NCBI GenBank assembly: GCA_020137815.1 | Contig: CM035355.1 | Location: 6,510,001 to 6,574,000, forward strand | DNA: 64,000 bases | Source: Hormiphora californensis | Taxonomy: Eukaryota; Animalia; Ctenophora | Direction of reading: 5' to 3' | In this document: in pieces, positions 1-64,000 of the stretch | Numbering within the stretch: position 1 is the first letter of the stretch | How the letters are laid out: every line of letters begins with the position of its first letter | Translations under genes and position numbers: made by a program | Notes under the pieces: model-generated | The model's input: the letters and a program-made list of their open reading frames with translations, nothing else | Told to the model about the DNA's origin: nothing | Databases searched by the model: none

Positions 1-3000
1 CCCCCCCCCTGCAGTTGTAAAACCCCCGGTACCCCGTGGGGGTTTGTTTGATTCGTCCTCTGAAAGTGATGAAGAAGAGGTGCAACCAGCTCCTAGAAAA
101 CCTACAGGTACAATGTGTGGGGGCTATAACAGTGGACTACGTTGCGACAGCAACCAATAAAACAATATTTAGTCTAGGATCACCAATACTGGATATGTAT
201 GTTCCAGCTGATGTAACACTGATACCTTCTCTCAGGGGGTGTTTCAATGTTTGGGCCAGGCGGGTTCGCTCCCAAGGTCATTAATGATAAGGATGCTGGC
301 CGTGATGATGTCATCGTCTCCTCTGATGGGGGATCAGCTGTAAGAGATTCCAACAAACCTACCAAGGTAAATTACATCATTATTAGTTCTTGTTACATCA
401 TTAATATCTGGAGATGGGATGTCTACACCTTTCTAACAAGCAATTAAATTGGGGCACGAAATGATGAAAATTAATTTCAGCTATTGATTCCAAATAGTAA
501 CCGCCCTTTCTCCCTACTGCAGGTGACTCAACAATCCGCCAAAATGAAGAGTCTCTTTGACACAGATGATGATGATTCTGAACCGGAGGAACCAAGGAAG
601 AGTGTTACACTTCCCAAGAAGTCTACCACAGCCCCGACAGGCCCCAAGAAGACTACCTCTGCTGCATCATCCGTTCTAGCTGCAGCAGCAAAGTCAGGTG
701 GATTGTTCGGGTCTTCGTCAGAGAGCGACGAAGAGATAACAACCCCTAAACCAGCTACTAGACCATCATCTAGAGTGGCTCTCCCTGGCATGACCGGAGA
801 TCAGGGGACTAAGAAAACACCGGTTGCTAAGACGGTTACCAAGGCGACGGTTGCTAAGAAGAAAGATGACCTGTTCGGATCATCGTCTGATGATGACGAT
901 GGTGGTTTGTTTGGTGGTCCAACAACCAAAGTAGCGCTTCCTGGACTTACTGATGTGAAACCGAGAGAGGAGATTAAAAAGGAGGTTAAAAAGGAGACGA
1001 AGAAGAACAAAGATAGCTTGTTTTCTAGTGATGATGAATCAATCGCTTCCCCTCCCAAGAAAAATATAGAAGCTCCTAAACCTGTAGTAGCAAGCTCGAA
1101 TCCCCCAGCTCCGGCCAAGAAAGTTGTTTCAGATCTGTTTGGATCGGATAGTGATGAAGGAGATGACTTTTCCTCAATGTTTGCTAAACCCGTTGCCAAG
1201 GTAACCAAAGAACAAAAAAACACCGGTGGTGTTAAGAAGAAGGGACTGTTTGATTCGGACAGTGAAGAAGAAAAAGAGGAAGAAGAGGTGAAGCCCAAAA
1301 CTGCTGCACTACCCCACAAGAAGGAACCACTGTTTGGTGATGATATAGTACAGCCTGATGGACAGCAAGAGAAGAATGTGAAACAGACAGATCCCCTGTT
1401 TGATTCTGATGATGATGGTGATAAGGTTGTGGCACCACCTCCCAAGAAATCCACTACCAAAGTGGTGAAAGTTAAGGATTCTCTCTTTGATTCAAGTAGT
1501 GAGAGTGAGTTGGCTCCTTCACCAGTCAAGAAACAGCCAACAGCTGCAGTAGACCCACTTAGTTCAGATCAGGAGAGGTTCCAACCACCAGCCATGACCC
1601 CTGATCCAGTTCAGAAGAAGTCACGTGATCAGAAGAAGTCACGTGACATTCTCTTTGATGAGAGTGAGGAAGAGGAAATAAAAGAGGTGGTGGTGGTTAA
1701 AAAGTCACGTGACACCTTGTTTGACAGTGATGATGAAGATGATGTTCCAGTTGTTGTTGAAGAGAGCAAGTCAGACTACCTGCAGAACACATCTGGAGAT
1801 GTTCCTGATATTCCCTCTGTTCACCCAACACCTGATCTGGATTCTTCGAAAGTGGACGATGTTCAATCATTAGGGGTGGAGGAAGTGGATAGCTCTAAAT
1901 CATCAGGGGTGAATTGAGGTGGTAAATTCTAATTCGGTAAAGGCAACAGGAGCGGTGAAAGATTCATTATTTGCTTCGTCAGATGAGGAAGAAGTAAAGC
2001 CTGTAAAGAAGTCTAGAGACGTGCTGTTTGACTCAGAGGAAGAGGAAACGGCAGCAGTATCTGAACCATCTCTACCGAGCAAGAAATCTAGAGATGGTTT
2101 ATTTGAGGAAGAGAAAGAGGAAACGGTAGCAGTATCTCAACCGACCAAGAAATCGAGAGACGCTTTGTTTGATGATGAAGAGATTAAACCTGTTAAGAAA
2201 TCGAGAGATGCTTTATTTGATGGCTCCTAGCGATGAGGGTGAGAGCTCACCGACCAAACCACCTCTGATAGAGTCTCGTGATGTCCTATTTGATGATGAA
2301 GAGCCTTCTCCCAAGATAGAACCAGTCCGCAAATCTAGAGACGCCTTGTTTGATGACTCAGAAGATGAACTAGCCGGATAAATCCTGTCAAGAAAGACAC
2401 CCTTTCTGGTGAAGGCAGTAGAGATGAGCTATTCGATGATGATGTCAAACCTTCGAGACTTCCTGAACCCTCTCAGGACAGTCTTATTGATAAAGATTTA
2501 CCGACTCAATCCGTCACTAAATCGAGTGATGCTTTGTTCCAGGAGTCTGGTAATAAAATCAAGGCGAAAGATCCTTTGTTCGATCCGGACGAAGATTTCG
2601 ATTTGTTCTCCGATCCTCCCAAGCAGCTAGGAAGCAAAAAGGTGACCAGAAAGAGGGCCCAAAAAGGGCCCTTCCTACAGATCCTCCTGCTGTTAAGAAG
2701 GGACTTTTCGATAGTGATAGTGAAGAATCGCCAACTAAACCCTCACCGCCAAAGACACAAAATAAAAAAGTAGAGTCTCTTTTTGACTCAGAGGTGCCTG
2801 ATTTCTCCCCACCTAAAAAGTCTAAAGACGATCTATTTGATGATACCTCCCCTGCTACAAAAGAATCCTCACCATCGACTAAGTCTTCAAATGATAAGAT
2901 AAGCAGGTTACAGGGCATGTTAAACCTAACACCTGGTATGTTAGGGGCAGGGGGTGCTCCCCCTCCTAGGAAACCCAAAACTACCCCTCCTACCAAAGAG

Positions 3001-4484
3001 GAGAATGATGAGGGAGAGGTGAAGGTTGTTGAGGCGGTGGTGCCGACAGTGGTAGCTGGTGAAGAGACGGGTGGAACAGCAGCTGTTCTTAGCTCTGTTA
3101 CCAAGGTAACAATCTTTTGACAACTCGTGTTTTGGCCCTTAAGGGACCCTTTAAGGGACCCTAGGAAGTTAAGGGACCCTTTAATGAGGTAGAACGAATC
3201 GTGAGCAGTACCGTCGTATCAGTTCGCCTTGTAATTTCCATAGGGTCCCTTAAAGGGTCCCTTAACTTTCTAGGGTCCCTTAAAGGGTCCCTTAAAGGGT
3301 CCCTAAAAGGGTCCCTTAAAGGGTCCCTTAACCGGTCGGGCTTCTTCTCACCTGCCCGTGTTTTTTATATAACTCATTTTGCCATTTCTACACTTCGATT
3401 TTACATTTTCAACACCCTTTTCTTTCCAGGGTCGAACAAGAAGGGGAGGTAGACGACCACCTACACGCCGCTCTGGACCAGCAACAACATCAACCACTGC
3501 TGCAGAAGAAGCACCAAAAACAACCCCTCCTGCAGCAATATCAACCCCTCCTGCAGAGACAACCCCAGCTCCTAATCCTACAGTGATCACAGCACCTCCT
3601 CCCCAAACTAAACAACCCAGTCTGTTTGATCCATTTGAAGATACCCCACCAGCCACCGCAGCTGCTGCAGCTAGACCCACTAGTTCCCCAGGCCCAACTA
3701 AACAGCCCAGTCTGTTTGATCCATTCGAAGATACCCCACCAACCACCGCAGCTAGACCCACTAGTGTGTCCACCAATAACAAGAATCAACCAGCTACCCC
3801 CAACAAGGGAGCAGATAAATCCCTGGGTGACATATTTGGTGATGACGATGATCTTGATCTGTTTGCTACACCGCCATCCTCCAGGTGAGACACGTTCACA
3901 AATTTTATTCTTGCCTTTTTCGTGTTTCGCAATTCGGTATGATGTAGAAAATGGTCTTCAATTTGATATCACGATATGTGAGATTCAATACCAAGGCAAT
4001 ATTTCACCTCCCCTTTGTCTGATTTTCTTTCTTGTTCAGCACGAGCACTGGTCAGAAAAAGAAGATAAAAGCCAAGAAGAAGGCATCTCTCTTTGATGAT
4101 GATGATTTTGATCTCTTTTCTTCAACTCCGGCTAAGGTAAGAAATATTCTAAATCTTCTGGATATCTATCTGATCTAGCCCCCTTTCTAGTTTCTCGCTC
4201 TGATTACAATACAACATCTGAGCACAGCAAGGATTGGGTCTCCAAGTTATTGCTAACTGCTAAGCATATTTTTATTTTCTACCCCATTGACCTAACACCT
4301 ATTCTCCACTATTTAGTCCTCAAAGAAGAAGGAACCCAAGAAGAAATCAGGATCAAGTAAACCAAAGAAAGATGCGGATTTTGATGACCCTTTGTTTGGA
4401 TTAAAATGTGAAATTGAACTGTGTCTGTTTTGTGTGAGATGTTTTTGTTTTCCATTATTGTTTTACAGATTTTATTTGGTGTGA
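1..4484 (+). CDS. WASHC2: FAM21/WASHC2-like WASH complex subunit, C-terminal LFa-repeat tail (5' end upstream of window; multi-exon; apparent frameshifts ~1915-2800)
   Basis: Dozens of L-F-acidic (LFa) motifs (GLFDSDSEEE, DLFGSDSDE). Splicing 3105^3431 gives a capping-protein-interaction motif, LSSVTK|GRTRRGGRRPPTR. C-terminal DFDDPLF. GT-AG introns. Confidence 0.85.
3139..3331. repeat. Foldback/MITE-like element built from aagggaccct / agggtccctt units, in a FAM21 intron
   Basis: The left arm (aagggaccctttaagggaccctaggaagttaagggaccct) is mirrored by right-arm tandem agggtcccttaa units. Confidence 0.6.
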
Positions 4485-4909
4485 GTTTTAAGTTTTACGT
4501 TTAATTCAACGAAAAGTGTGTTTTTAAGTTTCTAGAGTTTTTTGTTCCGGTATCATCTTGAAATAACGATGTTGTAACGCGCGATAACACGAATACAGAG
4601 GTGTGCGCGCGGTGTGATACCCAATATGGTGTGGTCCGAAACCAGACCTGATAAGGCCCGGTGTTCGGTGATCCGGTGCCCCGCCCTGGGAAACCGAACT
4701 ATGAGACAGATGTGAACCCCCATCTTCGGATTTTATCTCGAGAAGAAAGTGAATCAGCCATGGTTTCTGTCCGCCATGGTTTTGTTTCAAATAGAAAAGC
4801 GGATCTCTTGGCAATTAAATCGGACAAAAGTCATGTCAAACTACACACTAAGTAACACAGACAAAATTAAATCAGATCTCTCGATAGACAACACATTTAT
4901 TCTCTTAGT

Positions 4910-13327
<8,418 letters not shown>

Positions 13328-13382
13328 ACCAACGCGCTAGAGTAGGAAGTTGTGGTTAGTAAACATTGGAAAATAATTAATC

Positions 13383-13533
<151 letters not shown>

Positions 13534-14992
13534 TTATTCAACATGAATAAAATGAATAGAATCCATTTATCGGTAATTTATCGGTGGTGAACTCACACGG
13601 ACACAAGAGGGAAATAATTAGAACATTATATTCGTCCTTTTTATCTAAAATATTCTCCTCTCTTTCGGCCATATATATTTAGTTCCCTAAATATACCCTT
13701 GACACTACGACGAGAAATTCACACAACTATCACTCTTGCAGCATAGCGTGTGTTTTTGGATATATATATATATTTCAGTCTAGTTACACCAACTAGCACG
13801 AGGCAGTTAGACACGTTTAATTTGCAACATGTGCCACATGCCATTTGCACTTGCAGAGCTGCACTGGTGTCAGGAAATTAGGGCGACACCAGATAAACAG
13901 CAGGGCAACTAATTACCGTAACCAGCTATAAAACTGTGCTGTTGTTTACAAGCATCGGTACCACTCTCTTTCATGCTGTGTTATCCGTTTGCTATCCTAT
14001 TCCGTCGCTGTATATAATGACATGTTATATCTGCCAACAGAGCTTTGCTTTTCCTAGTTTTCTAAATCAGACTAACGGCAGCGTTTATTGTTATTTGCGT
14101 GCAATGTGCATTGAATATATAATTGATGACGCCGTTTTTCTAATGTAATATCCTCTCCCTCTCCATTCTCTTTAGCTTCATTATCCTAACATATATGTAT
14201 CTCCCTAGCTCTCTCCTCTTAGCTCATGGTATCCTTCTTTTTCTCCGTTTTCCGATTTAGTCCTGCATGATATAAATGTGTGTGTAAGCTACGGGGGAAG
14301 CTACGCCTGCACTGATAGACACTGTATACGCTACCTATATATGCTTATTAAATCGGACGACCGCCCAAAATTGTGACTATTTTAGTACATGTATTGTACA
14401 TTTGCACACTCTAGAATTCAATACCGACAACGTTCCTAACTTCGGCACTGACAGATGTGTATTTCCACTTTCGGACAGGCTATAGGGCGGAGTTTTCCAT
14501 TTTAATTTTAAGGCAATTTCCATTTTTGATTGCAAAGGAAGGCAATTTCCACTTTATTTTTGGGCGTGTAATTTGTTTTGTTTTTATAGAGCTCCATCCA
14601 GCAATTTCTTTGTGGAGTTCTTGTTAATTGTAACTCCTACTTTAATGACCCCATTCCACTAATTGTAACCCTTACTTCACCACTATTTCCAATTAATATC
14701 TGCCCACCCAGCTCTGTTATTACCCTCGATGGTAGGTGCAGCAAATTAACTTCGTGCAGACTTACTATCATCGCAGCCACAAATTACAAAACTAATAGCC
14801 TTTAATTTAGAAACTAAATAACGCCTCCTTCCGACAATTACCTGTGCATTTTGTTTTGAACTGCGTCTAGAAAACTGCCATGTTTCTGTGATGTTTTAGT
14901 TTGATAATTATTCAAATCGTGACGCACGCTAATCGCTATACTAATTCCTTCCTTCCGTAGACCACGGGAACCACTGATGATTATAATGTCTA

Positions 14993-17900
14993 ATGACCAT
15001 GCTGCTACTACCGATTTTCTTTCTATCTGTCCGCTGTGATCAGGAGGGGCTACCTCCCCGGTTATTCCAGGGGGACATTGTACATGATGATTTCGTGGAC
15101 CATACTTTTAGATCATCCATACTCCGCAAACAATCCTTACCCCGCAAACAACCCCCTTCAGAAGACCAGTACCTGTATTTAGAGTGTCCTCGACAAAGAC
15201 GCCGAGCAAGAAGAGCAACTGTGCTAGGAAAGGAAAGACTATGGCCGGACGGGGTTGTCTACTACACGTTTGATCCAAGCGTAACACCAAGCAAACGGTC
15301 AGTTATCCAACAAGCCATGTCCCACTGGGAATCTAACACGTGTATACGATTTGAACCCCGTGAAACAGAGTATGATTATCTCTCGTTTTATAACGGTCCA
15401 GGGTGTTTTACAGCGGTTGGGAAGGCAGGAGGTCTGCAGGGTGTCAGTATAAATGACGGTTGTAAGCACATGGGGACGATTGCACACGAGCTCGCACACG
15501 CCTTGGGGTTCTGGCATGAGCAAAGCCGACCTGATCGAGATGAGAGTGTTGAGATAGTCTGGGAGAACATAGAGCCTGGCCGGGAACACAACTTTAACAA
15601 GATGGACTTCACACAAGTTGATAGTCGGTCTGTTATCTACGATTATGGGTCTCTCATGCACTATGGTCCGTACAGTTTTGCCATTGATCCAACTAAGGCG
15701 ACCATCAAGGCAAGAAACGAGACAACGAAGAGAATGGGACAAAGATCCCGGCTAAGTGAGTTGGATATCCTCCAAGCAGAACGGATGTATTGTTGTCCAC
15801 GAGGGGTCTGTGCCAGCGAGAACCCGTGTCTGAGAGGCCTGTGCACGGAATCCCCACGACCACCGTATTACCGGTGTTCGTGTTTTACCGAGTGGTACGG
15901 CGTCAACTGTACCGTGAATGATGACAGATGTGCGATGCAGCCGTGTAGCAACGGGGTCTGTGTAAACGGAACTGCCGATGATTTCACGTGTGTCTGTGAT
16001 CAAGGATACGAGGGGCTGCTGTGTGATAAGGAGATAGATGAGTGTCAAGACTCGCCCTGTCTAAATGGGGGATCCTGTACGGATAAACTACTTGGCTACA
16101 CGTGTGAATGTGAAGAGGGATTCCGTGGCCAGCGGTGTGAGTACCTCAAATGCCCTCGGGGAATGTTTGGGTGTAAGAGTCGGAACACGTGTGTTTCCAC
16201 GGCAACAGTGTGTGATTTTAACAACGACTGTGGCGATGGAAGCGATGAAATGGAGTGTGGAAGTTGTGATTTCGAGGGTGGACAGCTGTGTGGATGGGGA
16301 AATGCAAGTGATGTGTGGCAATGGGGATTATCACGGGGAAGCACAGCCACACCTGATACAGGCCCGGATACGGATTACACAACCGGGACGGCACGGGGAG
16401 TGTATTTGTTGGCAGAGGGGGCCGAGAACGGGGGAGCAGAGACCGCTTCAGTCATCACAACTGTCCTAAAGACTGCAGCCACGGAGTGCTCCATGGAGTT
16501 CGCATACCACATGTTTGGAGAGGGCACTGGATCGCTGGTAGTCAACTTCAGGGACAGGGTTAGCGACCGGGAGTTGTTTCGAATCAGTGGTAACCAGGGA
16601 AACACATGGCATCGAACTCGCCTGGATATTGGCAAACAATTCTACTTCCAAATCTACATCACAGCCGTAACAGGGGACACCAGCGGCCCAGGTGACATTG
16701 CTATTGATGAAGTTACATTTTCAAACTGCCAAACCTTTGAGGACGTCAACGACTGCGAGGGAAATGGTTGTGTTCATGGACAGTGTCTGGACGGGGTTGG
16801 TCTCTACACGTGTCAATGCATGGCTGGCTACACAGGGGAGTTGTGTGAGACTGAGGTGGATGAGTGTGTGGGTAATTGGTGCACAGAACACGGGACATGT
16901 GTTGATCTTGTAAACGGCTACATGTGTGTCTGTCAGTACGGGTTTTTCGGGGATTACTGCGACATTGCCGCTAGTTTCATCTGTGATTTTCAGGACGGTC
17001 TTTGTGAACCGTGGCAGATTTCACAGGATGGAGGGTTTGAGTGGCAGTTGGGTCTCGGTCATACACCTTCCAAGGGAACAGGTCCCGAAGTCGACAGTAC
17101 AACAAACTCAAACACCGGTTACTACTTGTTTATCGAGGGCTCATCGCCACAGAAACCCGGGGACCGAGCAATTATTGAAATGGGTCCACTAACTCATTCC
17201 GAGGACACGTGCCGGGTATCCTTTGCCTATCACATGTATGGGAACACAATGGGTGAAATATCAGTCAGAGTCATACAGAACAGTGGCCCGTCGGAGATCA
17301 TTTGGAGCAAGAGTGGCGACCAAGGAAAGGATTGGCATATCGCCAATATCCAAATGGCAAATTTCACAAACTTCAAAGTTCAGATTATCGGTAAAGTGGG
17401 CACATTCTGGCAATCTGATGGTGCCATAGATGACCTGATGATATCGGGCCGGTGTGGCATCATTGACCCGTGTATAGGAGTTAACTGTGGACCAAACGGG
17501 TTTTGCCGGCGGCAGGGGGTTTCTCAGTACCAGTGTATCTGTATGAACGGCTGGCAGGGTAAAGGATGTGCAGTTCGGGTCAGTAGATGCCATTCACTCA
17601 AATGTCAGAACGAGGGGGTTTGTAAAGATCACGGAGGAGAGGCACCATTTTGTGACTGCAAACCAGGGTTCAGTGGAAAGGAGTGTGAGGTTCAGGAGTG
17701 TAATTTAGAGTGCATTCACGGTTTGTGCACGCACCCCGGACCTCGGTGTGATTGTACCACGGGTTACAGGGGTGAGTTGTGTGAGCTCATGTCGTGCCAA
17801 GATTTCAATCCTTGCTTCAACAATGGGAACTGTACAGAGGATGCAGAGGGATTTATCTGCCAGTGTCCAGAAGGGTATACCGGTGATTTGTGTGAGGATA

Positions 17901-18112
17901 ATACCAGTGTTGTAACTACACAGAGTCCAACTAACAGACATGATGTAGAGGAAAATGAGGTTGAAAAGATGGTAGTGACTCAAAAGCCTGAGCATGTGAA
18001 GTTAAATAATGATGGTAAAAAGCTTGTTGTTGTATCGAGTGTTAATGTGCGATTATTCAGTAATTTTACCTCCTTATTTGTATCTGTTATTGTTGTAATT
18101 ATTATTGTGTAG
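14993..18112 (+). CDS. Astacin (M12A) metalloprotease with EGF x3 - LDLa - MAM - EGF x2 - MAM - EGF x4 and a C-terminal hydrophobic anchor; intronless CDS
   Basis: Signal peptide, FQGDI aspartate switch, RRARR furin site, HELAHALGFWHEQSRPDRD zinc motif, SLMHY Met-turn, CDFNNDCGDGSDE (LDLa), two CDFE/CDFQ...IAIDE/AIDD MAM domains. Confidence 0.93.
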   Translation: MTMLLLPIFFLSVRCDQEGLPPRLFQGDIVHDDFVDHTFRSSILRKQSLPRKQPPSEDQYLYLECPRQRRRARRATVLGKERLWPDGVVYYTFDPSVTPSKRSVIQQAMSHWESNTCIRFEPRETEYDYLSFYNGPGCFTAVGKAGGLQGVSINDGCKHMGTIAHELAHALGFWHEQSRPDRDESVEIVWENIEPGREHNFNKMDFTQVDSRSVIYDYGSLMHYGPYSFAIDPTKATIKARNETTKRMGQRSRLSELDILQAERMYCCPRGVCASENPCLRGLCTESPRPPYYRCSCFTEWYGVNCTVNDDRCAMQPCSNGVCVNGTADDFTCVCDQGYEGLLCDKEIDECQDSPCLNGGSCTDKLLGYTCECEEGFRGQRCEYLKCPRGMFGCKSRNTCVSTATVCDFNNDCGDGSDEMECGSCDFEGGQLCGWGNASDVWQWGLSRGSTATPDTGPDTDYTTGTARGVYLLAEGAENGGAETASVITTVLKTAATECSMEFAYHMFGEGTGSLVVNFRDRVSDRELFRISGNQGNTWHRTRLDIGKQFYFQIYITAVTGDTSGPGDIAIDEVTFSNCQTFEDVNDCEGNGCVHGQCLDGVGLYTCQCMAGYTGELCETEVDECVGNWCTEHGTCVDLVNGYMCVCQYGFFGDYCDIAASFICDFQDGLCEPWQISQDGGFEWQLGLGHTPSKGTGPEVDSTTNSNTGYYLFIEGSSPQKPGDRAIIEMGPLTHSEDTCRVSFAYHMYGNTMGEISVRVIQNSGPSEIIWSKSGDQGKDWHIANIQMANFTNFKVQIIGKVGTFWQSDGAIDDLMISGRCGIIDPCIGVNCGPNGFCRRQGVSQYQCICMNGWQGKGCAVRVSRCHSLKCQNEGVCKDHGGEAPFCDCKPGFSGKECEVQECNLECIHGLCTHPGPRCDCTTGYRGELCELMSCQDFNPCFNNGNCTEDAEGFICQCPEGYTGDLCEDNTSVVTTQSPTNRHDVEENEVEKMVVTQKPEHVKLNNDGKKLVVVSSVNVRLFSNFTSLFVSVIVVIIIV

Positions 18113-18515
18113 AAATTCTAGGCATGCTTTTTAAAATCTAAGGAGTTTGATTTTGTACTTTATGCTAAATGTAACCATGTGACGATGATCATCTCACGAT
18201 TACCGCCGGGGTAGCACTGATGTAATGGCGAGGAGCTGCCGACCCTTGACGGAGCAGCAAAGTGGGAGAAATGACGGGAGCTGTTACACACACTGATGCA
18301 AAAACGACAAATGTGAATAATTAAATATAAATTTCATATACGTTTAAATTCAGTTACATTTCACACAGTTTAAAAGTTTAAAAGGGGCTTACAAGATACA
18401 CACACCTGACAAAAAGTCAGGATTTAAAATTGGATTTAAAAATAAATCGGGTTTACAAATTGGTTTAAAATGGCGCCACTGCCGTCACCGAGAGAGTTGA
18501 CTTCCCTTTCCAGTG

Positions 18516-20165
18516 TTACAGTTGAGACAGTTCATCTTCAGTATAGGAAATGTAAAGTTCCGGAGTCGGTGGCGGTGGTGCAGAGCGGTTGTACTGTGAC
18601 TGGGAGGAACTACCACGGCAGGCTTGAGAGAGCTTCTTAAAGAATTTCCAATCTCCATTCCACCAACTGAGAGGAAGGGCAAAACTCTTGTCGTCGATTT
18701 TTAATTCGAAATAGAAATGAATTTTGTTGACATCAAGACGATGAAGGTGGTTAGTAACTGATTTGTAGTGCAAGAGTAATATTTTAATCGGCTCTTTAGA
18801 CGAAGGGAAGACGGTAAATGTAGTGACACAATTTCCTTTTCCTGCCTTACAGGGGTCGTCTTCAGAAGGCTGCTTCATCAAGAAGGATACTCTTGTCTCC
18901 TTTATGCAATCAGATAGGGGGAAGGTGTTATTTGCTTTTGCAATCAGCAGTTCCTTTTCGTTTTTTGAATTAAACAATTCCCAACACCGCTTCGAAAATG
19001 TCTGCCCGCTAAAATCAAGTTTCAGTCCATACCCGGAAGGCCGACCGAACTTCTCCAACGCCTGTGTCAGGAGTTTTATGACATCCTGGTTTAGACTTTC
19101 ACTGCACCTCTGAAAAGTTGCCGTCTGTTTTGTTTCGTCATATTTGAGACCACGATAAAACTCCCAGAACAGTAGAGCATCAAGGATTTGTTCGTACCTC
19201 TGCACTCGGTTATCGTTTAGTACCAATTCTAACAGCTGCACTGGGCTCTTGCACTTCAGCAGATCCGATCCATCCATAAACACGGAAGTCACTTCTAAGG
19301 CGCCTTTTGGTGCGATTGGTGCGATCTTCGGTGCCGAGGTAGCAGGTACTGTTATAGGTGGGTGGAGGTGATCTGCATACACGCTTGTGGCGGAGGACCC
19401 TCCAAATTACAGTCTGCATCTGTTCATCTCCGTACGCTTCGAACAAATCCATCAGCTTGTCGAAATTATCCTCCTCTGTCTCTCTAAAGATGGCCAAGTT
19501 TTGTTCGGTGAAGATCCGACGCTCGTTTTCAGTGAGGCCACGTTCACTAAGGGACACTTCTTTTATTGCTTCGTACAATTCCCAGCAAGTTCTAGCTAAC
19601 CGATAGGGAGAGGCAGGCATCCGTGTAAACGTTGGACAGGTCATTAATTTTAAATGTGACGAAATGATGTATCAGTCCATCACGCATTTCCTGGGTTAAC
19701 TTCTTCTTTAAGATGGTCAGGAGTTTATAGCTTTTGAACTTCTCCAGTGCATCTAACCGCATTAACAAAGAACACCCAAGCGTTCTCAACACCCTTTAAA
19801 GAATCACACGACTTTCCGTAAACCTCTACGCATTTCTTTGCCAGCCAGTCAACTTTCAGAGTCTTGGAAATTGAGAAGAGTACTCTTGCATATTGTCCAG
19901 TAACAGCGATTGCTCCTGTGTAGCAACATTGGACAAAGCTCACCACAGCATCATCCTCGAAATCAGTCAGATCGACGTTTTTCGACCCAGACTCGCTAAT
20001 TTGCGCCATAATCACAGGACTATTCATCGCAATGACCATGGCATTGGCTTTGACTACCGTATCATCTTTTGTAGTAATCGTAAGGTCGTTGAAACCTCCA
20101 ATTGAAAGGAGCTGCTTGCCAAAATTGAGAGGCACAGAAAACTCGGTTGCTACTGCCACTGCCAT
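18516..20165 (-). pseudogene. BTB/POZ-domain protein, split by about three frameshifts (pseudogene or assembly indels)
   Basis: FNDLTITTKDDTVVKANAMVIAMNSPVI...FVQCCYTG BTB signature. Overlapping ORFs 19725-20228, 19592-19792, 19210-19644 and 18516-19382. Acceptor ctctcag just before the ATG. Confidence 0.65.
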
Positions 20166-20461
20166 AACCTGAGAGAAATTATTTTGAATCATAGATAGAA
20201 GTAACAAATTAATTTCTCTCACATACACGTATCTGGGGACAGCGGTCAGCGGGTCGTGATTAAAGTCTCCCTTTTGGCTTTTTAGTTTTTCGAACTTTTC
20301 AAGGTTTTCAAGGTTTTGAATTTTGAACTCAGCGGTATTTTTTTTCGATTTGATTCGCGCGCGTTTTGGCAGCGCTTTAAATGGATATTTAGCGCGTTAC
20401 AACGTTTCGTTGGTTTTGTAAAGCAGATTTATAATTTGTTTATTTTTTTTCGAAGCTAAAT

Positions 20462-23292
20462 AGGGATCCCTAAAAAAGTTCAGTATTTACACAGAGTTTA
20501 CACAGTCTTTACACAGTCATTACACCCAGAGCGGCGCGTGCTGCGTTTTGCGGCTTTTTCTAAGAAAATATTGGATTGTGTGCTGCACAATTGAGTAAAT
20601 TAAGCGCTGCGGCGAAAAAAGTTTCCGAAAACGCTGCAAATCGAGTGCGAAAGACGCAGTCTTTACACCCAGAGCGGCGCGGGCGCTCTGGGTGTAACGA
20701 CTGTGTAAAGTCCATTTTTTTTCAACTGTTCACCCAAAATCGAAATTTCAGTGAAATTTAGAAACTTTGTGGCGCGCGCTATACGTTAACATGTGATAAA
20801 CGCGCAAAAGAATTCCGCGCACGACTTTGGGGGGTGAACAGTTGAAAAAAAAAAGAGTTTAAAGACTGTGTAAACTCTGTGTAAATATTATTTTCAGGAC
20901 CTGCACCTGCTTTTGAACATGTTATCTTTGATGCAATTGGCGGGAGTGACATCAAAAAGGCAGCAAAGTCTACTCGTGGAGGATGTGGCCCCAGTGGCAT
21001 GACAGATGACCTGTGGAGTAGAATGCTGTGTTCTCGAGCTTTTGCCCGTGAAGGTGACAATCTCAGCAACACGCTGGCTCGTGTAACCCGCCGACTGTGT
21101 ACGGAGCTCATTGACCCATCCACTATCTCCAGTTTAGTTTCCTGTAGGTTAATTGGACTGAATAAAAACCCTGGAGTTCGACCCATAGGGGTAGGTGAAA
21201 TTCTCAGAAGGATAGTAGGGCGAACAGTGACTCAATTCCTGAAATCGGACATTATCAACGCTGCAGGGCCCCTTCAACTGGCAGCTGGTCAGGAAGGTGG
21301 ATGTGAAGCGGCGATTCATGCCATGAACAGTTATTGGGAGAATGATGAGTGTGAAGGGATATTGTGTGCTGATGCCTCAAATGCGTTCAACATTTTAAAT
21401 CGAAAAACTGCCTTAGTAAATGTGAGATTTTTATGCCCCGTTTTTTCTATTTTTTTAATCAATATATACCGTTTACCATCCAAACTCTTTTTATACAATG
21501 GCAAATTTATTATGTCGAGGGAGGGTACTACTCAAGGCGACAATGCAGCGGCCCCGTTTTATTCTATCTCGCTGTACCCCCTTATGAACGATTTATCATC
21601 AATTGTGGAGTTCCAAATGTTTTATGCAGACGATGGTGCCAGTGCTGGAAGCTTGGTTAACCTCAAACGTTGGTGGGATAAACTCTGCGAACGTGGCCCT
21701 GGTTACGGGTACTATCCTAATGGGGCCAAATCAGTGCTTCTGGTGAAACCACAACATCTCAGTCGAGCACAGGAAGTATTTGATGGAACAGGAGTTGTGG
21801 TCACGGTTGATGGTGTTAGATATCTTGGGTCCCCCATTGGGACAGCTGATTTCAAGGCAACTTTCGTGTCTGGGAAGGTTGACGAATGGTGTAGACAGGT
21901 GGAGTTGTTGTCTGCCATCGCCCTCTCTGAACCCCAATGTGCATATAGTGGTTACTCAATGGGTTTATCGAAAAAATGGTTGTTTCTTATGCGTACCACA
22001 TCGGACATCGGCAATCTTTTTGACCCCCTTGAGGAGGCTATATCGAACTCCTTTATCCCAGCATTACTTGGTCCCAATTTACCACAACATCTACGGTCCG
22101 TGTTTGCTCTTCCCTCGAGGGACGGAGGCCTTGGCATCCACATTACCCCATCTCAAGCTGAGGCTGAGTTCTCCAACTCTACCCAGGCCACTGCTCCTCT
22201 GAAGGAACTGATACTTGAACAGCGATTGTCTATTGATGACGAACGAGCCAGCAGATTTATCTCCGACTCCAAGGAGGCCAAGTCCGACGTTGTCAAGAAA
22301 AAGCGTAAGATCCAATCTACCGAAAAGGAAAGTGCCTGCGGTAATATACCTGAAAACGAGAGACGACTCTTTGATGAAATTTCTTCCCGGGGCGCTTCTA
22401 GTTGGCTAACCGCCCTCCCTCTAAAGGAACACGGTTTTGTACTAAACAAACAGCAGTTTCATGACGCCCTTCTTCTCAGATACAATCTGCCGTTCCAAAA
22501 CATTCCCCTGTCCTGTGCCTGTGGAAAGGTCAATACCCTTGAACATTGCTTATCATGCGCTCTTGGCGGGTACGTGTATATGCGCCACAATAACATCAGG
22601 GACCTGACTGCTAATATTCTACTCGAGGCTGGGTGTAAGGATGTCGAAGTCGAGCCTCAGCTCCTTCCCATCTCCGGCGAGACGTTCAACTATCGTTCAA
22701 CAATCACTGAGAACAGTGCCCGACTTGACGTCTCGGCCAGAGGTGTGTGGAGCCCGCTTGACAAGGTTTACACGGATATAAGGGTTTTCAACTCTTTGGC
22801 ACCCACTAACAACCGCCAGTCCGTGGATGACACTTTTCGGAGACACGAACAGGAGAAGATCCGGAACTATAACGACCGTGTAATACAGGTAGAAAAGGCG
22901 ACTTTCATGCCGCTTGTGTTCTCTACTACAGGCCTGATGGGTCCTAAGGCGGAAGTTTTTTACAAACGGGCTGCCACCCTTCTATCCAACAAAACAGGCC
23001 ACACCTACAGCGACTCCATCCGCTATATCCGGCTCCGCCTTTCATTTTGTCTGCTGAAGACTATACTGATATCAATAAGGGGGTACAGAGGAAACTGTTT
23101 TACCCGATTTAATTCTTATGACAATGATTTTAACCTTATAATCTAACTTATTACTTTTATAGTCCTAATGACCAACTTAATGTGTATATAGTGATTGTGT
23201 AACCTGATTTATTTCTTATTTAAAGTTGAACCGGTCAACCCGGCTTTCCAAACAAAACTCTGTGTAAATACTGAACTTTTTTAGGGATCCCT
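20462..23292. mobile_element. Non-autonomous TIR DNA element (~0.45 kb) interrupted by a retrotransposon
   Basis: Left TIR agggatccctaaaaaagttcagtatttacacagagtttacacagtcttt. The right TIR is split between ~20860-20887 and 23255-23292. AT dinucleotide on both flanks. Confidence 0.8.
20888..23254 (+). mobile_element. 5'-truncated CRE-like non-LTR retrotransposon (RT plus restriction-like endonuclease), ORF to 23146
   Basis: GVRPIGVGEILRR, QLAAGQEGGCEAAIH, GTTQGD, FYADD; Cys/His knuckle CACG...HCLSC; RLDVSARG...DIRV...HEQEK RLE motif. 16-bp TSD aaactctgtgtaaata at 20872-20887 and 23255-23270. Confidence 0.9.
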
Positions 23293-23333
23293 ATAAAAGA
23301 AGTTATAGATCGATTCAAGCTGCACCCGATTCA

Positions 23334-24245
23334 ATGTTAACCAACGACAGCTTAGCTTCGCCTAGCAAGCACTGGGGTTCGTACTTTAGACATTGTCTCA
23401 AGGACCGAACTACGAGTGAAATAATCGAGGCTACTTCGCGTATTTTTCTCTCCAGTATGAAACTTGCCCGAGCAACAATGAACAATTTTGAAACGGTTAT
23501 CAGTGTGGAAAACCTCGAGAAACAGCTACGTGAATGTAAAGAAGAACTTGACCGCCATCGGGTTAACGTAATCGAGCTTCAGCAAACGGTTATCAACCAC
23601 CAGAAGCAACAACTCAGTACAGTGACAGCATCGGTGCAGAAGGTGAAAGCCTACTCTACTGTGCTAGCACAGAATTGTGCTGCAACCTCCCCCAAAGTGG
23701 GAAAACCACTACCAGTGAATCATCCTACTCCCGTCCAACAGCCCGGAAGAGAGAAGAACATGGTTGTGTTTGGTCTCCCAGAAACAACCGATAGAGTAGC
23801 TAAAACTACTTTAGACGAACTTTTTGAGGAATTAAATGAGAAACCGAAAGTGACTACGATGAAACGCATCGGCGAAAGAAATGAGAAGCGCCCTAGACCG
23901 CTCTTAGTATCCCTGGAGAAGAGAGCGACTCTCCTCGCACTCCTCAGAAAGGCACGAAACCTCAAAGACTCCAAACAGTTTTCGGCTGTTTATCTCTCTC
24001 CGGATCTTACGCCCTCTGAACTGAAAGAGCAAAAAGCTCTAAGGTCCACTTTGAAGCGGATACGATCAGAAGATCCTGACGGCTGCTACTTCATCCGTAA
24101 TAATCTTATCCAAGTGGGATAGTTCCCCACTAACTCACCGTTATCAGAGAACCGTGCTAGGAGCAGGCAGTCTACTGCAGTCCCTTTCAAATTAAGGAAA
24201 ACGAGTTGTCTGTATACAAACTGTGTCAGTGCGGGATATAAACTG
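23334..24245 (+). mobile_element. CR1/L2-type LINE ORF1 plus the first codons of ORF2; 3' truncated
   Basis: Coiled coil, NMVVFGLPE, RIG...RPRPLLV, VYLSPDLTP. Downstream SCLYTNCVS resembles the start of an APE endonuclease. Confidence 0.75.
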
Positions 24246-24865
24246 TCATTTTTATTTATTATTTATTATTTAAGTTCCTTTTTCGTGCAAAAGCGAAATT
24301 TTCTTGAGTTTCTTTATTTTTCTGGTTGGTATTTGCTTGATTCCCCTCCCAGGGGAGGCCTTACGACATCTTAAAGTTCGGCTTTTATCGAACTATGGGC
24401 ATTCGGACCAATTTTTGGCTCTTCGATGCCTGCTGACCACTCACGTTTCCGTCGAGGCGCATGGAACATTCTCCCGAGGGAAGTTTATCTGGCGGAAGAC
24501 CTACCATAGTTTAAAGCACTTCTTGGGGAATGTTTGAAGAGTATGCCGAACCTCCCCGGGGGTATCTTCTTCTTCTATGAGTGTCGGGTCACGGGTGTGA
24601 AACCCTAAAGAACTATCGCTACTTTCGTCATTGCGATTTGGTCGACACTAGTGTCTCCCCGGGGGTATATCCGTATCCCCGGTACCTGGATATACCAGGC
24701 AAAACAATAACTCAATTCTGGGCCGGACACATCTCGTGTCCAGGGAGGGGTCGAGGCTCTGCGAGTAGCTGATACCGGTGCAGTATCTGAGGAAAGTTAT
24801 TTACAAGAGTACAGGATTGCAAGATTACACTGTATAAAATTGAACAATCAAATTGTATAATAGGT

Positions 24866-27800
24866 ATGGGGGTATTCAAAGACGTATTTAATGATCTATT
24901 CCGTGCTCGGTCGTGCTACAAGTGTGCAAGGGAGAAACGAAACTGTGGCTTCCCACTTTTGATTAATGAAATTATTCAAAAAGCAAGGGAAGGAACGGGC
25001 CAGACTGGAACTCGCAGACACTCATTTTACAGGTACGGAACAGTCAATAGGGTTTAGAAATCAGTCTTTATTTCTTCTTTTTCCCCAGGTCGTGCTAGAA
25101 ATAGTTTTCCATTCTTTCTGTTTCCCCAGGCCGTACTAGAGATTAGCATTTATTATTTTTTCCCCCCAGGCCGTACTTCACAGTTTGGATGATGATCGTA
25201 AACACTGCAGTCCTAATAGTATCAGTTTCTATATACAACTTTGCTCCTGTTGGTACGACCTACAAACCTATTGTAAAGTCACTCGTGCGACACAACCTAA
25301 TGTATGAGTTTGTGACCTACATGCAGCAGGAGAACTTCTGGTTAGGCCCAGATTATGAAGATCTGATACATTTTGGTGCAAAGTAAGTAGTACTTTGTTT
25401 TTAGCACATCCATTTCTCTATATCTGAGAGTTTTTAGCACATCCATTTCTCTATATCTGAGAGCTCTCCCTTTATAAAAGTAAGAACAACTTTGATCATT
25501 ATATTTTACATGATAAACGTCACCATATTAGAGTTGTATTGTGAGTTTGATTAACTAATAATCTTCCCCCCCCCCCTTGATAGATATGCACCGTGTATGA
25601 GGCACGATAAGCAAATTGAGGATGCAATAGAGAAAGATATAGAAATTGAAGCAGAGAGTGGGTGTTGTGTGAGGAATGACCTGAATGTCTGTTGGCAATC
25701 TCAAATTGCAAACTGTACCAGTGCTTTTGCTACTTTCCACAACAATACCGTTAGTAATATATCAGTGAGAAAATCACGTGGAATTGTATTGTGATTATAT
25801 CTTTTGTTTTCGATTTTATATCTCTTACCATTTACCAATTAGTCTCTGCAAAATTATTTTTTACAGATTTTTAAACCCATTGTTTTTTAAGGTATGTGGT
25901 ATTGGTAAGGAGTTTTGTGCAGCTGGAACTGTTAATGAGTCGCTATGGAATGGACCAATTACAGACTGGCCTAATTGTCCGGTAGTCAACCGAACCTCAA
26001 TCTGTAAGTATTCTCGTATCAGTATCATATTTGATATATGTATCTGTTAGTATTAATATTCTTGTATCAGTATCATATTTGATATGTATCTGTTAGTATT
26101 AATATTCTTGTATCAGTATCATATCTGATATGTATCTGCTAGGATCTGTTAGTATTAGTATTCTTCTTGTACTGATATATCAGTATTTTATATGTTTTGT
26201 GCCAACCTGTCACACACTGTACTCTGTTATAGGCACTGTCTGGTAGATATATTTCAAACAGATATATATGTGCGTGTACTGTGTGTGTGTCATAATTATG
26301 TGTACAGATGACAGATGTATCACCAGGTGTATCATAGTTATATTATGGATTGTTCTTGAGAGATATCGGTGATATATAATTGATATCCCACTTTAAATAC
26401 TACTACATACGTCATACTCAGATGAGACATGAGCGACATCTCGCCCATCTGAATAGTATCATGATGATGTTCTGTCTGAAATTTCATTTCAAAAGTAACT
26501 CAAAAGTAATCAGCGTCAATAATTTCTATCTCCCCTCTCTCTAGCACGGACAACCGCGCCCACTAAAGCTTGTGAGGTAACAGCTAAACCATGCTGTATT
26601 GGACTCCAGGGACAATGTGCTATAATCAGTGAGGTAATTGCTAATTAGTGAGTTTTTTGAGTAAGTAACCCATTAATTAACAAATCATTAGAGTTCTTGA
26701 CTCTTGAGTAAGTAACACTTTACTCAACAAATAACTAAAGTTCTTGAAACGTGTCCTTTTATATAACGTACAGTAAAATGGATAAATACACCATTCTAGA
26801 CTTGAGCCATGAATGTACTGTGTAAGTTGTCACTCTTTTCCAAGAAGTGCTTCCTCTCTCGTGATAATGAGTTTCACTCAGTTACTTTTCCTGCATTTGC
26901 TAACACCTCGCATACACACATTTAGCCTAAACAGAGTAGCCCAAAAGTGATCATATTTTGGGCATGAAATTATGGAAACTAAAACATCCGGCATAGTAAC
27001 AGTCCCTCAATCGAATAGGATTTAGGAAACCCATTATGAATATTATTCATAACTAATTAATTTTCTTTGATTTTAGGAGGAGTGTGGTATACGAAATGGA
27101 TATTTTCACTCTGATAAATCACTCTGCTCTCAAGTTGATTGCATTCACAGTGTTTGTGGCATCGATGTCACAGGGTAGGTTATATTTTATCTAGAGCTGC
27201 AGGGGAGTTAGATCGTGGATATAAAATCAGCTTTTTAAAACATTTTCTTGTCCTTGCAAAAAACTGCAAGGTGTTTACAACTTTAAATTTCTTACACCCG
27301 TTTCTCTTTTTCAGGTGTGTTCAATTTTATCGGTTTCTACTGCCTACTTTCATCCACTGTGGAGTTGTTCACGTTGTTATGAGGTGAGAAAAACACAAGG
27401 ATTGTTTCTATCCTGAATTTTAAATCATCCAGTATTATTTCTTCTACAGTTTGTTGTTCCTGTGGTTCATAACGCGACCTCTGGAGGAGAGTATTGGGTG
27501 GTGGAGGTGTGGTATTGTCTATCTGGCTAGTGGGTGCGGGGGTACTCTACTCTCTGCCTTCCTTACACCGTACCAGCCTGAGGTAGTATCGCACATCGTC
27601 ATATTATATGATAATTTATGATTTCAGACTGTCTGAATTAGTAGGATCAGGTGTTTTAATGCATGGTAATTCGCTGTCATTTCACTGACAACGATCATCA
27701 AAATTGCTCAACTCACATTATTTCTACTGCAGTATACTGAGTATTGAGTAACTTTGAGCCATTCAACTATTCACTACAGGTTGGTGCATCAGGGTCTCTG

Positions 27801-28710
27801 TTTGGTATTATAGGATGTCATATAGCTCGGGATATTATTGACATTGAAGAGTGGCGGAATAACTGGAGAAAAGTGTGGGAGGACCACCCCACCAAGTTAG
27901 TGTAATATCAGTCTAAGTGATAGTGATTGGTAACATCTAGAGAGATTACTTATAGATTCCAGTAATTGATAAAGTGTAGAAGATGGGTTTTCAACCAGTT
28001 ATTACAGTTATCACTTACCTCCCTTGCAGGAAATTGCTGGTATGGTTGGTGCTGTGTCTCCTGCTTCTAGTTCCCGGCCTTCTTCCCTGGATTGACAATT
28101 GGGGACATGTTGGAGGGTAATTAGTTAATTAGTGCCAATTAAAATTAGCAAAGTTCTTGTCTCTGTTGTGAGAGATACGCCAAGTCACCAAAGTATCCAT
28201 TCAAATCACCCACACACAGATGATACGAATTATTGAATAAACACCATTCAATTCTATTCTCTCTTACCCAGATTGATATTTGGTTTTCTCACTGGGTTTA
28301 TCGTCCTACCCTCACCCGTGAAACGTTGTAGTGGTGACTACGCGATGAGAATTATCATTCGTGTTTTCGTGGGTTGTATCGACGTCCTTGTGGTAATTAG
28401 ATTAATTTGTTTAAAATTGTTTTAACAACTAAGTATAATAGGTTTTAATAAACAAATATATGAGCCTTAGAAATTTGACCCGTATAAGTATCTGTGTCTC
28501 CGAATAACAAGCTTCCATTTCCAGGTTATAATTCTGGTTTACCTGTTCTACCTGAAACAGGATCTTGTTATCCATGCTGGATTCCTCAACTGCATACCAT
28601 TCACTAAAGATTTCTGTGCCGATTCCTGCATGGAACTTCGCACTAGGATTAAACTTTGGTTTGTTGTGGGGTTGAGGGAGGGGGCTTTCAGACAGGGTCA
28701 GAGGGATTAA
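24866..28710 (+). CDS. RHBDF: iRhom (RHBDF)-architecture rhomboid with an intact catalytic Ser/His dyad; multi-exon
   Basis: R|PYFTVW, QQENFWLGP...LIHFGAK|YAPCMR, Cys-rich iRhom homology domain (GCCVRND, PCCIGLQGQC), QFYRFLLPTFIHCG, PYQPE|VGASGSLFG, LPWIDNWGHVGG, CIPFTKDFC. Confidence 0.9.
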
Positions 28711-28734
28711 CCTTTGGTTTGTAGTGGGGTTGCA

Positions 28735-28992
28735 GTCTACAGAAGGGGCCAGGGGTTACAGAAGGGGGGGGGGTTTGGGACAGGGGCCAGGGGTTACAGA
28801 AGAGGGAAGTTGGGACAGGGGCCAGGGGTTACAGAAGGGGGGGGGGGTTTGGGACAGGGGCCAGGGGTTACAGAAGGGGGGGGTTTGGGACAGGGGTCAG
28901 GGGTTACAGAAGGGGGATTTGGGACAGGGGCCAGGGGGTTACAGAAGGGGGGGTTTGGGACAGGGGCCAGGGGGTTACAGAAAAGGGGTTTG
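28735..28992. repeat. G-rich minisatellite (~30-33 bp unit, about 8 copies), G-quadruplex-prone
   Basis: Tandem gggacaggggccaggggttacagaagggggggttt units. Confidence 0.9.
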
Positions 28993-29556
28993 TAGACAGG
29001 ACGGAAGGGAAATTGAGGCAGCAATTTGAGAGTTTGGGACTGTTTACGAGTGGGTAGGGGAGTTGTTTTGGGTGATTCACACAAAACCATTAACTCAGAT
29101 ATTTATCCTGCAGATCAGAGACAGACAGATGACAGACAGACAATCTCAAGGCGTACAAACATGACTGACTGGCCTACTGGCTCAAAAGACGGACTGACTG
29201 GAGAATTTTTATAGACTGATATTTGATATCAAAACACGGACTGACTGGAGCAATTTTACAGACTGGCACGGGGTTATTTTCAATTTTGTATTTCAAAAAT
29301 TTCATTTTAATTAATATTCCAAACTTTTGATCAAGATCGGGCGTTTTTAATTGCATCCCAAGCCTCATTTCTTTCTTGACAGATTATTGAGGGAGGGGAG
29401 GGTCCCTTATCTATGCGTCTGAATTTAAATTTACTTGTACTTTAATTGTACTTTCATTGGTGCAATGGGGGTGCAATTCAATTTATCTTTTTTCTCATTT
29501 TCCACCTCTTCCCTCTTTATCCTGACAGTTCTTACCCTCCTCTACTAGCCTAGTCT

Positions 29557-31727
<2,171 letters not shown>

Positions 31728-31867
31728 AAGAAAAACAATCTTTTTTAAGACGGGGAAATGTTATATGATATAGATTTAGACCGCCACATTTTTAGTTGGT
31801 GAATTTGTTTGCTGCTAACGTTATCTAGTCCTTCCTCTTCCTCTTATCTCTGTAGCAGAATGAAAAG

Positions 31868-31977
31868 CAGGAACCGACCGAATCAGGAAATACTGGTCCC
31901 TGATTGGCTGATAACCAGTCACGTGACCTAAATAACGAGTTCTGATTGGTTGTTTACTTGTTTCGGTCGGCTCCTGA
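31868..31977. mobile_element. Short MITE
   Basis: TIR caggaaccgaccgaa ... ttcggtcggctcctg. Confidence 0.6.
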
Positions 31978-32269
31978 TGAAAAGGGGTGTGAAGGAGGAT
32001 ATTCTAGAATGATGAGCCCTTGTTTGGACGTTTTTAAGGTCTATTTTGATGAGTATAATAGTGTGTAAGAGAGAGAGAGGAAAATTAATTTATATTTAAG
32101 AACACAAAAAACATAACTTATGATACACAAACTTCTAAAATACGGATTGTTTCTTATCTTTCTTACTCCAAACTTTTGAGTTCTGATTTCTGATTTCTTC
32201 TAAAGGCTACCCCCATGCCCCTCTCGACATTCCCCCAATTCAAAAAATTGTTTTGAAATTAACCACCTA

Positions 32270-36910
<4,641 letters not shown>

Positions 36911-37284
36911 TAATCCCATTTCTCACGGTTGGCATACTTTTTTAAACTTTACCCTATTCAGCCAAGGCGCCGTCTCTACTCTCTATTTGATATTTCACTA
37001 AATACTCTCTCTTGACTTGTCAGGCACTGATAGTAACATCTCGCACGCTGCTCCTTTCAAACCATCAAGCGTCGACATGCTCTCTCCCTCCCTTCCTAAC
37101 TGTTCCCATCCCACTTGTCGGTGATAGATTTGTGGGTACATGCAGAACGATAGGATCTCCTCAGTGGTGGTGAATCACTCACCCCAAACCATCACGCCTC
37201 CCTTGCTCATTAGGTCACGTGACGTCACACGTGATCCACACCATCAGAGTATCAACACCACAATACAATACCAACCACGTGTTA

Positions 37285-37428
<144 letters not shown>

Positions 37429-38100
37429 CATGTGGTCACGTGATATTTCACCCCAGGGCACACGCTCCTATACCTCTACCACTATTTAAGGGTTCAAGTG
37501 TGGTCAGGAAAGAAGGAGGTCCTCGCCCAGAATTGGAAGAATCGTTTCCTGCATTGACCATCCTGTGTGTTGGTGACAAATTTGAAATACAAATTGATGG
37601 GCTCCCTTTGTTGTAATGATTTTCCGGGCCCCGATTTTCTAAGGGCCGTGACTGCTTTGTCTCGTTGTGTTGTCACGTGAAATCTTAGCTTCCGTGTGCA
37701 GGCGATGATATATACTGTAATTGTTGCAATTTACACCCCCATTCTCTTGCATCCTCGGGTCTAGACCATGCTTCCCTAGATATAAACCTCTCTATTGGGC
37801 TCTGGGAGATTCTATCTTTCTTTTGTTTCGTTTCTGTTCTTTGTTATGCTGAGTGCACCTGGAAATTTTCGTATTTCAATCTGAATGCAGCTGTACAACA
37901 TCCATCTCGCTCTATCTATCTCCACATCTCTACCTAGTACCTATCTATCTATCCATGTCAAACCCTGTCAAGTGCCTCAATTTTGAGCTCGTGTGCCACA
38001 TGTATGAATAGTAATGATCTCCAATCGGAGTCTTCCAATCGGTTGCATGTTGGTTTGATTAATAAGCGATGATGGTTTAGAGATGCCGCACTATAGGTAT

Positions 38101-38400
38101 CAGGGGTGTAGGAACAGGGGGGGCGAGGGGGGGCGACCGCCCCCCCCACTTTTGGCCAGGTTCGCCCCCTCACTTCTGTCACCATCAGTCAAAACTCACT
38201 ACCAAATGACGAAATCATGACTTTTTGGCTCAAAACCCTAAAAATTTTCTCGGGCTCCGCCGTCGCTCCGCCCGATGAATGATAAATGCAATGAATAGGT
38301 GGCTAAATCTTGCTCAAAATGTTTTCTTGGGCGCTGGCCAGCGCTGTATTTGGTCACGTGACTTCGCCCCCTCACTTTAAAAATCGTTCCTACACCCCTG
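38101..38400. mobile_element. hAT-type MITE
   Basis: 15-bp TIR caggggtgtaggaac / gttcctacacccctg and a perfect 8-bp TSD ataggtat. Confidence 0.9.
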
Positions 38401-38836
38401 ATAGGTATTCTTGTTAAGAAGCCTCGGGTAACATTAATCATCCCTCACTACTGTTATTAGCTGTACTGGTTTACAGTAGAAAAGGGATCACCTCACAGTA
38501 CATGCAGAGAGATACGATCTTTGTCCTCTTTCCGCTTACAGAGAGATACCATCTTGTTTGTCTTCTTTCCGCTTGACTGTCTTTGTATTTCTATACATGT
38601 TTAGTTTTTGTGTGAGAATTATCAAGCAGTTTAGGAGTTTATTGTTCTCACACTGGGACTTCGCATTTAAATCTCTGCATACAAAAGGGAATCTTTGTTG
38701 GCGTGAATCGGATTTGTTAAATTTGTCATGTAATTAGAGTGTTTATAATAGGAAGCCACCAATTATACTCCTCCCCCTCCCTTGTAGCGACATTTAAAGG
38801 CTCCTCCATTTTCCTGGTTTCTGATTCTATCTCAAC

Positions 38837-41800
38837 ATGCTGATTACACAGGTAAGAGTTCTAGAGATTTTGATATTTGTTTGTTCGTTTGTTAGCTGTT
38901 CAGTGTTTCAGTATTCTATTTGTTATAGAGATTTGCTGTCAGGCCAATGCTCTGACCACAGTTCTCGCACGCTCCTTATTTGAAAGAAATGAGAATAGGG
39001 TCAGGCCAATGCTCTGACAGGAGATTTGTTTATTTGTTTGTTTATTTGCTGTGCACTGTTTCAATATGTTGTTTGTTTGTTTGTTTGTTGTTAGTTGTTC
39101 AGTGTTGTACCTACAGTGTTTCAATACGCTGTTTGTGGTTCCGTACATCCCCTCCCCGCACGTGTCAGCTAGACATATCCCATTCCCATGCTGCACTTTA
39201 GTCTTCACTGATCCTGATATCAACTTCTAAAAGAGCTGTAGTGCTCTGCACCTTGTATACTTCTTGACACGTCACACCACCCTAGTGTGGCATATACTGT
39301 GACACACCCCTGATTATGATAGTGGGACAGCTCTTTGTATTTCCTGTGTCGAGTGTGTCGACAACCAGCTTTAGTAGCATCAGAACCTGACAGTCGACAA
39401 CCAGCTATCGACAGTAGATGTTTAGATCTAGTGTCATATACTGTCGAGTCTGTGGTACATCCCTCCAGAATGCAATGTGCGACACACCACTCATATATAT
39501 TGGTCATCTTACCTCCTGTTCCCTAATGTTCATTTGATGCATTCATTGGGTATGTGATCCCAATCCCTGGTGTTTCAACCTTGCATGATACGAGTATAGA
39601 AACTTCCCAAGCAATTAGTTCCCACCTGATTGCTGGCCACATTTCCGTCCACTGTGATTGATCCCTTGTTAGTCAATTATTATCCAGCGGATTGGGTTCA
39701 CATCTCATAGTTGTGCAGATTTCCCAATCACAGTTCCGTGAACTCTAGTTATCCATTCAGTATGGCATGCAAGATTGGCATCCAATCAATATTACAGAAC
39801 TAATTTCCGTAGATTGGGTTCCTCAATTCTCCCAATCAGTTATCAGCACTGGTATGGAATCTCACCCAATCAACATATTTCCGATCAATTTCCTGTTATC
39901 CAATTATAGGAGGGGGTCACAACTGACAAGCTTCTATCTTGAGATATCTCGCATTTCCACTATAACTCTACTATCTCACAAAGTAATTAGTGATTAGAGA
40001 AAGGAAGGCAACCGTAAAAGATTCCACTCCCAGCGATATGCTTCTCCCAATCTAACTAAAACTAAGGATTCCCACTATCGTGTTTTATATCACCCCCCCT
40101 CCTATAAAACAATACTGACAAGGTGAATAAACACAGCTGGTTGATATTTGCCCGTTTTTACTGGTAGCGCAGTGATCCGTTTCTCATCAAGATAGATGTG
40201 AAAACACAGCTGGTCACCCTATAATATTCTTTCTATCATAATATCTAGATCTGTAACGGCTTCACAAGCTGCACCCTAGATGACAGAGAGAGAGTCTCTC
40301 TCCCTCTCCTTTTCAGTTCTCAGAGAGACTCTCTCTACCGGGGAGCTGCACCTTTATACTTTTATATTTTAGTACCCCTCAACTTTCAGTTCTCAATCAC
40401 TCCCTTTTGAGGTAGTGGCGCCTTCACTGTGGTACTATATGGTTATTAGCTTCAGTAAAGCTGCTTCACGATGTTGCAATATTGCGGCTTTTGAATCATT
40501 GAAACTTTGACGAACCCGCACCCCTCTCATTAGCATAACTCCCTCCTTTTTCGGCTTGCCTTTCTTCTTTCTGGTATTGCTTTGTAGACTAGGGAGATTC
40601 TATAACGCGGAGAGTAATCATATAGCATCGGGAAGAAAGTGCACATTTGGGCTATTATCGGGTCCCATAGTGCGAATTACAGTGCTTAGCCGGCCACCTA
40701 GAGATCATTGCAGTTGTTCTAACAAAATAAGGTGGGGGAGTTGTATCACTAACGACATTCACAATTCAAATGTGCTTAGTTCATTTCTGGATGCGCTCAG
40801 AGGGGCAGTCCTTCGGTTTACTCCCTCCCTTGCATTATCTGTCTTTCTCTCTCTTACTATCTTCATTTCTTCTCTTTATCTGTCCTCTGCCTTCGCTAAG
40901 GTTAATGATTTTGCAACTCATTTTATTCGTTCAATCCATATAAAACTGAACCTTCAGCCAAGATAACGCCAGGTTATAGAGTACTCATTTCTCTGCTATC
41001 TCTCGCTTTCTCATTACTCCCAGGTTCATTAAAAATCTTGATTGGATTGTGCTTTATATCGCTAAATGGCCTTTTCGCCGCTGCTCCTCCTTCTTCATAA
41101 GTTGTCTCACCACCCAATTACCATCTTTATCATATTAATCCTGATCCCCTCCTTTTGATTCGGTGATTCCTTGTCGAGTGATCCCTTCCCTTGATCACCC
41201 CCGGCAGTAATAGCGGTCCCTTTACTTAGCAAGCTATAGTATATAGGGCGTGACAAATCTACTCAATAAATTAGTCTGCTACGACACACAGAGAAATATC
41301 TTCTCACAGCTTCACTTACTGTCTCTGAAATAGTAGATCCAAGTTAGTAAAATAAATCCCACTAGATCTCACACTCCCACCGACCAAACCCCTGTAATAT
41401 TTACTCTGACTCTTTGTCAGTTTATCACCACTCCCCCAATCACACTTGTCAATGTTTGTCAATGTATCCACTCTCCATCCCACACTCACACTTGTCACAT
41501 AGTGGTTAACCCCACCCACACCTACCCTGTCACAATGTGTTGTTCTCCACCCACCCCTACCCTGTCACCATATATCCCCACTCTAAACCATTCAGTTTAG
41601 GGTTAACCACTGCCAGGCCAATGCTCTGACAGGTTTACCATGCACAACAAGGATCCCTCCTCCTCCCTCCCTCCCTTCACTGGACAGTTGTCATGCTTGT
41701 TACAAATATGTGCCCGCAACATTATGTTGTCACATTTAATTTATTCATACCTCGCCCCCCTCTTTAGAGCGCAGCCTAGAGATGTAGGCTCTTTCAGCTC

Positions 41801-43803
41801 TCTATCTCCACCCCAATTTCTCCTCTCTCTCTCCCCTATAGACCTTGCTAACTGGCAGGATATCTCTCTCTGATTAGAATTTCATCTGCCTGTCACGTGC
41901 ATCCCTGTCACGTGTCAATCTAGACCCCGTCTTATTGGAAGTTGAGTGATAGGAACCCATTTACATAAATTACTGATTGGGTGTGCTTCAGTGGTACACT
42001 CAAGTTACCTGAGCCGTGTAACATTAGACCACCCCGCACTACCTCCCTCTCTTTAATCTCTGTCAGTGTTTTAAGTTTCCCTTCCGTTTGTGTTTCCGTG
42101 TCTGTCAGATTTTGAGTTTTTCCACAACCTGCTTTTTGTCAGTAGTTGCTCCATTGTGTCAGTTTCGAGTTTTTTGATATTTTGTTAACCTTTCCTAACC
42201 CTCCCTTCCTATCTTTTAGAGAAAGGCACTACCACTTCTGAATTTCCACAACAAAGTCCAACTGATCTACCTTGAACATAAGATGCACATTGTCGCTGAC
42301 TCCTACGTTATCCTGAATGAGATTTCCAGGTAAGAACTAACCGAAAGTAGTTGTTATTTTCTTGTAATATGATAAAGTTGTTGGATTACCCGTTATTAAC
42401 CTATTTCTAACCTATTTCTAACCCGCTTCTTCCTTCCTTAGGTGTGGTTTTGGTTCAGTTCACCTTGGGACTCATGTAAAGAACAGGGAGATAGTGGCAG
42501 TGAAGTTCATACCTACCAACGTTACTCCCTCCTTTAATCACAGTGTTGTTAAAAAACTGTGTGCTGCCTACCAGGGATCTGTTGACTTGGTAAGAATACT
42601 TGTAGTGTGCAGATATGCAGATGTAATATGCAGTTTTATATGATTCCCTCGCAGAAGCCACTGTGCTAAATCTCTGTGTGAGGGACAGTGTTGCCTGTCA
42701 TATCTGTGACAGAGCATGTTAATTCTTACTTATGATAAACAACCAGTCTGATAAAAGTTTCTAACCCGTTCTCTCTCCCCTCAGAGTCTTGGTAAACTTC
42801 CCGCTGAGTTTGTGTATGCCAGTGTGTGCAGGTCCCCTGAAGTGATCCGATATGACGCGTGCTACATTGATCAGGGTTGTTGGGCCATGGTGATGGAATT
42901 TGCTGAAGGGTTCTCAATTCTACGTGATCATGTTATATCTCATGGACCACTGGATCTTGCATCTCTTTTCAAGGTAACTAGAGTTTTACAACATTTCCAA
43001 AGTCTAGAATTCTAGAGTTTCTACTTGAACTAGACAAATCTACTGTCACTACACGGTACTACCAGTACTGAATCCTAACCCTTGACATGAGTACTAAAAC
43101 CTCTCTCTCTCCCCACAGATAACTAAACAGTTAGCAGTAGCCCTGAACACATGTGTAGTGAATGGTGTTGACCACAGGGGCCTGTCCGTGGAGAACGTCC
43201 TTTACAATCCTAACACTAAACAGATCAAATTGGTCGGATTTGGGCATGCAACCGGCCTTTCCGCTGACAAAGAACCGTAAGTTTAAAATGATACTACTCC
43301 CATTAATTTTTAATTTTACCAGTCCCTGTAATCCGAATCTTGTACCCTGATCCCTGACCACAGTTTTGTTCCCAGGTATAAAGCCCCCAAGGACAAGTCC
43401 AACCTGCCCCCTGAGGCCATCAAGTTCGGATCCTGCAGCCCTCTCCAGACCCTCGTGTGGAGGTAAGCTTTCTTAGAAACTAGGGGGGAAGGTGATAACT
43501 GGAATTTAACAAATCTCGATGTGTTTCTTGAAATTTTGGGGTGGTTCTAGAAAGGCATAATTACGAAGTTAGTTTGATTTTAAATCATGGTTCTCTAACT
43601 CTCCTTTCTTCTTCAGATTTGGTTCAATTCTCAAGTTCTGTATGCTCGGTACCGGCCGACTATCCCGACTCAACTCAGCCAGCTCCCCCCGTACAACATC
43701 CAACAACCCCATTGAGTTCCTGATTAAGAGGTGTCTAGATGACGATCCCAGGACCCGGATCCTTTTCTCCAACCTCCAGAAACATGTGACGTCACAAATC
43801 TGA
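38837..43803 (+). CDS. PIM/CAMK-like pseudokinase (HRG, GFG); the 38837 start exon is tentative, with an alternative ATG at 42283
   Basis: Spliced: R|CGFGSVHLG, VAVKFIP, LPAE, MVMEF, GVDHRGLSVENVL, IKLVGFG, LPPE, LVWR|FG, LIKRCLDDDPRTR. Frame stays open across the exons. Confidence 0.8.
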
Positions 43804-44554
43804 AGAGCTTGATCTCATCATGATCCACGTGATCGGTTTGCAATTGTTGGATTCTGTTCCTGAAGGCTGTGTTGGGAAAGACAATGGCTTGGTTCTGACA
43901 TCACACAATGCGAGAAAATCAAAAGACTGTTCGCTGTTCAACTTTTTATACATGAAAATGATGATTGATTATTGTTATTTTATTCTGTCTGTTGGTTATT
44001 TATGTTCACAAACCACCACAAAATACGACTATTTTACTCTTCTTCAATGACGAACGGCCGAATAAAATTAAAAGGCCGCTGGCCAGAAATGAGCCGTGGA
44101 ATAATAATAATAATATTTACCAGTTGGGTGTCAATAAGAGCTTTTGACTTGACGTGTGATACACAGCTGCTGTCCCTGGCCCTTCTCAAACAAATAATAG
44201 CCAGTGGGGTAGAAACCAATCAGGGAGAACAAAGAACGGACCCCCCTGACCCCCTGTAATTGGGTAGCCACCGGTTGACATCCTACCATATAGTTTTTGT
44301 TCACCTATTGTAGCACCCGGTGGGCCACCACCCGGTTTTTCTACCCTTTGTCTTCTTTTATTCTTAAAATTCACGAGAGGGAGTGAGAGTAGGTAAAGCG
44401 AGAGGGAGTGAGAAACACATTTAAAATGGTATCATCATCTGTTTCCATTTCTCTCAATTCCCTGTAGAATCTCACACCTGCTTCACAGCTGTGGAGAGAA
44501 GATAAAAGTCCCACCCCGCCCCTCCCATAGTACGACCGATATTCTTTCGATATT

Positions 44555-46889
44555 ATGTTGCTATTTGTTCTTTGTGCACTGTTCAGCCCTGTTGCGGCCA
44601 AGGGTAGTGTCGGGATAGTCCACATGCACGGAGTGTTGGAAGGGTACTATGAGCATAATAATTTCAAGAATCATATTGAGAGGAATCTGGGAATTGAAGT
44701 TCATCTTTTAGATGTGAGTGGTCAGTGGGTGATGACCTGCAATCGATGGAAGATCGATACGAGGGCTGAATCGTGTACTTTTAAGCACATTTCCGCGCGC
44801 GCAATGTACAAATTGTATAGCAGCGCGGTGTTTACTGCATGTCTTGCATCGCGCCTTACAAACATAACATCTTGACGAGACTGCCTGGCATTCTGGCACG
44901 AATCTTTCAAAACGGCGATTGCCGGACGCCTTTGCAATATAACATCCAGGACTAGTATTTCTCTAGTTTACATAGTTTCCTCAGGCATACAACTATGCAG
45001 CGAGTGTGACCCCCATTAAGACTCAAGTGAAGAATGTCGGGGAGATGGTTAGAGAGATAGCTAGTCAGTACGACCATATCATTGCTGTTGGATACTCTCA
45101 GGTAACTAGATAAACAGGGCTGGTAAAACATATTCTGATTTCGATTTCCATGTTACATGGCCTGTTGGTGATTACAAAAACCCCTGGTTACATCATTCTG
45201 GAGGCACCGACCCGATATGGGCGCACTGCCAGGATAAATAAATCACATCCCATCTTCTTTGAACTCTCACTCTCGTCCAGGGAGGGGTAGTTTTAAGGGG
45301 TGTTATTGAAGAGTGGGATAACCACAATGTTGCCATGTTTATTCTCCCTCGCATCACCCCAACACGGTGTCTATGGATCACCTCCCCTTGCTGAACACTT
45401 TATCCCATTCCTGGACTGGTACGCCAAGAATGGATTTTACAAGGTCCTTTACACATCTGTCTTCCAGAGACTTGGACTGTTCAATTACTACTTAGGCAAG
45501 TTAATAAACATTCCAAGCTTTCTGTTTTAATTGCACAAAGGTCAAAGTTCTACCATTCTCTCATTCTATCTCTTGCCATGCTACGCAGTCTGTCTGTTCG
45601 GCACATTAAGCGCCTTCGGGCTCGCGTAAGCTCACACCGGGCCTTCGGCACGGTGTGAGAGCCGACAGACTGGGAACATGTCAATCTATTTCCTGTGACC
45701 TCATCTATTACCCCTTCCCACAGATCCGACCCATTATGAGATGTATCTTGAATCAGTGGAATACTTCCCCCGTATGAATAACGAGAGAGAGGGCGAGGAG
45801 GGAGCCGAGCAAAGAAAGATCAACTTCAGTAAACTCAGGAAATTGGTGCTAATTGGGGGACCTGGTGAGGACGTTATTGATCCTTGGCAGTCAACGTAAG
45901 TTAATTGGCTTTGAAAACTTAAACAAATTATTGATCACATGCAACTTAGGGGGGAGACACACTGAGGTTGGTCGCGCGTGTTCAACTCTCAACCTCGCGA
46001 CACACACTGAAGTTCGAAGTTCGAAGTTTCGCGGAAAAGTTCAAAGTTTCGCGAAAACCCATTTTCGGCTGAGAAATTATTTGTAAGATGCTAGTTTATT
46101 TACTGGTACATCTCTCGAGTGTCCTTTATCAATACCGGGTCAATTTCACCGTTTTTAAAATTTTTGGTGAATTGGGCCAACTGTGACCGGATTAGCCAAA
46201 AATTTCAAAAACGGTGAAATTGACTCAGTTTGGATAAAGGACACCTCGAGAGATGTACCAGTAAATAAGTTAGCCTCTTACAAATGATTTCTCATATCAG
46301 CCGAAAATGGGGTTTCGCGAAACTTCGAACTTCGAACTTTAGTGTGTGTCGCGAGGTTGAGATTTGAACGAGCGTGCTCAACTTCAGTGTGTCTCCCCCC
46401 TTTATTCTTTACTACAACTCACATTAATAAAAAGGTGGGGGTAGAGAAATAGAAGGAAACAGAAGATATTAACCCCTTTTTCCCCAATTACAGCCAGTTT
46501 GGTTACTACACTGAGTTTGGATTTGATGGTTATGTCGTACCCATGGAGAAGACAAGGGTGAGTCATATTCTGTCAGGCCAATGCTCTGACCACAGTTCTC
46601 GCGCGATCCGTCAGGCCAATGCTCTGACAGGTCATATTCAGCTTATCTTGTAATCTAAACCCAAAGTCTAAATGTTTGTCCGTTTGTTGGATATCACCCC
46701 TCACATCTCCTTCCCCACCAGTTCTACAAGGAAGATCTCTTTGGACTCCGGACACTAGCCCAAAGTGGGAGGGTGGTACGGTGCACCTATGACGGGATAA
46801 ATCATCTTCAGTTTAGAGACCACAAGGGGATGCTTGAAACTTGTGTTCTTCCCGCAATTTCAGGCATTGTGAAGGAGCTATCTGATTGA
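44555..46889 (+). CDS. PPT2: Lysosomal palmitoyl-protein thioesterase (PPT2-like); apparent +1 frameshift near 45340
   Basis: Signal peptide, HMHGV, VGYSQ|GG nucleophile elbow, SLASPQHGVYG, LVLIGGPGEDVIDPWQS, EDLFGLRTL, GINH. Confidence 0.82.
45949..46400. mobile_element. ~450-bp near-perfect palindromic MITE in a PPT2 intron
   Basis: ggggggagacacactga ... tcagtgtgtctcccccc; arms complementary along almost the whole length. Confidence 0.85.
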
Positions 46890-47305
46890 TTTTATGTTAT
46901 TTTAGTTGTTGTCATTATGAAATACCGTGTATTTAGTGTTTTCTGAGAATGTGAGGCGTGTCGATCACACACACACAGGTAGGGGAGTGTTATATCATGT
47001 CGAGTCTGTCGAGTGTCGACACATGAAAACGGTCTGGCGGCACCGACCAGATCTGAGCCAGACACTAGACAGCTTGAAAGCGGAAGTGTAGGCCTTCTTA
47101 CTCCGGGGGTTGATCTGCTCCCACGCACCAACATGGATGTGCTGGCCACCCATTGTGCAAGCAACTATAACATCAACACAGTGGCACATTTCCGGCTATC
47201 TGTTACTTGTTTTGAGCTTTATACTTTAGTAGTAGCTGAACCAATCAAATCGGTTGTTTGAGGAGGGTGCGGTTCCAATAAAATCGGTAGTTTGAAGGGT
47301 GCAAA

Positions 47306-50300
47306 ATGCCGGAGTCAGTCGACCGTAATTTTGATGATGGAAAGCTAACAAGGGAAGATTTCTATACTACTAGAGATCTAACTTCTGATTATTTCCAAGT
47401 TGTCCGTGAGGTAAGGTTCACTAATTGCGAGCCTTTCAATTCAAGCATATTTCTTGTTCTCCATCTACCAGCCTACCACGAGTCTGTACCCACACCAAAA
47501 ATATAGCTCAGAATAATTATTCAAAATTCCCGCCCCATAAAATTGCACCCCCTGAAGAATCCCACATCACCCAAAAATTCACCCTGATCCCCCACCCCCA
47601 CAGAAAAGTAGGCCTGTATGGTGTCGGATCCAATGGTTTCTAGTCACCCTTGGGTTCCTGGGTGTCACTGCATACATGGTATACAATCTCCTGAAGAACT
47701 ACCTGAAGTTTGAGTCGTACGATAGTGTTTCAGTGCAGTGGGTCAGCTCCCTCGCTCTCCCTGCCAGTAAGTTTTTTAGGTCAGTTTCAGTAGTTTTTTA
47801 GGTTTTTTTGTAGGTGTCTTCTACCTGCCAGTAAGTTATCTGCTGTCTGGCGCCGCGGACCCCATCTGAGCGCTCTGTCGGGGTCTGGCGCCGCCAGACT
47901 GGTTACATGCTATTGTTTTACGACCGTCTGAGAATTGGTAATGAAATTAGGGGCGACTCAAGTCTGAGAAGATATTGTCAAGCTAGACTGTTCGTTGCGA
48001 TGGCTTTTTATCTCTTTCTCATCTCTTTCTCCCTATCTATCTCCATCTTTTTTACAGTAACGATATGTAATGTGAACCCCATGAACTACAACAGTCTAAA
48101 GAAAAACTATAAAGCGCAAACAGTAAGTGGTTTGGGTTGTACAAATAATCTCACAGTTTGTATATGGAGTTGTAGAACCTGTCAGAGCTTTGGCCTAACA
48201 GTGGCCCAATTTTCATTTCGCACGAGAACCGCAGTCACAGCATTGGCCTGACAGTATAGAACTCGATCTGTATAATTGTAATATAGGTACCTACAACCAA
48301 TTCAAAATTCTACTCAAATGTGTCTTACCGAGCTCTTCCCTCTTTCTTCATTCACTAATAATACTTTCCTTTCAGCTAACCGACTTTCTGGAGCTGGCTG
48401 CCGATATTGCAAAGTACGCAGGTGAAAATTTGACCCGTTATACTACGGATGAATTGGTTGACGAAATGGAATCTATCGACCAGGATTTCATCCAGGGGGA
48501 GGCGGATGTGTTTCGAGACAACAATTACGAGATGGACGACCTATTAGTTGGATTGAAGATTGAACATCCCGTTTTCACGTTAGTCTCATCACATGCCCAT
48601 ATATGGGCAGTATTCCACATTATTGAGTTTCATACCCAAATATGGTCATACTCGCACTAGTTCAAATTAGAGTTTCAAGATTAATTTGATTTGATAAGAG
48701 TAGTAAATATATCCATGGTTGTGAACCACCTGTTGCGGCCATGATACGAACGAGTAAAAGTAACGGCGATTGGCCAAACAGTACTTATTTAATCTGCTGG
48801 TGATTATATGTAAAGTCCAGTCAAAGTACTACTAAAAATATTTATCATCTAGATTGGCGGGAAAGTGGATGAGTGAGGACAATATAACAATGACATACCA
48901 TAAACTGGGTCACTGTATTGAAATAAACAATGATGAGAGTATGATTCAAACCGTAGGTAAGATACACAATGAGAGAGAATCAAATCAAATAAAACCCGAT
49001 TGATACACAAAAATTATCAATACAACTATATATATATATTCCATTTATTAATTAATTATTCAATTAGGTGGATATCGAGGAGGGTTAACAATTGATCTAG
49101 ATGTAAAATCTGATACATACTTGCCAACCACGGTATGTATAAATGGTTTTTGTTACATATTTTTGCGATCTTAATATAATTTATAGGTACATTAACCACA
49201 TTAATTTGTCATTAGTTCAATGTTGATTGTCGATTCAGCACGAGACAGCTCAATCGATCCAATTACTAGTTCATTAAATCATTACTAATTGTGCCTCTTT
49301 CCAGTCACAAATAGGGTTCATGGTGTATCTGAGGTCATTGAATGAAACTGTTGTTCTTGATAAAGACGGCATTCTGGTAACCCCTGGAAGTGAAAGCTTA
49401 ATCTCAATTGAAAAACATAAGGTAAGGGAGTGAAATCAAATAAAAACACGTTGAATTCACGATCGATATGTAGCACACGCGCTCAGTATTTTCCCAGCTG
49501 CTACATTTTACTACCAAAAATAACTCCAACAGGTTGAAAGGTTAAAGCCCCGGTACGGAACATGTCAAAATGAGTCCAGTATATTCAGCAAAGGAACAAT
49601 TGAGACTACCAGAGAGTGTCTTCAGTCTATGTGGTTGAATATTAGTGCAGAGTATTGCGGTTGTGTTCCGTGGTTCCTCATTGACAAGTAAGTGAAGGGG
49701 AATATGATATGAAGTTGTTGAGTAAGATGTGGAGAAGGAGAATGGAGATCTCTCCCTCCTTACTAAATGAATAATAATTATATTCACAATATGCAGGAGT
49801 AAGAATAACTAAATGCTCATATTGATTAGGAAGGAGAGATGTGAAGAAGCTTTGATCTACACTATTTTGATACTATACTGAGAATTAAGCGATCCATATT
49901 AAAGTTTATACCACTTTTAGGCTGGAAGAACTGGGGAGAAAGGAAGAGATAGCGAAATGGATTACAGTTTCGCTAGACGACGGAGAGGTGTTTAATTGGA
50001 CCCAATATGAAACTGGAGAAATGGATCAAGATACATACATGTGTGGTTATTCTACTTACTCTCTCTGTGAAGCTTATGTTATGGGTAAATTGAAGTTATA
50101 AATTATTTTTGGTGACCCTACTTTCAATACTTCAGCAAGAATGAATCACCCTTCTTCGTGTAGGTCATATAAACAGATAAAAAGATCCTATAACAAGTAC
50201 AATTGTAGTTATATCCCCGAGTTATCCACTTGCTAAGCTAAACTGTGTTTCGGGCGCCCCACCTTCCTTTACAAATGTAAAGGGAGGGTTAGAACAAAAC

Positions 50301-51276
50301 AAGTATCCACCCGTTTTAAAACCACCTCCCATTTTCAGATAAATTTAATAACGCGACATGGATGGCTTCCTCGCCCTTCAAAACAGTGTGTAAGGAACCA
50401 TGCAAATATTACAAGTACGAGTATTCGTTGGATTTCAGCGACGTAAGTGTATAAGTTAAACAGTTGAATCAATCGTTTAAATTAATAAATGTTAACTTGT
50501 AGATTGTTAAACATAATCAGAATCTAGTAATCACCAAATTATTCTGCAGTTCCCAGTAAGTGAGGAGTACTTTAACACAATGATGGGAGATTTTGATAAA
50601 AACTATACTTATGTCTCTAATAACTTTGCAAGGTAAATAAGTAATTCACAAAACTCACAAAACTACAATTTATAAAGATTTAAAGTGTCATTTGAACTGT
50701 TCAGAGTTGGTTGTTACTTGTTTGAAGAACTAAACCTTTCCATTATTTCAGGCTTCACATATTTTACGAAGATCTAAAGCTGACGACAATAACCCAAAGT
50801 GCATCATACGAGATATTCAACTTTGTAGGTGAGTGGTTTCAATGGCCTGACCCTATTCTCATTTCGAGAACCGCGTGATCAGAGCAGAGGTTGGCACAGA
50901 TAAGCAATGATACCTGGCTCTGACTAAGTACTAATAATTTGTAAAATATCACTTATAAATTGTATCATACATATTGTCAAATCGAATACAGTATCCTAAT
51001 GATTTCATTATTTCAGCTGAACTGGGAGGACTGGTTGATCTAATGATTGGATTCTCGTTCTTTACTTGCTTCCAACTTTTGGAGATTTTCATTGCTTATG
51101 TGATATTCCGGTGTTGTAAGAGGGGACCACCACCTCCTCCAGGACCAAGAGACCCAGAGCGGGCCGGACCCCCACCCCCAGGGGGAAGGAGACCAAGAGC
51201 CGGGGACATTGAACTGCATAGAAGTGACAATGGAATCATGAGAAGTCCGACTGGATTTCTTGGGTTCAAATTTTAA
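47306..51276 (+). CDS. DEG/ENaC (ASIC-like) ion channel subunit; multi-exon
   Basis: TM1 WFLVTLGFLGVTAYMVY, LPA|xTICNVN, GHCIEIN, GLTIDL, RLKPRYGTC, CGCVPW, LHIFYEDL, TM2 AELGGLVDLMIGFSFFT. Confidence 0.9.
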
Positions 51277-51835
51277 GTGATGATGCTGTTAAGTTATATT
51301 TATTGAACTCTCTAACCTAAATTAAGTCATAAATTAAGCGTAATATCAAGTGTTATGAAACTTAAAAACACAGCGACGCGAGCAAAAAAAGGTCAAAACA
51401 CAGGAATTCACACATCTGGAACAGCTCAAATTTGCTGCCGCACTCGATTCTGCTTTACTTCGAGTTCTACGCGCGGATTATTACGGCGCGCAAATAAAAT
51501 TTGTCTCGCGCGCGTGATTTAGCCCTTTCAAGGTGAAAAGTCGCGTTGGATGAAAGTGTGTAAGGATCTGGCGTTTGGACGCTCTTCAGTTTCAACTTCT
51601 CTATTTGGCTGTTATCGGTACGTTACACCTCCCATTTTCGTTAATTTCTGATAATTTAAAAGCCCACAAAACTGCTCCTTCAAGACTTCCAGGACACACT
51701 TTATTTCAATGTCAACTCTGTATGTGTCCTGGTCGTTTGAAGTAGCAGTATTACGGGTTTGAAATTCTTGTTTAACTTCGCATTATCCAATCTCTCCTTT
51801 CTCAGGTTGTCCCGTTGCTTTTAAAACAACTCAAC

Positions 51836-54417
51836 ATGTCCGGAGGTCTACCCTGTCTTGCTCTAGTTAAAGAGGACGTGCACAAGATGCTCGCTGCCTC
51901 ATCTCACCTCGGTGCTGCCAACTGTACTTTCCAGGTATGTATCAAGCGTATTTCTTTTATTGAAACCCCTGGTCTTAATAGGCCATCCCATACTTTCATA
52001 CACAACCTTGCCCACCCTCTCCCAGTATATAGTGATTTATTTTTAAATCATCTCTTTTCAACTTCTGTCGTGCCTTAACAATCCACTATCTTAGTGAACT
52101 AAGTTATGGGGGCTAGCCCTAGCACTATTTTAACTTTTCAAGAACAGGTCTTGGGCAATAGTAGGGATGTCCCGACTTTATTTAGTTAAAGTATGTTAAG
52201 GCCTAGTAACTTTCCCATATCCATAGTCCATAAATTAATTTCCCGCCCTTAAGTACTTTCCTTTCAATTCATTTTTGTTAAACCATCCATTATATACGCC
52301 ACTATCAACTGTAGCACACCAAGTTACTCATCAAGCCATCAATTCTAACTCGTTAACCAATGTGTATTGAATAGGTATGAACTTACTCTCCACTTTAAAA
52401 TCAAACTCCGGTAGACTTATTTACGATCTTAACTCAATTATCAAAATTAAAGGGGAATTAAAGTTTTCCAAACTTAGCCTGTGACTACTGGGAAGGAGTG
52501 AGAACACTCCCTGGGTGTGTGTCCAGCACGTGTCCTCGCTTATTATGTTTTAACCCTTCCTTCGGAGCTCGCGAAAAGTGGGTCGAGCTAGGCAAGTCCA
52601 AACCTCAGTTTTCACCCTATCCGCCTTCACCACACTCTTCACAGCTCTAACTGCTACATAGATTCGACACAGAAAACGCAAATTTCAATCACACCGGCCT
52701 CTGCTACTTATACTTTCTGACATTTTTATTCACCTTTCTTGCTACACGCGCTGTACCACAGTGAAAAGACGGCTTGAGGACAGGCTTACTACAGTCACTT
52801 CAGTCTGTCCCCGAGCGGTCTCTTTACTATCGCACATTTCTCCCACGGTCACATTCTTACACACCATTGCTCAGTTTGGCGCGCGCGTAGTCACCCATCC
52901 ACTGAGAGCTCACTCTCTTCAGCACGATAGGCGAACAACTTTTAGCGCGCAACTAGCACACATCCTGTCTCTGCTAAGTCCCCGCCCCAACTTTCAACCA
53001 CCCTGACCCAGTCCCCGCTCAAACCTCTAACCACCTAGCCCGCCCGTCCCGAACCACCAAGTCACACAATTCTCTGATATCACCTAACCCTCCCTATCTC
53101 TCAGATGGAGAACTACGTCTTCAAGAAGAGGTCAGAGTCATGTGTCATTGACATCAAGAAAACCTGGGAGAAGCTGCTACTGGCTGCCCGAGTGATCGCC
53201 AGTATTGAGAACCCTGCTGATGTGTGTGTCATCTCATCCCGAAACTTCGGTCAGGTGAGAAAATCCTGGCTAACAGCCAACAATGCGTCATACTTTGGAT
53301 TACGGTTTCCTTCCGTTGTCCAACGGAACACGCTACACTAAACCTTGTTTTGTTCAACGTGCTGTCTCTTGTGACACGTTCTTGTTGGAAAAACTCGGAA
53401 CATTTCTTTCCCAATAGATTTACTATTTACTTCAAACCATTCAAAATAATTCTAACTAACGCAACTAAAACAGTGTAACTAACCCACTTCATTCCTTTCA
53501 GAGGGCTGTCCTGAAATTCGCTTCTCACACTTCCTCCACCGCTATCGCCGGACGATTCACACCCGGAACCTTCACTAACCAGATCCAGGCTGCTTTCAAG
53601 GAGCCTCGACTTCTCGTTGTGACTGATCCCCGTGCTGATCATCAGGTAAGAGAGAGCTGAGAGAGGTTTCGTTTTATAACAATTTGAATCTTAGTTTTCT
53701 AAGTGATCCCATCACGACCTATTTAACACACTCCCTCTCTCCAGGCTATCATGGAGAGCAGCTATGTGAACATCCCTGTCATTGCTTTCTGTAACACTGA
53801 CTCCCCCACCAAATATGTCGACATCGCCATCCCTTGCAACATCAAGAGTAAGTTTTGGAGGCGATGTAATCTTGGTTTCCTCCTTCAAAATATGATGAGA
53901 TGTTCTATCTATTAGGTGCCTAATTGGGTGCTGGTGATTTTAACATTAGCTCTATCTGACTATCAATCACTAAACAACTGTCATCTGATACCTCTCCAAA
54001 CATAGCAACTAACCCAATCTCTCTCCTCCAGGCAGCGACTCTATCGGTCTGATGTGGTGGATGCTTGCCCGTGAGGTCCTCCGAATGCGAGGCTCCATCC
54101 ACCGAACCGTCGAGTGGGACATCATGCCCGATCTCTTCTTCTACCGAGATGAAACCAAGGAAGCAGAGACAGAGGCTGCTGCTGAGATTGCAGCTGTTGA
54201 ATCAGCCCCTGCTTTCCCCGCACCCGCTGTTGATGCCTTCACTGCTCCCATTGTCCCTGAAGTTGCTGGAGAGCCCGCCACTATGATGCAACCTGCCTCT
54301 ACCTTCCCTGCTAAGGATCAGGATTGGACAGCTGGAGGTGAGGCTACTGGAGCCGACTGGGCTGCTGACGCTGGCGGCGACTGGGGCGCAGACACCAACA
54401 CAGACTGGGCCGCCTAA
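51836..54417 (+). CDS. RPSA: 40S ribosomal protein SA (uS2); 5 coding exons
   Basis: [10 protein letters not shown]...[61 protein letters not shown]-terminal DW repeats. Confidence 0.97.
53284..53405 (+). ncRNA. Candidate H/ACA snoRNA in RPSA intron 2
   Basis: Hairpin, ANANNA box (acacta), hairpin, then ACA plus 3 nt (acattt). Confidence 0.45.
53888..53963 (+). ncRNA. Box C/D snoRNA, SNORD44 (U44)-like, in RPSA intron 4
   Basis: Box C atgatga at 53892. Guide attagctcta is complementary to 18S UAGAGCUAAU. Box D ctga at 53956. Confidence 0.75.
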
Positions 54418-54628
54418 ATTATGCGGAACAGCCTTTTTTTAAGTTTATTTTAACCCGACCAAACAAATGGACGCAGTTTTATTCCTATCTTTATTTCCCT
54501 CCCCTCACTTACCCAGTTTTGCCTAGGATGTGCTATTCAACCTTAACCCTGTAAAATTACATGAACCCTCTACCTAAGTCTACAGATACTAACCCATGTC
54601 ACTTTGTAATAGCTAAAAGACCGCCACC

Positions 54629-55253
54629 ATGGTGCGAATGGATGTGTTGAACGACGCTCTCAGGTCGATTTATAACGCGGGAAAGCGAGGCAAGAGGCAG
54701 GTTCTCATCCGACCCAGCTCTAAAGTTATCATCAAGTTCCTTACCGTCATGATGAAACACGGTATGTGATTTTTTAACCTTCTCTTTGCTTTTCGGCTTG
54801 GAACATATCTTTATCTACCGAGAATACTGCACAAAATTAGTTCCCTGGGTTTGCTGTTGAATCTTTGAAGTTCTAACCAGCAATGTATCGGTTTTCACAA
54901 CTCATTGTGTAGCCTGATCCCCAACTCCTTTTCTCCAGCTCCTTGAGATATTGTGTAACGGTATAGAAACAAGTTTTAAAACAAGAGACCATGGCCCAAA
55001 CTGAGACCCATCTTCCCTGCTCACACAATGCCCAACCTCAATGTCGTCCAATCCAAGATGACCAACTCTATATCTCTGATCTGAGATCCCCAATTCTCTC
55101 TCTTTCCTTGGTGGCATTGTGTGTCAGGAGTTGGCTTGCATCACAGTTTGGTACCCATTGTTAGTACGTGCACTGCAAACTGAAAGGTTGGTAAGAGAGA
55201 TCTCAGAAATGACGTCACGCTACCCAGAGAGTTTGCTTTCTTAATCTCTGCAT

Positions 55254-55330
<77 letters not shown>

Positions 55331-55927
55331 CAAGAAAGCAAATCTCCAGGTCTGCCTGACTATTTGAGGTTCGAGTTCGGGCAACTTCTAGAAATCAGCA
55401 TACTAGTGTAGTGAGAAACTGAGAGATCAGCCTACCAGAAAAAGAGTGAAAATCGATAACCCAACCCCAAGTCACTCACCCCACACTCCACTACCCAGGT
55501 TACATTGATGAGTTCGAGGTGGTTGATGATCACCGAGCGGGAAAGATTGTTGTCTTCCTGAATGGACGTCTGAACAAGTGTGGCGTCATTAGTCCCCGAT
55601 TTGATGTGTGCATCACCGATATCGAAAAGTGGACCACCAACCTCCTACCATCTCGACAGTTCGGGTATGTTAACTGATCGTGTTGGTCCCTTCCTCCACT
55701 TGATAGAGCATCAACAAACTCCCAACCACTACACTTTCAAATATTAAATCCTTCCCCAGCTACCTCTTTCTAACCCCGGCCCCCCTCTCCCCACAGCTAC
55801 CTCGTTTTTACCCCCCTTCCCCTCGTTCCACAGCTACCTCGTTTTAACGACATCCTCTGGTATCATGGATCATGAAGAAGCAAGGCGGAAGCACACAGGA
55901 GGAAAGATCCTCGGTTTCTTCTACTAG
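54629..55927 (+). CDS. RPS15A: 40S ribosomal protein S15a (uS8); 3 coding exons
   Basis: [11 protein letters not shown]...[52 protein letters not shown]. Confidence 0.97.
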
Positions 55928-56199
55928 AAGTTTTATACTGGAACTTTTAATTTTATCTCAGTAAAAAACCTTTTCTTTCGTCTCTGTCTATCAAATTTGG
56001 GTATTGGTCCTTCTCTGACTCCTCTCTATTTCTCTCTGGGGTTTTTCTCTATTTGACCAGTACCCAAAAGTACCTCCTTGACGTCTTTCAAACTATAACT
56101 AACCATAATTCTCCCTGGTTCTGGAGAGGACCACACATTCCTGGAATTTTCTAAACAGGTAAACCTAGATGGGGATTTCGGGTGGGGTACTTTTTATCT

Positions 56200-56312
56200 G
56201 AACTGATGAGTTTGAAAATCTTTGATAGGAATTGCCGTCTGAATTTATTGATGCCAAATTAGATCTGATCATACAGAATTAGCAATGTGAGATCTCAATA
56301 CCTGATCTGATT
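56200..56312 (+). ncRNA. Box C/D snoRNA, SNORD65/snR77-like guide
   Basis: ctgatga ... ggaattgccgt-ctga pairs with 18S GCGGUAAUUCC using two G-U pairs; the D+5 position falls on the U. Confidence 0.6.
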
Positions 56313-56473
56313 TCTAACTCATTCTCCTTTTCATCAGCTCTCTGGCTGGGAACTGATATTAGAAGAGCTCTGGAACACTTGGAACCCCATTGGAACACTT
56401 AGAACATTCTCCCCTGGAATATTTTAAACAGGTAAAAAGGGGGGCTTTGGGACGTGGGGTTATTTGTTTCTAA

Positions 56474-56572
56474 CATGTGATGTCATCTGATTCCCCGACT
56501 GAATTTATTGATGCCATATTAGATCTGATCATTCAGAATAGGAAACATGAGATCTAAATTCCTGATCTGATT
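56474..56572 (+). ncRNA. Box C/D snoRNA, paralogue of 56200-56312 with a different first guide
   Basis: gtgatgt ... ctgattccccg-a-ctga is complementary to 18S CGGGGAAUCAG. The 3' part is near-identical to the upstream copy. Confidence 0.55.
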
Positions 56573-56703
56573 TCTAACTCATTCTCCTTTTCATCAGATC
56601 TCTGGCTGGAACTGATATTACAAGAGCTCTGGAACACTAGGAACATTCTTCCCTAATTCTGGAACAATGGAACAGTACCCATCTGGAACATCTCCAGAAT
56701 CTT

Positions 56704-58737
56704 GGGGGGGGTCGTCATGTTAATGTTAATGTTTCATGAAAATTTTTAAAATGTTAACATTAACATTATTAACATTATTAACATTATTAACATTATTAAC
56801 AAAAAAAAGAAGCTTTTTTAAGTCTTTTTGAAGCTTTTAATCCCGCTTTAATAGATCATTTGCGTTATTTTTGACAATATTATACGTACTACCCATCCAA
56901 TCAACACTGATATACAGTCGAACCCCGATTTAATGGCCCCCGATTTAGTGGCACCCCGATTTAGTGGCAGGATTTTTTCCCCAAAAATTTTTTGAATTTT
57001 TTTTGTGAATTTTTTTTTGAATTTTTTTGACCCGCCACTAGTGCGGTAATATGACGAAAATTTTTCGGCATAATCGTTCTAAAGCTAATTCCACTTCTAG
57101 GGTACTCTATACGCACAAGTTACAGATTGCTACCCTGATATCCGGGGGACGATCCCAGGCATCAGGGCACGGCGCGTTCCTGCATGCCCGGCCATCATGA
57201 TGCCCGGGCACGCAGATGGTTCTGTGTGAACCATGTGACATTGCTGCGCGTCACGTAAACTGAATGGAAAGTAGTACTCACGCGCACCGTCAGCACTCAC
57301 TTGCTTCCCGAGCTTGGGAACTGCCGAGCTCGGGAACTGATGCCTGGGAATCTCTAACTGGTGCCATAGGGTCCCTAGAATCAACCCCTGAAGTTGTCGC
57401 AAGATCGGCGATGAAGAACTTGCCTTAATTGGGCCTAATTGGTTACAGGGTGCTTTCAGCCTGAAGCCAAAACCATAAGTACCCTTAAAATAGGAGTATA
57501 GACAAAACCGAGGGCACTAAAGTGATCAGCGTCCTCGCATTAGTGGGGGTAGGTGCTGGAATTAAGTCTCTATCTCATCTGGTTAATTAGTTAATTGGAT
57601 AATTAGATCTGCACATAGCCGTTTTCGGCCATATGGCTATAGCCACTTAGGAATGGTTTAGAGACATTTCACGGGTGCCATCTTGTAGACAATGGCCAAG
57701 TTGTGGGTGGTCGACGTCGGACTTTTATGCTCTATCTCCAACCGTTTAGCCGTTATTTGGTTTGCTCAAAATCGGGCTTTTTACCGTTTTTTGCTCATTT
57801 TGAGCACCTTTAAAGCCAAATAACGGCTAAACGGTTGGAGATAGAGCTTAAAAGTCCGACGTCGACCCCCCATAACTTGGCCATTGTCTACAAGATGGCA
57901 CCAGTGAAATGTCTCTAAACCATTCCTAAGTGGCTACAGCCATATGGCCGAAAACGGCTATGTGCAGATCTAATTATCCAATTAACTAATTAACCAAATG
58001 AGACTTAATTCCAGCACCTACCCCCACTAATGCGAGGACGCTGACCATTTTAGTGCCCTCGGTTTTGTCTCTACTCCTTTCCTAACATAGCTATAGCCAT
58101 ATGGCCAAAAACGGCTATGCGCAGAGCTGATTATCCAATTATCTGATTAACCAGATGAGATAGAGACTTAATTCCAGCACCTACCCCCACTAATGCGAGG
58201 ACGCTGATCACTTTAGTGCCCTCGGTTTTGTCTCTACTCCTATTTATGGTTTTGGCTTCAGGCTGAAAGCACCCTGTAACCAATCAGGCCCAATTAATGC
58301 AATTTCTTTATCGCCGATCTTGCGACAACTTCAGGGGTTGTTTCTAGGGACCCTATAGAGTATCCTAGAAGTGGAATTAGCTTTAGAACGATTATTTACG
58401 AAATTTTCGTCATATTACCGCACTATTTATACATTAAACTGGTGTTCTTCACTCGTATACCCCTCCTTTGTTATAATGACCCTTTTCTTACCTCAAAACC
58501 TTTGATGAAATCCAAACAATTATCCTAGCTATGAAATATCTGCCATGGGAGATAGTGAGTTTATGATAGAAACACCTAAACACACCTAAAAACACATAAA
58601 ACAGCTATAAACCGACTAAAAACATCTAAAACGCGATTTTTGTTAATTTTGTTAACTTTGTTAATTTTGTTAATGTTTCACCAAGGGTCGTTTGTTAATT
58701 AACAAAACATTAACAAAATTAACATGACGACCCCCCC
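56704..58737. mobile_element. Nested TIR elements: outer element with GG termini, containing a ~1.4-kb palindrome (57038-58424) that carries a ~250-bp insert (~57113-57365)
   Basis: TIR gggggggtcgtcatgttaat / attaacatgacgaccccccc; 7-bp TSD gaatctt; internal arms tagtgcggtaatatgacgaaaa / ttttcgtcatattaccgcacta. Confidence 0.85.
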
Positions 58738-58775
58738 GAATCTTGTAAGTGGAACCCCCAATATTTCTTGTTCAT

Positions 58776-58835
58776 TTATATGATGACATGTTATAGTAAT
58801 GATTGGACGTGTTACTTTAGAGTTATTCTGAAGCT
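58776..58835 (+). ncRNA. Box C/D snoRNA candidate, target unassigned
   Basis: atgatga at 58780, ctga at 58828, intronic position. Confidence 0.5.
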
Positions 58836-59049
58836 TCAACACAACTTTCCTTGATTCTATTCTGCAATACTGAAATTAACATTGCAAAGCCTCTTTTGGA
58901 TTTTAGTTTTCACAAAAATCCTGACAGTGTGTTTTCTTTTTCAGCTTGGGACAACACGACCGATTACCAACATTGGATGATAATGCCTGCTCTACTCATT
59001 ATTTGGTAAGCAGCTACAAGCCAATTCCATCTCACTCCAATATTCCCAT

Positions 59050-59130
59050 AACAATGATGACCTCTAACCGATTGATAAGACGTGGTGTTTTTGCGTCCGT
59101 GAAATCTAAACATTAGCTCTATCTGACTCT
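59050..59130 (+). ncRNA. Box C/D snoRNA, second SNORD44-like copy
   Basis: atgatga at 59054. aacattagctctatctgac is identical to the copy in RPSA intron 4. Confidence 0.75.
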
Positions 59131-59298
59131 CCTCTAATAACACCCTTGTTATATCTTGGTACATCTCCCCTGATCTAACACAGGTCTTACTCTACAGGTC
59201 AAAACAACAACCAAGTTCCTCCCTGTGTAACGACTGAAGATGTATCACTTTATACAGATGGTAAGTGCCAACACATCTCTCTAGCTCTCTAACTAACA

Positions 59299-59379
59299 TT
59301 ATATGATGACGCTTTACTAATCGGAAAAGGTCACACTTTGTGCCGACTATCCAACAAAGTTTCATTCTTGTCTGACTTA
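59299..59379 (+). ncRNA. Box C/D snoRNA candidate
   Basis: atgatga at 59303, ctga at 59372. Guide tttcattcttg is imperfectly complementary to 18S CAAGAACGAAA. Confidence 0.5.
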
Positions 59380-60591
59380 AAACTAATGATCTGTACCAAT
59401 ATTAACTCTTCTGTAACTGGGTGTCTGTAAACGTTTTGTTTTTCAGGTATCCTTCTACAGTCTCTGATATATATGTATTATGTGGAATAACCTCTCTAGC
59501 TTTGGTAAGTTTACAGCTAGTTTTAGAACACCCCCCCCCTACACGGGTCAGTCAGCAGTGATGTTAGTAACACCCCCTGTTACAACTTTCCAAACACCCC
59601 TGCGTTACACCCGTGTTACACCAACTGACGACCAGATGGACTGTGATCCCTGGACCTGGATCCGTTTTGGACCAGACTCCCAGGTCCGATCCATCGCCCC
59701 CCTTTTAGTCAGTGTTGACGGGTGTGTCCTGTAACGGTGTTAGTGTCGTACCAGGCTCCATACAAGTCACACAATTACCCCTCTTTATAACCCTCGATGT
59801 TGTTGTACCCGGCAGCATTTTAACGGTCAATTCTTTTTTCAGGGACTTCTGATTCCTGATTGAACGTTTGGAGCACAACTGGATCACCTGCTTTGAATGA
59901 TACGGTAAGTTACTAAACATTAAGCTTCACTACACCCCCCATCCCACTTTGCAAGCCTCCTTAAGGCCGCCAGTTGACTCACAACCCAACTCTCCCCTCT
60001 CTTTCACGAGAGAAAGGGGTAGAGAGAGATAATGTGGTCCCAACCTCCCAGACATGTGACCCTCTCCTTGAATGTGTGCCCTAACAGTTTCGCCTGTAGG
60101 GTGTCCCCTCTTGGAGTGTGTATTTCAGTTTCGCCTGTTTTGTGTGCCTCTCAGTTTCTCCTGTAAGGCCCGCCACATGTCTGTGTTGTTGGTACCACAT
60201 CATCTCTACCGTGGTGTCCCCTACACAACCATGCAGGGTATAACTGATGTCTGAGTCATGGGCTTGCTAGACAAAACCCCACCTCCTTACCCCGGCCGTT
60301 GGGTCCAGTTTTTGGGCTCAACATCAGTCAGGGTTTGGTGATTATTTTCGGTGTTGGGTTGGAGTCGAGGCAGGGTTGATATTCCTTGTCTCACCCCGCC
60401 AATCCTAGACCTACAATTCATTTCAAACTTTTCAAATTCTAACAGTTTTTATCAACTCTTTGCTAAAACGTTCCTTATTTACCTATCAGGTCCTAAAGAA
60501 ACGTCTGGATATTACAACAGCCACGATACATGATACCCACTGCAGTGCTAACGGTAAGACCATGTTCCTCATCGCCCCTTCGTTGTGTCTT

Positions 60592-61203
60592 TGAGTGATG
60601 ATTTTATCACGACGGTCATCTGATTTAGAATGAGTTTGAAAAACCGTGATACTGACCCTTTTTAGATCTAATTAGTTAGCACAAATCAGCCTCGATGAAA
60701 GTGTGTCTTAACACTCGTTTCGCTTCAGGTACAATTCCGTCAAAACTACAACTGCACTACAAGAATTCGACTTTCAAAGCCTTACAAAGTACCGCTAATT
60801 CTTAGGTGAGTTTCTGTCCCTATTTCCCTGATCTACCGGGGATCTACCGAACCCGAAATAAAATGCGGTGTTAGCTACACAATTGCCCCCCCCCCCCTTT
60901 GAAAATTTGAGTGATGATTTTATCACGACGGTCATCTGATTTAGAATGAGTTTGAAAAACCGTGATACTGACCCAATTTTGAAACCTAAAACACTTCATC
61001 CCCTATTACCGCATGGTTAACATTCGCTTCTTTCCAGATAAAACCCAAAGCCGCCGCCAGGAGTCAACCTTCAACTCCGGCCCGCCACTTCTTGGGTGAG
61101 TTTCTGTCCCTGCCCCCCCCCCCCCCTCTGAAAATTTGAGTGATGATTTTATCACGACGGTCATCTGATTTAGAATGAGTTTGAAAAACCGTGATACTGA
61201 CCC
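60592..61203 (+). ncRNA. Three identical box C/D snoRNAs, SNORD35/snR73-like (60595-60655, 60911-60971, 61140-61200)
   Basis: gtgatga, tcacgacggtc-at-ctga (D'), atgagt (C'), ctga (D). The guide pairs with LSU GACCGUCGUGA, and D'+5 is the C equivalent to yeast Cm2959. Confidence 0.8.
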
Positions 61204-61363
61204 ATTTTGAAACTTCACAATTATCTCCCTCTCAAAAAGTTTCTAACAACTATCTTTTCCTCACAGGTCTACGATATAAGGAACTTTTACTGCTACGGTT
61301 TCGGGCTGCTTCTTGTTACCAAAAGTAAGATAACGTTCCCCTTTTTATTTCTCCCATCCCTCT

Positions 61364-61434
61364 ACCATGTGATGTAACATTGTACCTGACATAAACAGTG
61401 ATGTTTTTAGTACACTAGATAGTATCTGATGGTT
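61364..61434 (+). ncRNA. Box C/D snoRNA candidate targeting the LSU UACUAUCUAG region
   Basis: Terminal stem accat/atggt; C, D', C' and D boxes; guide ctagatagta. Confidence 0.65.
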
Positions 61435-61979
61435 TAACATCGAAATGTTAAGTTGTTTATGTTGACAACTTTGTTAACACATCTCTCTTTTTTCAGACTT
61501 ACACTCTGTGGATTTCATCGGGGCGAGCAGCGAGATATGTGTTTCAATTTCAAGGTAAATAGAGCCATTATTTCCCTCGATTTTGTACCCGACCCTACTT
61601 CAATTTCACTCAAAACTGAAGGAGGGTTGGGTACTGCAGTATTGGTATACTGTATTTTTATACTGTACTGGTATACTGTACTTTGCTAGTTCTTTTCACT
61701 TGTTTGTCTTCCTTATAGACACCGAGCTGTATAACATAGCAATAGCACAACACCATGTGGTTACTATCAACCTGTTACAATATGTTACTGGTTGAACCAT
61801 CGTGATACACACTTCTCCCAAATTAATATCCCTCCTTTTATATCTTCTTTTTTCCGTATCTAACCGGTTACTATTCTTCAGTGTTGTTAACAAAAGAGGG
61901 ACAAGGTTCAAGCAGGAGATTGTTATCAATAACAAAGGTAATTGCAATTTCCCCCATGTGACTATCACACTGGCACATA

Positions 61980-62054
61980 TTTAATGATGATCAACAAACA
62001 CCATCTTTCGGCTGATACCAAGTGATTATGCCACTCTAGACCAGATCTGATACC
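61980..62054 (+). ncRNA. Box C/D snoRNA, SNORD32/51 (snR39)-like
   Basis: atgatga-tcaacaaac-accatctttcgg-ctga. The guide pairs with LSU CCGAAAGAUGGU, and D'+5 is the A equivalent to yeast Am807. Confidence 0.8.
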
Positions 62055-62226
62055 TTCTCCCTGTTTTATCTGGTAATGGGTGGGTTAGCACATTTCTAAC
62101 CACAGTCATCTAACCAGAATAATCTATTTCAGGAAGCCTACATTGGAACACGTTGACCCACTCTTCCGATTCAGCGGAAACCATTACACAGGTGTGTATT
62201 AGGGCCTGTTTTTATCTTTCTTATTT

Positions 62227-62296
62227 TACCATGATGTATAAACCTTTCCAAATGAATAGCAACGTGATGCTAAACGTATTCATACTGTCTGAGACA
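62227..62296 (+). ncRNA. Box C/D snoRNA, SNORD41 (snR51)-like
   Basis: atgatgt ... gtgatgc ... cgtattcatactg-t-ctga is complementary to LSU CAGURYGAAUAC. Confidence 0.75.
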
Positions 62297-62659
62297 CCTT
62301 GACACAGATCTTGTCTCTCAACTGTCTTATAATCAGTATTTCTAACACGTTTACACTGTTTGCAGGTCAATTGAGGAAACTGGATTCTATCAAGTTGAAA
62401 GAACGGACAAGTCTTCAAATTTGAAATTCCCATTGGTGAAGTTGACGAGGGACAGACGACCTTGCTGGCGAGAGAGTGCAGTAGACGAGCCGAACTGGCG
62501 ATAAATCATGAGGATGAATTTAATTTGATTTGTTTTAATTTTGAAATTTACATGACTTGTTTATCTTTGTCGGAAAAAGGTCGGATGCCATGGTATTGGT
62601 TGGATCGGGAAGGCTCGCGGTTCATTTAGGGCGTCCTGTCAGGCCAATGCTCTGTCTAG

Positions 62660-63035
62660 CAGGTAGGCGGTAAATGTTAACCAGATCTGTGAGAATTTCG
62701 CACGTTTTTGCCCATAACTCAGTCATTTCTTGACCAATTTGCAAAATCTTTGGCTCATTGGAAAGAGGACATTGAGATCTCTCAAATGAGCTCAAGAAAA
62801 TGAAAATTGGTGCAAATTGCGCGGCGTGGTGGCGAAAACGCGCATTTTGCGCCATGACGCCGCGCATTTTGCGCCGATTTTAGTTTTATTGGGCTCATTT
62901 GAAAGAGCTCAATGTCCTCTTTCCAACGCGCCCAAGATTTTGCAAATTGGTCAAGAAATGACTGAATTATGGACAAAAACGTGGTGTTGCACGTACGTTT
63001 TCTCTCAGATCTGGTTAACATTTACCGCCTACCTG
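62660..63035. mobile_element. Palindromic MITE inserted into the first satellite unit
   Basis: TIR caggtaggcggtaaatgttaaccagatctg and a 5-bp TSD tctag. Confidence 0.85.
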
Positions 63036-63040
63036 TCTAG

Positions 63041-64000
63041 CAGCGCCCTGCCATGCCAATGCTCTGTCTGGCGGCGTCCTATCAGGCCAATACTCTGTCT
63101 GGCGCTGTCTGGCGGCGCCAGACCCCAATTTGATTCTCAGTGCGCTCAGATGGGTCGCGGCGCCAGACAGGTCTGGCGGCGCCCTATCAGGCCAATGCTC
63201 TGTCTGGCGGCGTCATGTCAGGCCAATACTCTGTCTGGCGGCGCCCTGTCAGGCCAATGCTCCGTCTGGCGGCGCCCTGTCAGAACAATGCTCTGTCTGG
63301 CGGCGCCCTATCAGGCCAATGCTCTGTTTGGCGGCGTCCTGTCAGGCCAATGCTCTGTCTGGTGGCGTCCTGTCAGGCCAATGCCCTGTCTGGCGGCGCC
63401 CTGTCAGGCCAATGCTCTGTCTGGTGGCGTCCTGTCAGGCCAATGCCCTGTCTGGCGGCGTCCTGTCAAGCCAATGCTCTGTCTGGCGGCGCCCTATCAG
63501 GCCAATGCTCTGTCTGGCGGCGTCCTGTTATGCCAATGCTCTGTCTGGCGGCGTCCTGTCAGGCCAATGCTCTGTCTGGCGGCGTCCTGTCAGGCCAATG
63601 CTCTGTCTGGTGGCGTCCTGTCAGGCCAATGGTCCGTCTGGCGGCGCCCTATCAGGCCAATGCTCTGTCTGGCGGCGTCCTGTCAGAACAATGCTCTGTC
63701 TGGCGGCGCCCTGTCAGGCCAATGCTCTGTCTGGTGGCGTCCTGTCAGGCCAATGCCCTGTCTGGCGGCGCCCTGTCAGGCCAATGCACTGTCTGGCGGC
63801 GTCCTGTCAAGCCAATGCTTTGTCTGGTGGCGCCCTATCAGGCCAATGCTCTGTCTGGCGGCGCCCTGTCAGAACAATGCTCTGTCTGGTGGCGCCCTAT
63901 CAGGTCAATGCTCTGTCTGGCGGCGCCCTCTCAGGCCAATGCTCTGTTTGGAGGCGTCCTGTCAGGCCAATGCTCTGTCTGGCCAATGCTCTGTCTGGCG
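63041..64000. repeat. 30-bp tandem satellite (tcaggccaatgctctgtctggcggcgyccctg-like), running off the window
   Basis: About 28 slightly divergent tandem units. Confidence 0.95.

What the first reader, a model, noticed from the sequence alone, without database searches (positions are those of the whole stretch)
27780..28108. iRhom-architecture protein that retains the rhomboid catalytic dyad: a candidate active iRhom
Seen: the gene has iRhom hallmarks (RPYFT TM1, QQENFWxGP, a long Cys-rich luminal iRhom homology domain, CIPFT C-terminus). TM4 reads PYQPE|VGASGSLFG (Ser codon tca at 27789-27791) and TM6 reads IDNWGHVGG (His codon at 28106-28108). Established: mammalian and fly iRhoms are pseudoproteases defined by GPx in place of GxS (human EVGPAGSQFG), while active rhomboids have GxSG plus a TM6 His. 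Inference: this could be a proteolytically active member of the iRhom lineage, representing the state before the enzyme died, or a reversion.
Basis: partly seen in the sequence, partly recalled or inferred. Interest (0 to 1): 0.92.

Follow-up and report, generated by a model that had tools for sequence, protein, structure and literature searches.

The report
Ctenophore iRhom without the inactivating proline
This comb-jelly gene belongs to the iRhom family of "dead" membrane proteases, but like every comb-jelly iRhom sampled it lacks the proline that defines the family as dead and keeps the catalytic serine and histidine, so it may show how this enzyme became a pseudoenzyme.

Summary
An 11-exon gene (25170-28710, +) encodes iRhom TM1, a complete iRhom homology domain (IRHD, 16/16 cysteines), a rhomboid core, TM7 and CIPFT. 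TM4 reads VGASG (Ser 27789-91) and TM6 reads GHVGG (His 28106-08).

It is not a one-off.
- The genome is a ctenophore's and holds three IRHD rhomboids. The window gene ("B") is a fast-evolving paralogue of the conserved ctenophore iRhom ("A", 1.27 Mb away).
- A in this genome and in all 9 database ctenophore clusters, including Mnemiopsis, reads EVGASGALYG.
- All 135 non-ctenophore iRhoms whose TM4 motif my pattern search recognised read GP[A/S/T]G.
- Sponge and cnidarian iRhoms read GPSG and keep Ser; most iRhoms keep the TM6 His. So the distinguishing trait is the missing proline, not the dyad.

In trees, B plus A sit inside the canonical iRhom clade (support 100).

A caveat applies. The oxyanion-hole Asn of TM2 is Ser/Thr here, as in all iRhoms, so activity is plausible (about one in three) but unproven.

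Retention versus reversion is unresolved (AU p 0.42).

IRHD rhomboids with a complete catalytic set (WR, HxxxN, GSSG, His) exist in ichthyosporeans, so the architecture predates animals.

I found no paper on this in the held library. No RNA data were available, and the 5' end of B is unresolved.

The parts
24866..25032 (+). Candidate first coding exon (ATG to CAG|GTACGG donor), unverified. Its phase completes the split Arg codon of RPYFT.
   Evidence: Script scan of 23300-25169 for ATG...GT exons of the right phase. No Pfam match. No RNA support. No similarity to the N-terminus of paralogue A.
25170..25382 (+). Exon 1: TM1 (RPYFT...) and the start of the IRHD (QQENFWLGP...HFGAK).
   Evidence: E 1e-18 to human iRhom1 chains. 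70% identical to the fragment P0001 from another data set.
25584..25749 (+). Exon 2: IRHD (YAPCMR..., GCC motif).
25892..26003 (+). Exon 3: IRHD.
26545..26633 (+). Exon 4: IRHD (CEV..PCCIG..G.C motif).
27077..27174 (+). Exon 5: end of the IRHD (GYFH...LCSQV.C...CG).
27315..27383 (+). Exon 6: QFYR (the WR-like L1 motif) and TM2 (FIHCGVVHVVM). His codons are at 27355-57 and 27370-72. The residue at the place of GlpG Asn154 is Ser, with its codon split between 27382-83 and 27450.
   Evidence: Mapping to GlpG through.
27450..27582 (+). Exon 7: TM2 end, TM3, ending ...PYQPE.
   Evidence: Pfam Rhomboid E 2e-7.
27780..27895 (+). Exon 8: TM4 with VGASGSLFG. GASG is at 27783-27794 and Ser TCA at 27789-27791. 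Ala GCA at 27786-88 stands where other iRhoms have Pro.
   Evidence: Pfam Rhomboid. Alignments.
28030..28116 (+). Exon 9: TM5 and the start of TM6 (WIDNWGHVGG). His CAT is at 28106-28108.
28272..28392 (+). Exon 10: the rest of TM6 (completes HVGGLIFG, i.e. HxxGxxxG) and the loop to TM7.
28525..28710 (+). Exon 11: TM7, NCIPFT, C-terminal tail, stop TAA at 28708-10. The two juxta-TM7 cysteines conserved in other iRhoms are missing.

Best explanation
IDENTITY (shown). The window holds an intact multi-exon gene of a ctenophore. It encodes a 7-TM rhomboid-superfamily protein of the canonical iRhom (RHBDF) clade: TM1, a full Cys-rich iRhom homology domain, the 6-TM rhomboid core, TM7 and a CIPFT tail. 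It is a fast-evolving ctenophore-specific paralogue, which I call iRhom-B. The conserved ctenophore iRhom (iRhom-A) lies 1.27 Mb away on the same chromosome. Both paralogues, and A in all sampled ctenophores, have Ala where every other animal iRhom has the family-defining proline. TM4 is therefore a normal rhomboid GASG, and TM6 keeps His inside HxxGxxxG.

MECHANISM (inferred). I think it most likely works as other iRhoms do. It would be a membrane-embedded binder of transmembrane client proteins, using the rhomboid core and IRHD to control their trafficking or stability. An ADAM17-like gene is present in the genome as a possible client. Proteolysis would be absent or weak, because the TM2 Asn of the oxyanion hole was already lost (Ser here, Thr/Ser in all iRhoms) on the long stem branch that all iRhoms share.

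The proline-less motif is either the state before the proline was fixed in the other animals or a single-base reversion. I give about 55:45 for retention. I put the chance that the protein really cleaves substrates at about one in three.
For: Gene model and motifs:
- Gene model.
- Full-length 48% identity, E 1e-147, to Mnemiopsis iRhom-A; 37-39% to other animal iRhoms.
- The IRHD alone gives E 1e-45 to vertebrate and cnidarian iRhoms.
- 82 of 101 family-invariant positions and 18 of 20 conserved cysteines are kept.

Phylogeny:
- B + A form a clade at 100/99 (careful tree).
- The canonical iRhom clade including them has support 100 when rooted with plant-type rhomboids.

The motif across taxa:
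- GASG in all 9 ctenophore A clusters and in this genome's A.
- GP[AST]G in 135 non-ctenophore iRhoms.
- No GP-type iRhom locus in this genome.

Residue mapping by HMMER:
- Ctenophore evgaSgalyg against human evgpAgsqfg.
- GlpG GlSG, HilfN and H against the iRhom positions.
- The Asn position is S/T in all iRhoms.
- N154 is the stable oxyanion-hole hydrogen-bond donor in GlpG (PMC4253528).
- Introducing the proline is sufficient to kill active rhomboids (PMC3149277).

Other:
- ADAM17_MPD hits over the Pfam cut-off in this genome.
- In human iRhom2, ADAM17 binds through TM1, away from the active-site position (PMC12615303).
Against: - There is no known inactivating lesion in TM4 or TM6. GxSG, His, HxxGxxxG, the aromatic residue at Ser+4, the YR (WR-like) motif and the H150-equivalent His are all present, so an active enzyme cannot be excluded.
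- From memory (Lemberg et al. 2005; Baker et al. 2007, not checked here), the Asn is not strictly essential in rhomboids.
- There is no expression evidence for B.
- The N-terminal cytoplasmic domain typical of iRhoms was not found for B.
- A retrotransposon sits directly upstream of B.
- B has lost a few residues that are invariant in other iRhoms. One is the Glu at the end of TM4, which is Arg in B.
Confidence: 0.55

Rival explanations
1. Active iRhom. Ctenophore iRhom-A and/or iRhom-B are working intramembrane serine proteases. They would use the TM4 Ser and TM6 His, with the TM2 His and the Ser/Thr hydroxyl or backbone amides serving as the oxyanion hole.
For: - GASG, His and HxxGxxxG are intact, with no proline.
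- The proline alone is enough to inactivate real rhomboids (PMC3149277), and here it is absent.
- The motif is unchanged along B's long branch, 1.06-1.63 substitutions per site.
- No secretase-type RHBDL-like gene was picked up in this genome by the Pfam scan. Only A, B, C and a PARL-like gene were found. That scan is a lower bound.
Against: - The Asn154 equivalent is lost, as in all pseudoprotease iRhoms.
- Ser and His are equally unchanged in sponge and cnidarian GPSG iRhoms, with 0 changes over comparable tree length, so their conservation says nothing about catalysis.
- The long shared stem (0.97) suggests the functional shift came before ctenophores split off.
- No biochemical data exist.
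Confidence: 0.33
2. Polarity axis, separate from function: reversion. The common ancestor of all animal iRhoms already had GPSG, and stem ctenophores changed Pro back to Ala by one transversion (CCN to GCN).
For: - The best rooted tree puts ctenophores with sponges: ((Por,Cten),(Cni,Bil)). On that tree two steps are needed.
- The careful unrooted tree supports Cten+Por at 98/96.
- A proline at the same place arose independently in a choanoflagellate protein (P0278), so the site can change.
Against: - The supports for the basal splits are only 72 and 43.
- Holding all GP-type iRhoms as one clade, with ctenophores outside, costs 0.87 lnL, p-AU 0.415.
- The outgroups (ichthyosporean GSSG, plant-type GASG) lack the proline.
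- The proline is otherwise invariant in 135 sequences.
Confidence: 0.45
3. iRhom-B is a decaying duplicate. It would be an unexpressed or non-functional copy whose motifs are only leftovers.
For: - Its terminal branch is 3-8 times longer than the tree's median terminal branch.
- No N-terminal domain was found.
- A retrotransposon and another unassigned ORF lie directly upstream.
- The two juxta-TM7 cysteines and a few invariant residues are lost.
- No reads are available.
Against: - 462 codons over 11 exons have no stop or frameshift, and all splice sites are canonical.
- 16/16 IRHD cysteines and 82/101 invariant positions are kept.
- A 70%-identical fragment exists in another data set (P0001).
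Confidence: 0.07
4. Artefact. Assembly or base error, or mis-splicing, creates GASG from a real GPx.
For: No reads could be laid on the site.
Against: - The motif lies inside one exon.
- Paralogue A in the same genome and 9 independent ctenophore protein clusters from other data sets read the same GASG.
Confidence: 0.01

Closest known systems
Animal iRhoms (RHBDF1/iRhom1, RHBDF2/iRhom2, Drosophila rhomboid-5)
   Same: - 7-TM topology, RPYFT TM1, the IRHD with all 16 cysteines, the QFYR motif, TM2 HxxxxH followed by Ser/Thr instead of Asn, TM6 His, and the CIPFT tail.
- E 1e-116 between ctenophore A and the human iRhom2 chains of the cryo-EM entries.
- Inside the same clade at support 100.
   Different: - Ala replaces the 'invariant' proline, so the motif is GASG rather than GPxG.
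- Ctenophore A has a short N-terminal domain of about 170 aa with no Pfam Rhomboid_SP match. B has none detectable.
- B lacks the two cysteines before TM7.
Active secretase-type rhomboid proteases (Drosophila Rhomboid-1, RHBDL2, plant RBLs, bacterial GlpG)
   Same: GxSG in TM4, His in HxxGxxxG in TM6, an aromatic residue at Ser+4, the Arg of the WR motif, and the TM2 His.
   Different: - The TM2 Asn of the oxyanion hole is missing. It is present in the plant-type sequences, in ichthyosporean IRHD rhomboids and in this genome's own PARL-like gene.
- The short L1 loop is replaced by a ~180-aa disulphide-rich IRHD.
- There is an extra TM7 with a CIPFT tail.
Uncharacterised IRHD-bearing rhomboids of unicellular holozoans (Creolimax P0273, Amoebidium P0374, Ichthyophonus P0394; choanoflagellate proteins such as Salpingoeca rosetta PTSG_07830)
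   Same: A Cys-rich loop homologous to the IRHD (B's IRHD alone gives E 6e-21 to 6e-25 and 8e-12), GAKxSPCMR, TM7 and NCIPYT.
   Different: - They lie outside the canonical iRhom clade and have 14 rather than 16 loop cysteines.
- Ichthyosporean members keep the full set QWWR, HxxxN, GSSG and His.
- Choanoflagellate members are inactivated differently (GA[D/N]P).

Membership tests
iRhom (RHBDF) family | Rhomboid 6-TM core plus a seventh TM helix and a conserved C-terminal CIPFT-type motif | tested here: met
   Pfam PF01694 on exons 7-9. The full-length alignment to iRhoms runs to the C-terminus. CIPFT is at 28591-28605.
iRhom (RHBDF) family | Large conserved Cys-rich iRhom homology domain between TM1 and TM2 | tested here: met
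   The IRHD alone gives E 1e-45 to vertebrate and cnidarian iRhoms. 16/16 conserved IRHD cysteines are present. Exon 1 gives E 1e-18 to human iRhom1 chains.
iRhom (RHBDF) family | Invariant proline before the catalytic-serine position (GPx instead of GxS; Zettl et al. 2011, PMC3149277) | tested here: not met
   GCA (Ala) at 27786-88. The motif is GASG. The same holds in all ctenophore A orthologues.
iRhom (RHBDF) family | Catalytic Ser and/or His missing | tested here: not met
   Ser 27789-91 and His 28106-08 are both present. All sampled sponge and cnidarian iRhoms also keep Ser, and most iRhoms keep the TM6 His, so this criterion is not universal in the family.
iRhom (RHBDF) family | Long N-terminal cytoplasmic domain | tested here: inconclusive
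   No match to A's N-terminus anywhere in the window. Only an unverified 56-residue candidate first exon was found. Paralogue A has about 170 residues with juxtamembrane homology to human iRhom2.
iRhom (RHBDF) family | Phylogenetic placement inside the clade of animal iRhoms | tested here: met
   The canonical clade has support 100 and a stem of 0.97, with B + A inside it. B + A form a clade at 100/99.
iRhom (RHBDF) family | No proteolytic activity; binds and regulates TM clients such as ADAM17 | not testable with these tools
   Only indirect evidence: ADAM17_MPD domain hits exist in the genome.
Active rhomboid serine protease (MEROPS S54) | GxSG in TM4 with the nucleophilic Ser | tested here: met
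   VGASG. It aligns to the GlSG of H. influenzae GlpG through.
Active rhomboid serine protease (MEROPS S54) | General-base His in TM6 within HxxGxxxG | tested here: met
   GHVGG|LIFG across exons 9 and 10.
Active rhomboid serine protease (MEROPS S54) | TM2 HxxxN (Asn154 of GlpG, oxyanion hole) | tested here: not met
   HVVMS: Ser stands at the Asn position. The role of N154 is described in PMC4253528.
Active rhomboid serine protease (MEROPS S54) | WR motif in the L1 region | tested here: inconclusive
   QFYR: the Arg is kept and the Trp is replaced by Tyr, as in all iRhoms. Ichthyosporean IRHD rhomboids have QWWR.
Active rhomboid serine protease (MEROPS S54) | Ser-dependent cleavage of TM substrates or labelling by activity-based probes | not testable with these tools
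   This needs expression and biochemistry.

The most novel reading that the evidence does not exclude
Ctenophore iRhoms, both the conserved A and the window's B, are catalytically competent intramembrane proteases that already carry the full iRhom architecture. They would be living intermediates of the enzyme-to-pseudoenzyme transition. The 'invariant' proline would then be a shared derived character of all non-ctenophore animals, a rare amino-acid change that sides with ctenophores as sister to other animals. Ichthyosporean IRHD rhomboids would represent the fully active earlier stage.
Probability: 0.25. Interest if true: 0.88.

Novelty: new variant of a known kind. Interest (0 to 1): 0.68.

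Why it matters
iRhoms are the textbook example of a pseudoenzyme that gained a new role, as regulators of ADAM17/TNF and EGFR-ligand release. The literature describes their proline as invariant and the family as restricted to animals (PMC3149277, PMC6451368).

This work shows three things.
- A whole phylum's iRhoms lack that proline while keeping GxSG and His.
- They differ from sponge and cnidarian iRhoms in the motif essentially by one residue (EVGASGALYG versus EVGPSGALFG).
- IRHD-bearing rhomboids with a complete catalytic set exist in unicellular relatives of animals.

Together these give a natural series: active IRHD rhomboid, then Asn lost, then proline fixed. Simple reciprocal mutants would make the question of how and when this protease died directly testable. 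The series also offers one more, if weak, character for the ctenophore/sponge rooting debate.

Tried and rejected
- **RNA support.** The look-up of sequencing runs listed one small run with none of the sampled words. Read laying placed nothing on 24100-29000. Junctions, the 5' end and expression remain untested.
The contigs of P0001 (B-type fragment) and P0002 could not be read.
- **Metagenome scan.** A related-loci scan of metagenome contigs with a B-specific exon-1 alignment found no relatives.
- **N-terminal exons.** tblastn with A's N-terminus over the whole window found nothing.
- **Joined model not sent to search tools.** The spliced model of B has no reference. It was therefore never sent to a search, fold or database tool. 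Only single exons were sent by reference. The joined translation was used only inside local scripts for blastp, MAFFT and trees. Searching the protein databases with full-length B and folding B were left out for that reason.
- **Dyad geometry.** The structure tool returns no coordinates, so Ser-His distances cannot be measured. I did not run it.
- **Extra constraint on Ser in ctenophores.** Rejected as evidence. Cnidarian and sponge GPSG iRhoms also show 0 changes at that site.
- **Active-like signature columns.** Only 6 qualified, and A and B each follow the iRhom state in 3 of them and the active state in 1. Uninformative.
- **Lemberg & Freeman 2007** (PMC2045146) is not held.
- **Literature searches.** Searches for iRhom with ctenophore, choanoflagellate, holozoan or Capsaspora terms found nothing relevant. 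The rhomboid/Mnemiopsis/pseudoprotease search listed 15 papers, none of which holds 'Mnemiopsis'. This is absence in the held library only.
Full report
**What is in the window.** Reading the DNA gives a + strand gene of 11 coding exons:

| Exon | Coordinates |
|---|---|
| 1 | 25170-25382 |
| 2 | 25584-25749 |
| 3 | 25892-26003 |
| 4 | 26545-26633 |
| 5 | 27077-27174 |
| 6 | 27315-27383 |
| 7 | 27450-27582 |
| 8 | 27780-27895 |
| 9 | 28030-28116 |
| 10 | 28272-28392 |
| 11 | 28525-28710 (stop) |

All have AG/GT borders. Ten were printed by script. I corrected the exon-10 donor and added exon 11 by reading. The joined translation, made only inside scripts, is 462 residues without a stop.

- PYQPE ends exon 7.
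- Exon 8 begins GTT GGT GCA TCA GGG (VGASG). The Ser codon is at 27789-91.
- Exon 9 carries WIDNWGHVGG. The His codon is at 28106-08.
- GASG lies wholly inside exon 8, so it does not depend on a splice choice.
- RPYFT, QQENFWLGP and CIPFT are present.

Homology to iRhoms is strong.
- Exon 1 matches the human iRhom1 chains of PDB 9xy4/9q7y at E 1e-18.
- Exons 7-9 match Pfam Rhomboid.
- The IRHD alone (177 residues) matches vertebrate and cnidarian iRhoms at E 1e-45.
- All 16 conserved IRHD cysteines are present, and 82 of 101 positions that are near-invariant in other iRhoms are kept.

**Organism and paralogues.** The window is C6:6510001-6574000 of a 110.7-Mb, 45-contig assembly. The nearest proteins are ctenophore proteins. 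One is named Mnemiopsis leidyi (P0153). Another is a Pleurobrachia bachei protein 93% identical to a gene of this genome (P0267). From memory of assembly sizes I guess Hormiphora californensis, which is an inference.

The genome has three IRHD-bearing rhomboid genes and no more, within the sensitivity of exon-wise searches.
- **A**, at C6:7.805-7.813 Mb, is 1.27 Mb from the window. It is multi-exon and about 80-90% identical in the rhomboid core to P0003. Its TM4 is VGASGALYG and its TM6 is HIGG. It shares the intron positions E|VGASG and HxGG| with the window gene.
- **B** is the window gene. It is 47-48% identical to A-type proteins over its full length, E 1e-147.
- **C**, at C1:4229536-4230819, is an intronless 427-codon ORF. 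Its TM4 is GSGG, with Gly at the Ser position.

A PARL-like gene on C3 has HxxxN, GFSN and His.

**The trait is phylum-wide.** All 9 ctenophore A-type clusters come from independent data sets and are 61-75% identical to P0003. All read PYQPEVGASGALYG and WIDN..H.GGFLFG. All 135 non-ctenophore iRhoms in which my pattern search found the motif read GP[A/S/T]G.

HMMER's own alignments fix the register.
- Ctenophore evgaSgalyg aligns with human iRhom2 evgpAgsqfg.
- H. influenzae GlpG GlSG, HilfN and aaH align with the corresponding iRhom positions.

So the ctenophore Ala stands at the place of the iRhom proline, and the ctenophore Ser at the place of the catalytic Ser.

The TM6 His is kept in 124 of 132 iRhoms with a recognisable motif. 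Ser-to-Ala occurs only within Bilateria, at least 3 times. The ctenophore motif EVGASGALYG differs from the sponge/octocoral/jellyfish motif EVGPSGALFG essentially by Pro/Ala. Proline to alanine is one transversion (GCA and GCG in B and A).

**What argues against activity.** The TM2 Asn is the stable hydrogen-bond donor to the scissile carbonyl or oxyanion in GlpG (GlpG HxxxN; PMC4253528). Here it is Ser in B (HVVMS) and Thr/Ser in A, exactly as in all other iRhoms. It is present in the genome's PARL-like gene, in plant-type rhomboids and in ichthyosporean IRHD rhomboids.

From memory (Lemberg et al. 2005; Baker et al. 2007, not checked here), Asn mutants of bacterial rhomboids keep partial activity. 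So this is a caution, not a refutation.

Conservation of Ser in ctenophores carries no weight. It shows 0 changes over subtree length 1.9, and cnidarian GPSG iRhoms show 0 changes over 2.3.

**Phylogeny.**
- In a careful tree (38 rows, LG+C20), B is sister to the ctenophore A clade at 100/99. B's terminal branch is 1.63 against a median of 0.21.
- A tree rooted with plant-type rhomboids (58 rows, quick) recovers the canonical iRhom clade at support 100 with a stem of 0.97. B + A are inside it at 100.
- The basal order is unresolved: ((Por,Cten) 72, (Cni,Bil) 43).
- Holding all GP-type iRhoms together, with ctenophores outside, costs 0.87 lnL, p-AU 0.415.

A single gain of the proline after ctenophores branched off is therefore compatible with the data, but so is a reversion.

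**The architecture predates animals.** Searching with paralogue C found IRHD-bearing rhomboids in several other groups.
- Choanoflagellates: Salpingoeca rosetta PTSG_07830, Choanoeca, Microstomoeca and Stephanoeca. TM4 reads GA[D/N]P, which looks dead.
- A second Oscarella protein reads GGSP.
- Ichthyosporeans: Creolimax P0273, Amoebidium P0374 and P0393 carry QWWR, HxxxN, GSSG, HxGGxxxG, 14 loop cysteines and NCIPYT. That is a complete catalytic set on an iRhom-like architecture. The partial Ichthyophonus sequence P0394 shows QWWR, HxxxN and the TM6 His, but its TM4 is missing.

B's IRHD alone matches them at E 6e-21 to 6e-25, and S. rosetta at 8e-12. In the rooted tree they lie outside the canonical clade. 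Ctenophore C groups with the choanoflagellate/Oscarella-2 set. One choanoflagellate protein (S. kvevrii P0278) has GPSG together with HxxxN, an independent proline at the same site.

**Interpretation.**
- Shown: the window gene is an intact, divergent ctenophore paralogue of the canonical iRhom clade. It lacks the family-defining proline and has GxSG plus His.
- Inferred: it most likely still works as an iRhom-type binder and regulator of transmembrane clients. The Asn loss and the long common stem indicate a functional shift before ctenophores diverged. ADAM17_MPD-bearing genes exist in the genome. In human iRhom2 the ADAM17 helix binds TM1, away from the old active site (PMC12615303). Real protease activity is plausible, about one in three.
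- B as a dying copy is unlikely given the intact frame and conserved cysteines. However, its 5' end is unresolved. No similarity to A's N-terminus was found. There is only an unverified candidate first exon at 24866-25032. A retrotransposon lies directly upstream.

**Literature.** Zettl et al. 2011 (PMC3149277) and Dulloo et al. 2019 (PMC6451368) describe the proline as invariant or conserved and iRhoms as found only in, or conserved in, metazoans. Zettl et al. show that introducing the proline kills Rhomboid-1 and AarA and strongly reduces RHBDL2 activity. Full-text searches for iRhom together with ctenophore, choanoflagellate or holozoan terms found no relevant paper, and none of the 15 papers listed for rhomboid/Mnemiopsis/pseudoprotease holds 'Mnemiopsis'. 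Lemberg & Freeman 2007 is not held. This is absence in the held library, not proof of novelty.

**Limits.**
- No RNA reads.
- The joined B model was not sent to any search or fold tool, because it has no reference. It was searched exon by exon only.
- No coordinates were available for dyad geometry.
- B orthologues are known only from one 88-residue fragment (P0001).

Noticed in passing
G000:C1:4229536-4230819 (L003:832-2115): A third IRHD rhomboid of this genome. It is intronless, 427 codons, has almost no N-terminal tail, and its TM4 is GSGG (Ser position = Gly). It is conserved in Pleurobrachia (93%) and other ctenophores (GAGG/GSGS). It groups with the choanoflagellate and Oscarella-2 proteins rather than with canonical iRhoms.
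   Followed up: partly
Proteins P0273 (Creolimax), P0374/P0276 (Amoebidium), P0393, P0394 (Ichthyophonus): Ichthyosporean rhomboids with an IRHD-like 14-Cys loop, TM7 and NCIPYT. P0273, P0374 and P0393 have a complete catalytic set (QWWR, HxxxN, GSSG, HxGGxxxG). P0394 is partial and lacks TM4. The iRhom architecture therefore exists outside animals and looks active there.
   Followed up: partly
Proteins P0286, P0282, P0283, P0285, P0345, P0279, P0278: Choanoflagellate IRHD rhomboids read GA[D/N]P at TM4, a different way of losing the serine. Salpingoeca kvevrii P0278 instead has GPSG with HxxxN, an independent proline at the iRhom position.
   Followed up: partly
G000:C6:7805821-7812891 (L006:7821 to L007:4891): The conserved ctenophore iRhom-A gene lies on the same chromosome, 1.27 Mb from the window gene. 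It has about 170 N-terminal residues and shares intron positions with B.
   Followed up: yes
G000:C2:8998971-8999117 and C2:1802636-1802767: Two exon-level matches to the ADAM17 membrane-proximal domain (PF16698), both over the curated cut-off. These are candidate ADAM17-like clients.
   Followed up: no
window 14993-18112 (+): A single-exon 1039-codon ORF: astacin metalloprotease, LDL-receptor class A, two MAM domains and many EGF repeats (Pfam).
   Followed up: partly
It is followed by a 284-codon ORF with no Pfam match. Both sit directly upstream of the iRhom-B gene and leave little room for a long 5' coding region.
   Followed up: partly
window 28744-28982: A 36-bp G-rich tandem array (6.6 copies, 88% matches) begins just after the stop codon. 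The last ~19 codons of the gene resemble the array's flank.
   Followed up: no
window 25397-25463, 26009-26142, 26657-26747: Short tandem duplications (33, 46 and 47 bp) inside introns 1, 3 and 4 of the gene. The acceptor region of exon 1 (ccccaggccgtact) also occurs twice, at about 25127 and about 25163.
   Followed up: no
G000:C3:6453966-6454415 (L008): A PARL-like rhomboid gene with HxxxN, GFSN and His. It is the only rhomboid with the TM2 Asn that the exon-wise Pfam scan picked up in this genome. No RHBDL-type gene was seen, but the scan is a lower bound.
   Followed up: partly
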